Sequence record: MH221129.1
Direction: 5' to 3' (one strand)
Length of the DNA stretch: 64,000 nucleotides
The notes under the pieces are model-generated. The model ran no database searches and was not told the origin of the DNA. It worked only from the letters and a program-made list of their open reading frames with translations. Each line of letters begins with the position of its first letter. Within the stretch, counting starts at the first letter, position 1. The translations under genes were made by a program, and so were the position numbers. Positions 1-64,000 of the stretch are shown here, in pieces.

Positions 1-1
1 G

Positions 2-1492
2 TTTCGCTTTGGTCGTCAGCGCAAACGAGTCAAACTTAAACTCGTTCTTCATGGCATACAGGAACAGACGTTCTTTCGCTACGCCGATGTTAGCCGACAT
101 ACTGGCCATCAAATGACGCAGGTGCTGCGTTGCAATATAAATCATCGCATCGGAAACACGCGTCGCTTCCACACCGTAGTGCTGGCCGGTGTACCACTGT
201 GCCCACCATTGTGCCGTCATCATCGTGGAGTCTGTATCGGACACCACACCCACACGACGCACCACATCAGGCATACGCGCAATGTTAATTGGCAAGTTCT
301 TGGTGGTTAAGATGTTACGAATCAGGCACGAATACTTACCAATGGTTTTCTGCAGATAGACCGCAGAGCGAATCAGCTCTTTGTATTTGTCTTGCAGTTC
401 CCACGGTTCAGCTTTGTTGGTTTTCTCGTCTTTGAGTTTGACATCAGAGAAAGATTTTCCGAGGGGGACGATATCAGTACGGAACTGTGAAATGATGATT
501 TGCATATCGCCATCGATAGTGCGCTCAGCTGAGTCCCAATCGGTGATTTCATCTTCCATCTCCTCAGCAATCAATGCACGAACGAATTCGCGCATAAACG
601 CATCGTTGTATTTCGCCAGATGGTAGAAGTCGCCCATGTACACGAATGCTGCGCGTACCAGGTCACTACAGTTGCCCACGTAATGGCGAACAAAGTTCAG
701 ACCCTCTTCATTACGGAAGTAGAAGTCTGCAGAGTATTCGATAACTTCCATTACTTCGTCGACTGTTGGATAATGCAGGTTATACATTTCCATGCAACGT
801 TTGAATTCGTGGAAGTCAGTAAGTGTACCAATCGACAAGAGATGATCGATAACACGTGATGGGGTATCGTAATGACGATTACCACCCAACAGACGTTCGT
901 TACCTGCGTTACCGAACGACGTAGCCGTACGACAGGTAGACGTCAGTACGGAGTGTGAAGACTGGTTAAAGATTACGGTGTATGGGGAAGAGAAGGCCCC
1001 AGACATACCGTTGTTCAAAGTCTTAACGGCGTTCTGTTCGTTCTTTTTGTTAATACGTAAGACTTCATTCCCTGCCGCACCGGCGGCATACATTTCTTTC
1101 TTAACCACAGCACGCTTTCGCACGTTCTCTGCAGTGAATTCTGCAAGCTTAGAACGCTTAACGTGTTCTGGTAAATAGAAGGTCAGCGATGGCGCGGAGA
1201 TGATCTGCTTATCAATCACCGTACGGAACAGTTTATCCACGGTGGTGTACTTCTCTTCGCGATCGCCGGTCTTCTGGTTGCGCACCCACATCTTACACAC
1301 GGGGAAATCGTGTGTTAACTCGCCACCCGGAGCAAACATTTCTTCGACTTGTTGTCGACAGAACTCCAAAGAATATTTTTGAGCGGTAACGGTATGAATG
1401 TAGAGTGCCAGTTGTTCGTAGTATCCATCAATGATGTCAATATCGCGATGGTACTCGTCTTGATCCAGACGAAATGGTGAGTTGTAATCCAC
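2..1492 (-). CDS. Family B DNA polymerase subunit (split phiKZ-type), 3'-truncated by window edge
   Basis: Not in ORF track. Manual translation from GTG 1492 (SD AAGGGG) gives MDYNSPFRLDQ..., open to the edge. Motif B-like KKNEQNAVKTLNNGMSGAF and motif C-like VVSDTDST. Confidence 0.85.
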   Translation of the reverse strand, partial: MDYNSPFRLDQDEYHRDIDIIDGYYEQLALYIHTVTAQKYSLEFCRQQVEEMFAPGGELTHDFPVCKMWVRNQKTGDREEKYTTVDKLFRTVIDKQIISAPSLTFYLPEHVKRSKLAEFTAENVRKRAVVKKEMYAAGAAGNEVLRINKKNEQNAVKTLNNGMSGAFSSPYTVIFNQSSHSVLTSTCRTATSFGNAGNERLLGGNRHYDTPSRVIDHLLSIGTLTDFHEFKRCMEMYNLHYPTVDEVMEVIEYSADFYFRNEEGLNFVRHYVGNCSDLVRAAFVYMGDFYHLAKYNDAFMREFVRALIAEEMEDEITDWDSAERTIDGDMQIIISQFRTDIVPLGKSFSDVKLKDEKTNKAEPWELQDKYKELIRSAVYLQKTIGKYSCLIRNILTTKNLPINIARMPDVVRRVGVVSDTDSTMMTAQWWAQWYTGQHYGVEATRVSDAMIYIATQHLRHLMASMSANIGVAKERLFLYAMKNEFKFDSFALTTKAK

Positions 1493-1540
1493 GACTGGCC
1501 CCTTGGTTAGTCCTCTGCTATAAGACTTCCCGGAAACGTG

Positions 1541-1568
1541 AAAAAAGAAACCCACTCCGAAGAGTGGG
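1541..1568 (-). terminator. Intrinsic terminator
   Basis: CCCACTC-UUCG-GAGTGGG hairpin followed by a U-rich tract on minus strand. Confidence 0.75.
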
Positions 1569-1574
1569 GATTTC

Positions 1575-1985
1575 TTAACCGGCCACGTTGTCGATGATTT
1601 CAAAATCGACATCGTTAAAGCCCTTGGAGGCCAGTGCCAGTTTCAATTCATCGATTTCTTGCTTGTTATCGAGTGTAACTGTGAATCTAACAGAGACGCT
1701 CTCGATAATCTGCACGTTACGAATCCACGCATCTGCAGCAACCTTCGGCTTGCCGTCGGTACCTTTGAAGATGAGGTACGTGTATTTGTTCACGTTGTCT
1801 TCAGGTTGTGACACAAGCGAAGAGTAAATGTTCTTCTGCTCGGCCATGATGTCCTGATAACTTTTGGCCATCTCGTAGCCAGCGCCTGTGGCTAACACGA
1901 TAACACGCGTTTCTTGTCCTTTCAGCGGGGTGTCGTAAACGATGTTTACTTTCTGTCCCGCAACCAGGGTACGTACATCAAACAT
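1575..1985 (-). CDS. Hypothetical protein (136 aa)
   Basis: ORF with SD GGAGG, stop/start overlap with the upstream gene. Confidence 0.8.
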   Translation of the reverse strand: MFDVRTLVAGQKVNIVYDTPLKGQETRVIVLATGAGYEMAKSYQDIMAEQKNIYSSLVSQPEDNVNKYTYLIFKGTDGKPKVAADAWIRNVQIIESVSVRFTVTLDNKQEIDELKLALASKGFNDVDFEIIDNVAG

Positions 1986-2584
1986 TATTCCTCCTCCGGA
2001 ACATCAATCAGTAGCCTCATATCCAGTGCGTTGGATGATGAACTTCTGGGGAAATCGACCTTCAATACCAGAGTACGGATGGCACCTAAATACGCCTGTG
2101 AAAACATCTTCACCGGTTCTTCGTAGTGGTGCATCACCGCATCCGTAATAGCGGTCGCCATCAGATCGAGCGTATAATGTTTGAGCGTTTCCCAGTGAGA
2201 ACTGTCGCGCTCTTTGTAAGCTAACGCTAAATCCAGCAATGGAGCCAGTCCGTTAAAATGCGTTTCGGCACAAGACTCCATTGCAACGTTGAACTTCCAC
2301 CGACGGTACTCGTCCGTCAGCAACGTAAAGAAGTCGTGTAGGAAGGTTAGGTCAGTACGTGGCAGCATACAACGAAAGTCATACGTGTAACTCGTTAAAG
2401 TCTCGCGTATGATTTCATGTACCTCATCATGCTCTAACTCCTTTACGGGCATCTCTACCGTGATACGCGGTAATCGGGTGACGGTGTTAATCACCAAATC
2501 CAAAAACCGCGGCCCATCGGGCAAGTACCCCACGACCCCCAAATCCACATTAATTAAGTGGTTGGCGATCACTTTGTAAATCAT
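1985..2584 (-). CDS. Hypothetical protein (199 aa)
   Basis: ORF in tightly packed operon. Confidence 0.8.
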   Translation of the reverse strand: MIYKVIANHLINVDLGVVGYLPDGPRFLDLVINTVTRLPRITVEMPVKELEHDEVHEIIRETLTSYTYDFRCMLPRTDLTFLHDFFTLLTDEYRRWKFNVAMESCAETHFNGLAPLLDLALAYKERDSSHWETLKHYTLDLMATAITDAVMHHYEEPVKMFSQAYLGAIRTLVLKVDFPRSSSSNALDMRLLIDVPEEE

Positions 2585-2593
2585 TACTGCCCC

Positions 2594-3031
2594 TTAGCAT
2601 TCAACACAAACCATTGCGTTGCCTATTTCGTTCATAAGGAGAGAAACCTTCGTTTTCTCCGCACCTTCTTTTGGTGTTAATCCTGCCAACGACCAAGTGC
2701 GTTCGACCAAAGAGAGAATGTCATAGAACCGAATATCGCGTTCCACCTCTGAGGAAATATCCCACGACATTAACGGCACAACCTTATCTCTTCCCCACAT
2801 CGCCGCGAGTTGTTGCGTTATCAGATGCGTCTTTGGGGGAATAAACGTCAGGAAACTTTCTCCACGGCCTGCACCTTCCACGATAGACTTCACCGTAGCT
2901 TCGGCATAACAGGCCAGAAACAAATAAGCGATAGCGGGCTCGACCTTGCTTTTATCCGCAAGTTCGGCCCGATGCAGCAACGACTCATGCTCAAACACTT
3001 CAGCAATTGTCATATAGAGTTTCATTCGCAA
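2594..3031 (-). CDS. Hypothetical protein (~145 aa)
   Basis: ORF in tightly packed operon. Confidence 0.75.
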   Translation of the reverse strand: MRMKLYMTIAEVFEHESLLHRAELADKSKVEPAIAYLFLACYAEATVKSIVEGAGRGESFLTFIPPKTHLITQQLAAMWGRDKVVPLMSWDISSEVERDIRFYDILSLVERTWSLAGLTPKEGAEKTKVSLLMNEIGNAMVCVEC

Positions 3032-3576
3032 ATAAGCACCACGTCGTTGAAAGAGTCGCCGATGTGTGTAAAGTATCGGCCGGGATACAGGGATTCAATT
3101 AATCCCGCGAAACCCGTTGGCCCTTCCAGTTCTTTGGATAACAATTCCACCACCGCTGAGAACGCCAGCTGATGCTGTGCATCGTCGCCTTGTGCGGACA
3201 AAAATGTTGAAACGCTTAGTTCGTTAGTAGCAAACGCGTCAGCAACGATAAGCTTATTCATGTCCAGCCCTAACGTTTTCTCTGGCGGTTCAGTCTGCAG
3301 GATATGTAAACCCGAATCGTCGATCACATCACTCCAGTCACCGACCGGATCAAAAGTGTCTTCTGTAAACAGGTCGAGCATCTTCTGCACATCGCGGGTT
3401 TTCACACCGATGATATACGCGTAAGCAAACCGCTGATAAAACTCGCGGATATTGAACTCGTCTATCTCGAGGTTACTCGCCTCCAGTACATGCAGGGTCG
3501 CTTCACGAACTGTTTCGTAAAACTTGCTTGCGCCGTACTGGTTCGCGATGTCTGCCACATCGAACATCACTCTCAT
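3022..3576 (-). CDS. Hypothetical protein (184 aa)
   Basis: ORF, ATGA overlap with upstream gene. Confidence 0.8.
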   Translation of the reverse strand: MRVMFDVADIANQYGASKFYETVREATLHVLEASNLEIDEFNIREFYQRFAYAYIIGVKTRDVQKMLDLFTEDTFDPVGDWSDVIDDSGLHILQTEPPEKTLGLDMNKLIVADAFATNELSVSTFLSAQGDDAQHQLAFSAVVELLSKELEGPTGFAGLIESLYPGRYFTHIGDSFNDVVLICE

Positions 3577-4079
3577 AGTGCCCCTCCAAGGTTACCGATA
3601 AGCAGCTCGATAACCGGAAGCAGCTGCGGAGTAATGGTTTCATACGCTTGCGGATTGTTGTACTGTGGGAACTTCATTCCGCCGCTATAGTCAAGCAGGA
3701 ACTCAACAGCGGCCGGATTATGGGTGGTGTACTGTGCCGCACACCAACGCCCGTAATGCGTGAACCATAGTGGCGATGACGCCACCGCGGTCATATACGC
3801 TTTCCCAATGTTTTGAATAGCCGTACCGTAGGTGATGACCTGATTACCTTCCAACACAATACCGTGCTGGTTCAGCACTTTCGCCACGTACTCAAAAGTG
3901 TTGGTCATCATAAACTTCAGCTCGCCGACTGACCCCTGTTCAACAAACTGCATGGCCGTATTGATAACCTGATTCAGGTCATCGTTCACTTCGCGAAGTA
4001 CCTCGTTAGGCGGGAACTCCGTTAATGGCCCAGCTATAAACAAATAGTCTGGGATGATGAAGTGGGAACGTTCAAGCAT
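3573..4079 (-). CDS. Hypothetical protein (168 aa)
   Basis: ORF in operon. Confidence 0.8.
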   Translation of the reverse strand: MLERSHFIIPDYLFIAGPLTEFPPNEVLREVNDDLNQVINTAMQFVEQGSVGELKFMMTNTFEYVAKVLNQHGIVLEGNQVITYGTAIQNIGKAYMTAVASSPLWFTHYGRWCAAQYTTHNPAAVEFLLDYSGGMKFPQYNNPQAYETITPQLLPVIELLIGNLGGAL

Positions 4080-4473
4080 TATACGTGACCCCTGTAGTTA
4101 ACATTTTCCAGATGCCGCCTCCTACATGCCAGAGAAGGAAGTCTGATTGCGGAAGAAGTTTTAAGTCTTCATCCAACGCATACCACAAATCAGTACCTGT
4201 GGTTAGCTCGGTGAATATCTGATTCCATTGCCAGAACTTATCGCCCTGTTCTATCGAGAAAAGAGGCTTATCTTCAAAGACCTCTTTTAGCATCGAATTC
4301 AACAACGTTATCTCAACACCGTGCTTACGTCGGAGTACGTCGAAACGAACAATAACTTCGACGTACTCATCAACCATCTGCGCCACATCCACGTATTCAA
4401 CGTAGGCGACGGCTTTAACTTTCTGCATGAGTGCCCCGTACAAGTTGGGGAACTCAAGATACACCGTCATCAT
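4072..4473 (-). CDS. Hypothetical protein (133 aa)
   Basis: ORF in operon. Confidence 0.8.
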   Translation of the reverse strand: MMTVYLEFPNLYGALMQKVKAVAYVEYVDVAQMVDEYVEVIVRFDVLRRKHGVEITLLNSMLKEVFEDKPLFSIEQGDKFWQWNQIFTELTTGTDLWYALDEDLKLLPQSDFLLWHVGGGIWKMLTTGVTYNA

Positions 4474-4828
4474 AAACGTCTGTTACCTTTTGTGGGATGA
4501 AGCGGAGGATTCTATCCGCTTGGTTAAAGTAATATCGGTACCCCTTGGGAGGAATGCCCATTTCATCGCAAATGGCCCGACGAACATGTGAAGCGATCAT
4601 ATGTGCGACTGCGGCTTTAGTCCTGGGACGGTACGCATTCACGATAAGATTCGTTACTTGCGCATCCCAGGTACCGTGTTCAGTAAAGTTGGGAATCATG
4701 TACTCAATCATGTACAAAACGATATGTTTAAGCCCTGTAGACATATCGTACCCACTAAACGGAACATCCATCGGATCATTCAAGATCCGGAGGTATGCCG
4801 TCGAGGCAATGTGATCTATCAACACCAT
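4454..4828 (-). CDS. Hypothetical protein (start uncertain: 4828 or 4891)
   Basis: ORF in operon; the downstream ATG reduces overlap with the neighbour. Confidence 0.65.
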   Translation of the reverse strand: MVLIDHIASTAYLRILNDPMDVPFSGYDMSTGLKHIVLYMIEYMIPNFTEHGTWDAQVTNLIVNAYRPRTKAAVAHMIASHVRRAICDEMGIPPKGYRYYFNQADRILRFIPQKVTDVYDDGVS

Positions 4829-5339
4829 CCGGACGGTACCGCTTGTTAGGGAAGCACTTGCGGTAGTGGATGAATCTGATATCTTCTCCAATTTGCAGCT
4901 CCAACTGTTGGATCTGTCCGCGATGTGTTACATGTGGTTCTAACTTCACGGTCGCGTAACGGTTGTAAGGATGCTTAGCAACTTTCAGACTGCTCTCAAT
5001 CAATGTGGCGATATTGTCGACAAACTGATTGTAACAATCTTCGAAGGCTAACCCGATAAGATATTGCGTTGAACGTAAAACAGCTACGGTTTCACTCTTC
5101 TTCGCAATCGGGGCACCCAACCCTCCACTGGAGACGTATACACGTTCCGCCTGAACTGTCTTTGGTGGGGCTATCAGCTGCTCTGCAACAAGCATGAGTG
5201 TTAAGTCGAATGCATCAATATAGGGTTCCAGTAACGGTTCCATCCGCGCATTAGGCATTTCCGGAACCGAATAAAAGATATCTTCGAGTGCTGTATGCAA
5301 CAGTTGTACAGTTACGGCTTCACGTTCCTTTTGGCTCAT
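4776..5339 (-). CDS. Hypothetical protein (~187 aa, MSQKERE...)
   Basis: Start reassigned to ATG 5339, which overlaps the stop of the upstream gene (ATGA). Confidence 0.75.
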   Translation of the reverse strand: MSQKEREAVTVQLLHTALEDIFYSVPEMPNARMEPLLEPYIDAFDLTLMLVAEQLIAPPKTVQAERVYVSSGGLGAPIAKKSETVAVLRSTQYLIGLAFEDCYNQFVDNIATLIESSLKVAKHPYNRYATVKLEPHVTHRGQIQQLELQIGEDIRFIHYRKCFPNKRYRPDGVDRSHCLDGIPPDLE

Positions 5340-5656
5340 CCGCAAAGCGGTAGCGTATGGGGTTGAATTGACTGACCCCCAGAAGCTAGAATGAACTTCA
5401 GCTGGTTCGAGGTATATTCTGACCACGTTTGCACAACTCCGTTTTTGTAGTATAAAGGAGAGCGATGGTGTCGGCCCAATGCCGAGATTACAAACCACGC
5501 CTCCGTGCCAAAGTGTTTTTCTGCAATCGTTAACCACTCGCGTGGCAAGTCATGCGTACCTGGATAGATGAGTTCTTGCATCGCATTTAAGATAAATTGC
5601 GCAGGTACAACACGTTCATCTTGTCCAGGGTAAAAATTGAAGAACATGCGCGTCAT
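5336..5656 (-). CDS. Hypothetical protein (106 aa)
   Basis: SD AAGGAG; AT-rich promoter-like motif upstream at ~5690. Confidence 0.75.
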   Translation of the reverse strand: MTRMFFNFYPGQDERVVPAQFILNAMQELIYPGTHDLPREWLTIAEKHFGTEAWFVISALGRHHRSPLYYKNGVVQTWSEYTSNQLKFILASGGQSIQPHTLPLCG

Positions 5657-5821
5657 CGAAAAATGCTCCTTAAGGATAATTCACGAAGATAATATCTATG
5701 CAAAATTTCTTCGAGTGGTGGTGCGCACATAAAGGCCGTTAAACGTATTTTTAATACATATCCATGGGATAGCATTACCAAATGGTATGAGCTGTCCTAC
5801 GTGCTTTACAGGAGCCTTAGA

Positions 5822-6634
5822 ATGAACGTTATAGATTACTGTCTGCGGAAAATTCGCCGCGACATTCCCGAGCCCATTCTACGGGCAGCCTTTGCTCCAG
5901 AGAACCTAAAGCTGTTGGGCATCGCAAGTTCTGTAGACAATGAGATACATCAGAAGGTCATTCGCGAATATCTCATTCCAGAAGTGTCCCGTTTGGGGCA
6001 GTATCAGGAAGTGGACTTAGAAGGGATACCTTGGGATAACGATACCCAAGACTATTTCAGCCGCGTCTATTACTTGGACGACATCAAAACTGGCGGACGT
6101 CCTATTCTTGATGCCCATATCGCAGTCACCCCGGTAGCCGGTCAGGCGTACACTTTACCACCGGCAGGTTCATATCTCGATGGTGCAACCTCCGGTGTGT
6201 TGGCCTCCACCCAACAGGTGGTTGATAGCCAATCCGCGTTCCCACGTATTGCTTCTCCGGAAGTTAACGTGCTGGGGCCAAACACGATCCGTATCAAAGA
6301 CCCCGGAATGTTTGTTTACTCAACCAAGCTGGCAGTGAAGTTTGAACTGTCTCCAGAGTTGAATGAAATCAAGCCGGCGTTTTATCCTGTTGTTGCTGAA
6401 CTGGCTGTGTACGCAACCAAGCAAGCGATTTACAACAAGATGATTTTCGACATGGACTCTGGTAAACTGGAGAACGGTATGGAGTTCGGGGCGTTTAAGA
6501 ACGTTATCGAAAACTACTCCGATGCTGGTCAGATGTTTGACGATACTGTGCCGAAACTGCAACGTGCTCTGGTTCACAACGACGACATTGGCAACCGTTG
6601 GAACTACATGTCTGGTGGTCGTTTCAAATCGTAA
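5822..6634 (+). CDS. Conserved jumbo-phage protein, probably virion structural (270 aa)
   Basis: SD GGAG before ATG 5822, phage-like codon usage, own terminator. Function inferred from context only. Confidence 0.7.
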   Translation: MNVIDYCLRKIRRDIPEPILRAAFAPENLKLLGIASSVDNEIHQKVIREYLIPEVSRLGQYQEVDLEGIPWDNDTQDYFSRVYYLDDIKTGGRPILDAHIAVTPVAGQAYTLPPAGSYLDGATSGVLASTQQVVDSQSAFPRIASPEVNVLGPNTIRIKDPGMFVYSTKLAVKFELSPELNEIKPAFYPVVAELAVYATKQAIYNKMIFDMDSGKLENGMEFGAFKNVIENYSDAGQMFDDTVPKLQRALVHNDDIGNRWNYMSGGRFKS

Positions 6635-6649
6635 GAAAAAAAAGATATA

Positions 6650-6677
6650 GTACCTCTACTCATCGGAGTAGAGGTAC
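6650..6677. terminator. Bidirectional intrinsic terminator
   Basis: 12-bp stem GTACCTCTACTC/GAGTAGAGGTAC with A-run left and T-run right, between convergent genes. Confidence 0.8.
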
Positions 6678-6686
6678 CTTTTTCTT

Positions 6687-7085
6687 TTAACTGGCCGGAC
6701 CCAACACTTCCTTTAAGTGATGAGTAATACCCGACGTCCAAGCGTCGCCTTCACGTACAGTTTCCGGTTGCGCATTTACCAGGCGGCGAAGAGAAATGGT
6801 GTGCTCTGCCAATCCTGCAATGGGTAGTACCGGACGTACGGTGGCTTGCTTAACGTAATCAACAACGTCTTCACAGCCTTCGGTAGAAGACCAGTCAATC
6901 TCTACGTTGTCGCACACTTCCAGTTGACGGGTGTTGTTCTCTTCGTCGGGGTGGAAGGTGAAACCCCATTTAATGGTGTCCAGGAGACCACGGTCAAGGT
7001 CGTTGACCACTTTGATTTTCGCGAGGGTATCCGGATGCGCCATAATCACGTCCATCGGACGCAGTTTACTTTTCATGCTGAGCAT
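6687..7085 (-). CDS. Hypothetical protein (132 aa)
   Basis: ORF with SD AGGAG. Confidence 0.75.
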   Translation of the reverse strand: MLSMKSKLRPMDVIMAHPDTLAKIKVVNDLDRGLLDTIKWGFTFHPDEENNTRQLEVCDNVEIDWSSTEGCEDVVDYVKQATVRPVLPIAGLAEHTISLRRLVNAQPETVREGDAWTSGITHHLKEVLGPAS

Positions 7086-7146
7086 CTCCTTTGGAATCTA
7101 TTACAGCACAGACTCCCTAAAGGATAGGCTGGTGCCGTAAAAAAGG

Positions 7147-7560
7147 TCAGTGTAATGTGCCGAGAGTTTTATAATGTACGTAGTTCAACGTGTGTAGCGC
7201 GTCTACCAGGATTGCGAATACTTCCTCATAAGGAAGAGTCTGGTGTAGCATAGCGTGGCACATCGACTGGAATAAAGAAGGTACAAGTTTTGGCGTAGAA
7301 GCCAAAGCCATCACTTCTGTTCTACTTAATGATTCGTTTGTTGTGATGGTTGGTACTGCGGCTCCGCAGTACAACGCGGTTCCCTCAAAAATATCCATCT
7401 TATCAAGCCATGGTCTAAACTGCGGTATATCAACCAACACAGGCATTAGGTCGTTAGCGATAATCCCACTGTAATCATTTTCGATCACTTTCAGCATTGC
7501 CGGGATTCTACCTTCATTTAAACATGCAAAGAAATCGAGTACAGGTTTAGTTTGCTTCAT
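7147..7560 (-). CDS. Hypothetical protein (137 aa)
   Basis: ORF with SD GGAGG. Confidence 0.75.
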   Translation of the reverse strand: MKQTKPVLDFFACLNEGRIPAMLKVIENDYSGIIANDLMPVLVDIPQFRPWLDKMDIFEGTALYCGAAVPTITTNESLSRTEVMALASTPKLVPSLFQSMCHAMLHQTLPYEEVFAILVDALHTLNYVHYKTLGTLH

Positions 7561-7603
7561 CGAATCTTCCTCCTATATTAACCTGCCCATGACGTGAAAA
7601 ATC

Positions 7604-7633
7604 AAAAAAAAATGAGGGGACCGAAGTCCCCTC
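7604..7633 (-). terminator. Intrinsic terminator
   Basis: GAGGGGAC-UUCG-GTCCCCTC hairpin plus U-tract. Confidence 0.75.
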
Positions 7634-7647
7634 TAAAGCATCGACTA

Positions 7648-8607
7648 CTAACCAAAAATGGTTAACCATTCCTCACGTGGGAACAAGTTATAAACGTCTT
7701 CCGGTACATTCAACAGCAGAGCCCAACCCTGGTGCCCATTCGGGTAGTACGAAACCGTTGGGCCGGTCTCTGGGTTCTTAAGGCCGTAGACTTCTTTCCA
7801 ACCAGAAAGCTCTTTGACGTACGTAACAACAGTACCGTCAGGTAGACGTACACCAGGAAGCCAACTGAACGGCCAGTAGTGTACATTGGTGTAGATAGGC
7901 AGACGTGAGATAGTCGCGTCCAGGTCTAACTCTTCGGGATGCAGTTGTTTGTAAAGCGTCTGCCACATGCAACGGTCTGTCGGGTCGGTAGGAATGTTAA
8001 ACCGTGTCCAGGTACCTTCCCCGAACGGATTATTGATATTAAACCACTCTGCCCAGCCGGCACGTAGTGCGGTCACGGCCTTGCCTACGGAGTTAACGTC
8101 GGTAGGCAGCATAAACGGCGTAACATTAAAGTCACGATAGATGTGCTGTTGCTGTTCGCCGGTAGTTATCAGGCGGTGTATCTCGCGGAGACGATTCATC
8201 TTGATGCGTAAGCCACCGTTAGTCTGTACTAAACGACGACCTGCTTCCGGATCTTCAGAGCGCTCCGTGAACAGCGCATCGCCATAGTGGCGAACGAACT
8301 CAATGCTCAGGAAACGCGTATGGTACGTTGGTGAACGGTACTCCATAAAGTCGTTCATCTGAAAATGGAAGTGGTCTAATGGCTCACCGTTTGTCCATTT
8401 GTGGGTAAACTTAAACTCGAAGTTATTGTACTGCAGAGCATCTTCTACAGCACGAATGGCTTCCCATGCGTGAATGTTCGTACGGAACATCGACGGGAAT
8501 GGATAGAAACGACGAGGGAGGAAAGGTCGAATACGGGTGGCCTCTTCAATGGTGAAGCCATCTTGGTGCATACCCTCGATTGCGCTAACGGCGTTAGGAC
8601 GGTTCAT
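7648..8607 (-). CDS. Hypothetical protein (319 aa)
   Basis: Long ORF, promoter-like motif upstream (~8670-8685). Confidence 0.8.
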   Translation of the reverse strand: MNRPNAVSAIEGMHQDGFTIEEATRIRPFLPRRFYPFPSMFRTNIHAWEAIRAVEDALQYNNFEFKFTHKWTNGEPLDHFHFQMNDFMEYRSPTYHTRFLSIEFVRHYGDALFTERSEDPEAGRRLVQTNGGLRIKMNRLREIHRLITTGEQQQHIYRDFNVTPFMLPTDVNSVGKAVTALRAGWAEWFNINNPFGEGTWTRFNIPTDPTDRCMWQTLYKQLHPEELDLDATISRLPIYTNVHYWPFSWLPGVRLPDGTVVTYVKELSGWKEVYGLKNPETGPTVSYYPNGHQGWALLLNVPEDVYNLFPREEWLTIFG

Positions 8608-8696
8608 GGTCGATTACCTTATAGTCGATTAATAGGATTGTAGACGAGGATTTCTCATCTCCTGTAAATGATATCTATCTATGATTTTTTTGAATA

Positions 8697-8737
8697 CAAA
8701 AAAAGAAAAGGTTGTCCTCACTCCGAAGAGTGAGGAC
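8697..8737 (-). terminator. Intrinsic terminator
   Basis: GTCCTCACTC-UUCG-GAGTGAGGAC hairpin plus U-tract. Confidence 0.75.
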
Positions 8738-8830
8738 TTCCCTGGTGTTGGCATATAAATCTACAAGGTCTTACAGGTCATTCAGACGAGGGCTAATCGT
8801 CAGGAACTTAGCTACTGGGCGTTAGCTAAT

Positions 8831-9646
8831 TCATTTAAGAACGTCGGTGGTCTTACCGTGGGAGTTAACCACGTAGACTTCGTCGCCCTTATAAAACAGT
8901 TCGTAGAGAGCACCGGTGCTGATTTGATTGTCAGCATCGTATCCCGACTCTTCTTCAACACACATCACGCCGATCAGTTCGTCGACTGAACGGTCGCCAG
9001 GTCGTGCACCTTTCAAGACAGTAACGACATATTCACCGTTAATCCACCGTGATTCCTCCCGTATGTCGGAGAACTCCATGGTTTGACCAGATTCTAACTC
9101 AACCTGTTTTAACTCAGCACGTGTATAGATTACTACGTGCAAATCACTGTCTGGGGAAGGTTTTAAATTGATAAGCTTATCCGGGTCCACAACACCACGT
9201 AGTTGATGGAACACCTTTACGGCATCGGTGCTTACTGGCAGCACTAAGATACCGGCTTCCACCACATCGTCTTTAATATCACTAATAAAACGGCTGATAT
9301 TTTTGTAATAAAAAACACAGCGCTGTTCAAAAGGATCAGGCATAACGATGTTTGGAAAAATTGCACACAGGTAGCCGTAAGCTGCCGGTTCAGACATCGC
9401 GAGTTTAGTTTCGAATGTCAGGATATCCGAGGGCATGTGCGTATTCGGATCGATTTCTTCCGGTAAACATCGCTTTAATCCCGGATTAATCGCCAATAGA
9501 CCTTCGTCGGTCACGATATCAAATCGTTCGTTCTCGAACATCTTCATGGCTTCGCGGAAGACACGAGATTTACGGTCGCCCACACGAACTTTTTTGTGTT
9601 CAGTGCTGATGCGGTCACCATCAATAACACGTTTTACTGTAAACAT
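8831..9646 (-). CDS. Hypothetical protein (271 aa)
   Basis: Long ORF with SD GAGG. Confidence 0.8.
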   Translation of the reverse strand: MFTVKRVIDGDRISTEHKKVRVGDRKSRVFREAMKMFENERFDIVTDEGLLAINPGLKRCLPEEIDPNTHMPSDILTFETKLAMSEPAAYGYLCAIFPNIVMPDPFEQRCVFYYKNISRFISDIKDDVVEAGILVLPVSTDAVKVFHQLRGVVDPDKLINLKPSPDSDLHVVIYTRAELKQVELESGQTMEFSDIREESRWINGEYVVTVLKGARPGDRSVDELIGVMCVEEESGYDADNQISTGALYELFYKGDEVYVVNSHGKTTDVLK

Positions 9647-9679
9647 GCTTCTTTCCTCTTGTTACTACTGTTGCTGCTT

Positions 9680-10010
9680 CTATTGGGAGTCCGCGACTTT
9701 TCCCTCGCGGGGGTTCGACCGAAGTCGAATTAGATTTCCAGGGCAGTGTACGACAACACACCAGGCATGGTTAGTATTAGTTGGCTACTGCCCCAGAAAA
9801 GCTGCTTATAAATGGCATCAGCCACACCCCCGGAGAACAGCCCATGCAGGTAGGCGGCAGTTAGGGGTGTGGCCAATGGTTGGTTCGTTGTTCCGTAGCG
9901 AAACAAGCCTGGAGACTACGCAAGCTACAAAACAACGAGAGGGTTTCGTGTTACTCCCGACCACGATTGGATAAGCGTCTTATTTCGAATGTCTTCGGGA
10001 TAGGAATAAC
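9680..10010 (-). ncRNA. Candidate structured ncRNA(s) downstream of tRNA-Asn
   Basis: 15-bp, 12-bp and 10-bp helices with G-U pairs favouring the minus strand, plus a UUCG hairpin; no credible ORF. Confidence 0.5.
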
Positions 10011-10016
10011 ACAAAA

Positions 10017-10092
10017 TGGCGACTCAGACAGGACTCGAACCTGTGACATATGGATTAACAGTCCACCGTTCTACCAACTGAACTACAGAGTC
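10017..10092 (-). tRNA. tRNA-Asn (GTT)
   Basis: Full cloverleaf, anticodon arm GTGGA-CT-GTT-AA-TCCAT, encoded CCA. Confidence 0.95.
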
Positions 10093-10100
10093 TTAAAGAG

Positions 10101-10176
10101 CGAGCATGTGACAGGATTCGAACCTGCGAGATATCCGATTATGAGTCGGGCGTTAATTCCTCTAACTTCACTGCTC
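10101..10176 (-). tRNA. Degenerate tRNA-Met/Ile2-like (CAT)
   Basis: Good anticodon arm CCCGA-CT-CAT-AA-TCGGA and TTCGAAT T-loop. Acceptor stem is bulged, A at position 8, no CCA. Confidence 0.6.
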
Positions 10177-10177
10177 T

Positions 10178-10284
10178 TGCTTTGACCGGTCTCGAACCGG
10201 CGACCTTCCTCCGCAAGGGTGCTCCACTTTCGTGGATACATTCCCTTTTCTGGAGGGTGCTCTACCTACCTGAGCTACAAAGCC
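10178..10284 (-). tRNA. tRNA-like gene with a 41-nt structured insert replacing the anticodon loop
   Basis: Acceptor GCTTTG/CAAAGC, D-arm GCTC/GAGC, variable loop AGGTC, T-arm GCCGG-TTCGAGA-CCGGT; anticodon loop expanded. Confidence 0.7.
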
Positions 10285-10421
10285 ATTGTACCGTCAACAC
10301 TTGCTGTAGAAGTACCCATCCACAGCAGGGATGTGGGGGAACGCCCAGGCTTCCGCCCAGTCAAGTGAGGTACGAATCTTTCACTTCTGTCATCACTGAT
10401 GGTGACAACGCTCCCATTGTC
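10285..10421 (-). ncRNA. Candidate structured ncRNA between tRNA-Gln and the tRNA-like element
   Basis: Several hairpins, e.g. GACAATG/CGTTGTC and TGCTGTGGA/TCTACAGCA. Confidence 0.35.
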
Positions 10422-10496
10422 TGGCAGTGGCACCTGGATTCGAACCAGGGCATACCGGTATCAAAAACCGGGGCCTTACCGCTTGGCTATACCACT
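10422..10496 (-). tRNA. tRNA-Gln (TTG)
   Basis: Cloverleaf close to enterobacterial tRNA-Gln, CCGGT-TT-TTG-AT-ACCGG, CCA. Confidence 0.95.
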
Positions 10497-10499
10497 AAA

Positions 10500-10576
10500 T
10501 GGTTGTCTCGAGTGGACTTGAACCACCGACCTCCCGCTTATCAGGCGAGCGCTCTAACCAACTGAGCTACGAGACA
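10500..10576 (-). tRNA. tRNA-Ile (GAT)
   Basis: Cloverleaf, CTCGC-CT-GAT-AA-GCGGG, CCA. Confidence 0.95.
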
Positions 10577-10704
10577 TCTGAAAACTGGACCCGATTATTC
10601 CAATGCTGGTTATTCGCATTCGGGTCAACATACGACAATAGGGACTTTAACCCGTCTTCCTCATCCTCGGCTTATCGTGTTCCCGGAGATGTCTTCACAT
10701 AGAG

Positions 10705-10781
10705 TGGCAGGACTGACGGGACTCGAACCCGCGACCTCCGCCGTGACAGGGCGGCGTGAACTCCAACTTCACCACAGTCCT
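10705..10781 (-). tRNA. tRNA-Asp (GTC)
   Basis: Cloverleaf, CCGCC-CT-GTC-AC-GGCGG, CCA. Confidence 0.95.
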
Positions 10782-10785
10782 ACAA

Positions 10786-10866
10786 TGGGTGACACCCCTC
10801 CGAATTGCACGGAGTTCTCAAGGCTGCACAGGCTGAACGATTTACGTACCGCCACTCGGCTTGCCA
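10786..10866 (-). tRNA. Highly degenerate tRNA-like element (possibly His, GTG)
   Basis: T-like arm CTCCG-TGCAATT-CGGAG, loop CT-GTG-CA, ends in CCA; acceptor and anticodon stems imperfect. Confidence 0.35.
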
Positions 10867-10912
10867 GTCTTCATCCGCTGCTCATTGGCTGCAGGAGACA
10901 AGTGTCGTTGTT

Positions 10913-10987
10913 TGGTAGAGCGTACGGGATTTGAACCCGTGTGACAGCCTTGAAAGGGCTGTATCCTTACCGCTAGATGAACGCTCC
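10913..10987 (-). tRNA. tRNA-Glu (TTC)
   Basis: Cloverleaf, CAGCC-CT-TTC-AA-GGCTG, CCA. Confidence 0.95.
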
Positions 10988-10993
10988 GGTAAA

Positions 10994-11078
10994 TGGTGGC
11001 AGGTGAAGGACTCGAACCTACGAAGCCCGAAGGCCACAGATTTACAGTCTGCTCTCGTTGCCGCTTGAGTAACCTGCC
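10994..11078 (-). tRNA. tRNA-Tyr (GTA)
   Basis: Class II cloverleaf with long variable arm, GCAGA-CT-GTA-AA-TCTGT, CCA. Confidence 0.95.
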
Positions 11079-11085
11079 GAATACT

Positions 11086-11280
11086 TTATTCTTCGGGATT
11101 GTCGGTTGGGATGAATTTAATTTTCAAATCGACCAGCTGACCGTCTTCCTGACGAGTCCACTCCAGACTATCCACGCTACATAGGTTAATCCCCATTTGG
11201 TTCGGGATAACATCCAGCGGAAGTGGGGATTCTACTTTGCCGTCAACGATATCGGCGGCAGAAGCTTTGAAGTGTTCCAT
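11086..11280 (-). CDS. Small acidic hypothetical protein (64 aa) inside the tRNA cluster
   Basis: Strong SD GAGGAG, stop 7 nt before tRNA-Tyr. Confidence 0.7.
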   Translation of the reverse strand: MEHFKASAADIVDGKVESPLPLDVIPNQMGINLCSVDSLEWTRQEDGQLVDLKIKFIPTDNPEE

Positions 11281-11299
11281 GTAACTCTCCTCGTAATAG

Positions 11300-11441
11300 G
11301 TGCCGGTGCATCCCGGCTTGTGTACGGCGCACTCAGCTCCCTCGGGCTTATCTACAAGTACACGCTGCCAGGTGCACCGACATATACCACAATAACCTCG
11401 TTAGAAGTCACTCTGGTATTGCTCGTTGCATACTACTGTGG
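11300..11441 (-). ncRNA. Candidate structured RNA (multibranch unit plus long interrupted rod)
   Basis: Nested stems TCGGTGCA/TGCACCGG, CCTGGC/GCCGGG, GTGTAC/GTACAC; second unit closed by CCACAGTA/TATTGTGG. Confidence 0.45.
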
Positions 11442-11511
11442 TTTCACGTAAACGATTTCGCATCGGAATCCGAGTGCATATTAATTATACTAATTAACCC
11501 AAATTAATTTT

Positions 11512-11800
11512 TGAATGAGGGCGATGGACTTCTTCTTCTGAGCCCGGCCGTAAGGTCAGGTCTTAGCGTCTCCAAGCACCGCCCTCTTTCACATAACGCT
11601 GGTAGCGCTCTGGCTACCGGTGGTCGATACCACCCTAACACTGGGAACTCAATCCCATTCGGTCATCCAATTGTATTTTACAGGCGTAGCGAGGCGGCTT
11701 AATGGGCCGGTGCTTGCCTGTCCCCTAGGGACGGTTGTCGTGGAGACGCCAGTCTGTAAGTGGGGCCCTTGCGGGAAAACCCATCGCCTGTAAACCGAAC
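11512..11800 (-). ncRNA. Candidate ~290-nt multidomain ncRNA
   Basis: Three nested long-range helices and several internal hairpins; G-U extensions only on the minus strand. Confidence 0.6.
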
Positions 11801-11889
11801 GTGATTAAAATCCCAGAGTCTAATGCTGGCAATTAAGTCGGCAATAAACCTGAGGATTTCACGCATAATCATTTTCTCGTATCGAATGA

Positions 11890-12080
11890 GTCTATGACCG
11901 GGCAGATACCCAGCATCCTGTACGAGCGACCTGGTGCTTTGTGTATCTGGCTGCTACGGATTTACGGGTATACCGTAGGTCTACGCTGCGTACTGCTGCT
12001 CCCGGCCCATGTGGGACATCAACCCACACAGCCATCAGAAGGTTCACCAGTCATCCACCGTTCCCGTTGCAGCGGGCGCG
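11890..12080 (-). ncRNA. Candidate ~190-nt multibranch ncRNA
   Basis: Closing helix ATGACTGG/CCGGTCAT enclosing TGTGGG/CCCACA, CTACGG/CCGTAG and CAGATAC/GTATCTG stems. Confidence 0.5.
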
Positions 12081-12114
12081 TCAGAATTAGAGGAGGTGGG
12101 CCGAAGCCCACCGT

Positions 12115-12366
12115 TTAGCCTGCACAAAACGACTCATGGACAACACCTGCCGGCAAGTCAGTTCGACCGATACAAGTGACGCTCAGGCGTACGCCGTCAT
12201 CGCAGCCACAAATACACACGTCTTCGTAACACGAGCAGTTGTCAGCCCAATGACCGCTAGAGGGTGGAGTTGCGCGCGCAGCTTTCCGGTTAGGGGCAGC
12301 TACGACTATGGAATCAAACTCATCATAACTCACGCGGTCACGTCGTTCTAACAAATACAAATTCAT
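12115..12366 (-). CDS. Small phage hypothetical protein (83 aa)
   Basis: SD AGGAG; followed by hairpin GGTGGGC-TTCG-GCCCACC. Confidence 0.75.
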   Translation of the reverse strand: MNLYLLERRDRVSYDEFDSIVVAAPNRKAARATPPSSGHWADNCSCYEDVCICGCDDGVRLSVTCIGRTDLPAGVVHESFCAG

Positions 12367-12444
12367 GATATTCTCCTAAGCGAGCGTCTGCGGAGAGCAG
12401 ACAATATTGGCTTTTGGATATATCAAAATCTGTACGGCTAAAAG

Positions 12445-12520
12445 TGGCAGGGGAGACAGGGCTTGAACCTGCAACATTCGGTTTTGGAGACCGACGCTCT
12501 ACCAGTTGAACTACTCCCCC
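12445..12520 (-). tRNA. tRNA-Trp (CCA)
   Basis: Cloverleaf, TCGGT-CT-CCA-AA-ACCGA, CCA end. Confidence 0.95.
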
Positions 12521-12529
12521 AGAAATCTT

Positions 12530-13030
12530 TTACGTTTCAGGAACTATCACGATCTCCTGAACAGGTCCGCCGGTATTAACATCGAAGTGCATTGCAATCC
12601 GTACAGCTTCCGCTGCGCTAACACCTGCTGCCATTGCACCCATCGCGTATTCGGAACCACTTCCTACCGCAATCGGTGGTTGAACTTTTGCAAGCCAGGG
12701 AATCTCTTCGTCGCTGTACTGTCCGCCGGCATACACTTCGCCTGACTCGGTGATAACGATGTATTTCAGAGATTCACCTTTGATGAAACGGGTTGTTGAG
12801 TTTAGGCCGCTATAACCGACCATGACGCTTCGCAAAGCACCATGCACAATCTCCGTAGCACCCAAGCTACCCGCAACGCCGAAAGCAATCGCACGCTTAC
12901 CATCCACAACCCATTGCTCGTTGGACTCTGGGCGATAAATCTTTTTCGTGTTACTGTCCAGGCGTAGTGTGCCTGCAGTGAGTTGGGAATCCGATGCTAA
13001 CGTATTCCCGTCGAATGCTATCGTGGTCAT
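12530..13030 (-). CDS. HslV/proteasome-beta-like Ntn (Thr) peptidase
   Basis: N-terminal MTTIA..ASDSQ nucleophile motif and AVGSGSEYAMGAM signature. Confidence 0.75.
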   Translation of the reverse strand: MTTIAFDGNTLASDSQLTAGTLRLDSNTKKIYRPESNEQWVVDGKRAIAFGVAGSLGATEIVHGALRSVMVGYSGLNSTTRFIKGESLKYIVITESGEVYAGGQYSDEEIPWLAKVQPPIAVGSGSEYAMGAMAAGVSAAEAVRIAMHFDVNTGGPVQEIVIVPET

Positions 13031-13076
13031 GGTAATTCTCCGTTTGGTTTAACATACCCAACGGTTAAGCTGTAAA

Positions 13077-13466
13077 TTATCCGGCGCTCTGTGTTTCCAG
13101 GGTGGCTTTGTTGGCACGATACGCCAACTCGAGAAGCTTGCGGTTCCCCGTTTGAATAAAACCACCCACTGGGGTTGTCGACCGGATGTAACGCTGAATC
13201 GCCAACGTCAGTAATCCGGGAATGGCGTCCACAGCTGTGCACTCCGGCAGGATACGGTTCGCTTCGCAAAGCAGGTAACCGTACTGCGGTTTGAGTTTAA
13301 TCGCACAGGCAATCGCCGAGAGCGAAGGCATGGTCGAGAATTCGATGGCATCGGCGTGAACCTCCAGCCAAGACAACACCCCAGTTGGGTCCTGCAAGTG
13401 CGAGCCTTCGAGAAGACAGCGCAAGTCATCAACGGTCTTTTCCCCGATGAGTGTGAATTCTGACAT
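13077..13466 (-). CDS. Hypothetical protein (129 aa, MSEFTLIGEK...)
   Basis: Start reassigned to ATG 13466 (SD GGAG). Confidence 0.75.
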   Translation of the reverse strand: MSEFTLIGEKTVDDLRCLLEGSHLQDPTGVLSWLEVHADAIEFSTMPSLSAIACAIKLKPQYGYLLCEANRILPECTAVDAIPGLLTLAIQRYIRSTTPVGGFIQTGNRKLLELAYRANKATLETQSAG

Positions 13467-13493
13467 AGCAATCACTCCATGTTTGAATTTGGT

Positions 13494-14044
13494 TACAGCC
13501 AGATACCGACGTTTCACAACGGGGGTATCCACCCCTCTCGTCTTTCCGAGCCGCCAAGATTTTGACCACCTCCAGTTGGAGATCATCCCCCAAACCTGCG
13601 GTTCTACACGCAGGCCGCTATCGACGCAACGCCGAATCCTGGGTTTTGGCCAGGCCCCAGGGCGGTATATTCGGAACTACCGGAGGTAAGTTCAACGGCG
13701 TTTACCGAACTCCAGTCCCCTGGGGTTGCCACGGTCAACTCGGTTTTGTCATGGTTGCCGCCTACTGGCCGCGTGCCGACGTATCACGACGTCGACGACA
13801 CCGAGTACCTGAATGGGTGGTGTGCGATGGTTTCCCCGCCAACGCTCACCGGTTCTGTTTCCACGGCGAAGTTTCTCAGAACATACTAAACAAAAACCAA
13901 GTGTTAGATTGAGTTTTCGTTTTGTCGAAGGCACCCACGGCAGGTACTCTCGAAAAAACGTCCTGAGTAATCCACCCAGGACTGGAGCCCTGACTAGCAG
14001 GGTTTAAAAGCTGTTGTCCTTGGCGCGGTCAATCAGCTATTCGC
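13494..14044 (-). ncRNA. Candidate ~550-nt large ornate ncRNA
   Basis: 5'/3' ends complementary, 12-bp, 9-bp and 7-bp long-range helices, many hairpins, no credible ORF. Confidence 0.6.
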
Positions 14045-14339
14045 ATATAACAACAAACTCGTGTAAAAAAATTTCCGGCCAGGAGGAGCATGTCCAACCT
14101 CGAGGCCGGATAGCCACACAGCAGAGCGTCCCTCGGCGGGGACTTTGTCGAATCACTACAGGGAGTTTGTCGTGAGAATAAAAATCCGCCCTGGGGTCGG
14201 TGTGTTGCTTCGGGTCGACTTGTCAGAGTCTCGACGCCCAGGGAGGCGACCACCAACGCTACGGGTTTGTCTTGTGGGCATCGGAGTGTGGTCTAAGCAC
14301 ACTAAACCCCTGCCACGTAAAAAAACCGCAAACCGAATC

Positions 14340-14760
14340 CGGGTAGCCCCGGATCGAGATCAGGATCTCTTAATAAGGATCACGCGTTTAAGTAATACTA
14401 CTACGTAGTAGTATAATTATAATATTATTAATTATATCCCTACGGGATATATATTTAATTATATTATTTATATTCTTTTAAAAGATCCTGTAGGAAACGC
14501 GTGTGCACGCGGTAAAGGAGGGATTGAAAATCCCGCTAAGATCAGGATCGATCCTCTACCCCGCCGAAAGGCGGGTAAGTCTCTGTTTTAAAAAGAATTT
14601 TTGAGAATTAGGTTTATTAATCCCCTGGAGGGGAATTAACCAGGAAGTTTAACCCCAAAATAACCCTCGTAAGTAACCGACAGTGTGTGTCGGTTACAGA
14701 ACGATCCAGTTTAAATTTCCGAGATCGCACGAAGTGCTACCCAACGTTTGATCGTCCGGC
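14340..14760. other. Candidate replication origin / DNA control region
   Basis: ~80-bp AT-rich core, perfect 20-bp palindrome, 11 GATC sites, flanking 11-bp direct repeats, many inverted repeats. Confidence 0.45.
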
Positions 14761-15115
14761 GGTCGGCGAAGCGGCACGACGGTGGTGCTCAAGGCTCCTC
14801 AGACGCTCCACACGGGGTTAAACTGGGGTGAGGAACCCACATGTACCGGGTCTGACCTTGACGTGCTCAGAATGGATTCTGTGACGTTTTTAATGATTGG
14901 TCAAAAAATAAACAACCCGCACCCCTCGAGAGTGATTGTCACCCGCCCCAGCAAAAATAAATTCCCAAATTCCCATCCTAACACCCTCAAATTCTCACGT
15001 AACCAACCCTCTACGATTATCAAACTCAAAAAATGAGCTACCCTACTAACGATGACTTACATCGTCTCCTGATGCTTTCTACAGGCTTTAAAGCTGTTGG
15101 TTAAAAAGTGTACAA

Positions 15116-15149
15116 AAAACAAAAAAAGAAAGGGTGACCGAAGTCACCC
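15116..15149 (-). terminator. Intrinsic terminator
   Basis: GGGTGAC-UUCG-GTCACCC hairpin plus long U-tract. Confidence 0.8.
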
Positions 15150-15163
15150 CGATAGCATTTTAG

Positions 15164-15781
15164 TTAACGCTTCGTCATAGAGCTGACAAGATACAGTTGA
15201 CCTACGTGTCGATAGCCTAGCTTGACAATAGCTGCCCGTTGCTTGTCAGTTAGCGGGATTGTTGACCTCAGTGAAATATGAGCCAGGTCTTCCTGCTCAG
15301 CCTGCGGATAGCCACGTTCAATGACGACTGGGTCAGGGAAGTAAGCAGGTTTTTCATGGTCACAATAGACTACACCAGCGACTAAATGTCGAGTTTCTGC
15401 TAGTCGCTCTGATGACACCTCCCAAACATTGCTGATGAACGCGCTATCTGGTAATGTGATGCCGGGTGGAACGAGATATTCGTAAAAACCGTCTTTGTCA
15501 AGTTTGGTTACCCGACGTACGATGGTGTTAAACTCGTCTTGTGTTAAACGACCCTCCAGTAATACATAGCGACGATTCTGAAACTCGCGGCCACCTGAAA
15601 AGTGTTCGTAGATGTGAATCGGGTTGTTGCCGTTCTTGTCTTTGGTTTCGATGATGTAAATATCGTCAGGATGATAACGAATTAACTTCACCAGGCGTTC
15701 TTCAAATTGATTCCAGTTTTCAGCTTTTTCAACTTTGTACTGGCGAATCATTTCAACAGCGCCTTTAGCAAATCGTAACAT
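15164..15781 (-). CDS. Hypothetical protein (205 aa)
   Basis: SD AAGGAG, long ORF. Confidence 0.8.
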   Translation of the reverse strand: MLRFAKGAVEMIRQYKVEKAENWNQFEERLVKLIRYHPDDIYIIETKDKNGNNPIHIYEHFSGGREFQNRRYVLLEGRLTQDEFNTIVRRVTKLDKDGFYEYLVPPGITLPDSAFISNVWEVSSERLAETRHLVAGVVYCDHEKPAYFPDPVVIERGYPQAEQEDLAHISLRSTIPLTDKQRAAIVKLGYRHVGQLYLVSSMTKR

Positions 15782-15857
15782 GGTAAATACTCCTTAAGAG
15801 GTGATAGTCGAATAAAATAGGGTAGGCGTACTCCCCGAAGAGAGTACGCCTAAAGAC

Positions 15858-16367
15858 TTAACATTTGATGGTGTAGCCATCAATGCCCAAGTGGACTGGT
15901 TTAACCCATAACCCTGGCTCCCCGAAAATATTCAGGTCGTAAGTTTGGTAGTACATGATCTTTGGTGGAACATGTACGCCCATACGCTGCAAAAATTCCC
16001 ACACAGCGGTGTAGCGTTCGCGGGTAATAAACAACAGACCCGAGTCGAACCCTGAACCGATATCCAGGAAGTTACCCAGACTGCTGTCAAAGCTTGACAC
16101 ACCGTCTTGGGTGAGTGCGACCAACCCTTTAGTTAAATCTCTGTGGTTCTCAATAAACTCGCAAAGATCCACGATGGTGAATTGACCGTAAATACGACGG
16201 AGGACGGCAGCAACAGCCAAAATCTCGCTGGTATTTCCGTAGTCACCTAAAGGGTTATGGTCCATCATCGCAGTAATTATGCTTGTATCGCACAACTCCA
16301 TCAGGCGGGCGTCCCGGCACACTACCTGAAGGCGTTGTCCTACATGCATGGTTGGCGCAGTAAACAT
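15858..16367 (-). CDS. Hypothetical protein (169 aa, MFTAPTM...)
   Basis: Start reassigned to 16367 (SD AAGGAG). Confidence 0.75.
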   Translation of the reverse strand: MFTAPTMHVGQRLQVVCRDARLMELCDTSIITAMMDHNPLGDYGNTSEILAVAAVLRRIYGQFTIVDLCEFIENHRDLTKGLVALTQDGVSSFDSSLGNFLDIGSGFDSGLLFITRERYTAVWEFLQRMGVHVPPKIMYYQTYDLNIFGEPGLWVKPVHLGIDGYTIKC

Positions 16368-16377
16368 AGGAGGCTCC

Positions 16378-17511
16378 TTACGTTTCCACTGACTGTGAAA
16401 TTGAATTAGCACCGTAATGAAGTCCGATCTCTCGCAGACTCATGCCCGTCGCATAAAAAATCTGATCACTAATACAGGTGACCAGTGCATCAGGGTCAAT
16501 CGCATCTATTGCGAGGTCGGATTCAAAATGCCATTTCTCGGTGACTCCACCCTTTTCGAAGGTCGCGGCATACATACCGGGTTGTACTCCCTGCCGGAAA
16601 GAAAAGAGTTTAGCGTCGGACTCGTTGTCCTGGCCATAAATTTCCCCGTCTTCACGTTTAATCGCTGCGCGTTTACACCGCGTCACCGTAAGTAAAGCGC
16701 GGCTGGCGGATGCTTGCTGTTTAAACGGATAGGGGCCATGGTATGACGGGACAGTTGAGTCGCCCATAGCGTCAAGGGCAATGCTCCGATAAACTACCGG
16801 AGACTTAAAGTTGCACAGTCGATTCCCTTCGGTATACATCGTGTACTCCACTTTGACGTGAGTACCGATAAGGTCTGCAGGACTGACTCCGTAATGAGCC
16901 AATTGCGCCTGCACGCGGCGAGACAGCATCGATGCCAGGAACGTTTGGTTTGTCGGTGTGCGCAAGACATAACCGTACTCTGTGCAGTCGATAATCGTCG
17001 CATCCATACGACGGACTGGCTCCAGCCGATAAAAGACACCGCCAGTTTCAATAAGAAATTGACTGATGCCGGCATCGCGGGATTTCTGTTTGATAGCTTC
17101 AAACACATCGCCCGCTCGCATCAAGGCCGGTTCAATTGCGTTGACCTGGAACGGTAGTGGCTTAGTAGGCAGCTGTCCCATAGTCGTGACCGTAATTGAA
17201 CGCAGTCTTGCATCATCTTCGGTGGGCTCGTTCGATAACCAATGCGTTAACCACCGAGATAAGTTTTGAGGAATGGTCGCTCTGGAATACAGAATCACCG
17301 TTCCCATGATACCCGCGTCCGCTAACATACGCGCGAGTATCGTATTCATTGAATCATACTTTCCATTTCGCAGAATGGGCATTCCACTAATCTGGACCAT
17401 CTCGCAGATGACGCCGTGAGGCAGCACCCACATTTTGACCTGCTGGTCGGGACCGACGGTTCCGTCGCGTAAGTGTTGTTGCCAGAGTTGCTTACGTTCG
17501 TAGTTCATCAT
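16378..17511 (-). CDS. Hypothetical protein, degenerate ATP-dependent DNA ligase-like fold (377 aa)
   Basis: Spacing of LPHG..., LRNGK, IMGT, RLEP..MDATII and OB-like GTHVKVEY...T.G resembles ligase motifs. ORF is solid; function is an inference. Confidence 0.55.
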   Translation of the reverse strand: MMNYERKQLWQQHLRDGTVGPDQQVKMWVLPHGVICEMVQISGMPILRNGKYDSMNTILARMLADAGIMGTVILYSRATIPQNLSRWLTHWLSNEPTEDDARLRSITVTTMGQLPTKPLPFQVNAIEPALMRAGDVFEAIKQKSRDAGISQFLIETGGVFYRLEPVRRMDATIIDCTEYGYVLRTPTNQTFLASMLSRRVQAQLAHYGVSPADLIGTHVKVEYTMYTEGNRLCNFKSPVVYRSIALDAMGDSTVPSYHGPYPFKQQASASRALLTVTRCKRAAIKREDGEIYGQDNESDAKLFSFRQGVQPGMYAATFEKGGVTEKWHFESDLAIDAIDPDALVTCISDQIFYATGMSLREIGLHYGANSISQSVET

Positions 17512-17545
17512 GGGTAAAATCTCCTTCAGGTATACGCTCAGTATG

Positions 17546-17563
17546 ATAATATCTATCTGTAAA
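17546..17563 (-). promoter_or_regulatory. Putative phage early promoter motif (ACAGATAGATATTAT)
   Basis: Related motif recurs upstream of minus-strand genes at ~5690, ~8670 and ~32460. Confidence 0.5.
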
Positions 17564-17582
17564 TTAATAGAGGCTCACCACC

Positions 17583-18959
17583 ATGTCTGAACTGGTTTAT
17601 GATTTTACCACCGGATGTTACCGCGAGGTCGGGGTGAAGGTTGCCGTCGAATCGTTCGGACGTGATCCGTTCTTCGACGACGGTGAATATTCCACCGGAA
17701 TGTATTACGATTATGGCTTCGGCGGTTATGTCCCAATGGGGCTGGTTGTTGCACACGAGGCCATGAAAAACGATTCGCTTCGTAAGGCATTCGAAGGAGC
17801 TTTCAAGAAAGTCGTTATCGATCGTCGCCTTGCCTCCAAGCTCCGCCATTACGTCAACGGCGTGCTGTCTCGTGAGGGCAACGTGGAGTGGCTGGGCTCC
17901 AACTTGCTCGGGGTACACAGCATCCGTTTTTACGATTCGGACCGTAACCGGTTGTTTGATGAAGTGCTAATGGTCGATGAAGACTACCTGGCAGAAATCA
18001 TCAAAGAGACCAACACCATCAACACTGACTGGGCAGTGGCTGGCGATACGTATAACCTGGCAATGGTCTTCTTGCTGCATTTGATGATGCCCAAGTTTTC
18101 CGACAAGGAAATCAAAGCGGCGGCGGTTGATTGCGTGACGTTACTGCAGTTTAAGTTCTACTCCAGTATCTATTACCACTTCTTCCCGAAACCGGTGGAC
18201 ATGCCAGCAGCAGAAGCCACGTACTCTATGTTGTCGCTGAAATTTGATATTCGTCGTTTGGGTAACTGGGGACTGCACATGCAGGAACGTTCTGAATACT
18301 TCTGTTCAACAGAATATCCGAACTATGATGCGGTCAAACGTTTCGATACCCCCGACTTAGTATTGCGTTTTATCACTGACTTGAACACCCGTACCAAACA
18401 GACCGTGAAAGACTATTACGGCGTCCTGGACAAAGTACGTCGTGACAATAGTCGTGTGGTTACGCAATCGACACGTATTGAGTTGGATGGCGAATCTATC
18501 ATTCGTGACAAAGTGGGTGCGTTGGACATCGCTAAACAGAATCTGTTCGATGCGTCGTACGACCTGAACAATCTGTACAAAGAGCAGCTGGCGAAGGTGG
18601 TGTTGGAACTGGTACCCAAAGCATCTCCTGCTGCATTGAAAACGTTGTTACAATACATCGCCTCCTTGCCACTCGGGAAGAAACGCGACGAGATTAACAG
18701 TATCATGGAAGACACCTTGTCACATGCCTTCGATGAGATTGTAACCTCGCGGTTGAACTTTAACGATGCGGTGGTGGTCTTGCAACGTATGCGTGCTTTG
18801 TACCAAGCATCCAAGTCACCAAACCCGTATGTGTTATCTCTGCGTCAGCGTATCGAGAAGTTGGCCGCACGTGAAACGCATATTCGACACGAATCGGCAT
18901 TGGCGGCTTTACGTAATGCGCTGCTGTTGTATTTTCTTATCCGCTCTTTGCAGAAATAA
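17583..18959 (+). CDS. Conserved jumbo-phage protein, probably virion-associated (458 aa)
   Basis: Long ORF, SD GAGG, convergent on the terminase operon. Confidence 0.7.
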   Translation: MSELVYDFTTGCYREVGVKVAVESFGRDPFFDDGEYSTGMYYDYGFGGYVPMGLVVAHEAMKNDSLRKAFEGAFKKVVIDRRLASKLRHYVNGVLSREGNVEWLGSNLLGVHSIRFYDSDRNRLFDEVLMVDEDYLAEIIKETNTINTDWAVAGDTYNLAMVFLLHLMMPKFSDKEIKAAAVDCVTLLQFKFYSSIYYHFFPKPVDMPAAEATYSMLSLKFDIRRLGNWGLHMQERSEYFCSTEYPNYDAVKRFDTPDLVLRFITDLNTRTKQTVKDYYGVLDKVRRDNSRVVTQSTRIELDGESIIRDKVGALDIAKQNLFDASYDLNNLYKEQLAKVVLELVPKASPAALKTLLQYIASLPLGKKRDEINSIMEDTLSHAFDEIVTSRLNFNDAVVVLQRMRALYQASKSPNPYVLSLRQRIEKLAARETHIRHESALAALRNALLLYFLIRSLQK

Positions 18960-19028
18960 ATAAAAACGCCACCACCCCTGTTTGGGGGTGGTGGCTAACT
19001 CGTATTTTTCCGTGTCGACTTATTAAAC

Positions 19029-19268
19029 TCAGGCAACTCCTGATACAGCGATTTGATGTAACGTGTACACCGTGTGCAACCCCGCCGTTGATAACCCACC
19101 GGCAAGTAGCACGCCAAAAGTGACCACAATCTGACCGACTCGAAGTGTTCGACCGGCAATATCGTGTTCGATGGCGTGCTGACGTATCACTGCAAACGTG
19201 TGGCGTAAGCCGTAGTATAGGCAAATCCACAATACCAGAACTATGCAATAGTAGAGTTGAGTCATCAC
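19029..19268 (-). CDS. Small putative two-TM membrane protein (79 aa)
   Basis: Start overlaps terminase stop (ATGA); two hydrophobic segments. Confidence 0.55.
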   Translation of the reverse strand: MMTQLYYCIVLVLWICLYYGLRHTFAVIRQHAIEHDIAGRTLRVGQIVVTFGVLLAGGLSTAGLHTVYTLHQIAVSGVA

Positions 19269-21376
19269 TTCATCCTCTGTCGTTGGATAAGCTCTTTCAA
19301 GCTCTCCATCGATGCGACGTTTCGTACGTCAGTGTTGAGTTGAGAGACAAGAGATTGAATGCGACTTCGGTAGGTCAGTTGCTGCACAGGATCTACAGCT
19401 GACTGCGCCTGCTTAATCATCGTTTCAATTTCCCCCATCAGTTTTTGTTGCTTTTCTTCTTCCTCGACTGCAGCCTCTTCATCGAAAGCACCCCCACCGC
19501 CGCCTAACATGCTGCGGTTACGCATCATCAGTCGACTGTTACTTATTCCGTAATGGCCTAAGTTGTTGCCGAACAATAGTAACCACATTGCCAGGAGCCA
19601 GGAGATAACAAGGTCATCGTGTCCGGAAGCACGGTGGTCGATACGACCGTTGCGTTCCACGAGACCGAGGATTTGGTCGATTAGTTCACCTGACCGCAGT
19701 AAGTCAGCGGACAAGCGTAACGCCGTGGTGAATACCTCACCATACAACTTACGGCGTTTATCCTGGTCGGTTGCGAAACCGATGTACTTACGGAATTTAT
19801 CCCAGAAGCGCTCCGGACTGCCCACAGGGCCACGATGGAACTCTTTGAATAGATCATCGTTTCGAGAGTAATCCTGGGTCACTTTCACGTACAAACGACG
19901 GTGCAAATCGCGAACCTTAGACTGCAGCTGCAAGATAATTGCATCTGCCACCGAGGAGCCGGTAGAACGCCGTTCCAGAATGAGGACCGTATTCGGATAC
20001 TTGATCATGAAGTCTGCGAGGTGTATCGCAAACCCGATGACGTTCGTTTCGTTTACGGTGAGTTTGCCGGCATATTCGCCGTTAACTGAATTGACGATGG
20101 ACATGGCAATGGCGTCACGACCAACTGCTTCGGAAGTATCCAAGCCGATGATGTGGCGGTCTTGCATTTTGATAGCCATCTGGTCTTCAGGGTAATACCA
20201 GTCCGTTACGTAGTTCGATGCAGAGATATCTTTCCACACCGCACGCATCCTTGACCCGTTCATACGTCGAGCATCATCGCCTGAGAACGGTTTGTTGTAA
20301 CCACCAGTCGTCCATTCACCACCGAAGTCACGGCGGATTTGGTCGGGAGTACCTGGGGCGTTGGCGATCATGTCTGCCAGCTCCTCGTCCGTCGTCCCGA
20401 GTTGACGGTGGTTATACTTGACGTAGAACATGATACGTGGAATCTTCGCAGTGGAGCCTTTGCGAATCATCTCAATGAGTTGTCCACGCGTCGGTATGTC
20501 AATGTAGCGCTCATCCCACGGAATACCCGAGGTCATCAGCTCGTACATGTACGCACCTTCTTCCGTTGCCAAGTCACCAGGCGTTGTTGCGAAGACGTTG
20601 CCATAAGGTACGCCTTCGGCTTCGTTGATACGACGTGCCGCCGTACCCGATGCCAGAGCTGCCGGAAGAATGTGGTGGATGTTGTTGGTAAAGGGTCCTT
20701 CATCCGAAAACAGACGACCAGCAGTAAGACCACGCCCTACCCCGTTCGCTGCTTCTTTGTCGTTTTGACCGATACCCGTGATGAGTTTGTTACCCTGCGC
20801 CAAACAAGCAAACGTTTCGCGGTTGTCAGGATCGTCTGGGTGATGAGGCCAAAGATAATCCGGCAACGCGTTACGCAGCTGCTTCATTTTGTTAATGGTT
20901 TCTTCACGCAGGGCTGGACCCTTCGTGATAAGAATCGTACGGGAGTTTTCCAGGAAGCGCATCAGCCACAACAGCAGTGCGGACATACCGACTGTTTTAC
21001 CGTGCTGACGTAGGAACTCAACCGCGGAGTCGATGTTGTTGAAGAAAATCCAATACATCGAAAAGTTACCACGGTCTAAACGAAAAGGCATCCCGTTCTT
21101 CACACCATCCGCAGGTACCCGCACACATTCCCGGAAGAAGTACCATGGATTCTCGGCACACTCGGCGATGACCATCGCTTTTTGTTCGATCGTTAAATCT
21201 GGACTGAACGGGTCAACCCCACGGAGTTCAGGATTGTGTAACGCCAGGTGACAATACCAGTGGTGGACACCCAATCCCTGTAGCGTGGTAGCGAACTGTG
21301 TGAAGTGTTCGTTCGGCGTCAGGTCATCAATGATAGCCCCTGGATAGTGACGCCAATCGTTTTGTCGTAGTATCAT
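19265..21376 (-). CDS. terL: Terminase large subunit (phiKZ gp25-like)
   Basis: Walker A-like LRQHGKT, Walker B LFSDEGPF, RuvC-like IIGLDTS and HDDLVIS; adenine-binding ENPWYFFRE. Confidence 0.92.
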   Translation of the reverse strand: MILRQNDWRHYPGAIIDDLTPNEHFTQFATTLQGLGVHHWYCHLALHNPELRGVDPFSPDLTIEQKAMVIAECAENPWYFFRECVRVPADGVKNGMPFRLDRGNFSMYWIFFNNIDSAVEFLRQHGKTVGMSALLLWLMRFLENSRTILITKGPALREETINKMKQLRNALPDYLWPHHPDDPDNRETFACLAQGNKLITGIGQNDKEAANGVGRGLTAGRLFSDEGPFTNNIHHILPAALASGTAARRINEAEGVPYGNVFATTPGDLATEEGAYMYELMTSGIPWDERYIDIPTRGQLIEMIRKGSTAKIPRIMFYVKYNHRQLGTTDEELADMIANAPGTPDQIRRDFGGEWTTGGYNKPFSGDDARRMNGSRMRAVWKDISASNYVTDWYYPEDQMAIKMQDRHIIGLDTSEAVGRDAIAMSIVNSVNGEYAGKLTVNETNVIGFAIHLADFMIKYPNTVLILERRSTGSSVADAIILQLQSKVRDLHRRLYVKVTQDYSRNDDLFKEFHRGPVGSPERFWDKFRKYIGFATDQDKRRKLYGEVFTTALRLSADLLRSGELIDQILGLVERNGRIDHRASGHDDLVISWLLAMWLLLFGNNLGHYGISNSRLMMRNRSMLGGGGGAFDEEAAVEEEEKQQKLMGEIETMIKQAQSAVDPVQQLTYRSRIQSLVSQLNTDVRNVASMESLKELIQRQRMK

Positions 21377-21421
21377 ACAATCTCCATGCCTCCACCCCCG
21401 AAGGGGTGGAGGACGGTGTTA

Positions 21422-23065
21422 TTACTCGATGTGGTGCGCCAGCATTGGCGTAGCCGCAAGGTTCAGCGTATCCGTTGGCGTGCGACGAATCCAACGAATA
21501 ACCAATGAGTCATCCAGCGCTACACGATAATCCACTGGCAGTGCAGTGTTCATCCACTCATCGATACCGTAGGTGTAAACTTTACCACCAACGTGTACTT
21601 CGAAGTGTGTAGGTTCTGGAGCTTCTGACTCATTACGTCGGTCGTACAACGGATAGACCGGCTCGTACAGCGCTTTAAGCCATTCGGCTTTAGACGCCGC
21701 CTTACAGCTAACATCCAGCGTAGAGAAGTTGACGTTAGAGTATTTGAACTCTGCCCAAATTTCGTTACCGTAGGTCAGACCATCTGGCAGATACTCGATA
21801 AGGAAGTTGGTGTTGAGTTCATTACCCGGATTCACCAGCGTAATGGCAAAGGACTGTGCCTGAATGAACGCACGGAACTGTGAGTTCACTTTGCTAATGT
21901 CGCACTGTACGTTCAGACGCTGTTTCACACCCATCAGTAACGGGTCGAAAGAAGTACCGCTGGTATACTGAATAGCAGCAGTTGCGTCATAGACCTGACC
22001 ACGGGTCAGATTGTACAGCAAGAACGACAGACGATAGCCACGGTTTGCATCCAGCCAACGCGGAACCACGAACAGTTTCATTGAGTACGCGCCGTCGACC
22101 GTTTCGGTCACCGCAGTGTAGTCTTTGATAATCGTGTCTTTGACGATATCGGTACCGCCGTAGGTTTCCCCTTTCGCCAGTTGATAACTTAACTGGCACG
22201 GCAGCTCGTTACCGGCGTTGGACGAGATGTAATACGTGTCATGCGCCCCTGAGTTACGCAGGCCGTTAAACTTCACACGCGCCCCATCAATCGGTAAGCG
22301 TTTAGTTCCATCGCTGTACTGTACTTGGCACCACAGCGGAATGGATTCCAACGGCATGTTGATAGGCAGCGTCAGAGTCAGGCCATCGGCATCTACCAGG
22401 AACGGGGATACCAGTTTGATACCGACCACAGTACGCGCCGGCGTCTCTTGCGCCATCACCAGGTTAGTTTTGATGATGTGCGCATGAATGATTTGCACCA
22501 CGTTACCCACGTCGGAGTAAACAAGCAGCATACATTCTTCGCCGTTCTCGACCTCTGCCAGGCAACTACCCGGCACTGCCATTTTGACCACACGCTCAGA
22601 ACCTTCCGCACTGATAGTTTGCACCGGCAGGTAGGTGTACTTCAGCTGACCGTCTTTGTAATAGCCCGAGAGAATCTCAGCACTGTCGCTGACCGATGAA
22701 CCGCGCAGAACACGTACCCCGTCAACATCTGGGCCGTTGAATGTGATGGCGTCATCAAACACCATGGTCGGTGGCAGCTTGGTGCTGTCGACGTACACAC
22801 GGTATTTGTCGGAACGTAGCGAGTAGTGACCATTCAAACGGCCATCCTGGTTCGCCACACCCACACCACCGAACGGTTCGGTTTCCCATGACGGTGCGCT
22901 GTAGTTTACACTTACGACACGGTCGAAACCTTGTGAAAGATCGTTAACAATCAAATCCTTCGGGTTAGGCACATACCCCGTAGGCTTGTTCTTTTCCCAT
23001 AACTCGGACGGGTCCCAAATTCGGAACCCCCTGTCCTTGTTAATGATGTCTGTAGTTAAGGCCAT
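21422..23065 (-). CDS. Virion structural protein (547 aa)
   Basis: Synteny: phiKZ gp26-like position next to the terminase. Confidence 0.7.
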   Translation of the reverse strand: MALTTDIINKDRGFRIWDPSELWEKNKPTGYVPNPKDLIVNDLSQGFDRVVSVNYSAPSWETEPFGGVGVANQDGRLNGHYSLRSDKYRVYVDSTKLPPTMVFDDAITFNGPDVDGVRVLRGSSVSDSAEILSGYYKDGQLKYTYLPVQTISAEGSERVVKMAVPGSCLAEVENGEECMLLVYSDVGNVVQIIHAHIIKTNLVMAQETPARTVVGIKLVSPFLVDADGLTLTLPINMPLESIPLWCQVQYSDGTKRLPIDGARVKFNGLRNSGAHDTYYISSNAGNELPCQLSYQLAKGETYGGTDIVKDTIIKDYTAVTETVDGAYSMKLFVVPRWLDANRGYRLSFLLYNLTRGQVYDATAAIQYTSGTSFDPLLMGVKQRLNVQCDISKVNSQFRAFIQAQSFAITLVNPGNELNTNFLIEYLPDGLTYGNEIWAEFKYSNVNFSTLDVSCKAASKAEWLKALYEPVYPLYDRRNESEAPEPTHFEVHVGGKVYTYGIDEWMNTALPVDYRVALDDSLVIRWIRRTPTDTLNLAATPMLAHHIE

Positions 23066-23068
23066 GGA

Positions 23069-25582
23069 TTAACCCTTGATTTTCAGATACTGGTTTAGCT
23101 GCACTTCGCCGTTCAAGTAACGCGCGTTCACACGGTCCAGGAAAGCAAAGCCCAGTTCGTTAATTTCTACCGTCTCGTATTTCACATGCGGGTGCATCTT
23201 AACGAACGCTTTATCGTAACCAATGTACGCTGGGTCGAAAGGCAGAAGGTCTTCATAACGCTTCATGATTTCGTCCAGCTGCGTAGTCGAGATACGGTAA
23301 TCCGGATCATCTTCCCGCAGAATCAAAATGCCTTGTAGGTAGTCCCACAAGATTTTGTTCAACGTTGGTGAATACAAGTGATACAAGTACGGCAGTGGTA
23401 CCGGGTTAACCGGTGGCGGTGTTGGGAACCAGTTCGTCAAATACGCTTCGACCCGGTCATCCAGATCCCGAGCAATATCACGCAACGCGTAAGTATCGCC
23501 TGTGACCAACGTCCTCAAAGGAATGGTCGGGTCATCTACGGAATACGGGAAACCGTCCTGAACGATATCCACACCAATGGTGTTGTCCTCACGGAAAACA
23601 ACCTCGTCACGCAGAAGTAATGAACCACCACCCACAACACGAATGACCTTGTCATCACGCGCATCGAACTGGTTGTTATTCGACAGTAAGCCGCTGGAAA
23701 CAAAACCGTGCTTAGGCACGCGCAGTGTACCAGTTACCCCACGACAACGAACAGAAACTTTGTTGCTATCCCCATCACCCATCCAGGCTTTACACACCAC
23801 GACCAGTTCAGGCCAACGAACCGTATAGTCGATGCCGTGCACCAACGGATGATCGTTCAGCCAGACTTCGACGGTCTCCATCGGAATCCACAACGTCCGC
23901 TGATTGCCATCCTGGTTGCGTGCCAGAATTGGGATACGTATTTCGCCTTCACTGACCGCCACATCCATTTCAAAGAACAGGTGCAGGTCATCGTAGATCA
24001 CCGTCGGGTGACGACGGGTACGGTCGACCGTCCAGACAATCTGGTTGTTCTCCCGTAGATAGTCCGTCCCTTCTTCCGCTTTGTAGTAATCGTCAGTAGG
24101 AACTTCCCCAATCACCATGCGTATCCACAACCCGACGTTTTGTCCTTCTTCGATTTCGAAATCAGGTGCATTGTCGACGATGTGAACCGCATCCGAGCAG
24201 TCGCCTGCAATCGCTTCGATGATACGCGCAGCGGGGTCACGGGCTTTGTAAATGTCGTAACCAACGTTACGATGGCTGCCGAGTAACAGGCCATCTGCGT
24301 CGTATTCGTAAACCGTGGAGAGCGTGGCTAACAGGTCAGGCAGTACAGCCTGATAGCCCCCGGCGGTTAACGAGAGACGTTGTGGGGTATCTGCACTGTA
24401 GCGGGCAACCGCATTATAACCATACGCATCAGTCGCCAAGTCTCGCGTGATGTTCCGCAGCTTCGCGGCGGCTACTTTGTTCGCTGCTGATTCCTCGAGA
24501 TTGGCCGCTTGCCACTCTGCCACATTCGCGTTCGCACCCACCATCGCATCGATAATTTTATCGTCACTCAAACGGTAGAGGTCATGCGTGTGTGAAGAGT
24601 TATACAGCGGTTTCAAGTCGAGGAAGTCTTCACGAATCAGTAAACGAATCGTTAACCCATCGATATCGTTCATCACATTGCTAAACGCATTACGGTATTT
24701 CGAGATACGTTCAGACGGGATGGACAAATCGTTCCAGGTCAGCTGACGCATCGCGCGGTGACGATGACGGTGATAGTAACGACCTTCCCCCTGCCACAAC
24801 AGCTGGATCTCACAGTCGTTATTGAAAATCCATTCACCGTCCCCTTTCGGGATATGCAGCAAATATTTGCGGGTCTGGTCGAGCGTGGAGTAAAACGTCC
24901 GCAGGTCGCCACAGCGATAATCGATAACGCGACGAATCCGGCCATCGACACGAATCTCAACGTCATCCCACGCCTTGATGTTTGCCGGTTTTGGGTCAAC
25001 GATCATCTTACCGTTGACCCAGAAGTCGACATAACCCTGCTTCTGCGTTTTCAGCAGATTGTAACGATCCAGAATAACCTGAATCTGTTGCGGGTTAGGC
25101 GGAGAGAATGATTCGATGGTGGTCGGCTTGATGACAGGCGCATTTTCACCACCCGTGTAACCGGCGTAGATACGCAGATAGCACGGAGTGTCATCTAACC
25201 ACTTGTAACGATCGGTCTGCGGAATCGCCATGTAAATCTGACCGGAGATAGTCCGCCAGAAGTAAACCGAATTTGACGGAACGATAGTCCCATCCTCGTT
25301 ATAGACCTGCATCCAGGAATGGAAATTGTTGACACACGTGGTCAGTTTCTTCCAGCGCTCGACAGGGATGCTAAGGTTACCGTAGTTCAAATGGAGTTTA
25401 TCGATAGCATATGCGTGCCACCAACCACTTCCCGGTAACGGAATAGGATTACGCCCGTGCTTGAAAAAGCCGATCGCCCCTGTCTTTTCGGTTAATCGAA
25501 AAGGCGCAACATTTAACACCCCATCGAGGTACGGACGCTGCCACGCGTTCTTGACGGCGTGGGCGACCAGCCAATTCTCCAT
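23069..25582 (-). CDS. Virion structural protein (837 aa)
   Basis: Synteny: phiKZ gp27-like position. Confidence 0.7.
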   Translation of the reverse strand: MENWLVAHAVKNAWQRPYLDGVLNVAPFRLTEKTGAIGFFKHGRNPIPLPGSGWWHAYAIDKLHLNYGNLSIPVERWKKLTTCVNNFHSWMQVYNEDGTIVPSNSVYFWRTISGQIYMAIPQTDRYKWLDDTPCYLRIYAGYTGGENAPVIKPTTIESFSPPNPQQIQVILDRYNLLKTQKQGYVDFWVNGKMIVDPKPANIKAWDDVEIRVDGRIRRVIDYRCGDLRTFYSTLDQTRKYLLHIPKGDGEWIFNNDCEIQLLWQGEGRYYHRHRHRAMRQLTWNDLSIPSERISKYRNAFSNVMNDIDGLTIRLLIREDFLDLKPLYNSSHTHDLYRLSDDKIIDAMVGANANVAEWQAANLEESAANKVAAAKLRNITRDLATDAYGYNAVARYSADTPQRLSLTAGGYQAVLPDLLATLSTVYEYDADGLLLGSHRNVGYDIYKARDPAARIIEAIAGDCSDAVHIVDNAPDFEIEEGQNVGLWIRMVIGEVPTDDYYKAEEGTDYLRENNQIVWTVDRTRRHPTVIYDDLHLFFEMDVAVSEGEIRIPILARNQDGNQRTLWIPMETVEVWLNDHPLVHGIDYTVRWPELVVVCKAWMGDGDSNKVSVRCRGVTGTLRVPKHGFVSSGLLSNNNQFDARDDKVIRVVGGGSLLLRDEVVFREDNTIGVDIVQDGFPYSVDDPTIPLRTLVTGDTYALRDIARDLDDRVEAYLTNWFPTPPPVNPVPLPYLYHLYSPTLNKILWDYLQGILILREDDPDYRISTTQLDEIMKRYEDLLPFDPAYIGYDKAFVKMHPHVKYETVEINELGFAFLDRVNARYLNGEVQLNQYLKIKG

Positions 25583-25592
25583 AGTGGGCCTC

Positions 25593-26498
25593 TTACTTGA
25601 CGTTGGTCGGTTTGGTGTTTTGGTTCAGTACGATGTTGTACGTGAATTCAAACTTGTCGGCTTTCTTCGCCGTGTCTGACTTCTTCACAATGCCACCTAA
25701 CCGGCTACGGTTAAACATGTTATTACCCAGGCACGCTTTGATCATCACGAGAAGGCTCGGTGGATATTCAATGGCACTGGTTGTAAGCTGCTTCTCATAA
25801 CTCACGCCGAAGAAGCTGGTATTCAGCATCTGTTGCAGCGACACGATGTTCAAATCGCGAACACGCGGAGTGATGTCTGCCGCTTGTACCATCTCGATGA
25901 ATTCGGCGATGTTGCGCGGGAACAGATATTCTGTGTGGCCCGTAACAGATTCAAACAGCTCGGCTGGTAAGCCCAGTTGCTGCTCAAGCATCTGCTGTAA
26001 ACGCAGGGCTTTTACGTCATCTTCCACGTTGTTGTAGAACTGCCCAACAGAGAACAAAGCAGCCAATGCTTTGATTTGCCCACTTTGATATGGAGCAAGT
26101 GCAAACGTGTGGGTGATGGCATCCGCAACCCATTTGCTAAAAATCTCATGGTGGTAAGGCAGCTGAGCCATCAGTGCAGCGTGTTTACCATTATTCCGTT
26201 TCCACACCAATTCCCAGCGAGCCTGGTCGATACGCAGCGCGTGTTCGACTGGGTTTCGTATTTTTAGCTCGCCGGTCTTATCCAGCGTGGTAAATGTGCG
26301 TGCGTCAACATACACGTCGTCGCCGATAACAATCGGCAAAGGAAACGGTTTTACATCAGCGGTGTCGATAACGTAGTGAACTTCGTCCGACTGCGCAACG
26401 GTTTGGTTGAGTTTACGTGCTAATTCCAGGTCTGCCTTGATGCGAGTCAGATCGAGGACATTAAAGGGATTTCCGCTGTAAGCGTTTTCGAGTGCCAT
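25593..26498 (-). CDS. Virion-associated protein (301 aa)
   Basis: Synteny: phiKZ gp28-like, divergent from the sheath gene. Confidence 0.65.
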   Translation of the reverse strand: MALENAYSGNPFNVLDLTRIKADLELARKLNQTVAQSDEVHYVIDTADVKPFPLPIVIGDDVYVDARTFTTLDKTGELKIRNPVEHALRIDQARWELVWKRNNGKHAALMAQLPYHHEIFSKWVADAITHTFALAPYQSGQIKALAALFSVGQFYNNVEDDVKALRLQQMLEQQLGLPAELFESVTGHTEYLFPRNIAEFIEMVQAADITPRVRDLNIVSLQQMLNTSFFGVSYEKQLTTSAIEYPPSLLVMIKACLGNNMFNRSRLGGIVKKSDTAKKADKFEFTYNIVLNQNTKPTNVK

Positions 26499-26557
26499 GA
26501 GTTTGATACCTTAGTATGACCATCTGGTCTTTTAAGACGAATATATGGAGACGTTCC

Positions 26558-28600
26558 ATGACTTTTATTCCACGAAACGGCGCGCCGTTGAATAACAAGC
26601 AAGGCTGGCAGGATAACTCTGTCGCTGAGCTTGTGCGTACCCCTACGGGTGACGCAATTCATAAGCCGCTGATCTTCACCTTTGCCGCGCGCGGGGTAGA
26701 CAACGAGGCGTTCCCGTTAACCGGGGATAATGCACTGTCTCTGCTTGGTCGCAATATCTTTGATTTGCGTGGCCCGTATGCGACGTTCAACACGCCTTAT
26801 CAGGCGATGTTCAACGCGAACGCAAACGAAGGTATGTATCAGCGTCTTATCCCGGATGATGCGAAAACCGCAAACATCCGTGTATTCGCCGACGTACTCG
26901 AAACGAAAGTTCCGGCGTACGACCGCGACAGTAACGGGATTGTCCAGTACGACAGTACGGGCAAGCCTAAAGTCAAAGAACAGATTGACGGAATTGTCGT
27001 CGTCTTCCGTTCTGTGATCATCGACTCAACTACACCGGCACTCGGCGCGGGCGTTGTTATCGATGGCACGATGACTGGCGAAGGCGGCACGAAATCGAAG
27101 ATGTACCCACTGTTCGACATCGCTGGCCCGTATGCGGGTGCAGATGTAAACGGCTTCGGTTTCAAAATGATCCCACTTAACGAGAAATCCAGTCCGGCGC
27201 TGACCTCTTCTTATCAGAACGAAGTTGGTGGCCGAGTGTATACCCTCCAGTGGTTCGAAACCCTGGCCGGTGTGACTTCTCCGGTCGTGTGGAAAACTCT
27301 CAACGGCATGAGCAGCATCAACTTCAGCTTTAAGCCTAATGCATACTATCAGCCGATGAAAACGCAACTCGACTTCGATGTTGTCGTTGCTGACGCGTAT
27401 CGCAAAGTGATGCCGGACATTGGTGAGCTGCCGGACTACGGTCCATTCGAGCAGTTCTACCTGTACCGCGAAAACCTGGAAACTGTTCTGGCCCTGGCGC
27501 AAGCTGCAATCACCAACTCCCCGACCGATCCGTATATGGTCGATCTGTTTGGTGGTCTGGACTTAATCGGTCAGCCGTATGACGGTCTGCAGGTTAACCC
27601 GGCTACCGAAACTGGTAAGATGGTGTTCTCCAGCTCCAACATCCACTACCTGCAAGGTGGTGAAGATGGTACCATGGGCGATGACGCTTATGACGAACTT
27701 GTTCGCCGTGAGATGTCTCTGTTCCCGGACGGCGGTAAAGTCCGTTACGACAACGAGCTGAAATATTCGCTCGGTTGCTTCTGGGACTCCGGATTTAGCT
27801 TCGACACTAAATCTGCCTGCGTGAACTTCATTGGTCGTTCACGTAACACTTTCCTGGCGCTGTGCACGCACGTCTACAACCAAGGTCGTAACGACGAGCA
27901 AACCGAGGAAGGGGCGAAAATTGCGCTGATCGAACTGATCACTGCGGTACCGGAATCTGCCTACTACGGCACCCCGGCAGCCCGTGGTATCGTCACCGGT
28001 CAGTCAGCGTTCATCAAGAACTCTTCTTACAAGAAACCAGTTCCGATGAACTACTCCCTGGCGAACTTCTTCTCCAAGTACCTCGGTGCTGGTGAGGGTC
28101 GTGCTAACCCGGCTTACCGTTTCAGCCGTGGCGAACTGACCATCATCGAAGATTTGACTGACCTGAGTATGCCGTGGAAAGGCAATGAAGTGTATGCATC
28201 CGACTGGGATGTGTCGCTGATTACTGCCCGCTCCTACGACTACTATCGTCTGTTTATTCCGGCGATTCAGTCTATCTACAGCGAAGATCGTTCTGTGCTG
28301 AACAACGCACTGTTCAACTTCATGATGACCTACGTCTACCGCGTGTCTGACCGTGTTTGGGCAGATATGTCTGGCGAAGCGTCCATGACGGATGACGAAC
28401 GTGCGAAGATGATCGAAAACAAAATTATCGAACGGCTGGAAGGTCGCCTCGATAACGTTGCGAACGTGACTCCGAAAGCGTACTTCACCGCAGACGATAA
28501 ATCCAACGGCTACTCTGTGACGCTGGACCTGATCGCTGAAGGCGGTGTGCTGCTCACCCAGTTCAACACCACTATCAAAGTTTACCGTCGGGAGAGCTAA
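26558..28600 (+). CDS. Contractile tail sheath protein (phiKZ gp29-like)
   Basis: ~680 aa, SD GGAG before ATG 26558, sheath-like C-terminus (WDSGF, VWADMSG, FNTTIKVYR), followed by tube gene. Confidence 0.85.
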   Translation: MTFIPRNGAPLNNKQGWQDNSVAELVRTPTGDAIHKPLIFTFAARGVDNEAFPLTGDNALSLLGRNIFDLRGPYATFNTPYQAMFNANANEGMYQRLIPDDAKTANIRVFADVLETKVPAYDRDSNGIVQYDSTGKPKVKEQIDGIVVVFRSVIIDSTTPALGAGVVIDGTMTGEGGTKSKMYPLFDIAGPYAGADVNGFGFKMIPLNEKSSPALTSSYQNEVGGRVYTLQWFETLAGVTSPVVWKTLNGMSSINFSFKPNAYYQPMKTQLDFDVVVADAYRKVMPDIGELPDYGPFEQFYLYRENLETVLALAQAAITNSPTDPYMVDLFGGLDLIGQPYDGLQVNPATETGKMVFSSSNIHYLQGGEDGTMGDDAYDELVRREMSLFPDGGKVRYDNELKYSLGCFWDSGFSFDTKSACVNFIGRSRNTFLALCTHVYNQGRNDEQTEEGAKIALIELITAVPESAYYGTPAARGIVTGQSAFIKNSSYKKPVPMNYSLANFFSKYLGAGEGRANPAYRFSRGELTIIEDLTDLSMPWKGNEVYASDWDVSLITARSYDYYRLFIPAIQSIYSEDRSVLNNALFNFMMTYVYRVSDRVWADMSGEASMTDDERAKMIENKIIERLEGRLDNVANVTPKAYFTADDKSNGYSVTLDLIAEGGVLLTQFNTTIKVYRRES

Positions 28601-28603
28601 CAG

Positions 28604-29479
28604 ATGGCAATCAAAGATCGCATGATTTTGCCTGATCAGGGGCTTCACGTTGACGGTGGTTCCTACGACATGGTCAACCCATTCGCATCGGGCCAGAACG
28701 GCCCGGTCGGACAGGTTGGTAAGTTTGTAACGAACGCCCACCGTCTGCGTCGTAACGTTATTGCGCGCGTCATGGAATTCCCTCGCTGGGTAGATTACAT
28801 GCCGAACCCGCAGATGTGGCGTCAGGCTATCAAGTCCTTTATCGAGGTTCACACCACGATTACTGGTCTGGATAAAACCCTGAACCACGAAGCCGTGCAG
28901 ACCCAACAAGGTCGTAACAACCGCGTCCAGTATGAAGCTGGTCTGGTAACGGAAGCTATTTCGTCCGTTACTCACACCTCACCGGATAAACTCGGTAAAG
29001 TGTACCAGAACATGCTGTGGGCTTGGTTGGTTTACGGTGTTTGTGACCCGCAGACAGGCCACCCAGGTCTGGCGGCAATCAACCCGAACGTACCTGATCA
29101 CCTGCCGGACATGTACAGCATGACTGTACTGTACCTGGAACCAGATGCGTATCAGCGTAAACCGCAGAGCGCCTGGTGGCTCACCAACATGATTCCTGAG
29201 ACCTCTGGCCAGGATATCGGTGAGCGTGACCCGAACACCGGTCCTCAGACCAACGAACTGTCTATCACCTTCACCTCCCAGCAATGGACAGGTTGGGGTC
29301 CGATGCAGGCCGCTGAGAAAGAACTGGCACGTATGAAGCTGTACGGTCTGCGCCCTTACGAGCGCAAACTGTGGCTGACTCCGTCTCAGCAGACCGATGG
29401 TATCAACCCGGATGTCAACGCGACTCCAGGTGGTTACAACTCGGTGTCCGACGAGCAGATGGCAAATCAGCTGCGCTAA
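28604..29479 (+). CDS. Tail tube protein (phiKZ gp30-like)
   Basis: 291 aa immediately after sheath; strongly biased codons. Confidence 0.8.
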   Translation: MAIKDRMILPDQGLHVDGGSYDMVNPFASGQNGPVGQVGKFVTNAHRLRRNVIARVMEFPRWVDYMPNPQMWRQAIKSFIEVHTTITGLDKTLNHEAVQTQQGRNNRVQYEAGLVTEAISSVTHTSPDKLGKVYQNMLWAWLVYGVCDPQTGHPGLAAINPNVPDHLPDMYSMTVLYLEPDAYQRKPQSAWWLTNMIPETSGQDIGERDPNTGPQTNELSITFTSQQWTGWGPMQAAEKELARMKLYGLRPYERKLWLTPSQQTDGINPDVNATPGGYNSVSDEQMANQLR

Positions 29480-29480
29480 G

Positions 29481-29540
29481 GCAAAAAAAAACAAGCGTTA
29501 CCTCTCTCCACATGGAGAGAGGTACGTTTTTATTTTTTCT
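29481..29540. terminator. Bidirectional terminator
   Basis: ACCTCTCTCCA/TGGAGAGAGGT stem with A- and T-runs, between convergent genes. Confidence 0.75.
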
Positions 29541-30138
29541 GTGGTTGCTGAGGTTGTGAAGGATGGCGCTTCTCATTCTGCGCAACGACTTCTTGTGCCG
29601 CAGCACGGATGATAAGGTTTTTGATTTGCATCATCAACAGATAGGTTGACAGGATGTCATAGGTTGACGGCGGTTTAACGTCAGCCAGATCAGGATACGC
29701 AACACCCCACAGCGTGAGCGGTGGATTGGAGCCTTCGCCCTTCTCCGCGGCGAGGATGTCATTAGCGGACATAGAGACCAGTTCTCCCTCTAATGCGCTC
29801 AACACATCGTCACCCAGCTCGATTAACAGCAGGTTCTTGAAGCGAATGATGAAGCCTGCAATAATACGTCCAGAACTGCCTTTGGTAATACTGTCCAGGA
29901 AACGTTGGTAACCGTTTACCGTGTGCGGGATAATTTCAGCCGCGAATTCAGCAGTGGTGGCAAAGGACGTTTCGTCCAGATTGCTTTTCAGTGCCAGTGT
30001 GAACACGTCACCGATCTGATTAATCAAACGGATGACATCTTCGCGCTTCATCTCGCTCGTCAATTTGTGTGTGCCCAGTTGCGGCTTCCCAGTAGGGTCT
30101 TGTGAAGCAGGAACATTGAGTAACTGATTTCTGTCCAT
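29530..30138 (-). CDS. Hypothetical protein (202 aa)
   Basis: SD GGAG before ATG 30138. Confidence 0.75.
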   Translation of the reverse strand: MDRNQLLNVPASQDPTGKPQLGTHKLTSEMKREDVIRLINQIGDVFTLALKSNLDETSFATTAEFAAEIIPHTVNGYQRFLDSITKGSSGRIIAGFIIRFKNLLLIELGDDVLSALEGELVSMSANDILAAEKGEGSNPPLTLWGVAYPDLADVKPPSTYDILSTYLLMMQIKNLIIRAAAQEVVAQNEKRHPSQPQQPQKK

Positions 30139-30189
30139 TGATAACTCCAGAAACAAAAAAATAAGGCGGTCATAAGACCGCCCTGATGT

Positions 30190-30396
30190 TTATTTTTTCC
30201 GATGGTACAATGCCGCGAGACCTTCTAACGGTTTCGGTTTGGGCATTGGTTTCGGAAAGCTGATTGTGATACCGATTTCATCGGGCGGGGCAATTGTACC
30301 ATCCCAACGCAGGCCGGTTTCGGGATTCACATTAGGGTGGCAAGTCACCTTACCACCCAGCAGCAGTCCGAGTTCTTTCGGGCTGGATGCGAACAT
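30190..30396 (-). CDS. Small Pro-rich hypothetical protein (68 aa)
   Basis: TAATG overlap with upstream gene. Confidence 0.6.
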   Translation of the reverse strand: MFASSPKELGLLLGGKVTCHPNVNPETGLRWDGTIAPPDEIGITISFPKPMPKPKPLEGLAALYHRKK

Positions 30397-30884
30397 TATT
30401 CGTCTTCATCCTCATCATCGTCGCTCGCCATCATGCCCTTCGCAAACTCTTTACGCAGTTTGCCTTCGAGCGCTTTGGACTTCGGCACACCGATGCCGTA
30501 AGAGATGGATGCCGCCCACTCTTTCTGGCTCGGGGTTTCGTTAACCGGACGAGAGAACACCGTTGAGAACGACGCATTACCGATATCCAGCGTCAGATCC
30601 AACGCAGAGATTTCTTTGTTGTCTTTCGCCGTACCCAGAATCAGGTTGTTGGCGACACCCGCGTACACTTCGCTGAAGTTCGCATCATGTTGACGCAGCG
30701 CGTTCGCATCGTCGAGCGTGAAGCGATAATCCACATCGCCGACCTTAGTGGTTGGTAATGTTTCTTCATACAGCTTCACCAGTGGTTCAGCTTTCAGCGC
30801 CAGGTCTTCCGCCAGTACCGCCGGTGCTTCTTCCAGAGAAGCCAGAATTTTGTTCAGTTCTTTGATAGAGGTTACTTCTGCCAT
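30396..30884 (-). CDS. Acidic-tailed hypothetical protein (162 aa)
   Basis: SD AAGGA, highly biased codons. Confidence 0.8.
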   Translation of the reverse strand: MAEVTSIKELNKILASLEEAPAVLAEDLALKAEPLVKLYEETLPTTKVGDVDYRFTLDDANALRQHDANFSEVYAGVANNLILGTAKDNKEISALDLTLDIGNASFSTVFSRPVNETPSQKEWAASISYGIGVPKSKALEGKLRKEFAKGMMASDDDEDEDE

Positions 30885-30913
30885 TTCAATTATTCCTTAA
30901 GGTTACGTAGTGA

Positions 30914-31585
30914 TTACTCATGAGTAAGACGACTTTCGAGGTCGTCGATAATTTCTTGCGTGAAGTAGCCGTTGTCCAACTGCTCCACAAAGTCGCGACG
31001 TTCCAGAATACGTTCTGCGAACAGGGTACCGTACCACTCTGGAACATTGCTTTTTCCATTCATGCCGAATTTGTCCTGTACATGACGCACAGCATGGAAT
31101 TTGGAATCGGTTACACTCTTACCTTGCTCGCGGGCGAACAGATAAGAACGGTGCATGTAATTGGTTACATCGTCAACAGAAGGTATCCCACGATCCGCCG
31201 CCGCAACGATTTCAGAGACAATACCGTTGTAGTTGCCTTTGTGAGAACTACGATGTTCCAGCACCGCATGGGCGATAGTCAAACAATCGTCATCGGTAAG
31301 TTTGTATTTGCGCTTCAGCACCGGTTTATTATCCAGTACCCAGTTGTACGCTTTGATGTGGTGCGATGCACGGTCTTCTTTGGTGGAGAAGATATCGTGC
31401 GCAGCTACCGCTATCAGCGCCAGCTTGAGGTGTTCAGTTTTCCCGAGCATGAATGCAATGCGAATGGCATTGGATTTCACGTTCGTGATGTGGTCGATAC
31501 GGTGCGCCTTATCAGTGTAACGATAGAAGTCACGGAATTGGCGCAACAGTTGTTCCCACAGCTTATTAATTTCGGTGCCCTGCAT
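30914..31585 (-). CDS. HD-domain metal-dependent phosphohydrolase
   Basis: H...HD...H...D pattern: AHRIDH, AAHDIF, LEHRSS, AAADRG. Confidence 0.8.
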   Translation of the reverse strand: MQGTEINKLWEQLLRQFRDFYRYTDKAHRIDHITNVKSNAIRIAFMLGKTEHLKLALIAVAAHDIFSTKEDRASHHIKAYNWVLDNKPVLKRKYKLTDDDCLTIAHAVLEHRSSHKGNYNGIVSEIVAAADRGIPSVDDVTNYMHRSYLFAREQGKSVTDSKFHAVRHVQDKFGMNGKSNVPEWYGTLFAERILERRDFVEQLDNGYFTQEIIDDLESRLTHE

Positions 31586-31615
31586 GATACATTCCTTACG
31601 ATAATGGTCGAGTGA

Positions 31616-32008
31616 TTACTTAGAAAAAGTGAAATAACAACGAGTTAACAGGCCGCGAATATCGTCTGCTGCTCGCTCTGTGCTGTGTAGGGTCGACCAA
31701 AGAATGTTATCTTTAGCCACCACCGCTGCCAGCGATTCAATTAGCTCTGGCATAGTTTTACCTTTCAACGCATTGTCGCGTCGCCACTTATGTGACGTCA
31801 GCCGACTCTGTACGACAAGCTGGGCATCGAACTTATTCGACATCTCTTTCAGGTCGTTAATGCGTTCTTCCTCAGCGGTAACGTGTTTCGCTAACTCCGC
31901 CGGTTCCCGGATAAACGTCGAGAACCGGTCGTCACGCCGCAACATACACAGCGACCACGTAACAAACGGGTCGCGGCACATGTCAACTAATTCAGATGAT
32001 ACCTTCAT
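31616..32008 (-). CDS. Hypothetical protein, paralogue B
   Basis: Shares RDPFV and KWRxDNxLxG with the upstream gene. Confidence 0.75.
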   Translation of the reverse strand: MKVSSELVDMCRDPFVTWSLCMLRRDDRFSTFIREPAELAKHVTAEEERINDLKEMSNKFDAQLVVQSRLTSHKWRRDNALKGKTMPELIESLAAVVAKDNILWSTLHSTERAADDIRGLLTRCYFTFSK

Positions 32009-32402
32009 TGCGGAATCCTTCAAAGAGTTTCGTCGCAGCACGAAGTGTTGTCTGGAAATCGGTCAACTCTTCACCGTCTCCCATGATTGCTTTAAGGTGT
32101 GCGTCGTTTGTGACCAATGCGCCTAAGCGATATGGCAATTCGATGATGTCACCTTGCAACGGATTGTCCTTACGCCATTTTTCATCCGCCATCAGTAACA
32201 AGAATTTCCACGCATCCGGATTACCTAACTCCTCACCCGTCTCCGGTTTGTAGAGTTCAGCTAAACGTTTTTCACGTTCGTCCTTTGCGTAATCCATATC
32301 GGTAAGCAAACGTTTTACGTCTGGCTCGTTGAATTCAGCTTTGCCGCAAACCATCAACATTACGAATGGGTCACGAAGTATATCAATATTGGTTGTATTC
32401 AT
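31992..32402 (-). CDS. Hypothetical protein, paralogue A
   Basis: SD AAGGAG; promoter-like motif at ~32460. Confidence 0.75.
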   Translation of the reverse strand: MNTTNIDILRDPFVMLMVCGKAEFNEPDVKRLLTDMDYAKDEREKRLAELYKPETGEELGNPDAWKFLLLMADEKWRKDNPLQGDIIELPYRLGALVTNDAHLKAIMGDGEELTDFQTTLRAATKLFEGFRNEGII

Positions 32403-32545
32403 TTTAATGCTCCTTACGGTTAATAGTCGATTAAGATTAATGTTATAATCTCACCTAAGTAAAATATATCTGTAACTTTTTGGAATGGGATCGAAAAGAA
32501 AAACGGGGTAGTCCTATCCGAAGATGAGGACTACCCTAGTACAGT

Positions 32546-33094
32546 TTAGATCTGCAGTAGTGTGCCCGAGTGAGAAATCGGGTCATTATAGAAGGCTTCA
32601 CATTGAAGACAAATTGCTTCAATCTTCGGTTCTTCTGTCCGCGACCATATTGCGGCACCACCTTGCAAGATCCATTCACGACAGTTACGACCATAATCGT
32701 CGACAAGCAAATTCCCCCGTGAGGCGTAAGCTTTTTTCTGCCCTGAGTTCTCCGTGACAATGACTTTGTCAGAAGGCACCCCAAAGTGTTTCAAGAACCA
32801 ACGTTGCTTCGAATCCACCACAAGCTGATGATCAAAGTGATCTTCAGAGCCTGAAGTAAGAATCGCCCAACTGTCGCAAAGTCTATCCACGGTCTCCAGA
32901 ATGCGCGCAACGCCCTCGATAGGTTCGAGTTTGTAAAACAAGTCTGGGTCACGCTGGTACATATCGCGTGTCAGACTCCGTCGACGGAGTTCAGGTATTG
33001 CATTGAACTCTTTGATTGTCATTCCGGGAAAATGTGTGGATAAAACGTACTTACGCCAGCGAGCAAACACGCCATCGCTATCCAGATAAAACAT
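32546..33094 (-). CDS. HAD-family 5'(3')-deoxyribonucleotidase-like protein
   Basis: Motif I YLDSDGV and motif IV LVDD; start reassigned to 33094. Confidence 0.8.
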   Translation of the reverse strand: MFYLDSDGVFARWRKYVLSTHFPGMTIKEFNAIPELRRRSLTRDMYQRDPDLFYKLEPIEGVARILETVDRLCDSWAILTSGSEDHFDHQLVVDSKQRWFLKHFGVPSDKVIVTENSGQKKAYASRGNLLVDDYGRNCREWILQGGAAIWSRTEEPKIEAICLQCEAFYNDPISHSGTLLQI

Positions 33095-33145
33095 TTTCTC
33101 TTCCTTAAAGTTCCCCAACACATGAAGAAGGTATCATGTAAAAAA

Positions 33146-33445
33146 CTACATTTGTTTAATGGACATATTGAAACGGTAGGATTCAGTAAGTAAGAAATAC
33201 GTGCGACCATAGTCAATCGTTACCCCGGCCTGCTTGATATCACAATAGAACTGCGCAATATCTTGCGAGTGAATACCCGAGATAACGTTATTGATTTTTC
33301 GCTTCGTATCGAATCTTTCCGCAAGAATCTCGGCAAGCACTTCCTTACCAGCCTTTCCAAGGATGGCGTAGATCGCTAACGCTTTAAGTTCTTCCGGCGT
33401 CAATGTTCGAAGGGTCGGAGGTATTGCGATGTTAACGACCTTCAT
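33146..33445 (-). CDS. Hypothetical protein (99 aa)
   Basis: SD GGGGGA before ATG 33445. Confidence 0.65.
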   Translation of the reverse strand: MKVVNIAIPPTLRTLTPEELKALAIYAILGKAGKEVLAEILAERFDTKRKINNVISGIHSQDIAQFYCDIKQAGVTIDYGRTYFLLTESYRFNMSIKQM

Positions 33446-33496
33446 GCTTCCCCCTAATGCGGTTAATTGTGATTTGCAGACCACGAACCACCGACA

Positions 33497-34126
33497 CTAA
33501 GGAGTAACCACGTATTCGTTCAGCGCGTTATCAAACCCAGTACGAGGCGTTTCAACAGCCTCGGAGACTTTGACTTCTCCGGTGTCCCAGTGCACAGTTA
33601 CCTGCAGGCGATAGAATTTACCTCCCTTCAGCAGCTGGCTGTTAGACAGTCGGACGTCTTCCCCAAAACCTAGATGGTAGACGAAGATATGGCCTTCTCC
33701 ACGCAATTCAGACAGGCGCATCTCCCCCAAATAAATGGGTTTGATGTCCCAGTTAGACATGCGGTGAGGAACAATCCATACTTCACCCGCCCGATTCGGT
33801 TCCTGTGTCAGGTTGACCGAAGGTTGCGCCACTGCACGTTCATGAAACCCATACAGAAATAGCCGAGTTGGGATTTCGATTGCAGAGAAGTTGTGACGTG
33901 CCCCTTTAATGCAACGCTCTAAGTCGAGCGAGCAGCAAATACGCGGAACCGTCTTATCTTCATCGGTCGCAACAGAAAGTGGGATACGTGGACAAAACGT
34001 CGGTATCTTACACTTACTCAAATGAAGCGGTGGCGCGTCCAGCATCCGCAATGTAAGCTTCTTTGCTACCTGCGGCATCTGCCGTTCTGCCCACCGTTCT
34101 AATGACGGGTCGAGTGTGTCAGCCAT
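33497..34126 (-). CDS. Hypothetical protein (209 aa) downstream of prohead protease
   Basis: SD AAGGAG before ATG 34126. Confidence 0.75.
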   Translation of the reverse strand: MADTLDPSLERWAERQMPQVAKKLTLRMLDAPPLHLSKCKIPTFCPRIPLSVATDEDKTVPRICCSLDLERCIKGARHNFSAIEIPTRLFLYGFHERAVAQPSVNLTQEPNRAGEVWIVPHRMSNWDIKPIYLGEMRLSELRGEGHIFVYHLGFGEDVRLSNSQLLKGGKFYRLQVTVHWDTGEVKVSEAVETPRTGFDNALNEYVVTP

Positions 34127-34127
34127 T

Positions 34128-34931
34128 TTACCAGCTCCTTTTCCCCATGCCCATGACACGAACATTGGAGACTCTCGGAGCCAGGTTCAGGTACTCCTGA
34201 GCGATTTGCTGCAGGGCACCGCGACGTGATTCTGTAGCCACCGCGCTCGTTGCTGTTGGGTTGTAGATGATGTCTTCCAGCACCTGACGACTAATAGGAC
34301 GGTCGATGTAGGTTTTGGTCGATTCCTGTGCCACTTTACTACCACGTTGAATCGCAGAGTATTTGTTGCAGATCTGCAGCCCGTCTTCGATAACCCAGTC
34401 AAAGGTGACCAGTTTATCAATACGACGAACCACCATCCCGCCCAGGCGACCTTCGCGAACGATAGCACGCAGAGAGAAGCACACGTTTTGATGTGGGTTC
34501 TCCAGCGCTTCAGCTAACAGCGGGCCACGTTCACGGTTAGGTTTCACCCAACCCCAGATTTCCATTACCGGCAGACCGTTACACAGCTGGTCGGTCGGTT
34601 TCACTTCCACTTCACGAATGTGCATACAGACGTTTTTCGTCTCAATCCATTCGTTGCGTTCAATCCACTGAGCTTCACTCATGCCCTGCTCGTACGGAGG
34701 GTGATCTTCTTCGCCGAAGAGATTCCCCGCCTGCACTTTGCGCATGAATACGTTGGAACGCTCAAAGACATGCTTTGATTCGTTATAGGCGTAGTAGATA
34801 TTCTCAGAGTTGAAAATATTCAGTGCGCCTAACAGGACGTAGTAGTAACCGTCCGCGTCTTTCTGTAGCGTTGCCCCTTTATTGACCCCAGCGAGTGCCA
34901 CGCAGTTATAACGTAGTGACATGTTTTCCAT
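34128..34931 (-). CDS. Prohead protease (phiKZ gp175 / T4 gp21-like)
   Basis: GEEDHP (His) and CFSLRA (Ser) motifs; synteny. Confidence 0.85.
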   Translation of the reverse strand: MENMSLRYNCVALAGVNKGATLQKDADGYYYVLLGALNIFNSENIYYAYNESKHVFERSNVFMRKVQAGNLFGEEDHPPYEQGMSEAQWIERNEWIETKNVCMHIREVEVKPTDQLCNGLPVMEIWGWVKPNRERGPLLAEALENPHQNVCFSLRAIVREGRLGGMVVRRIDKLVTFDWVIEDGLQICNKYSAIQRGSKVAQESTKTYIDRPISRQVLEDIIYNPTATSAVATESRRGALQQIAQEYLNLAPRVSNVRVMGMGKRSW

Positions 34932-34946
34932 CGGTTTCCCCAGTTA

Positions 34947-35675
34947 TTATCTCATAAACAGATCTTCAAGCGGCTCAGCGCGTACCGGGTCAACTTGCAG
35001 CGCAGAGCGGATACCTTGTTTCAGTTCCACGTCCGCGAGCTTCGCCAACCGTGACGTTTTGTTAAGCGAACCACTGCGCAGAGGGATAAACTGCACACGG
35101 TTCATCAAGTCGCTGTCTTTCTTCAGGGTGTAACGGAAGTACGTCCGCGGGTCGCCTAGTTTACGCTGCGTGTGTGCCGCGTAACAGTCAGCTGTGATTT
35201 GGTCGTTAAAGACCGTAAAGCCGTTCCATCCTTTCGTTTCCGACAACAGCTCCGCATCGTCAATAGCCGTGAACCAGAACGGACGGTTCCCGAAGTCGTA
35301 GACGTACGACGCGATGTTGTAAACGGGGGAGGATAGCACTTGCAGCATTCGGTTGGGGAATACCACCGTGCCGGGGTCGAAACGGAATTCGTAATACGGA
35401 ACACCCTGAATATCAATTTCCTCAAACGCCGACGGGGTGATTTCGATGAACGTCGTCACGTTCGACACCCCGTAGGTTTTACGGTCAGTGGATATGGCAA
35501 ACAGGCCGATAATCTCGACCTGTGAGGAAATTACTGCCAGTTCCTTCGCCACGAAACCAACGGGGATGTAAATGTAGCATCCACCTTTGGTGAGGGTGGC
35601 CGTGCCTTGATCCACTAAATCTGCATGAACTTTCGTCGGGTCACGACGGGCGTTTTCAATGGCGCTCACGACCAC
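34947..35675 (-). CDS. Virion RNA polymerase beta' C-terminal subunit (phiKZ gp176-like)
   Basis: Size (242 aa) and position between protease and vRNAP genes; inferred from synteny. Confidence 0.6.
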   Translation of the reverse strand: MVVSAIENARRDPTKVHADLVDQGTATLTKGGCYIYIPVGFVAKELAVISSQVEIIGLFAISTDRKTYGVSNVTTFIEITPSAFEEIDIQGVPYYEFRFDPGTVVFPNRMLQVLSSPVYNIASYVYDFGNRPFWFTAIDDAELLSETKGWNGFTVFNDQITADCYAAHTQRKLGDPRTYFRYTLKKDSDLMNRVQFIPLRSGSLNKTSRLAKLADVELKQGIRSALQVDPVRAEPLEDLFMR

Positions 35676-35685
35676 CTCTCTTTAA

Positions 35686-37161
35686 TTAAACGCGATGAGG
35701 AACATTAATGATGATGCCACCACAAATCCAGTTCAGGACGTAGTTGATCATCCAGTCAGTTGCTACTGTTGCCGGGTCAAGGTTTTTCAACATGCCTTCG
35801 TGAACGGCCAGCATCAGGTTGCTGAGGTCGTATTCAGCGAACACCTCGCCGCACGCGGTACGAATAACAAAGGCAGTGATGTCGGTCGTTGCGTTACCGA
35901 ACAGGTGGTCAATTGCTGAGGCTACACCCAATTTGACTTCCGCTGGAGAACGCAGATTACCTTCAGGGAAACCGTGCAGGTATTCCGGATCGAGGGTGTC
36001 GATAGCAACGTTAAACGCTTGTTTCAGTGACTGACGGTTGCGAGTCAACCAGTCGTCATCGAGTTTAGCACGTTGGATAGCAGAACGACGTGACCAAGCA
36101 GCCATGTAATCTTTCTGATTTTCCAGCAAGGTGGCGACACGGGTAGAAGCATTGGCATCGCCGTCGTCAATCAGATAGATGGCACCCAGCAGCGCTTCAA
36201 CGCTACCGCCTTTTTCCAGGTAGTCGTTCATTACATCCTGGCAAATATAGACGCGTTTCGCTTCGCCGTCGTAGCCAAAGACGATGTTACCAGTTTTGAT
36301 ACGGGTAACAATTTGCTGCGTGTACGCATACACCCAACCAACGTAGCTGTAGTGAAGAGGCAGCATCTCACCTTTCCACTGCGCAGAACCCAGACCAGAG
36401 TCTTTCCACGGCACTTCAACGTAGAAGCCAGACAGCAGCATGAAGAGAATGTTTTTCTTCAGGTTGTGCGGAGCCTGATCGGAGATGGGTGACAACATGT
36501 TGCCTTCCAGCATCGTGCGGACAGCTTCATTGATGTTCCATCCCAGATCGTTCAGCAGCGTCCGTACCAGGTCATCGTACCCTTTCGTGCCCGTTTCAGG
36601 CACTTCGATATCTGCTGGCACGTTGGCTTTTACTGCAGCGTGTGTGGTACCGTTACCCAGCGGGTTTTGAACGGAGTCAATCAGCGCCTGTACTACCGGT
36701 GAGTTCAGAGCGTCGTCCATTCCGACCGGAACCAATGCCCAGTCTTCACAGACGGCCTGGTTGTCTGCAGCCTGGTTGTTTTGAATAACCAGCTGAACGA
36801 ACGGCTGAATCACGTTACGGGAGAAATCCAACATCCCCTGACAACGCAGAATGGCCATACGTTTCAGTTCGTACAGAGTCGGTTCGTGGTCTTCCACGTT
36901 TAATGCTTCTGCACCGGCCGCGGTGTCAACCACAACAGAGGCTTCGCCCGTGCCCGCTTGCGGGGTTTTCAGCGCAGTGATATCCGGCAGCGATTGGAAG
37001 AACTGCTCGTCAGTCATTTCCGTGCCGAATACGCTGTGTTGGTTTGTGGCTTTCGTCAGCAGACCAACCGGAGAGTCTTCGTCGTTTTCCAGACGCACCT
37101 GGCTCTGCTTACAGAGTTTCATGGCGTTGGTAACGGCGTTGAGTGAATATAAGTTGATCAT
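35686..37161 (-). CDS. Virion (head) protein (491 aa)
   Basis: Long ORF in head/vRNAP module; inference. Confidence 0.65.
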   Translation of the reverse strand: MINLYSLNAVTNAMKLCKQSQVRLENDEDSPVGLLTKATNQHSVFGTEMTDEQFFQSLPDITALKTPQAGTGEASVVVDTAAGAEALNVEDHEPTLYELKRMAILRCQGMLDFSRNVIQPFVQLVIQNNQAADNQAVCEDWALVPVGMDDALNSPVVQALIDSVQNPLGNGTTHAAVKANVPADIEVPETGTKGYDDLVRTLLNDLGWNINEAVRTMLEGNMLSPISDQAPHNLKKNILFMLLSGFYVEVPWKDSGLGSAQWKGEMLPLHYSYVGWVYAYTQQIVTRIKTGNIVFGYDGEAKRVYICQDVMNDYLEKGGSVEALLGAIYLIDDGDANASTRVATLLENQKDYMAAWSRRSAIQRAKLDDDWLTRNRQSLKQAFNVAIDTLDPEYLHGFPEGNLRSPAEVKLGVASAIDHLFGNATTDITAFVIRTACGEVFAEYDLSNLMLAVHEGMLKNLDPATVATDWMINYVLNWICGGIIINVPHRV

Positions 37162-37451
37162 TCCTGACCCCCCTGTTCGGTGCTAATAGCTTCCTGAATA
37201 CGGCTGGTGATACGAGCACCGACCATGTCTGCGATATCACGTTTCAGTAAACGTTGATCGCCCACGCGGTCAGTTAGACCGTTGCCACCTTTCAGCAGAC
37301 CGTGGATTACTTCGGTTGCGACTTCAACCGCGTTACCAAGAATGACAAAGTTCATTCGTTGCTGCGGCGAGTAGCCTTCCGTTTCCTGGTTGGTGCTATT
37401 GCGGCCAACCGGAATCCCGTGCTGCTGCTTGAGCGTATCTAAAATACCCAT
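37158..37451 (-). CDS. Small virion-module protein (97 aa)
   Basis: ATGA overlap with the downstream gene. Confidence 0.7.
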   Translation of the reverse strand: MGILDTLKQQHGIPVGRNSTNQETEGYSPQQRMNFVILGNAVEVATEVIHGLLKGGNGLTDRVGDQRLLKRDIADMVGARITSRIQEAISTEQGGQE

Positions 37452-37499
37452 TATTAACTCCGGAGTTTAGTGTTCCAGGCGGGAGCGACCCGCCTTACG

Positions 37500-40400
37500 T
37501 TAGTTAATTTTAGCCGGCAAGGCTGGGACGTTTTCGCCGTCCAAGATGCGCCCGATTTGAACCCCACCTTGCATACCGGCGGCATTCGATGTCCCGATAC
37601 GCATGATAGAACCAACGATACGTGCATCCACTGAGTCACGACCAAAGATAATGTCGAGAGGTTCACCGTTTTCGGTTTTGTTAACCCCATACATCACCTC
37701 TTGTACAGTCGTTTTCAGCTGGTTTGCGATAACCATCTTATCCGCTGCAGCCATTTCCACCCGGTGTGTGATGTAGAATCGAACACACAAGCTGTTGTAC
37801 GCTAACGGCACCCCTTCAACGCGGAAGTCGCCATTGACACTACCTGATTGCGGGTCACCACGATTAACCGCCAAGGCAGCCTTCCGACGGATGCGGTCGT
37901 ATTTACGAACCATCTCAGCCAGAGTCGGCGTCATGTCCTCGGTATCGCCGTGATAAACCACTTCAATCTTGTCAATGACACCACGTACCCCTGAACGCGG
38001 AGCAAACGAACTCAGCTCCTGCAAGGTTGCAGCCGCTTCTTTACTGAACCCACTCATATCGCCAGTCAGGTTGTCGGTGAAGGTGCATAGAATTGAATCC
38101 ACATCTACGTGGTCTCCTTCTTTCACCATCTCCAGCAAGTTCTGCGTAAACGTCATAGTGACTTCTTTGAGTTTGGTAACATCCGCCTCTGCCTTAGCAG
38201 CGAACCGCTCGCTAATGGCGTTGGAGTCTTCAATTACCTCTTCCCCTTCAATCAAGGCGACGGTTGCAAGAATGCCGTTTTTCCAGCTGACTTGTGTTGG
38301 GTCGTAAATGTCCGGTTCAAAGTGTTGGTCGTTGTAGGTGATGACCGCGCCCGCAGGCAGTTTATCACCTGCCTTCCAACGGGTAGTCAGGGTATGCGGA
38401 TAGTAGGTTCCTTCGTGAGCGCCGAACCAGCGCCCCAGCGGGAATGCTTCCTCTTCTCCGTCCTCGTATTTGATTTTGATGTGGTCGTTAGAGATTTCGG
38501 TAATCTTGCCAGCTTTGTCAATCACACGTGCGTGTTTTACCGACGTACGGTGTGCGACGAGTTTCTCCTGTTCTGTACGGTACGGAGTGGTGGTTGCTCC
38601 GATGCACGAAGTTGCTGACCCCATCTGAATCCCAACGAAGTTCTGACGCTTGGCGTCATCCATCAGAGTGTCGGGTACCAGCCCATCGATAAACGACAGA
38701 GCTTCCCCAGCTTTCAGGTTGTTGAGGTCTTTCTTAAAGGTGGTGCCGTCGACGGTATCGTAACGTGGGTTATTAACTGCAAAAGCTGTAATACCCACAT
38801 CACCGTTATCAACCGTGTTACCCGAAACAATGCCCAGGTCAGATGGTTGGAATTCACGGGTGTGATAAACCATCGTCTTACGGTTACGACCGCCGGTACC
38901 ACCCATCGTGATAACGTCTTTCTCTTTGATGCTCTGGATCGGGTTCGCACCAGGAGCCAGCAGCACAGATGGGTCAGAGTTGATTGCACCCCAGACCATG
39001 TCCTGGGTCAACTCAAACTTACGGTTGCTGTTCGGTGCGTTGTTGTAGTTACGCATCGCACGCACCATCGCGGTGTAGATGTGATACGCAATACGTTGGT
39101 TCCCGATGAACATCATTTCGTCACCGTTAATTTCCGGTAACGTGTGGTCAATCTGCAGCAGTTCGTTGGAACGCTCCAGTAAGCCAATGAAGGTTTCCGG
39201 TTCGCCCATCTTCCTGAGGATACGTGCGTGCATGTCATCAACAAACGCGGACCGCATTTGCTTCAGCTCTTTGAGGTAACGTGGCGTTAAACCATCTGCA
39301 TCACGAATCAGGTTCAGGTAGATGTCTTCACGGTCGACTTCCGACTCGGTATAGACAGTAAAGTGTTTGATGTAACGGTCGAGGCCATTCACAATCATGC
39401 GCTGTTCGTCGTTCTCACAGACAATCACAATCTTCGCGTCCTGGAGACGGATGATCTGGTCATACTGCGATTTGTCGACACGCTGCCCGACAGGAATGAT
39501 TTCGTAACCGATGTTAAAGTTCTTCAACATCCCGGTTAGCCCGAGGTAGTAGGAGAACACAAAGCCCAGAGACAACGATTTACCCATCAGGGATAGTTCG
39601 GTCATCTCTCGTGGAGCCTTGGAGATATCAACCCCCAGAATCTCCGCCAACGTACCCAGTGGTTCGGTTTTATCCTTATCCACACGGTACACTTGTGATT
39701 TGGTATCCATGGCCAGAATGACAGTGCTTCTAGGTTTCTTCGCCACCGGTACCAGCTCAACGCGGTCCGCGTCTGCCAGTTGCCCTTCGTTGAAGAACTC
39801 ACCTTTCTGCTTAATGTCAAAGCACCATTGATAACCAATCGCATTGAACGACGCCACACGGCGTGCTACTTCGGTATATTGACGTGGCAGTTTCGCTAAC
39901 GGGTCGAACACGTTGGCCAGTTTGGCATCGGTCACCTCGGTATTTTTCGGGTCAACTGCACGTGTGATGATAGCGTTAGTTAACCAGCGACCGTAATCAT
40001 TTACAACTTTGTCGCTACGACGAACAAAGTTTTTACCGTACGCAGTGGTCAAAGCGACAGTGTCGTAATCGACCTTACGAATCGGCTTATCGACGCGTTG
40101 ACGACGCATTGTGTATTCCACACCATTCGCTACCCAGGTACCGTCTTCGGTCAGAGCAGGAATAGAGAAACGCACGGTGGTCGGCTCACCGCCAATAGGT
40201 TGAACCCGCAGGGTATGGTGTTCCACATTACCGGTCACCGAGACTTCTTTCTCAACAGTGTGGTTGTGGACAGCGATACCCAGACGCTGCGTAGAAGCAA
40301 CAGCTGCCAGTACGTCTTTCGGGAACATGGTTTTGTTGTACTGCTTGATAATCTGGTCAGTGGTGTTCTCGGTCCACGATTCGTCAGTTACCAGGCGTTG

Positions 40401-41672
40401 GATTTTCTTCGGTTCGGCTTTGATTTCGATGTCTTTCTTCACATCGACAGTCAATGCTTCGCCGTACGTCTCTTTTGGATTGTACGGGTTAGGCAGATTT
40501 ACAAAGCGCTTCGATGAATCGTTCAGGAACTGGTAGGCTTTCGCGGTGACACGACCTGCCTCAGCTAAACGTTCCACCTCCTGTTTGATGATGGCGTCGT
40601 GCGGAATCGTTTGCTCGACCACAATCGTCGTCGGCTTAACATCTTCCTTCGCCTGCTCAATAACCAAGTCTTCCTTCTCATCGAAGTTGTCATCCGGTAT
40701 ATCGGCAGGATTAGTAACGTCGTCTTCGTCGTCGACCACATCAACAGTATCTTCTGGCTCACGATCGTGAATGATAACCTTCTCTTCCCCCTCAGGGGTC
40801 AAGAATTCAGAATCGTACTCGTCAGACGGTGGCGTGGTCATCACGGTGGTCAACGTACGGTAGAACATGCGGCTCATCTGGTCATCGGTCAAACGACCGC
40901 CAGAGGATTTACGCATACGCTCGACCACACCCATGTTCATCGACGTAAAGCCGCTGTTGTGCACGAAGATAAAGTTCATGCGAGACAGCTGGGTTAAATC
41001 CATACCGTCGAACAGAGAGTCTTTCTGATGGCCATAAGCCCAGGCAAAGATCTCCAGCAGCCACAACAGGTTAAAGTCGCGGAAACGCTCCAATTTAGTT
41101 TTTACACGGTCCTGGAACGTGTTCTTAAACTTGTCGTACGCCGGTAACGTTGAGCCCAGTTCGATGATGTAATAGTTTTGACGCAGGTATTCCTTCGTGT
41201 CGTACTTCATCTGGTTGGTCATCGTCACCATGATGTTACGCAGACGATCGTACCAAGCCAATTGGGTATCAGGGTAGAAATAGTGCGACAACATCGGCGT
41301 GTAGTTTTCGATGAGCAGCACTTTCAAATCGCTACGAATCGAATCGTCGGTGTTCATGCGACGAATACGGCGGTTCTCACGATGGTATTGGAAAATCTGA
41401 CGTTCCTGGCCCTGTACTGGTTTGTTACGTGGGTGACCGGAGATACCGTCTTCCGGCAGTTTGAAGTGGTGGCGAATCTGCGCTGGCTTTTCCAGCTCCC
41501 CGAAGAAGGGAGTGGTCACTGGCGGTGCCAACACGACCTGGTCTAAATCGACCGTATGGTATACAGATCCGCGTGGAACCTGTAGCTTCTCCAGTGGAAT
41601 GATTCGGGGCGTGCCGAATTCATTCGTTTTGCGCACGGAGAAGCGCTGGTTAAACTGTTTAATCAGTAACAT
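37500..41672 (-). CDS. Virion RNA polymerase beta subunit (phiKZ gp178-like)
   Basis: 1390 aa with RpoB-like motifs (WVANGVEY..RRQR, MDDAKRQNFVGIQM, EDS..IS, D.MVIANQLK). Confidence 0.88.
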   Translation of the reverse strand: MLLIKQFNQRFSVRKTNEFGTPRIIPLEKLQVPRGSVYHTVDLDQVVLAPPVTTPFFGELEKPAQIRHHFKLPEDGISGHPRNKPVQGQERQIFQYHRENRRIRRMNTDDSIRSDLKVLLIENYTPMLSHYFYPDTQLAWYDRLRNIMVTMTNQMKYDTKEYLRQNYYIIELGSTLPAYDKFKNTFQDRVKTKLERFRDFNLLWLLEIFAWAYGHQKDSLFDGMDLTQLSRMNFIFVHNSGFTSMNMGVVERMRKSSGGRLTDDQMSRMFYRTLTTVMTTPPSDEYDSEFLTPEGEEKVIIHDREPEDTVDVVDDEDDVTNPADIPDDNFDEKEDLVIEQAKEDVKPTTIVVEQTIPHDAIIKQEVERLAEAGRVTAKAYQFLNDSSKRFVNLPNPYNPKETYGEALTVDVKKDIEIKAEPKKIQRLVTDESWTENTTDQIIKQYNKTMFPKDVLAAVASTQRLGIAVHNHTVEKEVSVTGNVEHHTLRVQPIGGEPTTVRFSIPALTEDGTWVANGVEYTMRRQRVDKPIRKVDYDTVALTTAYGKNFVRRSDKVVNDYGRWLTNAIITRAVDPKNTEVTDAKLANVFDPLAKLPRQYTEVARRVASFNAIGYQWCFDIKQKGEFFNEGQLADADRVELVPVAKKPRSTVILAMDTKSQVYRVDKDKTEPLGTLAEILGVDISKAPREMTELSLMGKSLSLGFVFSYYLGLTGMLKNFNIGYEIIPVGQRVDKSQYDQIIRLQDAKIVIVCENDEQRMIVNGLDRYIKHFTVYTESEVDREDIYLNLIRDADGLTPRYLKELKQMRSAFVDDMHARILRKMGEPETFIGLLERSNELLQIDHTLPEINGDEMMFIGNQRIAYHIYTAMVRAMRNYNNAPNSNRKFELTQDMVWGAINSDPSVLLAPGANPIQSIKEKDVITMGGTGGRNRKTMVYHTREFQPSDLGIVSGNTVDNGDVGITAFAVNNPRYDTVDGTTFKKDLNNLKAGEALSFIDGLVPDTLMDDAKRQNFVGIQMGSATSCIGATTTPYRTEQEKLVAHRTSVKHARVIDKAGKITEISNDHIKIKYEDGEEEAFPLGRWFGAHEGTYYPHTLTTRWKAGDKLPAGAVITYNDQHFEPDIYDPTQVSWKNGILATVALIEGEEVIEDSNAISERFAAKAEADVTKLKEVTMTFTQNLLEMVKEGDHVDVDSILCTFTDNLTGDMSGFSKEAAATLQELSSFAPRSGVRGVIDKIEVVYHGDTEDMTPTLAEMVRKYDRIRRKAALAVNRGDPQSGSVNGDFRVEGVPLAYNSLCVRFYITHRVEMAAADKMVIANQLKTTVQEVMYGVNKTENGEPLDIIFGRDSVDARIVGSIMRIGTSNAAGMQGGVQIGRILDGENVPALPAKIN

Positions 41673-41690
41673 ACATGAGCCTTATGAGAG

Positions 41691-43304
41691 TCATTTCAAC
41701 AGGGCTGCGACAGCACGCTTAATCACGTTGTTCACCGGGTTAACCTTGAACTTTTTATCTGTCGAGAACCAGTAGTTTTTCGAATTGACCCACTTCCGAT
41801 TTTCCTCGAGGGCTTCCGTCGACATCGGGCTGTTCGCCGAGCCGGTATCGCCATCGTAGTCGCCACCCAGCCCACCTAGTCGGGATGGGTGTGGTGCCAT
41901 GGATTCCACAAAGGTCTTCACGTTGCGGTCAGGGAAGCTGATTGCACCCTTCGGTTTCGTGGTAGTCCAGTCATCTTCTAACTCGTGTAAGTATAAAGAA
42001 GATGTGGTGGTCTCCAATCTTATGGTCGAGGAGTAAGTCGATCCACGACCCGTTACAGGATAACGGGTAATGAAAGAGAAGTAGTCATTCCAGATATCGT
42101 ATCCGGACAAATAGAGCAATTCCGCCAAACTCAGTCCGCGGACGAGTGAACGGTCTTTGTCTTTCGGCAAGTCTTCAATGTCAAAGAAGACCTTGAAGGT
42201 TGTCTTGTCCTGATAAATCAATGCCACGTAATGGTTGGAGTCAATCATCAGAGGCCGATGGCGAAGCTCGCGAGCTTCCATGCGGTTGATGAGGGTCTCA
42301 ATGCCATCGTCGGTTGTAAACAGGTCGTAGACCCGACCCGACACTTCCAGGAACTCACGCTTGAGTGTCTTGGTGTTCACGCCATACAAGTTGCCATCCC
42401 CTGCGCGGATGTTACTGAGGTAACGCTCGCGGATATGGTACTGCGCCACAGGCAGCAGTGCTTTCAGAGTTTGGAATAACCCGATGCGGGTGTCGGTCGG
42501 TCGGACAGCGTCTTCGCGTCCCATGACCTTAGAACCGGTGGAGAAAGACGACAGTACGTTACGTGTACCGTTCATCAGTTTACGTGACGTTACCTTACGG
42601 CGGGCAAAGCCACCTTTCCCGTCCTGGATGTTAAAGAAGTACATCCAAATGTCGTTAAAGGTTTGCTGGAGTTTCCAGCGTACCGGGTCAGTCAGTTCCG
42701 TTCGCGCATTGCGGTCGGGGATTGCACGGGCCAGAGAGATAAGCCGGCGGTATAAACCCCCGATATCTTCTTCCTGGTCACGACCATCCTGACGAATGAC
42801 CAAATCACGTAACCCCGCAGGCAGAATCAGCACATAGCGGCTGAGGCTGACCGGACGGAACTTATTGAAGAAATCCACTGTCTCGTCACGACGCATCGAT
42901 TCGTTGCGCCCCGGCGTCAGTTGCTCGTAGTAGCGTAAGAAGAAGTTGAAGCCGGTGTCTGCACCTTTATCACTGGGCAGCGCTGGCTCAAAATCTTTTT
43001 CTTTTTCATTCCAGATAGCAAAACGCTTCCCGGAACAGATTTCTTCGTACAGCTGTTTCAATTGGAACAACGCCAGACACACCGTAGGAGAGATGATGTC
43101 CAGTTTGATGTCTACGTACGAGAACGTATTGTCTCGTGCTTCGCTCCCAGTCAGGCCGAAGATTTCAGTTGAGTACAGTCCTTCAGGGTGAAAGTTTTTC
43201 GTCATTCCCAAGAAGGTGTCGGTCGTCGTTACTGGTTTTAATTGCGACACCAGGGACTTGTTGACGTTTAACAAATAAAAGTCAACCCAGTTTAGCTTTC
43301 TCAC
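41691..43304 (-). CDS. Virion RNA polymerase beta' subunit with catalytic loop (phiKZ gp180-like)
   Basis: GGDYDGD (DxDGD) motif, ILPAGLRD, RYPV. Confidence 0.9.
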   Translation of the reverse strand: MRKLNWVDFYLLNVNKSLVSQLKPVTTTDTFLGMTKNFHPEGLYSTEIFGLTGSEARDNTFSYVDIKLDIISPTVCLALFQLKQLYEEICSGKRFAIWNEKEKDFEPALPSDKGADTGFNFFLRYYEQLTPGRNESMRRDETVDFFNKFRPVSLSRYVLILPAGLRDLVIRQDGRDQEEDIGGLYRRLISLARAIPDRNARTELTDPVRWKLQQTFNDIWMYFFNIQDGKGGFARRKVTSRKLMNGTRNVLSSFSTGSKVMGREDAVRPTDTRIGLFQTLKALLPVAQYHIRERYLSNIRAGDGNLYGVNTKTLKREFLEVSGRVYDLFTTDDGIETLINRMEARELRHRPLMIDSNHYVALIYQDKTTFKVFFDIEDLPKDKDRSLVRGLSLAELLYLSGYDIWNDYFSFITRYPVTGRGSTYSSTIRLETTTSSLYLHELEDDWTTTKPKGAISFPDRNVKTFVESMAPHPSRLGGLGGDYDGDTGSANSPMSTEALEENRKWVNSKNYWFSTDKKFKVNPVNNVIKRAVAALLK

Positions 43305-43333
43305 TTTTAAGCTCCTGAATTGGAAGAATCATT

Positions 43334-46300
43334 ATGGCAAAAAGAGGCAAAGACGGTTTCGATGATATCGACCTTGATAACCTCGACGATTGGGACGACT
43401 TCGGCGAACCCCCACGTCAGGACGATAAGAAACGAAACCCGATACTTAATACCCTGAGAACTGCCAGGAAGTCTGCACTGTCAACTATCTGGCCGGAAGG
43501 GAAACGCGACCAGGTTATCCTCAAAGGGATGCCTAAACCGGCTACCGATGCCTATGAAGGTTATCAATCGGCCGCTGCCGCAGCGAAGGACATTTACGCC
43601 CATACGAAAGGGGAGCTTGAAAAGACTGAACGTACGCTGAAACAACAGGCACGTCAGCTTGGACCAACAATGCGTAAGTACCTGCCTGATGCAGTGACGA
43701 AGCGTATTGATAAATGGTCGAAGTCCGACGAGCTGCAGTATTCGCAGTACGACCCTAATCAGGCGTTGATGGACCGTGAGCTGAACGAAGTCTTCGCAGG
43801 CAACGATGTTCCGAATTCGCCGGAAGAACAACGCACCATGCAACAGCAGATGACGGAAGACAAACTCCGTGATGCTGTAAAAGACATGAAAGCGGATGCC
43901 ATGCACCAAACGCTCATCGGCATGGCTAAAGATGTCAACCTGCTTACCGGGTTGAACCGTGGGGTCTTCTTAAACATCGAGCGTAAGAAACTCGAATTGC
44001 AATACCGGACGCTGTTCGCATTGCAAGACCTCTCGAAGTTGAAACAAACCGAGTTCGATCGTAACACCCCAGCGCTTGAAGCTATCGTGAAGAACACGGC
44101 ATTGCCGGACTACGCGAAAGAGGACTTCTCCGAAGTGCGTTGGGCCAACGTGAAACGCCAAGCAGCTGAGTGGATGAACCCACTCAAATACGCTGAAGGT
44201 TTCATGGAGATGATTCGCGAAAACACCAAAAAGAAAATCAGTGGTGCGTTCGGCGAAGGTCGCGGCTTACTCGAATCGTTTCTCAGCATGGGTGTCGAAG
44301 ATGACTTCGGCATGGAAGACAGCTCATCCCTGTCGGCTGACAAACGCAAAACAAACGCACGTGGTAAAGCTGTGGGTTGGGGTTCGGGTTTCTTAGCCAA
44401 GAAACTCCTCGGCCCGCAGATTGAGAAACTCCAGAAGTACACTCGTGAGCAGATGGAGAAAAATCCTGAGGTGATGAAGCGCCTACAAAAAGGCAGCTAC
44501 ACGTTTCAGAATCTCTCGTCGCTTTCGAACTCAGCCATCGCCGGTGAAACGGATGGACCGTTGGCTGATTTGTTCCGTGCATTAAACGAACTCGGTATCA
44601 TCACCCCACATGGGCGTGAGAAAGCGTTTCTGGATGAACGCAACGGAGAAACACTCAGCCGTTCTGCCAAGTTCGACCGCAAGGCGTATTTAAGTCTGGT
44701 AGAAGTTATCCCGGCGTGGTTGTCCGAGATTAACAAATCTATCCGGCGTGGCTACGGTGAACACGCTGACCAGGAATACGATATCACTAGCCGTGGTTTC
44801 GTTGACCGTAAAGTGGTCGGTAACCGTATCCGTAAAGCCGTCGCTAACGATGACCAGCGTCTCCGTCTCCAGAAATCCATCAACAGTACGGTGGATTTTG
44901 TTGACAAAGGCAAAGTGTTATCTGCGAAAGACCGTCAGCATCTGGCTGACTATATCGAGTCACGTGCCTCGCAAGGCCGCGCATTCGACGTAGAATCCAT
45001 TCTGAAGGACCCTACGCATTTATCTAGGCATATGCCTACTTCGGCAGCGGAACGCATCCAGGCAGCGTTACAGAGCCATTCTGATAGCCTTACAGGTGGT
45101 TCTGGCGAATTAAGCAATAACATTGCCCACAAAATCGCTACCGTGCAGTCGTCTATCTCGCAACGCCAGGCTTTAATTGACGAAGCGGTGAACATTTACG
45201 GCGAACGCGCATTGCGGGATGCAGGCATCTTTAACTACGACGCGAAGTCTGACACGTTTGGTGTCGACAAAGACTTGTCTGACCCATACACCATGTTTAA
45301 CGACCTGGCGATGGGTAAAACGCGTAGCGGTCGTGCTTTGACGCGTGACCAAGAGATTGCCCGCAAACTGCAAAACGGTTCCGCCTTGGGCGATTACCTG
45401 CGCCGCATGAACCAGGGTGCTTCTGGTGGTGTAGACGACACCTCATTACCTCCCGCGTTACGCGGTGGTGGTAAAGGCAGAGGGATGTCCCCACGTCAGC
45501 TGGCTGCGGTACTTTACGGTGAGACATCCACGAACTTTGTGGAACTGTTGAGCCAGCGTAACCAGCAAGAACCGTCTCAGCTCGGTTCACAAGACCGTGT
45601 AGTCGACGCTATCCGCGAATCGAACAACGCTACATTGATTCAGCAAATCCTCGATCATGTTAAGAGCATGGACGAAGAAGGGATTCTGTTGGCTTCGTTA
45701 AGCGGGGGTTCCGACGCCGGCGGTGATGAAGAGATGGGACCACCGAAACCTGGTGGACGTAAAGGCAAACGCCGTCGTATCATCATCGGTGAAGATGGCT
45801 TAATGCGTCGTTGGGGTGGTGTGCTGTTTGACACCATTGGTGGCGCAGGCCGACTCGCCCGCAAAGGCGTGAAGGGTGCATGGGATAAACTCAATGGGTT
45901 CGGTTCCTGGGCACGTGGCAAAATCAGCGGGATGGGCGGCGGTGAAGGGCCTGGTCTGTTCAGCAAACTCACGGGTTTGATAAGCGGGACTGCAAAAGAC
46001 GCCTTCGACTCGGTTGCTGCGTTTGGTAAAGGCGTGTTGGGGATTCGTGATATCTACGATGAACACGGTAACGTGGTTCTTCAGGGTTCACGTCTCGCGG
46101 CCGGCGAATATTACCAAGTCAGTAGCGGCCAGGGTGGTAAACTCAAGCAGCTGAAATCGCTGGATGATATTCGCTTAGGTCGCGACATCGTCGACGAGTC
46201 AGGCAACCTTATCTTGTCGGCGGCCGATTTAGCCAAAGCTGGTAAGTTGCGTTACTACAAAGGTGGCCGTGTCCAAGCACTCACCGAGGTACTGGCTGGT

Positions 46301-49300
46301 AAAGTCGGTATGGGCTTTAACAAAGTTATCAAGTTGCCGAAGAAGTTCCTGGACTTCCTTTCTCCGAAAGCGGGCAGCGTAGTAACTAAAATCAAAGACT
46401 GGTTGAACGAAATTCCGGAAGGGGAAGAGAAATCTCGCCTGTCGAAAGCGTTCAGTCGTATTACCAGTCTGCCAGGGAAAGCGTGGAACTTCGCAAAAAC
46501 TGGCGTGGATAAACTGAAAGATCTCATCACAGACAACCCACTGACACGTTGGTGGCAAGGTCGTGGCGATGGCGGTAAAGGTGGATTCAGTCTGTTCTCC
46601 GGTTCTACCGGTAGGAAGACAAACCACATCCTGATTCGCATCTACAAACTCCTGAACAAACGCCTCGCTGGTGAACCGGAAGACGAAGGTTGGACGGAAC
46701 AGATGGAGCGGAACGTCGGAGGTGGTAGTAAGATTGGGGAAGGGGCTGCACGTTTACTGCGGCGTGCTAAAGTGATGGGACGCCGTCGCTTTGGTGGTCG
46801 TTGGGGTAGAATGAAAGCAGCCTTTGGCCGCGGCCGTTCACGGTTGGGTGAATGGTTTGACGGCTTCCGTAATCGCGCAGGTAATGTGGCGGATTCATTC
46901 CGCGATGCACGTCATGACATTGGCACGCGTTATGAAGTCGAGCGCCGTTTAGCTGGCCGTGATGATGACGTCTCTGATTTTTACCGTGAGCATCTGTATC
47001 AGCGTGGAGCGTTTTCCGGTCGTAAGGTCGCCGGTGCGGCGAAAGACGACATGGAGACGGTACGCGACGCGGCGGGTCGTGTCGTTAACAAAGGCAAGAA
47101 CGCAGCGAAGTCAGTTGGCGCTAAACTCTTCGAACGTTTAGACCGCATGGTTGGGTTGCAGGAGATGTCGTGGTTTAACACCATGCGCGAATCTGTTGCT
47201 CAAGCCGGGGGTTCTGATGGCTTACTGCGAACAATGTTTGCGAAGTTCGGCCGTCGTAACAAACCGGGCGAAGGCGATGAGAAACGGGATTACTTCCAGT
47301 TCTTCCGTCGCTGGCGTGATAAACGTGAGGAGAAGAAAAAGAAAGCAACAGGATCGAAAAGCAAGGTTGGCGGCTTAATGGACATGCTGAAAGGCTTGCC
47401 GTTAATTGGTCCGCTGGTCTCTATTCTCGGTACCGTAGGTTCAATACTGGGCACTGTTGCGAAGTGGGGTATCTTTAAGCCCGGCAAACTGTTAGGGAAA
47501 GCTGCGTGGCAGGTTGGTAAGTTCGCGGTAACCCGCTTGGCTGCCCCAGCGTTGAGTGCGGTGGCAACTGCCGGTTCTGCCGTTGTGGCTGCAGTTGGTT
47601 GGCCGGCGATACTCATCGGCGGTGCTATCGCCGCAGTCGGGTACGCTGCGTACAAAATCGCCACCACAACGTACACGAAGTATCTGGATAAAATGCGTTT
47701 AGCACAATACGGTTTCCGTGATTACGATAAGTGGTCATCGGATGACGGTGCGAAAGCGCGGTATCTGGAAGACGCCCTGCATGAGTACGTGAGTTACAAC
47801 GAAAAGGGACAGGCTACCATTCGTGGCCTAGGTGCGAAGGATGTACAGAAGTTGGCCGAAGGGTTTGGTGTGAATGTCGAGGAAAAAGGTGAGATGCTCG
47901 CCTTCCAGGCGTTTATGCTACAGCGCTTCATGCCGATTTACTTGCGTTGGATTACCGCACTGAAATCCCTGGACAACGATGTTCAGCTGAAAGACCTCGG
48001 TGACTCATCCAAAGTCTCGAAGGCTGACATGCAGGCTATCTTCGCGAAAGTGAAGATGAACAAAGATGCGAAAGAGTTCACCGCTCTGACAGACCCACGC
48101 AAAGTTAACCAAGGTTTCTTCTCAAAGGCCTGGGACTTCGTGACCTTTACCTCTCCGGATTTGTTAGATGCTGACGAGGTAATGGATGTTCAGACCGAAG
48201 TAGAACGTTCCATCAAGTTCCGCGTGGACGATGCGACAGCAAAACGCAAGGGTATGCTGCAGGCTGTTGAGGGGATTAAATCTGCCGGTGTAGCGGAGGC
48301 TGCTCAGAAACTCACTCAGCTGGATGACGAACGCAACAAAAACGTTGCTAAGGCACAAGGTTGGGAGGACGGCACCGAGCAAGTACAGATTCAGGTGGAC
48401 TATAACGGGATTCTCGACCAGAAGGATATCAACGCCCTGGAGTCGGTTCGTTGGAAGTCTTACGGTTTGGTTAGTATTGACACAACCGCAAGAACGATGA
48501 TGAGCACGTTTGAGAAAAACGTTATCAAAGATATCGACGTTAAAACCAGCAGCTATAAAGGCGACTGGAAGAAAGCGATTGCTATCATTGCGCCTGATGC
48601 AATTGGGACACCAAAAGAAGACCGTATGAAGCTGTGGTTCTTTAGCCGCTTCTTGCCAGTCTTCATGACCTACCTGGTTGGGGTGAAACGTTATCTGCCT
48701 ACCGGCGATCCGTTGAACCTGAAATTAACAGGTGGTTATCTGTACGAACTCGGTCTGATGATGCGCGGGGCGTATACCCTGAAAGGTGGTGTGCGTCAGT
48801 CGGTGTGGGAAATTGCCGTTAACCCATTGGGCGGCGAGGCCAACACCGATCCAAATACCGTGAAGGAAGAACTGGAAACACTGCGTGTCCTGTCGAAAGA
48901 AGCAGACCTTGCTGTACGTAACATGCTGAAAGAGACGCAGTCAGCAGGTAAGCGTGCGAAGTGGCAACGCCGCGATAAAAACGTTAGCTTCCTGCAAACC
49001 GAGGGCGGTGATGACGATCCGAACATTAGTTCGGGCGACACCTTGTCCGCAGAAGGTCAGCGTGCCTCTGGTTATATTGCAACGCCGGGTAGTAGCGGCG
49101 TGCCTAATGACCTGGGACAGACTGTCGACATGGTTGGGGGTGTGGGTAACTACGCGAAGATGACGACTGGGCAGTCCAGCATCAATCTGACAGAAGTTCA
49201 GGATGGTGACTATAAGTCATTCGCGCAGAAATATCCATTGGAGTCTCTGGGTAGACGGGGTGCGATGAACACACCGAAAATCAAAGAGATGATTATCGAT

Positions 49301-50467
49301 GCGGCCAAGATGATGGGTGTGCCGCCAGCAGTGGCCCTGGGGATGGCGAAAGCCGAATCTGGATTCAACTACCTGGCGAAGAACCCATATGCCTCTGCTT
49401 CCGGGCTGTTCCAATTTGTGAACGGAACCTGGAAAGGTATGATGGATAAATACGCACGTAAGTTTGGTATTCCACGCGTAGGACAGCAAGACCCGTGGGC
49501 GAACACGATCCTCGGTCTGCAGTTCATTCGTGATAATATCCAACAGGCACAACGTGACCTTGGCGGTAAAGCGCCACCACCGGCCGTTGCGTATCTCTAT
49601 CACTTCTTAGGCCCAGGTGGCGGTAAGATGTTCCTGAATGCGTGGATGAAGAATCCTAACGCACCAGCAAGTTCTGCACCGGGGATCACACGCGCGATCT
49701 TAACGGGTAACAAGAACGTGTTCTACGATGGACAAGGCCGTATTCGTTCCATCGACGGTGTTATTCAGGAATTGAACCGCCGTATCGGTGCGGTGTCGGC
49801 TAACCAAATGGCAGCCAACCCGAATCAAACCGACGACATGAAAGCCAACCTGTCTCCGACCGGTGCGACTAACCCAGCGCAAGCAATGGGTGCGGGTGCT
49901 GCTAACGACCCAAGTCTTTCTCCGACCGATAACCTGCCTGCGGATAACGCAGCGCGTCGTGACGACGCTCTCACGCAGAAAGGCGCAATGGCCGCACAAG
50001 ACGCGGCCGCAACCGCCGCAGGTAACGCGGGTCCTGCTGCACCGTCTCCAAACGGTAGTAGCGGTGGCGGTGGCTCGGATATCGACACCACTGCGGATAG
50101 TGTGGCAGCACAGGCTGCTGCTGATGGACTGTCGCCAACAGACGTGGCGAAGGTGAAGGCTGGTGCACAAGCACAGGTCAACGCTACCACGAAAGCTGCC
50201 GCGCCAGTAACGTCAGATGCAACAGCGTCTACTCCGACCCTCAACGGTGAACCGATCGATGCGCAGCAATTGAAAGTGCTGATTCAGTCTCGCGATTATC
50301 TGAAAGAGATTCGTGACCTGATTAAAGCCAATCCGAGAGCAGCGAATCAATCACCGGGTGGTAATGCTGGACAACAAGCAGGCGTGGCCCCTCCAGGCTC
50401 CGCTTCTCGTCGTCAGGACATCACCCAACCCACACCGTCTTTGAACGTCAGTCGTAAAGCAAGCTAA
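43334..50467 (+). CDS. Tail tape-measure-like protein with lytic transglycosylase domain (phiKZ gp181-like)
   Basis: 2377 aa; SLT motifs AKAESGFN, ASGLFQF and YLYHFLG at ~49300-49620. Confidence 0.88.
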   Translation: MAKRGKDGFDDIDLDNLDDWDDFGEPPRQDDKKRNPILNTLRTARKSALSTIWPEGKRDQVILKGMPKPATDAYEGYQSAAAAAKDIYAHTKGELEKTERTLKQQARQLGPTMRKYLPDAVTKRIDKWSKSDELQYSQYDPNQALMDRELNEVFAGNDVPNSPEEQRTMQQQMTEDKLRDAVKDMKADAMHQTLIGMAKDVNLLTGLNRGVFLNIERKKLELQYRTLFALQDLSKLKQTEFDRNTPALEAIVKNTALPDYAKEDFSEVRWANVKRQAAEWMNPLKYAEGFMEMIRENTKKKISGAFGEGRGLLESFLSMGVEDDFGMEDSSSLSADKRKTNARGKAVGWGSGFLAKKLLGPQIEKLQKYTREQMEKNPEVMKRLQKGSYTFQNLSSLSNSAIAGETDGPLADLFRALNELGIITPHGREKAFLDERNGETLSRSAKFDRKAYLSLVEVIPAWLSEINKSIRRGYGEHADQEYDITSRGFVDRKVVGNRIRKAVANDDQRLRLQKSINSTVDFVDKGKVLSAKDRQHLADYIESRASQGRAFDVESILKDPTHLSRHMPTSAAERIQAALQSHSDSLTGGSGELSNNIAHKIATVQSSISQRQALIDEAVNIYGERALRDAGIFNYDAKSDTFGVDKDLSDPYTMFNDLAMGKTRSGRALTRDQEIARKLQNGSALGDYLRRMNQGASGGVDDTSLPPALRGGGKGRGMSPRQLAAVLYGETSTNFVELLSQRNQQEPSQLGSQDRVVDAIRESNNATLIQQILDHVKSMDEEGILLASLSGGSDAGGDEEMGPPKPGGRKGKRRRIIIGEDGLMRRWGGVLFDTIGGAGRLARKGVKGAWDKLNGFGSWARGKISGMGGGEGPGLFSKLTGLISGTAKDAFDSVAAFGKGVLGIRDIYDEHGNVVLQGSRLAAGEYYQVSSGQGGKLKQLKSLDDIRLGRDIVDESGNLILSAADLAKAGKLRYYKGGRVQALTEVLAGKVGMGFNKVIKLPKKFLDFLSPKAGSVVTKIKDWLNEIPEGEEKSRLSKAFSRITSLPGKAWNFAKTGVDKLKDLITDNPLTRWWQGRGDGGKGGFSLFSGSTGRKTNHILIRIYKLLNKRLAGEPEDEGWTEQMERNVGGGSKIGEGAARLLRRAKVMGRRRFGGRWGRMKAAFGRGRSRLGEWFDGFRNRAGNVADSFRDARHDIGTRYEVERRLAGRDDDVSDFYREHLYQRGAFSGRKVAGAAKDDMETVRDAAGRVVNKGKNAAKSVGAKLFERLDRMVGLQEMSWFNTMRESVAQAGGSDGLLRTMFAKFGRRNKPGEGDEKRDYFQFFRRWRDKREEKKKKATGSKSKVGGLMDMLKGLPLIGPLVSILGTVGSILGTVAKWGIFKPGKLLGKAAWQVGKFAVTRLAAPALSAVATAGSAVVAAVGWPAILIGGAIAAVGYAAYKIATTTYTKYLDKMRLAQYGFRDYDKWSSDDGAKARYLEDALHEYVSYNEKGQATIRGLGAKDVQKLAEGFGVNVEEKGEMLAFQAFMLQRFMPIYLRWITALKSLDNDVQLKDLGDSSKVSKADMQAIFAKVKMNKDAKEFTALTDPRKVNQGFFSKAWDFVTFTSPDLLDADEVMDVQTEVERSIKFRVDDATAKRKGMLQAVEGIKSAGVAEAAQKLTQLDDERNKNVAKAQGWEDGTEQVQIQVDYNGILDQKDINALESVRWKSYGLVSIDTTARTMMSTFEKNVIKDIDVKTSSYKGDWKKAIAIIAPDAIGTPKEDRMKLWFFSRFLPVFMTYLVGVKRYLPTGDPLNLKLTGGYLYELGLMMRGAYTLKGGVRQSVWEIAVNPLGGEANTDPNTVKEELETLRVLSKEADLAVRNMLKETQSAGKRAKWQRRDKNVSFLQTEGGDDDPNISSGDTLSAEGQRASGYIATPGSSGVPNDLGQTVDMVGGVGNYAKMTTGQSSINLTEVQDGDYKSFAQKYPLESLGRRGAMNTPKIKEMIIDAAKMMGVPPAVALGMAKAESGFNYLAKNPYASASGLFQFVNGTWKGMMDKYARKFGIPRVGQQDPWANTILGLQFIRDNIQQAQRDLGGKAPPPAVAYLYHFLGPGGGKMFLNAWMKNPNAPASSAPGITRAILTGNKNVFYDGQGRIRSIDGVIQELNRRIGAVSANQMAANPNQTDDMKANLSPTGATNPAQAMGAGAANDPSLSPTDNLPADNAARRDDALTQKGAMAAQDAAATAAGNAGPAAPSPNGSSGGGGSDIDTTADSVAAQAAADGLSPTDVAKVKAGAQAQVNATTKAAAPVTSDATASTPTLNGEPIDAQQLKVLIQSRDYLKEIRDLIKANPRAANQSPGGNAGQQAGVAPPGSASRRQDITQPTPSLNVSRKAS

Positions 50468-50514
50468 TCGTAGGGGGTGGCAACACCCCCTATCATCTTA
50501 CAGAGAGGTTAAAC

Positions 50515-52725
50515 GTGGACGCAAGAGAATTAAAAGATTCAGGATGGGTAACCGGCCTGTTCGGCGGGACTATCTCCCAACGAGATGAACGCTTCCTGGG
50601 TTTGCGTCGTTATTCTAACGCGATGCTCTCGTTTGAAGATACCACTATGGGTGGTTCGCAAGCGTTGAATGCGCCGCCTCAGTTTACGATGTTTGCTGAT
50701 CCCCCTTCAACCGGGGCACTCGCCCAACCAGACATTGGTGGCGGGTCTTATCAAGCGTACATGGAAGGACAAGACTTGAAAGGGTCTTACCGACTGGGTA
50801 CGTATTACTACGAATCCATCAATCAGAACGGGTTCTATCTTCACTGCCGTTTCGGTAAGCCGCGATATATTGGTGTCGCTGCGTTCTTCGCGAATATGTA
50901 CGACTCCAACCTGGCTTATCTGGCGCGTACCGGTGACTACCCCGGTATGTTGCGTACCATCGGGACGTATGTGACAGCTGCAGCCATTTGGGCAGCAGTG
51001 GGCACAGTGGCGTTCGCAGTAATCTTGATTACGCCGCGCATCCTGAAGATGGTGCTGAATAAGCAAACGTCACGTTACTACTACGTGAAACCTGCAATGC
51101 ACCTGTATCTGCGTGCTGTACAGAACATCGTGAACACGCAGTTAGTTTATCGTCGTTTGGTACCTACCGGGGTACTGAATACTTTCCAGTTAGCAAATAC
51201 TGTCGACGGGAAAGAAAACAAATATAACGGCGATCGTAGCGAATGGTACTCCATGCTTCCAGACATTTGGAAGTCTAACGGCGAGTTCGATATCTATCGA
51301 ATGATTAACCGATACCAGACGCTGGCCAATTATCAGTCGGCAACGATTGATAAAATCCGTAAAGAAGCAGGTGACAACGAGGACGACTTCGCTCGACGTT
51401 TACGAAACTTCTACCTGGAATCCACGTATTCAACCAAGCACGTTAATGCTGCCGCCGCGTACGAGGTTTCGCTACAGAACCTGGAGTATGTGGCGCGTAC
51501 CGACGCGGGTTATTACGCAGGGTTTGATGACGCAGATAAACAGGAAGAAGCGCTCGTTGCTGGTATGGATGGCGCGATTAATGATGCCCAGGCCGCCGGC
51601 GGTACCGATACTGACATGCTGAATTCCGCGGAACGTAAGCGTAAGGATCTTGCTGAGCAGATGGCCGCGGTTCAAAAGAACCAGGAAGCTGCAGCAAACA
51701 ATCAAGCTGCTGCCGAGGGTATGGATGAAAACAACCTCGATATCGGTAAGATTGAAAACTGGATGTCTCAGGGGCAGGAAGAAACGGTCGGTAAGATCTT
51801 CAAGGATTTCGCTGCGATGGCGGACAGAACCTGGAAGAACATGACCACTCAAGCGGCTTCCGAGATACGTAATGGCTCCCAGTGGGTTACCTGGCGTGTC
51901 GAAGGACGTGACACCGTATCACGTTCATTCTCGAACACCACCAAAGAACCGGAGATTTCAGGCACCGTTAACTCGGCTACCCAGAAAGCCCGTTCTCTGG
52001 AGGTTAACCTTTCAGGTGGTAAAACTGGCTTCGACGCTGTCGACGGTTTAATCACCGGTTTGAAATCCGCCTTTACAGGCGCTCTGGACTTCCTTCATCT
52101 TTCCGGGATTATGTCACTGTACAACTCGTCAGTGATTGACTTTCCAGAAGTGTGGGATTCGTCTGATACGTCAGGTGACGATATCTCGCTTAGCATCCCG
52201 TTGCGGTGCTGGTCAGGTAACGACCTCGATGTCTTTCAGGATTTGATTGTCCCGATGTCGTTTTGGTTGGCATCAGTGTGTCCCCTTGCAACCGGTAAAC
52301 AGTCGTTTACCCATCCGTTCTATCTGGAGTGTTATTCTCGCGGTCGTTATTCCATGCGTAATGCCATGGTAACGAACCTGAGTTTGCAGTTTGGTACAGG
52401 CGGCCTTGGTTGGCGTGCTGATGGTTTGCCACTTTCGTGTGATATCCAAGTGACTATCCGCGACCTATCCCGCGTCATGTACATGCCCATCGTTACGGAT
52501 GTTGGGGTATTCGACGATGATAATAAGTTCAGCGAATTTATGTCTGTACTTGGGGCCGCAACGCTGTATGAACGTACGAATGGTATCGCACAGGCAAAAA
52601 TCAATGCCTCCATTTGGGCGCAGAACTGGCGTAGTGCGTGGTCACAAGGCAGCATCATGAATGCCGCTCTGGACGTAATACCTGCACGACAAATCGCGAA
52701 CATCTTCCTGCCACAAGCCCGTTAA
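50515..52725 (+). CDS. Virion/baseplate protein (736 aa)
   Basis: Follows tape measure gene; inferred from synteny. Confidence 0.7.
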   Translation: MDARELKDSGWVTGLFGGTISQRDERFLGLRRYSNAMLSFEDTTMGGSQALNAPPQFTMFADPPSTGALAQPDIGGGSYQAYMEGQDLKGSYRLGTYYYESINQNGFYLHCRFGKPRYIGVAAFFANMYDSNLAYLARTGDYPGMLRTIGTYVTAAAIWAAVGTVAFAVILITPRILKMVLNKQTSRYYYVKPAMHLYLRAVQNIVNTQLVYRRLVPTGVLNTFQLANTVDGKENKYNGDRSEWYSMLPDIWKSNGEFDIYRMINRYQTLANYQSATIDKIRKEAGDNEDDFARRLRNFYLESTYSTKHVNAAAAYEVSLQNLEYVARTDAGYYAGFDDADKQEEALVAGMDGAINDAQAAGGTDTDMLNSAERKRKDLAEQMAAVQKNQEAAANNQAAAEGMDENNLDIGKIENWMSQGQEETVGKIFKDFAAMADRTWKNMTTQAASEIRNGSQWVTWRVEGRDTVSRSFSNTTKEPEISGTVNSATQKARSLEVNLSGGKTGFDAVDGLITGLKSAFTGALDFLHLSGIMSLYNSSVIDFPEVWDSSDTSGDDISLSIPLRCWSGNDLDVFQDLIVPMSFWLASVCPLATGKQSFTHPFYLECYSRGRYSMRNAMVTNLSLQFGTGGLGWRADGLPLSCDIQVTIRDLSRVMYMPIVTDVGVFDDDNKFSEFMSVLGAATLYERTNGIAQAKINASIWAQNWRSAWSQGSIMNAALDVIPARQIANIFLPQAR

Positions 52726-52777
52726 GGGTATCATTTACATGGTTACTTGCTTTAACCAATGATAGAGGAACGACCGA

Positions 52778-53320
52778 ATGAGTCTGTTTGGAAAAACTGC
52801 GAAAGAGTTAGTCTATGACTTAATCGTTGCCCAAAACCCAGCCCTCACCACCAAAGGGATTACGATTGATAAACTTCAATTCGGTACCCCGTCAAACATC
52901 ACCGCGCCTGACCCGGATGATGAAAAGTACACGCGTTTGAATACCTCGTTAGATGTGACGGGTATCGTAGCGCAGGGTGCGTTCGGTAAGATTGGCTTAA
53001 ACTATCGCCGTCTTTTCGTAGACCATCTGTTCGAGAACGTGGTCATCTCGGTAGACGGTACAGGTGTAACGAAGGCATCGGAGCTGGTTCCGCTTATCCA
53101 GGCGAAATATAACTGGCTTATCGATGCGTCCGAAATCTACGCCACGGAGTCTATGACCAGTAAAGAGAAACACAACCTACGTTTCAATGGCAGCTCACTG
53201 GCCTGGATTGGTACGCTGGAAGTTTACTTGACTGAAGTTCCGTCGGATGCAGTGGACATCACCAAGCTTATTACAGTAACCGAACTGGACGGTCTGACTT
53301 ACGACGCATCTGCATCGTAA
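52778..53320 (+). CDS. Virion structural protein (180 aa), tail-associated N-terminal domain-like
   Basis: Pattern LI..QNP...L.FG.P...NT...G.....YRRL resembles jumbo-phage tail/baseplate proteins; inference. Confidence 0.6.
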   Translation: MSLFGKTAKELVYDLIVAQNPALTTKGITIDKLQFGTPSNITAPDPDDEKYTRLNTSLDVTGIVAQGAFGKIGLNYRRLFVDHLFENVVISVDGTGVTKASELVPLIQAKYNWLIDASEIYATESMTSKEKHNLRFNGSSLAWIGTLEVYLTEVPSDAVDITKLITVTELDGLTYDASAS

Positions 53321-53334
53321 CAAAAAAAGAAGAA

Positions 53335-53364
53335 CTACGAGTACCCCATTGGGGTACTCGTAGG
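53335..53364. terminator. Bidirectional terminator
   Basis: CTACGAGTACCCC/GGGGTACTCGTAG 13-bp stem between convergent genes. Confidence 0.8.
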
Positions 53365-53373
53365 CTTTTATTT

Positions 53374-53796
53374 TTAGCGTTGGATAATCACTTTCACAAT
53401 ATCTTTTACTGGCGGATAGTACCATAGCACGATACTGTCGGGACCTAAATCTTTAGGGTGCGTCTGACAGTAGGCGATATCGGTACCAAACCGTTCAGAG
53501 AGTCGCATCGCGTTCTCTGAGAATTGACAACCGCCACGCCAGTCGTGCGTATACAGAACCTGCTGCAGGAACTTGACTTTCGCATCGAAGAAGTACAGGT
53601 TATCCACAGGCTGATAGTGAGTTACCGGAATAGGCGTATCGGTAAGGACGAATTCCAGACCGCCGCATTGTGCGGAACGTTCTGCCAGAAACTTCATTTG
53701 CCACGGTAACAGTCCATGGTCTTCCCAGACGGTGTTGTTTACCAGCAGATAGTCAGCAGACTCGTCGTATTCAATCGTGAACAGTTTCTTCGCCAT
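53374..53796 (-). CDS. Hypothetical protein (140 aa)
   Basis: TAATG overlap with upstream gene. Confidence 0.75.
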   Translation of the reverse strand: MAKKLFTIEYDESADYLLVNNTVWEDHGLLPWQMKFLAERSAQCGGLEFVLTDTPIPVTHYQPVDNLYFFDAKVKFLQQVLYTHDWRGGCQFSENAMRLSERFGTDIAYCQTHPKDLGPDSIVLWYYPPVKDIVKVIIQR

Positions 53797-54671
53797 TAAT
53801 CCACCTTTTGCTCGAGTTCGGCAGGCGTCATATCTGCTTCTTTAACGAAGATGCCATCAGCGTTCAGGAAACCTTTACGGTCTTTGATTTCATCCCACGC
53901 CAGAGAGAAACACTGTTCCAGCGTCATATCGTAGGCATTGGCCAGCGCGTCCGCGTATTCGACCATCTGCGCGAAATGACATTCGATCATCACAGCGTCA
54001 CTGTTCTCGAAGCGTTTATACTCGAGTTGCTTAGCAGAGTCGATGCCAGCCTGATCCCAGATATAGTCGACCGCCACAGTAAGATGGAAACGCATCTTGT
54101 GGAACAAATAATGGCTGTTCCCATCAAGCGGATCTTTCGAGCGCGCCTCGGCAACATAACCGTTGATGTCCGTCGAGTCGAACTTAATGAGTTCCATTAA
54201 GTTAACCAGAACGACCATGGCATCGCCAATACCGTCCATGATAAAGCGATGTTTGTTTTTGCTGATACCGGTTGCCGCTTCGCCGTCTTCTTCGTAGAGT
54301 TTGGTAGCCTGGCTGTACCAGACACCGTTATCCAGAATGCCGCGAGCTTTGGACCAACCGATAACGTTGGTAATGCACTGCGAGATAGAGTAGAGTGGAA
54401 CGTAACGAGGGTGTGACGTTGTCCCTTTGAACGTCGCGTTTTTGGTATCGAGATCCAGTTCACAGCTTTCAATGTCTAAGAGACCGCCGTCACGGCGCAC
54501 TTTACCTTCGACACGCACTTTACCAGTTTCGGTATTCTGCGCCATGGAGTAAATCTGTTCGAACTCCAGATTACCACCCAGCGCTTTGATAGCTGGGTTA
54601 ACCTGATACAACAGGTCGTCATTAATAACGATGATGTTGTACGGAATCTGGATAATAAAACGTTCGCCCAT
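53796..54671 (-). CDS. MazG-like all-alpha NTP pyrophosphohydrolase with N-terminal extension
   Basis: W..ARG, KLYEEDGE, DGIGDAMVVL and AWDEIKDRKG motifs. Confidence 0.8.
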   Translation of the reverse strand: MGERFIIQIPYNIIVINDDLLYQVNPAIKALGGNLEFEQIYSMAQNTETGKVRVEGKVRRDGGLLDIESCELDLDTKNATFKGTTSHPRYVPLYSISQCITNVIGWSKARGILDNGVWYSQATKLYEEDGEAATGISKNKHRFIMDGIGDAMVVLVNLMELIKFDSTDINGYVAEARSKDPLDGNSHYLFHKMRFHLTVAVDYIWDQAGIDSAKQLEYKRFENSDAVMIECHFAQMVEYADALANAYDMTLEQCFSLAWDEIKDRKGFLNADGIFVKEADMTPAELEQKVD

Positions 54672-54734
54672 TTTGATAGCTCCTTAAACAAAAAAAATAA
54701 GTAGGGTGTCCATATGGACACCCTAATACGTATT

Positions 54735-54938
54735 TTAAATCTTACAAGCACCGCCGGTGCAGTTGTCGTCGTCTTTAGACGGGTCAACGCCACCATCAAC
54801 AGTTGCTTCTGGATCGAGTCCAGGGAGACTGTCAAGGTTATCGAACATGTCATCTTTCTTGTTCATGTCAACTGCGTGACTCGCGTCGTCTAAAGTTACG
54901 AGCGTTTCTAATTGCCCGCGGCCCAATTCTCCAGCCAT
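54735..54938 (-). CDS. 67-aa acidic peptide ending in an NrdA-like CxxxxC tail
   Basis: SD GAGGG, own terminator; C-terminus PSKDDDNCTGGACKI. Confidence 0.75.
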   Translation of the reverse strand: MAGELGRGQLETLVTLDDASHAVDMNKKDDMFDNLDSLPGLDPEATVDGGVDPSKDDDNCTGGACKI

Positions 54939-54947
54939 ACTTCCCTC

Positions 54948-55427
54948 TTAATTAATCAGGTGAATCACAACGTCTGGCGTCACTACATCGACCAGACTGC
55001 GATAGATTTTATCGTAACTGAACTTGTTGAAGAAGAAACCCGCTTCGTCGACAATAACCAAACCGAATTTCTCGTAGCCGGATATTCCCGCACCGGTTGC
55101 TCTTTTCCAACCTTCCGGTAAGTAGCTACAATGTACAGTCAGCCAACCGATTCCAGCCGCTTTTTCATGGAACTTCTCCACCACTTCGTTTCGCAACGAT
55201 TCATTGTGAACTAAGTAGAGCACGCTACCATGGAACTTTGCTGACATATCAACGGCGTGTGTTGTAACACCTTTCTGGCGTCCTGCACCGTAGCGAATAG
55301 TACGAAATTCGCTCAGTGCAATGTGCGGCATAAAGCCACAATTGCGCGCTTCTTCGGAGTCCAGTTCGATAAGACCCTTAGACAGTTCTTTTACTACGGC
55401 ACGGTAATCAATCCGAGTTATAGACAT
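54948..55427 (-). CDS. Single-domain P-loop-like protein with degenerate Walker A
   Basis: GRQKGVTT and LVIVDEA motifs. Confidence 0.6.
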   Translation of the reverse strand: MSITRIDYRAVVKELSKGLIELDSEEARNCGFMPHIALSEFRTIRYGAGRQKGVTTHAVDMSAKFHGSVLYLVHNESLRNEVVEKFHEKAAGIGWLTVHCSYLPEGWKRATGAGISGYEKFGLVIVDEAGFFFNKFSYDKIYRSLVDVVTPDVVIHLIN

Positions 55428-55439
55428 CTGTTTTCACCT

Positions 55440-56207
55440 TTATTCGAAGTTAACCATATACGGCGAGCCTTGGTCAGTAAATCCGACCGTCGATTTGCTC
55501 GCTTCGCTTTTTACCCAGGCGGGTAATTCTTCACGGAACGCCGGGTTCAGGAACCACACTTGTTCATAGCGCCCGTCAATCTTTTCAACCACACGTTCCC
55601 AACCTTCGACATACGTCAACGAAAACCATTTGAAGCGCGCTTGGCGCGCCCAGTAATGATATTCGACGGTTCGGCCCACGTAGGTCAAGACAGCAATCAG
55701 AACTTGATAGAAGCTCGGTTCACCGACTACGTGAGAGTATTCGAAACAAACCGTTTCTTCGCTAGGAACAAAGTTATCTTCAAAGTTCTTTTCCCCAACT
55801 AGTGGGACCATCGTTTCGTCATTGTTGATGCACAGCAACCAGTGTTTGTCTGAAAACACCGGTGTGTTGCCAGGGAAACGTGCCCAGCGATAGTTTTCAA
55901 TCGTGATGCCGATCTTAGGACGAAGCGTATCAAGAACCTTATCCATCGCGACAGGGTCTATTGGCGTATAGGCCAGACATACTGCCTGCGTCTGTTCTCG
56001 TTCCTGCGGTGGTTCAGCTGGTCGAGGACGACGACCTAACATCAAGATGCCGTTCAGGTCGGTTTGGCCAACTTCGATAATGTCGAGTTCGGAAGATGGC
56101 AATTGACGTTGTGCGTCTTCCATGTCAGCCGCGCCCAATAACCCGTATTCGTAGTCGTCGAACTCTACTGTGTAGAATTCCTCAGAGAACGCAAACAGCT
56201 TTTGCAT
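55440..56207 (-). CDS. Hypothetical protein (255 aa)
   Basis: Start reassigned to 56207 (SD GGAG). Confidence 0.75.
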   Translation of the reverse strand: MQKLFAFSEEFYTVEFDDYEYGLLGAADMEDAQRQLPSSELDIIEVGQTDLNGILMLGRRPRPAEPPQEREQTQAVCLAYTPIDPVAMDKVLDTLRPKIGITIENYRWARFPGNTPVFSDKHWLLCINNDETMVPLVGEKNFEDNFVPSEETVCFEYSHVVGEPSFYQVLIAVLTYVGRTVEYHYWARQARFKWFSLTYVEGWERVVEKIDGRYEQVWFLNPAFREELPAWVKSEASKSTVGFTDQGSPYMVNFE

Positions 56208-56208
56208 T

Positions 56209-56460
56209 TTAATTCTCCATTGCTTTAAATAGAACATCGACGCCGTCACGCAGAAGTGCCAACTCTTCTTCTTTTTTCTGCAGCAGCATCGTAGGGGCGT
56301 TTTTCGCAAACTCCTTCAACGCCATTTGAACGACGTGTGAATCGGTTTCGGTAGGGAACAAAGCCTTTAAGGCCACCCACTCTTCTGCGGTAAACACGTC
56401 ACCCTTTCTGACGTTACGCTGCTGTGGCAGCCGTATCGTTTTGCTAAGTCGTTCGGTCAT
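56209..56460 (-). CDS. Small hypothetical protein (83 aa)
   Basis: ATGA overlap with upstream gene. Confidence 0.65.
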   Translation of the reverse strand: MTERLSKTIRLPQQRNVRKGDVFTAEEWVALKALFPTETDSHVVQMALKEFAKNAPTMLLQKKEEELALLRDGVDVLFKAMEN

Positions 56461-56996
56461 ACTTCCACCCAAATGAGTTTGAACTGTTCGCCGTCCTGGC
56501 CGATAGGATGAACAATCATTGCTTCGGTATATTCCGGCTCATCCTCCAGTATGCGATGTTCTGCTGTCATCTCAGAGAGCTGCATGTACAAATCGTCAGG
56601 CATGTCGCCATTAAACGAAGACGTTAGGATAAACGGAATAGCCTCAGCCAAAGATAGCATCGTTTGTTTGCTGATGATAAGCTCAGCAGAACGACGACGG
56701 TTCATCCAGCTGCCCTGCTCGTGGATGTGCGGGTCGGTATTGATGTACAGTAATGGGTCGCTGTTCATCGCAACGTTCCTGGAGCACGTACGTATCGCTA
56801 TTAGCGTCCACCAGTCTAACTCAGAGATAGGAAACTGTATGGGGCGAAGCGTGCCGTCTGGCTGCGGGATGTTGAACCGGCCGACGTGCTCGTCGGTAAG
56901 TCCCACTACGGTACCGCCACCTTCTAGTGGAACATACGGTGCTTCATCGACCTCTTTTATCTCTTTAAGTTTAAATTGAATGATGTTATCAGACAT
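56457..56996 (-). CDS. Hypothetical protein (179 aa)
   Basis: SD GGGGAG. Confidence 0.75.
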   Translation of the reverse strand: MSDNIIQFKLKEIKEVDEAPYVPLEGGGTVVGLTDEHVGRFNIPQPDGTLRPIQFPISELDWWTLIAIRTCSRNVAMNSDPLLYINTDPHIHEQGSWMNRRRSAELIISKQTMLSLAEAIPFILTSSFNGDMPDDLYMQLSEMTAEHRILEDEPEYTEAMIVHPIGQDGEQFKLIWVEV

Positions 56997-57019
56997 ACGT
57001 GCTCCCCTGTTAGAAGTCT

Positions 57020-58054
57020 TTAAACTGCAACTGGCGCTTTAATTGGTGGATGGGAATCGTAGCCTTCGATTTCGAAATCTTCGAACTTATAGTCAAAGAT
57101 AGAATCCGGCTTACGCTTAATAACCAATTTCGGCAATGGTTTAGGTTCGCGGCTAAGTTGCAAATCAGCCTGTTCCAGATGGTTGGAATACAGGTGTGTA
57201 TCGCCGCCTGTCCAAACGAAATCACCCGCTACCATGTTGGCCTGTTGCGCGAACATGTGAATCAGTAACGCGTAAGACGCGATGTTAAACGGTACACCCA
57301 GGAACATATCTGCGCTACGCTGGTACAGTTGGCATGAGAGAACGCGTGCTGGTATACCACGGGCGTCGAGTTCAGCTTGCATTAAGGTGTCATTGCCAAT
57401 AATCTTGTTGGTAAACAACGCGCTATTGAAAGTCTCAGGCGTATTAATCTCCATCCAGTTCAAACGCTCATCAACAGTCAACTCGCGAGTATAGAACTGG
57501 AAGAATGCATGACATGGTGCTAAAGCCATATCGTCCAGATCAGCAACATTCCAGGCGGACACGATTATGCGGCGGTTATCCGGATCGTTTTTCAACTGAT
57601 TCATCACGGTGGATATCTGGTCTATTTCTCGAGAGGCACCCCATAACGCACAACCGTTCTCTTTATCCCACGCTTCCATTTGGTGACGATCTTCAAAGCC
57701 CCGTGCGAGCAGCTTTTCATGTTCCGCCCACGGTGCCAGTCTTAAATCGGTCCAGGTACGCCACTGTTTACCGTATACGGGACCCAGGTCACCATTTTCG
57801 TTTGCCCATTCGTCCCAGATGCTGACATTATTGTCTTTCAGGTACTGAATGTTCGTATCGCCCATGAGGAACCACAACAACTCGTGGATAATCGAGCGCA
57901 CGTGGCATTTCTTAGTCGTGACTAAAGGAAAGCCTTCTTGCAGGTTAAAGCGCATCTGACGCCCGAAGACCGACAATGTACCAGTACCGGTACGATCGGC
58001 CTTTACATTACCGTTTTCACGAACGTCACGCAGTAAGTCCAGATATTGTTTCAT
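57020..58054 (-). CDS. thyA: Thymidylate synthase
   Basis: [63 protein letters not shown]. Confidence 0.97.
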
Positions 58055-58913
58055 TGCTAGATGTATCCTTTTTCAATTCGTTAATAATGAACATCAAATC
58101 ATCGTTCATTTTTGCGGAGGCATTGCCTTCATTAAAATCAACCGCAATTGCCGGTGCGCGTTCAAATAACAGCCCGTGCCATTTGGGGTCATGACGAACA
58201 TAACGCTCCATCGCGTCATCGACTGTGTCATTAACCTGTTTCTGGATCTTCGGCAAAGCGTCCAAATCGAACGGTCTATGCTTATACGGATTAAAACACG
58301 CAGCCAGACACTTGCTAATCATCGACTCAATGAGAAATCGTGTTGTTGCTCCAGAGGCGTAACGAACATCGCCGTCCCAGTCGGACGCCTCAGGGATAAA
58401 CATCCCCAACTCATTCATCTGACCCTTTTTGCGTATCAGCGAATAGTGACCGTTGTACACAACACGATCGAATTCCAACCCAGTCGCGCTGCATAGTGAG
58501 CGGAGGGCCATCAGCGTGTCGCCGAATATCTTTAAGAAAGAATGCAGATCGAAGTCACCTTCCTTGGGCGTATTCCATACGAGGTCCATCGCATTTAGCA
58601 TCACCGAATGTAAAGCAACATGCGGCGCACTCCCACGAATTTTCAAAGCGACGTAGTGATCCATTTGCGCGTGGAGCGGAACGTCTTTGGCTGGTTCAGA
58701 AAAATGCTGGAGGCCAATAAATGTCCAGATAGCGCGACCGATGCCGGCCGCTACTTTAAGGTTGTCCATTTTCTGCACACCTTCAGCAATCTCACCGAGA
58801 CAACGATAGAGCTTGGTGCGTTGTTGCTCATAACTGCCGTGTGTATAGACGCCGGTGGTTTGATACCACTCATTAACGGCGTGAATTTGTACTTCGTGAC
58901 TAGGCAGCTGCAT
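58026..58913 (-). CDS. Degenerate MazG-like paralogue (295 aa)
   Basis: Aligns by eye with 53796-54671 but has KLYRCLGE and AGIGRA instead of the acidic metal ligands. Confidence 0.6.
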
Positions 58914-59325
58914 GGTTAGCCTCGTATGCGTAACAGAAAGAGAAATTCAATGGCGCATCACTTCCAGCAGAAACAACGATTGCTACCGTCTGGTTGGTGA
59001 TGCTCGAGGGCAGAGAACCCTGCGAGACTTGACGGCCGGCAGCGGTGCTGAGACGACCTAACAGTTTCCAGCTCCATACCCGGCTAGTGAAGTGACAGGA
59101 TTGCAAAAAAGAAGAAGCGGTGTCGTAAGGCACATTGAAGGCCGCGAAGTCTGGGCCGGCTGCAGCCATAGCCCCATTCAACGGCAGTTCATTCGTAACA
59201 CACACGTTTACTTTCTTCCCAGACAGGCGCAATACCAAAGCTTCCCAGTTTGCCGTATCGGTACCGGGAATAATCGCTTCGTTTAAAATCAGCCCAACGC
59301 CTTTCGTAAATGCTAAATTGTTCAT
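58900..59325 (-). CDS. Hypothetical protein (141 aa)
   Basis: SD AAGGA before ATG 59325. Confidence 0.7.
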   Translation of the reverse strand: MNNLAFTKGVGLILNEAIIPGTDTANWEALVLRLSGKKVNVCVTNELPLNGAMAAAGPDFAAFNVPYDTASSFLQSCHFTSRVWSWKLLGRLSTAAGRQVSQGSLPSSITNQTVAIVVSAGSDAPLNFSFCYAYEANHAAA

Positions 59326-59374
59326 TATAATTATCCTTGCGGGTGGTTTACATACGTACACCCGCGTTTGTAAT

Positions 59375-59737
59375 TTATCGAAGAATAAGGATTTGGCTGT
59401 TGTCCTGCGGTTCGTACAACTTCAGTTTGGGTTTGCTGGGAGGATTAAACTGTAGCAACAGTTCACTCAGAATACGCCCAGGTTGTCCACTGAAGATGAC
59501 CAGATGCGTTGTGTCCTCATTATCTCCAAGTCGTGAGAAAGCAACACGTGGTGATGCAGCTTCTGTATAAAGCTGCAGCAGTTGAAACTTACCTTCTGCG
59601 AACGGCGCAAGTTTCTCTTTCCATTCCTTCTTAGATGCTTCGTCTAACTCTAATGTGCGCACCCGTTTCCCATCGCTATCCGCAATCCCACAAACAAACA
59701 CAATCCCATGACGATTAAAGAAAAAGCCGATTTGCAT
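59375..59737 (-). CDS. Hypothetical protein (120 aa)
   Basis: SD AAGGAG. Confidence 0.75.
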   Translation of the reverse strand: MQIGFFFNRHGIVFVCGIADSDGKRVRTLELDEASKKEWKEKLAPFAEGKFQLLQLYTEAASPRVAFSRLGDNEDTTHLVIFSGQPGRILSELLLQFNPPSKPKLKLYEPQDNSQILILR

Positions 59738-59794
59738 TTAAATACTCCTTAAGGAAAAATAAAAGCAACCCTCTCCCGAAGGAGAGGGCACTGC

Positions 59795-60454
59795 TTAGAT
59801 GCGTGTGTCATTATCCCAGTAAGCCCGGATAACTTCTTGGTCATCAGCATTGGACGGATTACCAGGAATAGCATCTTCAACTGCGAACGGTAAAACGTCT
59901 TTAATGGTTGTCAGCTCGAACCGCTCTACTTCCAGTTCAACCTTCACCCATTCACCAAAAGACGTCGAGTCGCGTAACTCACCGACTAATGCCTCGAACC
60001 CTTCCAGCGAATCAATCACGGGGTGGCCTTGCATGATAAAGAACATGTCAATGTCCCAGTGCTTGGCACCCTGCTCAGCGAGTTCACCTGGCTCTAGGTG
60101 TAGACGACGTACCAGGTGCGCCAGATTGCCGTCATCGTAGAACGTCAGACCGGTTGCAAAACCGATATCCGAGTTTTCTTCGATACGACCATCACTGACC
60201 TGACGTTTCAGCGTCAGCACCGCTTTACCGTCAGAGGTTAGGCGAACACGACGCTTGCCATTCGCAACAGGCATGATCACATCCAGGAATACCGCACCGG
60301 CTTGCTCAAACAGCCAATCCCAACCTTCAGCAGTCGGCTTTACCCACATGCAGTATTCGCGTTCTTTCTCCGTAGAGATAGACTCGCGAGCAACAGTGCG
60401 GACTTCTTTTTCCTGTTGCTCGTCTAAGTTTCTAAGGACGTCAAATAATCCCAT
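59795..60454 (-). CDS. CYTH/triphosphate-tunnel-like protein
   Basis: EKEREY (ExE-like), KRRVRL, LTLK, IEE, WDID and VELEV pattern. Confidence 0.6.
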   Translation of the reverse strand: MGLFDVLRNLDEQQEKEVRTVARESISTEKEREYCMWVKPTAEGWDWLFEQAGAVFLDVIMPVANGKRRVRLTSDGKAVLTLKRQVSDGRIEENSDIGFATGLTFYDDGNLAHLVRRLHLEPGELAEQGAKHWDIDMFFIMQGHPVIDSLEGFEALVGELRDSTSFGEWVKVELEVERFELTTIKDVLPFAVEDAIPGNPSNADDQEVIRAYWDNDTRI

Positions 60455-61289
60455 TTTTGATTCCTAACTTGTTGAGGACTTCAAGATAGTCGAAGGAACT
60501 ACCTTCCGGGTCGATATACGCGGCCACCTTCAGAATCAAAGACGGCAACCAGTCCCAGTGAGGAGGAAACATCTTTCTCCCCTGGTAGGTGTAATAGTGT
60601 TTGAGAGGGACATTGGCTTGCGCGATTTCCGCGAAGACATTCCCCAACGAGACGCCGTCTGATGTCAAGACATGCAGTTTGCCCACCAAGGCGGCGATGA
60701 AACATTTCTCCGCTTCCTCAGTGAACGCACCAGGGCGATAAGACGTCCCACCATAAATCTCAGACTTCAACTGCCTACCGAGACGAATACATTCGGTCCC
60801 GTCCACCGCACGGAGTTGCTCAATCGCCAGATACTCCGCAGTGATACGACGCATCGCATCGAACTCCGCTACACGGGTTCGTTCTGACACATCAACCATC
60901 GCATAGTCGACAATGCGAAGATAGTGGTAGTAACCCTCGAGTGTGGAGAACGGCCCATGTGGGGTAACAAAATACTCACCGCGACGGGAATAGAAGTTAC
61001 TGGCCATGCGACCAATCTCAGTACGGGCTTGCGAATAGATGTTGTAGTGATTCAGCCCATCGGTTGACGGGGTGATGTCGACTAACGTATTCTGAAAACC
61101 TACACGGCGAAGATAACGCACGTAGGCTTCTTTTTCGTCAGGCGTAAAGACGATGTGCATTACCGGTGCAGCCTTTGCTTGTCCTGGGGCAACAAAACCC
61201 AACATGGCAGCAACAGCAATTTCCGGTGTACCATCGTTGCGGACACGCTCTAACGCACCACGCAAAAACTTACCTTCATCATTCGACAT
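60441..61289 (-). CDS. NADAR (YbiA / T4 gp30.3-like) domain protein
   Basis: NIYS......ASNF......F.TLEGYY...R pattern; start reassigned to 61289. Confidence 0.6.
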   Translation of the reverse strand: MSNDEGKFLRGALERVRNDGTPEIAVAAMLGFVAPGQAKAAPVMHIVFTPDEKEAYVRYLRRVGFQNTLVDITPSTDGLNHYNIYSQARTEIGRMASNFYSRRGEYFVTPHGPFSTLEGYYHYLRIVDYAMVDVSERTRVAEFDAMRRITAEYLAIEQLRAVDGTECIRLGRQLKSEIYGGTSYRPGAFTEEAEKCFIAALVGKLHVLTSDGVSLGNVFAEIAQANVPLKHYYTYQGRKMFPPHWDWLPSLILKVAAYIDPEGSSFDYLEVLNKLGIKNGII

Positions 61290-61299
61290 ACTGGGTACC

Positions 61300-62559
61300 T
61301 TATACAGGGAAATAGTTTTGCACCAGCGAACTGGCAGATTGGTATTGCACGCTGCCACCGGCGATCACGTAGGGACGTTTCTCGGTAGTAAGCAGTGCTT
61401 GTATCGCATTACTGTTTGCGTAGCTGTAGAGCTTTAACTCGATCATGCTCGGAATCGTTTTAGAGTGATCCCAATTCGGGTCAAGCGCGTTAAACAGCGC
61501 CAGCAAGCGGGTACCGTAACTGCGATAACCAACCCCCGTTTCAACGGTCAGGTTTGCCAATAAATTCTGAATTACGGTGTCGGCCAACTCAGCGCCCTGC
61601 CCAGGTTGCAACTTCGTCAGATAATACTCTACTGACGTGAGGTTGCCAGAGGCCGCTGCTTGTACCATCAGTTCCCCGTACAACGCTTGTTGCGCCACCG
61701 GGTCAGTGATAGCCTGAATCATTGGGTCAACCTTGTCAGGTAAGCCGTACTGGTTCAGTTTCGTTGAGATACCGTAAATCAGTGCCGAAGAGGTGTTGAT
61801 GTCCAGCGATGAAAAGCTGTCCGTTCCTTTGAAACTATCGATAAGGTTGCTGATAGACAGATAGTCGTCCAGATCCTTAAAGCTGTCAAAGGTGTGGGTG
61901 ACATCATCAATGAGCGAGGTGACTTCGTACTTAGCCGAGTTCACGATGCTCATGTAATTGTTGACTTCTTGCGCGACTTCACTTGGGAGTTTCGCCAACT
62001 GGCCCGCGATATTCATCGTGGATTCCAGTCGCGATTTTACCGAAGCGTAGTCAGTACCGATGGCAGACAACGCATTATCGCGAATGTCCATCAGACTGCT
62101 CCAGCCTTTACTTAACAGACTGCCTGCACCACCCGGTGATAGATAGCTAAGCGCATTCTGACCTTCCTGGTTAATTTTCTGGAAGGGTTCGGAGACGTCA
62201 CGCTTTTGTGGGTCGAGTACCGGTAACGCGTTTTTGGTGTCGGATGCGAACGTCGGGATGCGCTGTGGAGGTGAAACCCCTGACGCGGCAGACCCTGCGG
62301 TTTTAACACCGCTGACAGATGCCGTGTCGCTACCACCAAACAAGTTACCGATCTTCTCACCAAGACCACTACCAGTTTCGTAGAGTTTGTTAAACGTCTC
62401 CCCGGCTTTAGATGCAAGGCTGCTGACAGTATCTTGCGCATTCTGAATGCCACGTTCAGCATCGGCAACCGTGCTTTGTACACGGTTTGCTGCATTGTTG
62501 ACGGTATTCTGCGCATTACCAATTTGACTGGTGATCCCGTCAAGGTTGTTCAGTTTCAT
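61300..62559 (-). CDS. Probable virion protein with low-complexity helical N-terminus (419 aa)
   Basis: Long ORF, Ala/Ser/Gln/Asn-rich; function inferred. Confidence 0.6.
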   Translation of the reverse strand: MKLNNLDGITSQIGNAQNTVNNAANRVQSTVADAERGIQNAQDTVSSLASKAGETFNKLYETGSGLGEKIGNLFGGSDTASVSGVKTAGSAASGVSPPQRIPTFASDTKNALPVLDPQKRDVSEPFQKINQEGQNALSYLSPGGAGSLLSKGWSSLMDIRDNALSAIGTDYASVKSRLESTMNIAGQLAKLPSEVAQEVNNYMSIVNSAKYEVTSLIDDVTHTFDSFKDLDDYLSISNLIDSFKGTDSFSSLDINTSSALIYGISTKLNQYGLPDKVDPMIQAITDPVAQQALYGELMVQAAASGNLTSVEYYLTKLQPGQGAELADTVIQNLLANLTVETGVGYRSYGTRLLALFNALDPNWDHSKTIPSMIELKLYSYANSNAIQALLTTEKRPYVIAGGSVQYQSASSLVQNYFPV

Positions 62560-63421
62560 TGGAACTCCAGAATCGATATGTTGTTAGATCCACTTTTTGC
62601 GTGGCTTCATAGGACAGACCGTTACCGTGCCGAATTTTGAACGTAATTTCAAATTCACGAATGTCCATTGCCTGGAGGATGATTAAAAACCATCGCCAAG
62701 TAATAGCCTCTGTGTGCCGGAGAGCCTGCTTCATGTTGTTCCGTCGGTCGCCTCGCTTTGACGACGTTCCCGGACACAACTTCGGATTGTTCACGTAGTT
62801 GGTTGACCAACGTTCCCAGTTAGCTGGGGTGATTTTGTACGCCGCCATGAATCGATAAATCAACCTTAATAAAGGGTGCTTCATCACATGCGTGTACGTG
62901 TGCACGGCATCTTCGATATAACGGTTAACATCACGAGATGCTGAGCTATCAAATTTTTCCTTGCGTTTGCGACGATTCTCGTCACGCAAGTTCTTCAGGA
63001 AATCAGGACGCACCCACGTCCCATCCTGCACCCATGCTTTCGAGCCAAAGTTCCCACGTTTAGCGTCAATGGTGATAGTCAGATGTTCCATCTGCATCAC
63101 CGCCAAGCCCTCGATAAAACGTTTCCAGGTTAAATCCGCTGGAAAGTCTGCAGAACTGCCCCCAGTAAGAGCCGTCATTAATCGACTGAGTCTGTCAATT
63201 TGTGTGGTCTTCTTACTGTCACGGAACTGTTTTAAGTACGCTTCGTTACTGATGTGCTCCCTCAATAACTCTCGCCAGGTAGACTCACTATAACCCTGCT
63301 GCGTAAACAGTTCCCAAAATGCGATGCGTAGCGGTTTCCCCGAAGGGTCCACAGCCGGCATCTTTCCCGAGAGGAGAACTTTGATATTACTTTCTCCTCG
63401 GGTTTTCTTTTCATCTTCCAT
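62540..63421 (-). CDS. Hypothetical protein with internally duplicated domain (293 aa)
   Basis: Two similar halves (W..L...I.N ... LTW..F...L..M......I...K.G). Confidence 0.75.
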   Translation of the reverse strand: MEDEKKTRGESNIKVLLSGKMPAVDPSGKPLRIAFWELFTQQGYSESTWRELLREHISNEAYLKQFRDSKKTTQIDRLSRLMTALTGGSSADFPADLTWKRFIEGLAVMQMEHLTITIDAKRGNFGSKAWVQDGTWVRPDFLKNLRDENRRKRKEKFDSSASRDVNRYIEDAVHTYTHVMKHPLLRLIYRFMAAYKITPANWERWSTNYVNNPKLCPGTSSKRGDRRNNMKQALRHTEAITWRWFLIILQAMDIREFEITFKIRHGNGLSYEATQKVDLTTYRFWSSNETEQP

Positions 63422-63452
63422 ATATCACCTTGTTACAAGGGAGTGATGTCCG

Positions 63453-63983
63453 TTAGAGATAGTGTTCCACTATGGTCTCTAACTCGCGGAGGATGTGCGC
63501 GGTTTGATTGTACAAGGTATCCCTTTCGGGGGTTTGTTTATCGAACGCACACTGATACAAATCTAACATCGCGAAAACTGTGCGGAGTTTATCGCGTGCT
63601 ATTTCTGGATTCGGCGTACCGAAATATTGGTCGAGCCAACGACTAGCGACCTGTTCTCCTTTTCTGTCAATTGCTTCGGGTAAGTCCAGCCAACGTTGAT
63701 TGGGTAGATTGCTATTGGTTACACGATTATACTCAGAGATAAAAAACTCCAACCGCTCCACTAACGTATCAAAGTCCCCAATACGTAATTCGAGTTTACC
63801 ACGTAAACTCATGGGGCGATAAATATCCCCATTATATTCCAGAGGCTCTGTAATAAGCTCTAAGCCTACCATAACACGTTGTAAGGTATTATGGGTATTC
63901 TTATGAAACTCGGCCTCTAAATCGCGTCTGCGGCTCTTTACAGCCTTCTGACGCAGGAGTGTTGAAAGCCATTTGAAAAGCAT
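63453..63983 (-). CDS. Hypothetical protein (176 aa), hydrophobic/basic N-terminus
   Basis: SD AGGA. Confidence 0.75.
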   Translation of the reverse strand: MLFKWLSTLLRQKAVKSRRRDLEAEFHKNTHNTLQRVMVGLELITEPLEYNGDIYRPMSLRGKLELRIGDFDTLVERLEFFISEYNRVTNSNLPNQRWLDLPEAIDRKGEQVASRWLDQYFGTPNPEIARDKLRTVFAMLDLYQCAFDKQTPERDTLYNQTAHILRELETIVEHYL

Positions 63984-64000
63984 AGGTGTTATCCTATAAT

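Follow-up and report, generated by a model that had tools for sequence, protein, structure and literature searches.

What kind of RNA is encoded in a phage tRNA cluster by a gene which has the outline of a tRNA but carries a long hairpin where the anticodon loop belongs? The question is raised by a locus in the Salmonella jumbo phage SPAsTU (genus Seoulvirus, 250.7 kb), which is analysed here within a stretch of 64,000 nucleotides, the window, which matches record MH221129.1 at 100% identity and whose base 1 lies at approximately base 124001 of that record. A preliminary description of this DNA had offered three readings of the gene: an anticodon-less tRNA mimic, a mini-intron tRNA, or a duplication scar. 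The gene, referred to below as element A, is located within the SPAsTU tRNA cluster on the minus strand, and position i of its RNA corresponds to window position 10285-i. ARAGORN calls seven tRNAs at window 10017–12520 (Asn, Gln, Ile, Asp, Glu, Tyr and Trp), and Rfam adds a weak tRNA with the anticodon CAU at 10103–10174 (31.3 bits), which ARAGORN misses and which is referred to as element B. Window 10177–10284 has no ARAGORN call and no match to the Rfam tRNA model RF00005 even at E ≤ 10, and carries no annotation in the GenBank record of SPAsTU; a covariance model built from the family of related genes does recover it. The features of the locus are as follows:

10285..10289, minus strand: conserved 5′ leader ACAAU directly before G1 (conservation over 16 family sequences)
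10177..10284, minus strand: element A, the whole tRNA-like RNA from G1 to A73, 108 nt (minimum free energy (MFE) z = -4; family covariance model 61.4 bits)
10278..10284, minus strand: acceptor 5′ strand GGCUUUG, G1 unpaired opposite A72 (family covariation of pairs 2-71 to 7-66)
10259..10275, minus strand: D arm, 4-bp GCUC/GAGC, loop with GG (fold; GG loop in all six body types)
10254..10262, minus strand: direct repeat copy 1, GAGCACCCU (RNA positions 23–31, D-stem 3′ strand)
10208..10256, minus strand: arm at the anticodon position, CCUCC/GGAGG base plus extension, 18 bp, GAAA cap at 10231–10228 (fold)
10216..10253, minus strand: 38-nt SPAsTU-specific insertion, 29 unique nt plus the second 9-mer copy (equally placeable at 10225–10262)
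10216..10224, minus strand: direct repeat copy 2, GAGCACCCU (RNA positions 61–69, within the 3′ strand of the new hairpin)
10185..10201, minus strand: T arm GCCGG-UUCGAGA-CCGGU (invariant T-loop residues and covarying pairs)
10177..10184, minus strand: acceptor 3′ strand CAAAGC followed by A72 and A73, without CCA (A72, A73 and G74 in 16/16)
10102..10175, minus strand: element B, tRNA(CAU), with a bulged A in the acceptor and no encoded CCA (Rfam 31.3 bits; always after element A)

Most of the cloverleaf is readily recognised. The D arm, the variable loop AGGUC and the T arm are all present, as had been reported, when the minus strand is read, and the T-loop follows UUCRANY with G53-C61 while the D-loop contains GG. 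The acceptor stem, which had been called canonical, is present (RNA positions 1–7 with 101–107) but has only six pairs: position 1/72 is a G/A mismatch, whereas a decoding tRNA would have seven pairs including 1-72. It is followed by a U8-A9 linker. At the anticodon position, the stem CCUCC/GGAGG (10256–10252 with 10212–10208) encloses 39 nt, in agreement with the earlier estimate of about 40, and these pair as AAGGG/CCCUU, UGU/GCA and UCCAC-GAAA-GUGGA, extending the stem into a long arm with three small internal loops or bulges (4x2, 2x0 and 1x0). There is no 7-nt anticodon loop with U33 on a 5-bp stem. Element A cannot read codons; a long hairpin stands where the anticodon loop belongs. At the 3′ end, A73 is followed by a G and then by the next tRNA, and the absence of an encoded CCA, which had also been pointed out, is borne out. 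The RNA as a whole folds with an MFE of -43.6 kcal/mol, against -29.9 +/- 3.4 in dinucleotide shuffles (z = -4.0; 0/200 as good).

How the hairpin arose is revealed by comparison with relatives. When 50,697 phage records were searched with sensitive blastn settings, 35 were found to carry the element A gene; in all of these but SPAsTU, little or nothing separates the two matching pieces. In SPN3US, JN03, Proteus phage 7, SPFM4 and MET_P1 the acceptor, D and T arms align as the same as those of SPAsTU, and the central arm consists of a 4-bp CCUC/GAGG stem with the triloop UUU, UUC or AUC. When one repeat copy and the 29 intervening nt are taken out of the SPAsTU RNA, 70 nt are left, which is the length of the SPN3US copy; 65/70 are identical to that orthologue, and the centre reads CCUU-GCG-GAGG. 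Judged from this alignment, the 38 nt are an insertion into an RNA that already lacked an anticodon loop. The insertion was found only in SPAsTU among the phage records, IMG/VR and GTDB genomes, and the 29 unique nt have no second copy in the window, other phage records, IMG/VR or GTDB genomes. It is nevertheless highly structured: the arm has an MFE of -22.6 kcal/mol, against -8.9 +/- 2.7 when only the 29 unique bases are shuffled (0/3000 as stable; z near -5), and the MFE structure keeps the acceptor, D and T stems in only 44% of the insert-shuffled versions.

This history bears directly on the mini-intron reading, in which some 38–40 nt would be spliced out to leave a working tRNA. The insert does sit in the anticodon arm, the usual site of tRNA introns, between good cloverleaf flanks. 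The reading is refuted, however, because the insert entered an RNA already without an anticodon loop: the insert-free orthologues have a triloop, and exact removal from SPAsTU leaves the GCG centre given above in place of a 7-nt loop. The earlier judgement that the insert is too short for a group I or II intron also stands, 38 nt falling short of such a core and giving no Rfam intron match. Nor do the internal loops of the SPAsTU arm form a bulge–helix–bulge motif, in which 4 bp must separate two bulges of 3 nt each; bacteria are not known to have the endonuclease that cuts this motif. We see next to no chance that element A is an intron-containing tRNA.

The duplication-scar reading fares better in part. 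The 9-mer does occur in two copies as described, one forming the 3′ strand of the D stem and the other lying inside the new hairpin, so that the insertion is flanked by 9-nt repeats as well as being confined to SPAsTU; it is, however, highly structured and not random, and it lies inside an RNA that was already anticodon-less. A tandem duplication of a 38-nt unit was considered and rejected, as outside the 9-mer (12/14 nt) the alignment of the two halves is no better than that of shuffles (1080/2000 score as well). The native segment that has become the 3′ strand is matched, in inverted orientation, by the 5′ half of the insert, but the copy is imperfect, with two internal loops. Template switching is a documented one-step route to RNA hairpins (PMC8794818). 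A template switch during replication, followed by some drift, is a reasonable origin for the insert, although the clean inverted copy expected of such an event is here imperfect; selection for a closed arm is an alternative origin.

The insert rests on one assembly, MH221129, and it could be asked whether it is an artefact of sequencing or assembly. No sequencing run holding the SPAsTU genome was found (best share of sampled words 0.14), and several SPFM records (including SPFM9, LR535907, locus L005) have rearranged junctions inside the pair formed by elements A and B, near the ends of the records, and such junctions look like artefacts of where an assembly starts or ends, not biology. An artefact would, however, be an unlikely maker of an 18-bp, GNRA-capped coaxial extension with a z near -5, and the flanks of the insert are collinear with relatives. 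We consider an artefact very improbable. The SPAsTU copy is a natural experiment, in which the central arm tolerates a structured expansion of 38 nt. Structured insertions also recur nearby, as one of the body types of the family described below, type C, has a long hairpin in its variable region.

The SPAsTU hairpin is a one-genome curiosity, and the family behind element A is more interesting. The preliminary description had proposed a search of related phages for compensatory changes, and such a search does uncover a family. The position of the gene can be defined as a slot whose occupant ends 1–3 nt before the odd tRNA(CAU) and has the leader ACAAU ahead of it, as is the case for SPAsTU element A. 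A tRNA-shaped gene occupies this slot in Machinavirus Huxley, pSal-SNUABM-04, pEa_SNUABM_6, pEa_SNUABM_10, pEa_SNUABM_43 and Caitlin, and the slot is also filled in the Erwinia Seoulvirus pEa_SNUABM_29 and in phiEaH2; the gene body is strongly divergent among these more distant jumbo phages. Pattern scans of IMG/VR and JGI metagenomes contributed three further distinct sequences, and metagenome contigs hold four loci of the family. No further members were found in GTDB genomes, and unrelated tRNA-Met genes made up most of the IMG/VR matches to the CAU anchor. The family amounts to 16 distinct sequences in six body types, 65 to 108 nt in length and always just 5′ of tRNA(CAU). By these sequence comparisons it is conserved in SPN3US-like jumbo phages, namely Seoulvirus, Machinavirus and phiEaH2-like phages. 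The Wellingtonvirus pEa_SNUABM_11 has a canonical tRNA-Met and no element A.

When folding is constrained, all 16 sequences form the acceptor, the T arm, a central hairpin and a D-like hairpin whose loop contains GG. The central hairpin has a canonical 7-nt loop closed by a sound 5-bp stem in 0/16; its loops are of 3, 4–6, 5, 6, 7 or 8 nt, and body type D has neither an 8-9 linker nor a variable loop. The middle of the molecule cannot be aligned across body types. Central loop length differs even between close relatives (7 nt in Caitlin, 6 in phiEaH2 and 8 in pEa_SNUABM_29), so that the distal end of the arm is unconstrained, a pattern which the SPAsTU expansion fits. The reading of element A as an anticodon-less tRNA-like structure is therefore upheld for the whole family, which lacks an anticodon loop and keeps its acceptor and T stems by compensatory changes. 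Element A is a tRNA-like non-coding RNA, in itself a known kind of RNA. As far as these comparisons can define it, it is a conserved non-decoding member of that kind with a lineage-specific arm expansion, and as such is not described in the searchable literature, in which we found no account of anticodon-less phage tRNA-like genes or of phage tRNA decoys.

Existing annotation of the family is erratic. Two of the orthologues, but not SPAsTU element A, pass the RF00005 cut-off of 29 bits (Proteus phage 7 at 34 bits, and SPN3US at 37 bits with four anticodon-loop positions deleted in the alignment), and the gene is annotated as ‘tRNA-OTHER’ in SPN3US, as tRNA-Asp in Proteus phage 7 and elsewhere as tRNA-Ile(aat), while most records have no annotation at all. 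In SPN3US an open reading frame annotated as ‘hypothetical protein’, SPN3US_0003 (L002:618-854, minus strand), runs antisense to both tRNA-like genes, and SPFM4 has a homologue. A protein-coding reading of the antisense strand was rejected: the length of the insert, 38 nt, cannot be divided by 3, and in SPAsTU the antisense reading frames break inside element A. The frame is therefore not a conserved one, and the SPN3US_0003 annotation is probably spurious. The proteins encoded by neighbouring genes have no tRNA-related domains that we could find, and a promoter and terminator scan found none near element A.

Whether the gene is under selection was assessed from the 16 family sequences. RNAalifold, run on a plain MAFFT alignment of them, recovers the acceptor and T stems unaided, and the paired 5′ strand always starts directly after the conserved leader. 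Eleven acceptor and T pairs are intact in 16/16 and none is broken, and in nine of them both partners have changed; the parser required pairing, so the figure of 100% intact is partly by construction, but RNAalifold found the same stems independently. A covariance-model alignment (A3) that includes ordinary tRNAs was left out of the covariation analysis. Pair 5-68, for example, is UA, CG or AU, and 50-64 is CG, AU or UA; in the T stem, 49-65, 50-64 and 51-63 covary, and 52-62 and 53-61 are invariant G-C. Other positions hardly vary. G1, A72, A73 and G74 are each found in 16/16, as are U54, U55, C56 and A58 of the T-loop, and the leader is conserved at A(-5) in 16/16, C(-4) in 14/16, A(-3) in 15/16, A(-2) in 16/16 and U(-1) in 13/16. 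The invariance of G1/A72, A73 and G74, together with the near-invariant leader, points to selection on both putative cleavage junctions. U(-1) and A(-2) match the leader preferences of RNase P.

These patterns weigh on the view that element A is a functionless relic, an ancestral loop-less tRNA pseudogene left to drift, with the SPAsTU insert as a neutral scar. The gene has no possible decoding role, annotators miss or mislabel it, the middle of the molecule is unalignable between body types, and the insert is confined to one genome. Drift would break stems, yet the 11 pairs remain intact, nine of them by compensation, and little or no change is seen in the T-loop, G1/A72/A73 or the leader. 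Seven sites vary among sequences of the Seoulvirus body type: six lie outside pairs, and at the seventh a C-G is replaced by a U-G wobble, so that pairing is kept; this is a distribution that a drifting pseudogene would not be expected to show. The insert, moreover, is itself strongly structured. The preliminary description would have taken an element unique to this genome for a simple pseudogene, but uniqueness applies to the insert and not to the gene. A plain decaying pseudogene is unlikely, and we hold out little probability for the relic view.

The acceptor end sets element A apart from its neighbours. All seven true tRNAs of the cluster encode the discriminator and CCA, whereas element A does not, and the six window tRNAs parsed by our scan (tRNA-Tyr was not parsed) pair at all seven acceptor positions including 1-72. 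G1 and G2 are present in 15/16 family sequences, alongside the 1/72 mismatch. A 5′ GG with an unstable acceptor end is the signature on which CCA-adding enzymes add CCACCA, marking an RNA for decay; by analogy, a decay signature of this type would fit a disposable module acting in cis. The 1/72 mismatch with G2-C71 and C3-G70 presumably also resembles the acceptor end of initiator tRNA, a likeness that would fit recognition by initiator-specific proteins.

Element A is accompanied throughout by element B. When the junction is re-read, element B starts at the A that follows A73-G, which means that a single base beyond the discriminator of element A separates the two. The acceptor of element B is complete in Machinavirus and has one bulged base on its 3′ strand in Seoulvirus. 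This odd type of tRNA(CAU) was never found without element A, and the junction and spacer between the two are constant while the body of element A varies. In most genomes element B is followed by tRNA-Asn, which is nearly identical across genomes while the element A body next to it is split into six types. The SPN3US-type phages lack the Asn gene; they retain the pair and carry almost no other tRNA. Element B has an AU-rich D stem, and in pEa_SNUABM_6 the tRNA(CAU) (L062:501-595) carries a 24-nt hairpin in its variable region.

Two accounts of the role of element A have to be weighed. In the one we favour, and to which we give about an even chance, it would act in cis as a processing partner of the adjacent tRNA(CAU). 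Transcription would yield a dimeric precursor in which element A precedes tRNA(CAU); the acceptor/T minihelix of element A would be recognised by the host RNase P and 3′-end enzymes, and element A would be cut away. Its selected role would be that of a correctly folding, cleavable module which defines where tRNA(CAU) begins and the context in which it folds. Maturation of tRNA(CAU) would thus require correct folding and cleavage of element A, which would have no part in decoding. The arm at the anticodon position would need to be merely a closed hairpin, free to vary in length and sequence. In SPAsTU it would have gained 38 nt in one lineage-specific event bounded by the 9-nt direct repeat, possibly a template switch in replication, which may have lengthened the arm coaxially and left the cloverleaf undisturbed; the expansion would be tolerated because the central arm need only be a closed helix. 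The six body types have in common the acceptor/T minihelix, the GG of the D-loop and exact junctions on both sides; their tRNA cores and central arms are not shared. RNase P, the 3′-trimming and CCA-adding enzymes, and the enzymes that modify the T-loop are the known readers of this limited set of features. Since the tRNA core differs between body types, only readers at the level of the minihelix, such as processing enzymes, could recognise all of them, and it is for this reason that the cis role is favoured. It is not without difficulties. Ordinary tRNAs mature without an upstream tRNA-like partner, so that a whole cloverleaf may not be justified; the invariant G1/A72 mismatch is not explained by processing, and the dimeric precursors of T4 manage with paired ends; and the fast, compensated evolution of the body equally fits an arms-race decoy.

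The other account is that of a trans-acting tRNA mimic, in which an anticodon-less RNA freed by RNase P would bind a reader of the acceptor or elbow, and so compete with or shield real tRNAs. Candidate targets are a defence tRNase or tail-cutter, a toxin modifying tRNA ends, the CCA-adding enzyme, and initiator-specific proteins reading the 1/72 mismatch. G1, A72 and A73 are invariant where all other acceptor pairs covary, which suggests sequence-specific recognition of the acceptor end; CCA is left unencoded, unlike in the seven real tRNAs; the body has diversified quickly beside the near-identical tRNA-Asn, as would fit an arms race; and the SPN3US-type phages keep the pair of elements despite carrying almost no other tRNA. 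Bacterial defences that target tRNA outside the anticodon loop exist, one of them cutting tRNA tails (PMC12851939), and others cut the anticodon arm (PMC12445682, PMC13056530). Both the invariance of the G1/A72-A73 end and the rapid evolution of the body would be better explained by the mimic than by the cis role. Against it, the tRNA core is strongly variable across body types, which is hard to square with mimicry of one target; anticodon nucleases, the best-known class, need the very loop that is missing; and the literature search brought up no phage tRNA decoy. We regard a mimic as possible but not probable. A bolder form of the idea would make element A a new class of counter-defence or host-manipulation RNA, a free top-half mimic whose G1/A72-A73 end is read by a host factor, the candidates being a defence nuclease that cuts the tail or acceptor, a toxin that modifies the acceptor, or a protein specific to initiator tRNA. 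The arms-race part, or a tuner of stability, would then be the variable central hairpin, to which the GAAA-capped arm of SPAsTU belongs. This version we consider rather improbable.

Several known RNAs resemble element A in part. It shares with the tRNAs of RF00005 the cloverleaf, the GG of the D-loop, a T-loop of the form UUCRANU with G53-C61, the AGGUC variable loop and a location in a tRNA cluster; it differs in that its family has no 7-nt anticodon loop, a G1/A72 mismatch and no encoded CCA. The mascRNA and MEN-beta RNA (RF01684) are likewise tRNA-shaped with a reduced, non-decoding anticodon arm. RNase P and RNase Z free the mascRNA from a longer transcript, and the CCA-adding enzyme then acts on it; element A also recalls its CCACCA signature in the G1 G2 start (15/16) and 1/72 mismatch. 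Known examples are, however, eukaryotic and nuclear with no sequence relation to element A, and the only RF01684 match in the region lies on tRNA-Asp, far below threshold. The tRNA-like domain of tmRNA has an acceptor and a T arm without an anticodon, and a long helix replaces the anticodon arm; element A, at 108 nt, has C3-G70 and not G3-U70, and contains no mRNA-like part, tag frame or pseudoknots, and no tmRNA was called in the region by ARAGORN or Rfam. YrlA (RF02553; found in Salmonella), of which phage-encoded examples have been reported, contains a tRNA-mimicking module without a decoding function, but its ends form a Ro-binding helix where those of element A form an acceptor stem, and there is no Rfam match to it over element A. 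The tRNA cluster of T4 produces dimeric precursors and the stable RNAs C and D, tRNA-cluster RNAs of unknown function. The T4 dimers consist of tRNA-shaped units a few nt apart, with CCA unencoded, that are separated by RNase P, as is proposed for elements A and B; both members of a T4 dimer decode, however, and element A does not. Finally, phage tRNAs with altered anticodon loops are known to escape host tRNases (PMC10264068, PMC11555353). In these the anticodon region is likewise unlike that of the host, but the 7-nt loop is kept and they still decode.

Two explanations of tRNA genes in phages are current, codon supply and escape from anticodon nucleases; element A can do neither. It is nonetheless kept by compensatory evolution across several genera of jumbo phages, even where almost no other tRNA is present. 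Either outcome would be new: a dependency in the processing of a phage tRNA(CAU), or a tRNA mimic acting on host machinery. Such genes are dropped or mislabelled by annotation pipelines.

Expression data are available for SPN3US. Four cDNA-type runs hold this genome nearly whole, and their contigs span the locus orthologous to element A at a depth similar to the flanks; the contigs are unstranded and without local depth, and none ends at the element A orthologue. Some contig ends carry what we take to be a SMART-type template-switch oligonucleotide, which would mark RNA 5′ ends. Candidate 5′ ends (in locus L008) lie at approximately 3402 on the plus strand, about 50 nt before gene 0004, and at approximately 3305 and 2650 on the minus strand. 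The end at 3305 would give a transcript antisense to the tRNA-like pair; it could reflect real antisense transcription or a strand-invasion artefact.

Further structured elements are found upstream of element A. The Machinavirus loci contain an additional T-arm-like motif, GUGG-UUCAACU-CCAC, with possible acceptor-like ends, some 25 nt upstream of element A (L013 at approximately 3300–3320, minus strand, and also L009, L014 and L057), which suggests yet another degenerate tRNA-shaped unit. In SPAsTU a second structured RNA lies upstream at window 10337–10415 on the minus strand, preceded by its own leader ACAAU at 10416–10420 (ACAGU in pEa_SNUABM_29). This RNA, 79 nt long, forms a four-way junction; its terminal stem, GGGAGCG/CGUUCCC, has 7 bp, and a hairpin capped by GGAA stands in the place of a T arm. 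It has no Rfam match, and similar sequence is found in pEa_SNUABM_10 and at loci L056 and L059. In pEa_SNUABM_29 (L012:3240-3318, minus strand), the middle arm of this second RNA is wholly different in sequence and still pairs.

Follow-up and report, generated by a model that had tools for sequence, protein, structure and literature searches.

The window analyzed here, a 64,000-nucleotide stretch of sequence record MH221129.1, comes from the Salmonella jumbo phage SPAsTU (Seoulvirus), to which it matches at 100%. On its minus strand, at the head of the phage tRNA gene cluster, lie a small ORF of 57 codons plus a TAA stop (11699-11872) and a structured RNA element that overlaps the ORF and continues beyond its stop. 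A first-pass annotation had recorded the latter as a ~290-nucleotide RNA between positions 11512 and 11800; the conserved ORF had been missed. Homologous elements are found in 59 phage records from four genera of SPN3US-like giant phages, namely Seoulvirus, Machinavirus, Erskinevirus and, in part, Wellingtonvirus, with a single copy in each genome, always upstream of the tRNAs. Our comparisons use 18 lineage representatives, 12 from Seoulvirus and Machinavirus and six from Erskinevirus and Wellingtonvirus. Three pattern scans of IMG/VR and one metagenome scan recovered only the same lineages and chance matches, and the matches of the small protein in tblastn searches were confined to the same clade. 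The 3' UTR matched nothing in a BLAST search of all complete E. coli genomes, which speaks against host mimicry.

When the window and six relatives were searched against Rfam 15, at the gathering thresholds and at E<=10, only tRNAs were recognized. ARAGORN likewise reported seven tRNAs and no tmRNA with its tRNA-like domain and tag frame, and a literature search found no description of this RNA. The element is a conserved, multidomain structured RNA without a described family, and the originally flagged stretch is a real, expressed and conserved folded RNA. The earlier designation as a novel ribozyme-like or switchable ncRNA is borne out in that the RNA is new, structured and capable of two folds in SPAsTU, but neither its group-I-like reading nor its status as a free-standing ~290-nucleotide ncRNA survives, as the 5' third of the element is coding and transcripts enter it from upstream genes.

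The frame of the small ORF is open, with its TAA at the same place, in 18 of 18 representatives; its length ranges from 55 to 69 codons, and all indels are multiples of three. It is called by gene finders in the phages Machina, Asesino, ChrisDB and pSal-04 and is preceded, in the Erwinia-phage lineages, by a Shine-Dalgarno-like AGGUGA/GGUGA 7-10 nucleotides upstream. Its N-terminal half forms an amphipathic helix with a pN/pS of 0.37-0.66. Based on the conserved frame and purifying selection on the amino acids, it is probably protein-coding. The C-terminal half corresponds to the 5' ~100 nucleotides of the RNA element, and here pS drops to as low as 0.07-0.30, which argues for constraint at the RNA level. 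Every 5' strand of the RNA pairings is overlapped by the ORF, and its UAA stop sits in the loop of a covarying hairpin; hence, on sequence evidence, the same nucleotides appear to carry both a peptide and a fold.

Covarying hairpins within and downstream of the ORF

The locus is best viewed as a composite of a small leader ORF, presumably translated, and an RNA structure of probably three domains, which would begin in the last ~30 codons of the ORF and extend ~180 nucleotides past its stop. Across this modular fold 88.2% of the cells are paired as compared to 81.0% in shuffles, and 18 pairs are changed on both sides, a number reached by none of 500 shuffles. The covariation check that the first-pass annotation had advised backs the local hairpins, foremost a ~70-nucleotide hairpin domain at the 3' end; its outer helix is without covariation, and its second long-range helix is strong in Seoulvirus only.

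The predicted first domain combines the tail of the ORF with the stop-codon hairpin and would be closed, in Seoulvirus and Machinavirus, by a helix between UUUACAGGCG (11785-11794) and CGCCUGUAAA (11677-11686). This is the pairing that had been listed earlier as an alternative (TTACAGGCG, 11793-85, with CGCCTGTAA, 11686-78). Both strands are invariant in all 12 representatives of these two genera, three third-codon positions among them; none of the six Erskinevirus and Wellingtonvirus representatives has the pairing, and it shows no covariation. It forms in the predicted fold whenever the 3' hairpin is formed. Within the ORF, a GNRA-capped hairpin with the core CCC-GCAA-GGG and a GGG/CCC extension (11763-11782) displays the compensatory variants CCC/GGG, CUC/GAG, GGAC/GUCC, GGGC/GCCC and GAGAC/GUCUC; its loops are GCAA, GUGA or GAGA, the exception being the non-GNRA AACU of pEa_SNUABM_11. 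A second in-ORF hairpin, GUCCC-UAG-GGGAC (11717-11734), likewise occurs as GUCCC/GGGAC, GUCCG/CGGAC, GUCUA/UAGAC and CGUC/GACG, with four of its five pairs changed on both sides in a poorly aligned region. The stop-codon hairpin (11695-11709), which holds the UAA in its loop, alternates between CGGC/GCCG, CAGC/GCUG and CGGA/UCCG, with 93% of cells paired and two pairs changed on both sides. An extra closing helix, in which the codons immediately preceding GGUUUACAGG would pair with the GUAAUGUGA segment, was also considered and rejected, as its register differs by lineage and it shows one anti-compensatory change.

The middle of the structure would comprise a set of hairpins that includes a nearly invariant one and a swappable peripheral module. 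The former, UGGGA-UUGAGU-UCCCA (11642-11657), is paired in 100% of sequences, with changes limited to G-C to G-U and A-U to G-U. The adjacent GGUGGU/ACCACC hairpin (11619-11634) has compensatory changes at four of its six pairs and is predicted in all 18 sequences when these are folded singly. Both had been recognized in the first-pass annotation, all of whose sequence words are indeed located where it placed them on the minus strand. Its third hairpin, GGUAGC/GCUACC (11601-11618), is in SPAsTU the simple occupant of a variable peripheral slot, which holds five different modules across the relatives; the distribution of these modules cuts across genera, which points to their having been swapped between lineages.

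The 3' hairpin domain and the position of an RNA end

The third domain, a unit of ~70 nucleotides (11517-11586) with covarying stems and an invariant internal loop, is the best supported part of the element. It consists of a 10-bp stem (11577-11586 with 11517-11526), a CUU/AAG stem, an internal loop that is purine-rich and invariant, and a terminal hairpin (11540-11562), giving 10+3 bp in the lower part and 2+8 bp in the upper, with every stem backed by covariation. In this domain 98.2% of cells are paired, as against 85.9% in shuffles, and eight pairs are changed on both sides; four of the covarying pairs lie in the 10-bp stack. Its covariation score is 0.326 versus 0.098, with slid controls reaching at most 0.065, and the 3' stem appears in the MFE fold of 14 of the 18 representatives. 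The 3' tail of the RNA has its partner within this domain instead of at the 5' end. With a covariance model built on the domain, one copy is detected per genome (in the SPAsTU window at 11513-11595, with 92.8 bits), ruling out a repeated or generic terminator motif, and no intrinsic terminator is predicted in SPAsTU. In the Wellingtonvirus phages Kwan and Wellington the ORF and the middle hairpins are retained, and a long GC hairpin with UGUUU after it takes the place of exactly this 3' part, as a terminator-like 3'-end module.

Public RNA-seq data from infection with an SPN3US-like phage show that the region is transcribed. The assembled contigs, which belong to this relative rather than to SPAsTU and give neither strand nor end chemistry, extend from the genes lying upstream across the ORF and end, slightly raggedly, at SPN3US positions 2673-2675. 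In three of the four runs they run into adapter letters at this point, and the depth is zero over the next ~50-100 nucleotides; in the fourth run, which is deeper, the gap is spanned at roughly one quarter of the depth seen upstream. Transferred to SPAsTU, the RNA end corresponds to a putative processing site between …UUGGAGAC and GCUAAGACC… (11568|11567), on the 5' side of the internal loop, which is purine-rich and invariant. A 3' exonuclease trimming from downstream would not be expected to halt there, within the 5' arm of a stable hairpin.

In light of this position, an obvious comparison is with the hairpins of T7 early mRNAs (R0.3, R1.1 and others) and the lambda sib site, which are RNase III processing sites. 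Like these, the 3' domain lies between cistrons of a phage operon and has two stems around a conserved internal loop that harbors the RNA end, and processing here would likewise set the 3' end of the upstream message. It has the two coaxial stems of ~10 bp around an internal loop that characterize the T7 type, making RNase III a candidate enzyme; the site does not resemble the RNase E consensus. In contrast to the T7 and sib sites, the end is in the 5' arm, which leaves the upstream RNA without the hairpin; the element also occurs only once per genome, and ~40 of its loop nucleotides do not vary between genera. These ~40 nucleotides, like the other invariant elements, the UGGGAUUGAGUUCCCA hairpin and CACAAUCUGA, are not accounted for by a plain nuclease site.

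Another reading is that the RNA cuts itself. In that case the purine-rich loop would be the catalytic center of a new self-cleaving ribozyme, perhaps docked to another invariant element, that cuts between C and G in …GGAGAC|GCUAAG…, which we regard as improbable. The RNA end does lie within an invariant internal loop between covarying stems, the G at +1 is invariant, an AGAA-rich strand is opposite the site, and no intrinsic terminator is predicted in SPAsTU. The arrangement recalls loop A of the hairpin ribozyme, whose cut falls in an internal loop as well, 5' to an invariant G and across from a strand with AGAA; unlike that ribozyme, the element is a candidate for cleavage only, with other loop sizes, no recognizable loop B domain and no Rfam match. 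Indeed, the hairpin, hammerhead, twister, twister-sister, pistol, hatchet and HDV models found nothing at E<=10 in seven sequences. Covariance models detect HDV-like folds poorly; the conserved stretch that follows the cut, however, is probably too short to form one. Further, the ends are slightly ragged (2673-2675), uncut read-through RNA is present in the fourth run, and host RNases fit the data equally well. Ribozyme activity is a minority reading, suggested by the RNA end inside the invariant internal loop. Its extended form, for which the chances are similarly slim, would have the 3' domain, which might dock onto the invariant UGGGAUUGAGUUCCCA hairpin, act as a self-cleaving or self-remodelling RNA of a kind not known so far, whose cut triggers refolding of the leader-ORF mRNA. 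If true, nucleus-forming jumbo phages would possess an RNA-only device that times when the precursor of their tRNAs is released and what becomes of the leader message.

Alternatively, processing might merely release an RNA that acts in trans, or the RNA part of a phage RNP, to which the small protein might bind through its basic tail; together with the co-encoded protein this would amount to a dual-function RNA. We consider this unlikely, though less so than the other rival readings. Invariant loops and single strands beside covarying stems, and a peripheral module exchanged between genera, are typical of functional ncRNAs, and the frozen synonymous sites in the ORF tail and the one copy per genome point the same way. 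Against it, the RNA has no known partner, target or activity, and complementarity to its invariant tail and loop elsewhere within the window does not exceed chance. The Wellingtonvirus phages also do without its most conserved part, and in the RNA-seq contigs, which can miss small or rare RNAs, it is continuous with the upstream mRNA.

Long-range pairings and supposed catalytic words

The MFE structure computed by RNAfold on SPAsTU alone is the nested fold of the first-pass annotation (-107.4 kcal/mol, z = -2.09, with three of 100 shuffles as good), and it differs from the fold conserved in evolution. Its outer helix, GGCGATGG (11788-81) with CCATCGCC (11527-20), is present in SPAsTU but is not borne out across the relatives, being 68% paired with no pair changed on both sides and with eight of 12 pairs broken in some lineages among the 18 representatives; its 3' strand (AAGUCCAUCGCC, 11520-11531) overlaps the 3' strand of the covarying local stem, with which it competes. 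The second long-range helix, GGCGTCTCCA (11750-41) with TGGAGACGCT (11574-65), is strong in Seoulvirus, at -15 to -20 kcal/mol, but elsewhere falls to -7 to -12 kcal/mol at shifting positions. Its 3' strand is part of the invariant GGUGCUUGGAGACGCU (11565-11580), which supplies the partners of both AAGCACC (11709-11716) and GGCGUCUCCA (11741-11750), a pairing to the ORF that is strong in Seoulvirus only. The AAGCACC and GGTGCTT words both occur on the minus strand; their pairing never covaries among the representatives compared, and Machina and pEa_SNUABM_43 carry an uncompensated A to C change in AAGCACC, synonymous for the ORF. The GCCC/GGGC extension that had been attached to it has to be abandoned, as it clashes with two helices supported by covariation, the stop-codon hairpin and the local GAGGGCGGUG/CAUCGCCCUC.

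The mutually exclusive pairing proposed earlier is nonetheless real in SPAsTU, in that the internal CGCCTGTAA and the tail are alternative partners of the 5' segment, and the two resulting global folds are nearly isoenergetic, lying 2.5 kcal/mol apart. This could be the basis of a switch for read-through or processing into the tRNA cluster, in which translation of the ORF melts the 5' strands and alters how far the long-range fold prevails over the local 3' hairpin, thereby coupling the translation status of the cell to maturation of the tRNA operon. The overlap of the ORF with all 5' strands, the constant position upstream of the tRNAs and the location of the RNA end in a segment common to both folds would suit such a device, which we nevertheless regard as improbable. 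The long-range helices are not conserved beyond Seoulvirus, and forcing them in Machinavirus costs 10-16 kcal/mol. Of the features of an attenuator, the ORF and the alternative pairings are present; neither a predicted intrinsic terminator nor runs of regulatory codons in the ORF are. In Chimalliviridae transcription is thought to occur in the phage nucleus, away from the ribosomes, so that its coupling to translation is doubtful and classical attenuation would probably not apply.

The first-pass annotation had further compared two words, CUUACAGACU and AGAAGAAGUCC, with the R and S (P7) elements of group I introns. They do resemble the consensus words, and GACU/AGUC can pair, but a group I or group-I-like intron or ribozyme is an explanation that we regard as effectively refuted, with a negligible residual probability. 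Of the two, S does not vary, but R (CTTACAGACT) loses its conservation beyond Seoulvirus, occurring as CUUACAGACU, GAUACAGACA or CAUGCAAACU, diverging in Machinavirus and being absent in Erskinevirus. The words are ~220 nucleotides apart with the whole RNA between them, and P7 would have at most 4 bp in SPAsTU. The Infernal search that had been recommended returned no Intron_gpI match at E<=10 in seven homologues (SPAsTU window 11000-12600 and six relatives). Like the first-pass annotation, we find neither P3 and P4-P6 nor flanking exons, and no host gene is split. The RNA-seq contigs contain no spliced joint: they cross the 5' boundary of the element and cover most of it unjoined, and the deep run also bridges the 3' boundary. 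The likeness to group I introns (RF00028) is thus one of two short words, and the core helices, guanosine-binding P7, exons and splicing of that class are absent or untraceable.

RNase P RNA, with its conserved regions CR-I to CR-V and P4 pseudoknot, was sought as well, and no RNaseP_* model matched SPAsTU or six relatives at E<=10. The element has the hint words AAGUCC, with a possible bulged U, and ACAG, in reverse order, and UCCACGACA is presumably a word that E. coli M1 RNA has as well. The idea of a circularly permuted RNase P-like RNA was rejected for want of a model match, for the wrong word order and on account of a shared 9-mer expected by chance. The tail can also be likened, at the level of words, to the L11-binding region of 23S rRNA; no rRNA model matched.

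A leader message with a proposed processing site ahead of the tRNA cluster

The explanation that we favor, if tentatively and short of real confidence, is that the locus, at the 3' end of the operon preceding the tRNA cluster, specifies an mRNA for the leader ORF that carries a 3' structure of several domains, the 3' hairpin of which would serve as an RNA processing site before the tRNAs. The conservation, the covarying helices, the constraint on the ORF, the transcription of the region and the place where the RNA ends in an SPN3US-like phage are established; the nuclease, the refolding step and any effect on stability or translation are inferred. The precursor would fold with the 3' hairpin formed and then be cut endonucleolytically in the purine-rich internal loop, after …UUGGAGAC, parting the upstream mRNA from the transcript of the downstream spacer and tRNAs. 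The cutter might be a host or phage RNase, acting for instance as RNase III does; the RNA itself is a less likely candidate. The cut would leave GGUGCUUGGAGACGCU (11565-11580) as the new 3' end. In Seoulvirus, to which sequence support for this step is limited, the freed end (GGUGCUUGGAGAC) could then re-pair with AAGCACC and GUCUCCA within the ORF, forming the very long-range helices of the first-pass annotation and yielding a base-paired, probably exonuclease-resistant 3' end over the last codons of the ORF.

Several known RNAs offer partial parallels to this proposed processing and refolding. The hok mRNA has a 5'-3' fold-back, and its 3' processing triggers refolding; as in hok, SgrS/SgrT and RNAIII/hld, a short ORF lies inside a highly structured RNA, and long-range pairing between coding region and 3' end can compete with local hairpins. 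Unlike in those systems, no antisense partner was found, the amphipathic peptide is not a membrane toxin, and there is no homology. The tRNA cluster of T4 encodes the stable RNAs species 1 and 2 (rnaC/rnaD), matured from a common precursor, which are likewise non-tRNA structured RNAs encoded with phage tRNAs. The SPAsTU element has no sequence or Rfam kinship with them and exceeds them in size; it shares nucleotides with an ORF and precedes its tRNA cluster, whereas they lie within theirs.

The element constitutes a new family for RNA databases. Nucleus-forming jumbo phages use their own polymerases for transcription and need to export their RNA, and very little is known of RNA processing, 3'-end formation or ncRNAs in them. 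In these phages the element may offer an entry point to the maturation of the tRNA operon and the stabilization of early messages.

Phyletic distribution and search for known families

Over window 11400-11900, which takes in the element, the sequence matches Salmonella phage SPAsTU, an SPN3US-group jumbo phage (MH221129.1, Seoulvirus, 250.7 kb), at 100% identity. On the minus strand the element (11512-11800) is preceded by an HslV-like gene, a tRNA-Trp gene and an 83-codon gene, and is followed by tRNA-Tyr and the remaining tRNA cluster; it lacks annotation in SPAsTU and most relatives. Searches with blastn recovered it from 59 phage records, and a second query added the phiEaH2/Stratton/Asesino and Kwan/Wellington groups. 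Its carriers, which infect Salmonella, Escherichia, Proteus and Erwinia, are all SPN3US-like jumbo phages of the genera Seoulvirus, Machinavirus, Erskinevirus and Wellingtonvirus, and in every case the tRNA cluster lies just downstream, with the first tRNA directly adjoining the element in Erskinevirus. Pattern scans of IMG/VR and metagenomes returned no further lineages, only the same ones and chance matches.

At gathering thresholds Rfam 15 recognizes only tRNAs in the window. At E<=10, where group I introns, RNase P, tmRNA, self-cleaving ribozymes, GOLLD, ROOL, HEARO and YrlA were covered, nothing credible overlapped the element in SPAsTU or six diverse relatives, in keeping with the first-pass annotation, which had regarded the RNA as novel. 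That annotation had also pointed to words resembling the P7 elements of group I introns; given the lack of a credible match and of any joint in the RNA-seq contigs over the element, which argues against splicing, a group I intron is effectively excluded. ARAGORN found no tmRNA, BLAST against all complete E. coli genomes gave no match, and literature searches yielded no description, leaving the element undescribed by any family, paper or annotation.

A modular conserved fold

The first-pass annotation had proposed an outer helix enclosing nested long-range helices and three hairpins, and every word pair it listed is present where it was placed. In RNAfold predictions for SPAsTU alone this fold, comprising the outer helix, GGCGUCUCCA/UGGAGACGCU, AAGCACC/GGUGCUU and the three hairpins, comes out as the minimum free energy structure at -107.4 kcal/mol (z = -2.09), a stability matched by 3 of 100 shuffles. 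The annotation had thus described the sequence correctly, but the single-sequence statistics are only moderately unusual. Across an alignment of 18 representatives, obtained by dropping near-duplicates, the outer helix did not hold up: no pair changed on both sides, 68% of cells are paired, and of its 12 pairs, 8 are disrupted in one lineage or another. The GGCGUCUCCA/UGGAGACGCU helix is likewise 68% paired in this alignment, with one compensatory pair, and forms a strong duplex only in Seoulvirus (-15 to -20 kcal/mol), the best duplex elsewhere reaching -7 to -12 kcal/mol at shifting positions. In ChrisDB a 5' strand of pEa4 type is joined to the 3' strand of the majority, so this apparent compensation probably reflects module inheritance. 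AAGCACC/GGUGCUU is essentially invariant and hence uninformative.

An unbiased scan over all column pairs of the alignment instead gave as its top helix a 10-bp stack with four covarying pairs, between GAGGGCGGUG (11586-11577) and the tail CAUCGCCCUC (11526-11517). This stack, CUU/AAG, a 2-bp element and a terminal hairpin make up a ~70-nt 3' hairpin domain (11517-11586) in which 98.2% of cells are paired (85.9% in shuffles), eight pairs changed on both sides (reached by 22 of 500 shuffles) and the covariation score is 0.326, against 0.098 in shuffles and at most 0.065 with partners slid. The strands of its internal loop, GGAG(R)(S)G and AAGAAG, flanked by …GCUAAGACC and GGCUCAG…, are invariant outside the pEa4 subgroup, where both change in concert (GGUU with AACC). 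This extreme invariance would be better accounted for if the folded core were itself the functional product, either as a trans-acting RNA or as an RNP with the small basic-tailed protein, an unlikely reading overall that is nevertheless the main rival to the processing account favored below. With a covariance model of the domain, a single copy each was recovered from SPAsTU, Machina and phiEaH2, indicating that it is not a generic terminator, and none from Kwan; complementary targets of the invariant tail or loop elsewhere in the window do not exceed chance.

Further upstream, support extends to the stop-codon hairpin, which carries UAA in its loop and varies as CGGC/GCCG, CAGC/GCUG and CGGA/UCCG, to two hairpins inside the ORF, one of them GNRA-capped, to the nearly invariant UGGGA…UCCCA hairpin, and to GGUGGU/ACCACC, with compensatory changes at four of six pairs. 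This modular fold pairs 88.2% of cells versus 75.1% for the long-range fold, and its 18 pairs changed on both sides were reached by none of 500 shuffles. The slot after GGUGGU/ACCACC (11601-11618, and in the relatives' loci L003, L009, L012 and L014) is occupied by five unrelated modules that do not sort by genus, which implies recombinational module swapping within an RNA gene; functional RNAs show such peripheral variability. Members of Seoulvirus, Machinavirus and Erskinevirus share a nearly identical GGCGCGGUACCUCAUACGGCCGGUACGCC module, while their neighbors carry other ones.

In Wellingtonvirus phages (Kwan, Wellington and two IMG/VR contigs) the small ORF and middle hairpins are retained intact, and everything from GGUGCUU on is replaced by a long GC-rich hairpin followed by UGUUU, a change by which a conventional 3'-end module may have taken over the function. 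At L096 (Kwan, 1075-1260), L045 and L032 this GC-rich hairpin, which stands in place of the whole 3' domain, is ~60 nt long and followed by UGUUUAAAG, and lies directly 5' of tRNA-Gly.

The local 3' stem takes the tail nucleotides of the outer helix and the GGUG of AAGCACC/GGUGCUU, making the two folds mutually exclusive. The pairing originally seen as a competing alternative, UUACAGGCG/CGCCUGUAA, is the closing helix of domain 1 in the modular fold; it shows no change in any of the 12 Seoulvirus and Machinavirus representatives, three third-codon positions included, is missing from Erskinevirus and Wellingtonvirus, and is devoid of covariation among the 18 representatives. Forced folds of SPAsTU differ by 2.5 kcal/mol (-107.4 for the long-range fold, -104.9 with the local stem), so that switch-like competition is real there and in some relatives, but it is not conserved family-wide: 14 of the 18 minimum free energy folds contain the local stem, and in Machinavirus the long-range fold is 10-16 kcal/mol costlier. 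A translation-sensitive switch, which would draw on this bistability, is improbable.

A small ORF overlapping the 5' third

None of the 18 lineage representatives interrupts the frame that ends at the TAA within …AGCACCGGCCCATTAAGCCG…, which spans 55-69 codons from its ATG (57 in SPAsTU; 11699-11872, minus strand) with length differences that are all multiples of three; thus, the first ~100 nt of the RNA are also coding. Gene finders call it in Machina, Asesino, ChrisDB and pSal-SNUABM-04, and AGGUGA or GGUGA lies 7-10 nt 5' of the ATG in several Erwinia-phage lineages. A conserved motif 10-25 nt upstream of the ATG (11873-11900 and homologous positions), CTCATTCGATACGAG in Seoulvirus and CATTAGGTGAGC, TTATTCGATGAGCG or TATCAGGTGACT elsewhere, is accounted for only in part by a Shine-Dalgarno sequence; it could be a promoter or a signal for processing.

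The N-terminal half shows pN/pS of 0.37-0.66, pointing to a small protein under purifying selection. In the half overlapping the structure, synonymous divergence falls from ~0.5 to 0.07-0.30 and pN/pS rises to 0.66-1.07, so that the constraint in this half lies on the RNA and the frame is merely kept open. In Machina and pEa_SNUABM_43, AAGCACC becomes AAGCCCC, synonymous for the ORF and uncompensated in GGUGCUU.

The RNA end and a candidate processing hairpin

Four transcriptomic runs of one study hold an SPN3US-like phage, whose contigs we mapped on the SPN3US copy (L016, genome coordinates). They extend unbroken out of the upstream genes across the small ORF and the RNA, and the whole upstream operon is spanned by a single 2.3-kb contig. 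In three of the four runs they end at 2673-2675, straight into sequencing-adapter letters, the signature of many fragments with a common end; depth is zero over 2699-2745 and contigs restart at 2783-2821, ~60-100 nt past the element. In the deeper fourth run one contig bridges this gap, with a depth roughly one quarter of that upstream. The …GGUGCUUGGAGAC|GCUAAGACC… junction has its C at position 2675 (window 11568|11567) and falls on the 5' strand of the 3' domain's invariant internal loop. Contigs cannot prove strand; with all genes there on one strand and a contig spanning the operon, we interpret the end as the 3' terminus of the sense transcript.

Other features of these transcripts lie outside the element. 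L016 1900-2150 (~window 12120-12370), which covers the beginning of the minus-strand 83-codon gene (12115-12366), reaches a depth of ~90,000-150,000 in the deepest run, where summed contig depth over the element is ~5,000-8,000; the ends flanked by adapter letters there, 1904/1911 and 1936/1940, point to a short RNA (~30-40 nt) of very high abundance from the gene's 5' end. At 2924-2927, before the first tRNA downstream of the element, the sequenced phage has ~260 extra letters relative to SPN3US, a strain-specific insertion in the spacer between element and tRNA cluster. The ~230-nt spacer that follows the element (window 11281-11512) opens with an AT-rich, palindrome-like TTAATTAGTATAATTAAT stretch conserved in Seoulvirus, a possible phage promoter driving the tRNA cluster.

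An end within the ascending arm of a stable hairpin would not be expected from exonucleolytic trimming from downstream, and no intrinsic terminator is predicted for SPAsTU; an endonucleolytic cut or self-cleavage is consequently the simplest reading. That the element is a new self-cleaving RNA, which such an end would fit, is nonetheless improbable. The account that we hold most likely, if tentatively, is a leader-ORF mRNA with a dedicated processing hairpin at the end of its structured 3' region. Phage operon processing hairpins and structured small-ORF mRNAs are of a kind already known; what is new is the architecture, which joins overlap with a coding region, a three-domain structure, a purine-rich invariant loop carrying an RNA end, and a single copy heading the tRNA cluster of nucleus-forming phages. 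The cut in the 3' hairpin would detach the upstream message from the transcript of the spacer and tRNAs, and in Seoulvirus the new 3' end could re-pair onto the ORF via the two inner long-range helices, thereby sealing the end.

Follow-up and report, generated by a model that had tools for sequence, protein, structure and literature searches.

The window analysed here, a stretch of 64,000 nt from record MH221129.1 of the Salmonella jumbo phage SPAsTU (Seoulvirus), contains a gap of 1.7 kb without open reading frames, and the question is what this gap encodes. The first-pass annotation had proposed a discrete structured RNA of ~550 nt on the minus strand, starting at a TATG. Sequence comparison shows the locus (13496–14044, minus strand) to be the gene for a conserved, structured, non-coding RNA, and the proposal is backed by covariation, by the lack of a coding signal and by a promoter-like motif. 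When the 551-nt stretch was folded and compared with dinucleotide shuffles, z-scores of −3.7 for the minus strand and −3.0 for the plus strand were obtained. A full-text literature search did not return a description of this locus.

A missed protein gene was considered and rejected. The positions of the longest stop-free frames are not conserved among homologues, indels between close relatives break the frame (6/6 to 14/17), and the substitutions across the RNA have no 3-periodicity (p = 0.5) and no third-position bias. Small ORFs are annotated at the locus in a few records (Huxley gp278, phiEaH2, Asesino) and are not conserved; in about 60 deposited genomes the locus is left blank or carries such spurious small ORFs.

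The homologue search with covariation analysis recovered the element, with covarying helices, from four genera of jumbo phages (Seoulvirus, Erskinevirus, Machinavirus and Wellingtonvirus) and from related metagenomic contigs. The homologues are 411–598 nt long, occur once per genome and are present in 63 phage records. A covariance model of the 3' domain matches positions 13490–13749 of the minus strand with 221 bits, which is the sole copy in the window. Exact scans with the core sequence found jumbo-phage contigs only (11 viral, 6 metagenomic, and none among bacterial and archaeal genomes), and a degenerate core pattern for distant relatives again returned just the 11 viral contigs. No homologue was found among 185,579 bacterial and archaeal genomes, and the model had no match in the syntenic loci of Derbicusvirus or in one Shewanella-associated contig. 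Because these relatives do without it, the RNA is dispensable for this phage lifestyle. ORFs are inserted inside the RNA gene in three lineages (Kwan/Wellington and L039 carry an HNH endonuclease, L041 has an ORF of 121 aa), so that an uninterrupted RNA is not always required. Overall identity across the four genera is ~45–60%, yet a 27-nt core is near-invariant; a variable 5' half stands against a 3' half that contains this core and a terminal hairpin capped by a GNRA tetraloop. Relatives without the core also exist, e.g. L040.

Helices were tested against 18–20 homologues from the four genera. RNAalifold predicted 40 pairs, of which 16 show compensatory change. In the 3' domain 98.9% of the cells pair, compared with 89.2% in shuffled alignments (0/500 shuffles reach 98.9%) and just 31–53% with slid partners; double (compensatory) changes are present in 17/40 pairs and the covariation score was 0.333 versus 0.173. 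Swap tests, in which the folding energies of cognate and chimeric arms are compared, support hairpin B, P-c, H11 and the terminal hairpin (Table 1). At least ten helices are shown by the alignments to be maintained by compensatory changes. The RNA strand is fixed as minus, because numerous conserved G-U pairs would turn into A-C mismatches if the opposite strand were read. One element of the consensus, 'helix 1' of RNAalifold (CCGU with GCGG of the core), is probably spurious: it is invariant, conflicts with P-c (GGU/ACC) and with the covarying fourth pair of H7, and is broken in L038.

Table 1. Parts of the predicted RNA and elements flanking it in the SPAsTU window, in 5' to 3' order of the minus strand.
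Feature	Position	Strand	Basis or remark
AT-rich block (31% GC) with palindromes and a GATC cluster	14358..14511	-	Context, outside the RNA; upstream of the RNA gene
Terminator-like hairpin CCGGCC...GGCCGG, then T7	14065..14109	-	From sequence; upstream of the RNA gene
Promoter-like motif TTAC-N15-TATG	14044..14066	-	Exact spacing conserved across loci
Whole predicted RNA	13496..14044	-	549 nt in SPAsTU; from G of TATG to invariant GCUG past the terminal hairpin
Hairpin A (CCCUG/CAGGG)	13988..14002	-	Alignments; Seoulvirus and Erskinevirus only
Hairpin B (GUCCUGGGU/ACUCAGGAC), then U-run	13953..13982	-	Swap test; conserved in every genus
P-a, long irregular hairpin	13918..13959	-	Alignments; U-run and CGAG pair with UCGAC and A-run
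P-b hairpin, conserved apical loop (C)ARYCUAACAC at 13901-13910	13885..13925	-	Alignments
Conserved UUUAGUAUGUUC after P-b	13879-13890	-	
Two lineage-specific hairpins, the first GUUCUG/CAGAAC	13816..13882	-	Seoulvirus and Erskinevirus only
Conserved UUCAGGU, then variable domain closed by P-c	13733..13813	-	
P-c helix, GGU-ACUCGG/CCGAGU-UG-ACC	13809-13801/13743-13733	-	Covariation and swap test
Domain closed by H7 and H8	13647..13731	-	Compensatory changes
H7, UGGC/GCCA	13731-13728/13650-13647	-	YGGY/RCCR
H8, ACCCCAG/CUGGGGC	13726-13720/13660-13654	-	Compensatory change in 5/6 pairs
Hairpin with conserved loop GAACUUACC, inside the H7/H8 domain	loop 13685-13693	-	
Conserved GAAUUCGG box and hairpin H10 (CGGCG-UUG-CGUCG)	13621..13639	-	Covariation
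Hairpin H11 (CCUGCG/CGCAGG), conserved loop UGUAGAAC	13595..13614	-	Covariation and swap test
Small hairpin H12 (CUCC/GGAG) and conserved GGUGRUC	13564..13581	-	Alignments
Core AUCUUGGCGGCUCGGAAAGACGAGAGGGG	13532..13560	-	27-nt part CUUGG...GGGG
Terminal hairpin (UGGAUACC...GGUAUCUG) with internal loop and GNRA tetraloop, then invariant GCUG	13496..13531	-	
Ribosome-binding site (GGAG) and ATG of the next gene	13464..13478	-	Context, outside the RNA

In the 5' half, the position of hairpin A is occupied by CUGC/GCAG in Erskinevirus. Eleven different 5' arms of hairpin B were found, all of which pair (cognate −15.3 versus chimeric −9.7 kcal/mol). Hairpin B with its U-run was flagged by the terminator scan, and its GC-rich hairpin-plus-U-run form is conserved; past the U-run, conserved structure extends for a further ~450 nt. 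Hairpin B looks like an intrinsic terminator but appears to be conserved as structure. Its U-run pairs with a downstream A-run within P-a, and this pairing covaries: CGUUUU/AAAACG becomes UGCUUUUU/AAAAAGCA in phiEaH2 and CGCUUU/AAAGCG in Caitlin, and the U-run is degenerate (UUUCU) in L041. The inner stem of P-a, GUACC/GGUGC, covaries as well, and UUUUUCGAG is invariant. The two hairpins that follow P-b are deleted in Machinavirus and Wellingtonvirus. For P-c, 11 distinct arm pairs were found, all complementary (e.g. AUCGGC/GCCGGU, UCGGUC/GACCGG and CUUGUC/GACAAG; cognate −12.9 versus chimeric −8.5 kcal/mol).

In the 3' half, double changes in H7 convert U-A to C-G (within a clade) and C-G to U-A. 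The stem below the GAACUUACC loop covaries in Machinavirus, and H10 changes from GC to UG and from GU to GC in the Huxley group. The stem of H11 varies as CCCAGCG/CGCUGGG, GUACACGG/CCGUGUAC and similar pairs, with a cognate energy of −11.5 versus −3.9 kcal/mol for chimeras, 0/100 of which match the cognate-mean stability. The GGUGRUC following H12 may form a pseudoknot with the loop UUACC, a putative pairing that shows no covariation; GUUC/GAAC is a further candidate tertiary contact. The 27-nt part of the core, which includes the invariant hairpin CUCG-GAAAGA-CGAG, is invariant in 14 phages except for single-base loop changes; the exceptions are an A-to-G loop change (GGGAAGAC) in pEa29, phiEaH2, Asesino and L018, a 1-nt or 2-nt loop insertion in SaP7 and L037, and one G-to-C in L038. 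The terminal hairpin shows compensatory changes in 7/7 consecutive pairs (cognate −17.9 versus chimeric −12.4 kcal/mol), and its tetraloop varies among GUGA, GCGA and GAGA. Internal repeats or iterons of note were not found inside the element.

These helices revise the architecture that had first been drawn. All the complementary words listed in the first-pass annotation are present at their minus-strand positions, and about half of the helices built from them are conserved; the pairing of the two ends and the 12-bp and 9-bp helices are not. Swapping of arms revealed no covariation between the paired ends (−9.9 kcal/mol for cognate arms, −10.5 kcal/mol for chimeras), and the 3' partner falls within the strongly covarying terminal hairpin. 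Only SPAsTU has a perfect 12-bp helix; the two other Seoulvirus lineages form part of it, all remaining homologues lack it, and the helix is in competition with the universal hairpin B. The latter had been listed as a mere alternative to it; the hairpin GUCCUGGGU/ACUCAGGAC is real and has compensatory support, and its secondary status has to be given up, as it is universally conserved. The 9-bp helix GAGUACCUG/CAGGUACUC and the UGGGUG/CACCCA stacked on it are specific to Seoulvirus, and other genera have a covarying local hairpin instead. For AACGCCG/CGGCGUU, the compensatory changes favour the local hairpin CGGCG/CGUCG, which becomes CGGCU/GGCCG. The words CCUGGG/CCCAGG and CCUGCG/CGCAGG correspond to H8 and H11, respectively, and compensatory change bears both out. 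GUUCUG/CAGAAC likewise gains compensatory support, yet is confined to Seoulvirus and Erskinevirus, and the words CGACGU/ACGUCG are present but lie in a lineage-specific variable insert.

The TATG at 14047–14044, which had been noted as a late-promoter word of phiKZ, is real and forms part of a conserved motif, TTAC-N15-TATG. In the window the motif occurs 5 times, always on the coding strand, compared with an expectation of 1.43. Every Seoulvirus, Erskinevirus and Machinavirus locus (3/4 genera) has it immediately upstream of the RNA with the N15 spacing kept exactly, and it also precedes neighbouring genes. Matches to sigma-70 promoters were at chance level only. The late promoter of phiKZ has been described as T-3 A-2 T-1 G+1 (PMC7598289), and by analogy the RNA would start at G 14044; the fixed upstream spacing of TTAC-N15-TATG supports this start. 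Upstream, the terminator-like hairpin would separate the RNA gene from preceding transcription, and this hairpin together with the spaced motif suggests that the RNA has a transcription unit of its own. To our knowledge, the middle and late promoters of SPN3US-type phages are undescribed, and TTAC-N15-TATG offers a candidate definition.

Downstream, a gene for a 129-aa protein begins 30 nt past the RNA in SPAsTU with no terminator in between, and the gap to the next ribosome-binding site is 20–30 nt and free of terminators in SPAsTU, pEa29 and most Machinavirus. The gene 3' of the RNA varies among phages: a 125–130-aa gene follows directly in some, and in others a new promoter and an HslV-like gene come after the RNA. 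A fresh promoter-like motif and a different next gene were found in SaP7, Erskinevirus, Caitlin, ChrisDB, L015, L030 and Wellingtonvirus. The RNA is not tied to any one downstream gene. A tRNA island lies 1–3.5 kb downstream on the same strand (in the SPAsTU window, tRNA-Trp at 1 kb and six further tRNAs at 2.4–3.5 kb). Searches of Pfam, PHROG and PDB with the neighbouring proteins gave nothing informative beyond the HslV-like peptidase and the inserted HNH endonucleases. The AT-rich block is retained in all genera, lying 300–450 nt ahead of the RNA in SPAsTU and immediately before it in the Huxley group, and Derbicusvirus has an AT-rich, iteron-like block at the corresponding place.

Membership in a known family was assessed with the 4227 models of Rfam 15, which include GOLLD, ROOL, OLE, HEARO, RNase P, tmRNA, 6S, group I/II introns, T-box, riboswitches and self-cleaving ribozymes. 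At gathering thresholds only tRNAs were found in the whole window; at E up to 10, positions 13000–15400 gave four chance-level matches (best E = 0.37), and nine homologous loci gave no recurrent match within the element. The first-pass view that the RNA belongs to no known family agrees with this outcome at both gathering and relaxed thresholds. A tRNA- or tmRNA-like element was dismissed, as ARAGORN finds none in the gap. A group I intron was rejected because the RNA is intergenic, interrupts no gene and is matched by no intron model. The lack of group II signatures also held up: the predicted 5' ends (GCGAA/GCUCG/GCACG) are not GUGYG, no group II model matches, and the terminal hairpin, about the right size for domain V, varies freely in sequence. 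Mimicry of rRNA was examined on account of words such as CGGAAAGAC and ACGAGAGG, which are of the type found in the 23S peptidyl-transferase centre or sarcin-ricin loop. Together with GUACCGCGG and CGCUGUGAAG they resemble one 23S stretch, but they are not collinear with it and the similarity is not significant (best blastn-short E = 0.14; nothing with nhmmer profiles; clustering of shared k-mers p = 0.08–0.35 versus shuffles). Complementary 11-mers elsewhere in the window, as expected for antisense targets, numbered 21 versus 17.5 expected, i.e. chance level.

The closest parallels in context are ROOL and GOLLD, which are phage-encoded and often near tRNA islands; GOLLD is conserved at its 3' side and variable at its 5' side, and examples of 659 nt (ROOL) and >800 nt (GOLLD) have been cited (bioRxiv 10.1101/2024.12.08.627333). 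GOLLD (RF01998) and ROOL (RF03087) are likewise large, ornate ncRNAs of phages and prophages. The SPAsTU RNA shares with them a large covarying multi-helix structure and a phage-borne position near tRNA genes, here 1 kb upstream of the island, and with GOLLD the conserved 3' and variable 5' domains. It differs in being somewhat smaller (411–598 nt for the family), in giving no match to either covariance model with E relaxed to 10, and in its hosts, which are lytic jumbo phages of Enterobacterales rather than phages and prophages of Firmicutes or of rumen and lake samples. The likeness to ROOL, OLE and GOLLD that the first-pass annotation had drawn from size is reasonable for size and context and holds as an analogy, not as family membership; for ROOL and GOLLD the resemblance is one of context and size only.

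Several other explanations were weighed against a stable RNA acting in trans. The RNA could be a cis-acting leader: the operon that follows (129-aa gene, HslV-like gene, tRNAs) would begin with it as a long structured 5' UTR that controls read-through or translation, for instance by attenuating transcription at the hairpin-plus-U-run or through processive antitermination of the polymerase. Like riboswitch, T-box and attenuator leaders and put-type antiterminators, it precedes genes that are read in its own direction, the tRNA island included; it contains a conserved terminator-like hairpin with U5, and in some phages no terminator precedes the next gene. We nevertheless regard a leader as unlikely. 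The terminator-like element precedes the large conserved domain, which is the reverse of the riboswitch order, and its U-run is engaged in the covarying pairing with the A-run and degenerate in L041. Moreover, the downstream gene is not conserved and often has its own promoter-like motif, no leader model of Rfam matches, and at 410–600 nt with an invariant 3' core the RNA is several times larger than known leaders. Slightly less likely still is a ribozyme with the core as active site, which would process its own ends or act on other RNAs such as phage tRNA precursors. Catalytic RNAs typically combine a fold of many helices with an extremely conserved core, and the 27-nt core may point in this direction, as may the tRNA island downstream; some processing would also be needed if a discrete RNA exists, because there is no 3' terminator. 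However, in ten genomes no Rfam 15 ribozyme matched at E up to 10, and the locus has no splice-site or exon context and no evidence of cleavage.

A transcript of a replication origin, serving as primer or R-loop former beside the AT-rich block at 14358–14511, is improbable. RNA II primes replication at ColE1, and middle-mode transcripts do so at T4 origins; like these, the RNA is structured, runs to a few hundred nucleotides and adjoins a conserved AT-rich block, with a length near that of ColE1 RNA II and a G-rich 3' part of the core, both of which would fit a primer. Unlike in primer RNAs, however, the block is upstream rather than 3', and no local skew switch is visible. Because Derbicusvirus keeps the block without the RNA, the two are separable, and because covariation reaches the 3' end, including the GNRA tetraloop, a folded RNA is indicated rather than a DNA hybrid. 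We give least credence to a decaying or selfish element that at present does nothing for the phage and is left over from a mobile RNA, either intron-like or associated with homing endonucleases. The insertions of HNH and other ORFs in three lineages and the absence of the RNA from related genera are in its favour. Features shared with the group I/II introns of phages are similar size, several GNRA-type loops, modular peripheral domains that vary with lineage and homing-endonuclease ORFs in some copies. In contrast to such introns, the RNA lies between genes, has no conserved sequence like that of domain V (the 33-nt terminal hairpin is freely variable) and does not start with GUGYG. The near-invariant core and the compensatory changes across four genera testify to purifying selection. 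That homing endonucleases typically target conserved functional genes also speaks against a remnant.

Overall, with a probability of about 0.5, we consider the locus to encode an undescribed family of large, multi-domain RNAs (~410–600 nt), specific to SPN3US-like phages, stable and acting in trans. The best guess, by analogy with ROOL and GOLLD, is an RNA of that kind, carried by phages close to a tRNA island and conserved in its 3' domain. For its start, end, stability and trans action we infer the following course. The phage's own polymerase would transcribe the RNA from TTAC-N15-TATG, starting at G 14044, and would read through the conserved hairpin-plus-U-run, which would be part of the fold rather than a stop signal. 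The RNA would accumulate stably, its 3' end protected by the terminal hairpin, and act in trans; the core and the conserved loops (CCUAACAC, GAACUUACC and UGUAGAAC) would bind an equally conserved partner or, alternatively, give rise to a higher-order particle, made of RNA or of RNA and protein, as has been suggested for ROOL and GOLLD. Since no terminator follows the RNA in SPAsTU, it may be only the 5' part of a longer mRNA, and most transcripts could be stopped at the conserved terminator-like hairpin 60–90 nt past the predicted start.

We know of very few classes of bacterial or phage RNAs that are both large (>400 nt) and intricately folded. The large RNAs of known function are mostly catalytic or part of core machinery, and ROOL, GOLLD and OLE are unexplained. 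Only tentatively, we propose that the present RNA represents a new large-RNA class of nucleus-forming jumbo phages, made by the phage multisubunit RNA polymerase, which may be a ribozyme with the CUUGGCGGCUCGGAAAGACGAGAGGGG core as active site or an RNA or RNA-protein particle that handles phage tRNAs or the host ribosome. The family would add a further, unrelated class of large RNA, carried by lytic jumbo phages that infect Salmonella, E. coli and Erwinia and are genetically tractable, and such phages would provide an experimental handle on what large RNAs do for a virus.

The DNA is that of SPAsTU, a Salmonella phage related to SPN3US (MH221129; Seoulvirus, genome of 250.7 kb), which a 1.8-kb query spanning the element matches at 100% identity. 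With high confidence, the last third of a 1.7-kb gap holds a minus-strand gene for a conserved non-coding RNA folded into several structured domains. Within the gap (13467-15163), the coding (minus) strand lacks any long open reading frame and the SPAsTU record annotates nothing; the RNA element is the gap's most strongly conserved portion. A tRNA island lies downstream on the same strand. A homologous stretch was found by blastn in 63 phage records; the identity to the RNA was ~76% in the SPN3US group, 79% in Erwinia phage pEa_SNUABM_29 and ~72% in Erskinevirus (phiEaH2, Stratton, Asesino), with matches in shorter blocks in Machinavirus and Wellingtonvirus. Pairwise identities in alignments of 14, then 18–20 sequences went down to 45–50%. 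The 27-nt word CUUGGCGGCUCGGAAAGACGAGAGGGG is invariant in the 14 phages compared (the exceptions are single-base loop changes), and shorter words (UUUUUCGAG, CCUAACAC, UUCAGGU, ACCGYGGYAG, GAACUUACC, GAAUUCGGCGUUGCGUCGA, GGUGRUC and the terminal GCUG) are near-invariant. Several SPFM records (LR535901-LR535917; SPFM1, 5-10, 12, 14, 15, 20) align with the element merely as short fragments of 85–91% identity, and their sister isolates match in one piece over ~95% of the query, which suggests indel-rich assemblies at this locus rather than real divergence. No open frame conserved in place was found among the homologues; indels between close relatives were frame-breaking in 6/6, 13/13 and 14/17 cases, and the variable columns showed no three-base periodicity (p = 0.5). 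The stretch is non-coding.

Exact scans with the core yielded 11 viral contigs (jumbo-phage sized where complete) and 6 metagenome contigs, and no match in bacteria and archaea (one genome per species, 185,579 species). Further loci were sought by way of the neighbouring 377-aa protein, which added the contigs L037, L038, L039 and L041 as carriers. This conserved neighbour is named 'putative DNA ligase' in the MET_P1_082_240 and Proteus phage 7 records, a label that looks unsupported because searches of Pfam, PHROG functions and PDB sequences gave no match. The RNA is missing, despite kept gene order, from Derbicusvirus (EarlPhillipIV, CR5, Phobos) and from a contig in a Shewanella assembly. 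The Logan contig L040 carries a divergent, syntenic structured stretch after the same promoter motif; it keeps the ACCUUGGCAG/H7-H8 domain and lacks the core present in every other member, which hints at a family wider than core-based searches show.

Features of the RNA and its locus (L-numbers label homologous or syntenic contigs)
Feature	Coordinates	Strand	Remark
TTAC-N15-TATG	11429-11451, 13053-13075, 14044-14066, 55245-55267, 59351-59373	minus	exact spacing
Terminator-like hairpin with T7	14065-14109		just upstream of RNA
Hairpin B	13953-13982	minus	
Domain closed by P-c	13733-13813	minus	variable
Domain closed by H7/H8	13647-13731	minus	
H10; H11; H12	13621-13639; 13595-13614; 13564-13581	minus	
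Core; terminal hairpin	13532-13560; 13496-13531	minus	
Divergent version	L040:8700-9130		
HNH endonuclease cassette, ~620 nt	L014:1868-2490		between H12 and GGUGAUC; Kwan, Wellington, L017
Related HNH cassette	L039:10150-10790		replaces GAAUUCGG-H11-H12 segment; Machinavirus-like contig
121-aa ORF, unrelated to HNH cassettes	L041:9320-9695		linker right after H7
205-aa gene	15164-15781		bounds gap
129-aa gene	13077-13466		bounds gap
377-aa gene	16378-17511	minus	
tRNA-Trp	12445-12520	minus, as RNA	tRNA island
Six further tRNAs	10017-11078	minus, as RNA	tRNA island
Marginal tRNA	10103-10174	minus	Rfam call
AT-rich block, 31% GC, conserved	14358-14511; also L014:1040-1165, L033:5300-5560	minus	upstream of RNA gene
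Two ~120-nt units	about 14316-14190, 14185-14065	minus	

The 551-nt stretch folded more stably than its dinucleotide shuffles, with z-scores of −3.7 (minus strand) and −3.0 (plus strand), which prove little by themselves; related phages were therefore compared. RNAalifold predicted 40 pairs in the 3' domain, 16 of them with compensatory changes, and a covariance model of this domain found exactly one copy per phage (in the window at 13490-13749, minus, 221 bits). On the model-based alignment 98.9% of the cells pair, versus 89.2% with shuffled partners (0/500 shuffles reach the observed value), figures somewhat flattered by the relatedness of the sequences and by an alignment fitted to the structure. 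They agree with a control in which the partners were slid by one to three columns (pairing drops to 31–53%) and with independent swap tests, which compare the folding energy of cognate arms with that of chimeric arms exchanged between phages. Double changes occur in 17 pairs of this domain (covariation score 0.333 vs 0.173).

The variable stems of the 5' half are not alignable with MAFFT; its hairpins were placed by means of the invariant words on either side. Hairpin B occurs with 11 different 5' arms, all of which pair (cognate −15.3 vs chimeric −9.7 kcal/mol). For P-c, the helix closing the variable domain, 11 different arm pairs were seen, including ACUCGG/CCGAGU, AUCGGC/GCCGGU, UCGGUC/GACCGG and CUUGUC/GACAAG (−12.9 vs −8.5 kcal/mol). 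H7 comprises four pairs (YGGY/RCCR) with a U-A to C-G double change, seen also within one clade (pEa9); this result and P-c make a helix called by RNAalifold between ACCG and GCGG of the core doubtful. Since many conserved pairs are G-U, which would be A-C on the opposite strand, the RNA is read from the minus strand, as are the flanking genes.

The first-pass annotation had described a real feature with essentially correct boundaries, and every complementary word it listed is present at its position; about half of its fold stands. CCUGGG/CCCAGG is H8, CCUGCG/CGCAGG is H11 (9 different 5' arms in 11 representatives compared; −11.5 vs −3.9 kcal/mol), and both are supported, as is GUUCUG/CAGAAC in two genera. 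The hairpin GUCCUGGGU/ACUCAGGAC, taken for an alternative structure, is also supported and is universal. The other proposed helices were not supported. The end-to-end pairing gained nothing from cognate arms (−9.9 vs −10.5 kcal/mol), and its 3' strand is part of the covarying terminal hairpin; the Huxley-group changes in AACGCCG/CGGCGUU are compensatory inside the local hairpin H10 instead. A 12-bp helix and a 9-bp helix with UGGGUG/CACCCA are intact only within Seoulvirus.

Whole domains are gained and lost among lineages: ~65 nt (13816-13882) are confined to Seoulvirus and Erskinevirus, the hairpin-U5CGAG module occurs twice in the Caitlin group, and Wellingtonvirus misses the GAAUUCGG box. 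ORFs have invaded the RNA gene on at least three occasions, with breakpoints that coincide with domain borders; this fits a modular RNA, which might even function in two pieces, and shows that the RNA does not stay uninterrupted in every lineage. GGUYGAUCCCCGAARAGACG, the 5' end of the HNH cassette, is similar to GGUGAUCC...CGGAAAGACG of the RNA itself, and in Kwan this end gives a sub-threshold Rfam int-alpA match (31 bits vs a threshold of 35.8).

The TATG word noted earlier at the 5' end is real and part of a longer motif, TTAC-N15-TATG, which occurs five times in the window, always on the coding strand (1.43 expected; 2/100 shuffles reach 5). At all Seoulvirus, Erskinevirus and Machinavirus loci it immediately precedes the RNA, and in several phages it also lies directly 3' of the RNA, ahead of the next gene; the copy at 13053-13075 precedes an HslV-like gene. 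(T)TAAAC often follows the motif, and Wellingtonvirus-like contigs have GGTATTAC(N0-1)TATG in its place. We propose that TTAC-N15-TATG may define a class of phage-polymerase promoters in SPN3US-like phages. By analogy with the phiKZ late promoter, T-3 A-2 T-1 G+1 (PMC7598289), the first nucleotide of the RNA would be G 14044, as in the first-pass annotation; from there to the invariant GCUG it measures 549 nt in SPAsTU and 411–598 nt overall. Hairpin B and its U-run resemble an intrinsic terminator. The U-run pairs, with covariation, with a downstream A-run, it reads UUUCU in L041, and ~450 nt of conserved structure lie 3' of it, for which reasons we read the element as part of the fold.

Upstream, the AT-rich block is present in all four genera, and Derbicusvirus has an AT-rich, iteron-like block at the same place. 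In SPAsTU it contains perfect palindromes (ATATATCCC-GTA-GGGATATA, TACTACTACGTAGTAGTA, CGCGTG-CA-CACGCG), five clustered GATC sites and a TATTAC word, and may be a replication origin or early-promoter region. Between it and the RNA gene lie two ~120-nt units, the first preceded by TTTTTTTAC, each closing with a hairpin and U-run and conserved within Seoulvirus only; these may represent small RNAs or terminators in series. The eighth tRNA called by Rfam is marginal (31.3 bits vs a threshold of 29; ARAGORN silent) and may be a degenerate or unusual island tRNA.

The RNA matches no known family: no Rfam 15 model reached its curated threshold, and relaxing the cut-off to E up to 10 in ten genomes produced no recurrent hit. 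Within the reach of covariance models, this excludes GOLLD, ROOL, OLE, HEARO, RNase P, tmRNA, 6S, group I/II introns, T-boxes, riboswitches and self-cleaving ribozymes. Several conserved words resemble one 23S rRNA stretch, but they are non-collinear and the likeness is not significant. A literature search returned no description of the locus. ROOL and GOLLD, large phage RNAs that lie near tRNA islands and whose function is unknown, offer the closest analogy; in GOLLD the 3' part is conserved and the 5' part variable.

We assign a probability of 0.4–0.5 to an RNA acting in trans. It would be transcribed from its own phage-type promoter, with read-through of hairpin B, and would accumulate as a stable RNA whose invariant core and conserved loops may engage a conserved partner, or which may form a higher-order particle. 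No terminator was found after the RNA, so that a discrete species would need processing, or else a longer transcript carries the RNA as its 5' part; the next ribosome-binding site in SPAsTU follows 20 nt past it. A cis leader is unlikely, and a ribozyme, which overlaps with the trans-acting reading, is quite unlikely. We give little credence to a transcript associated with a replication origin, and a decaying selfish element is highly improbable. The RNA forms a new family within a rare class of molecules, with a function directly testable in laboratory phage-host pairs.
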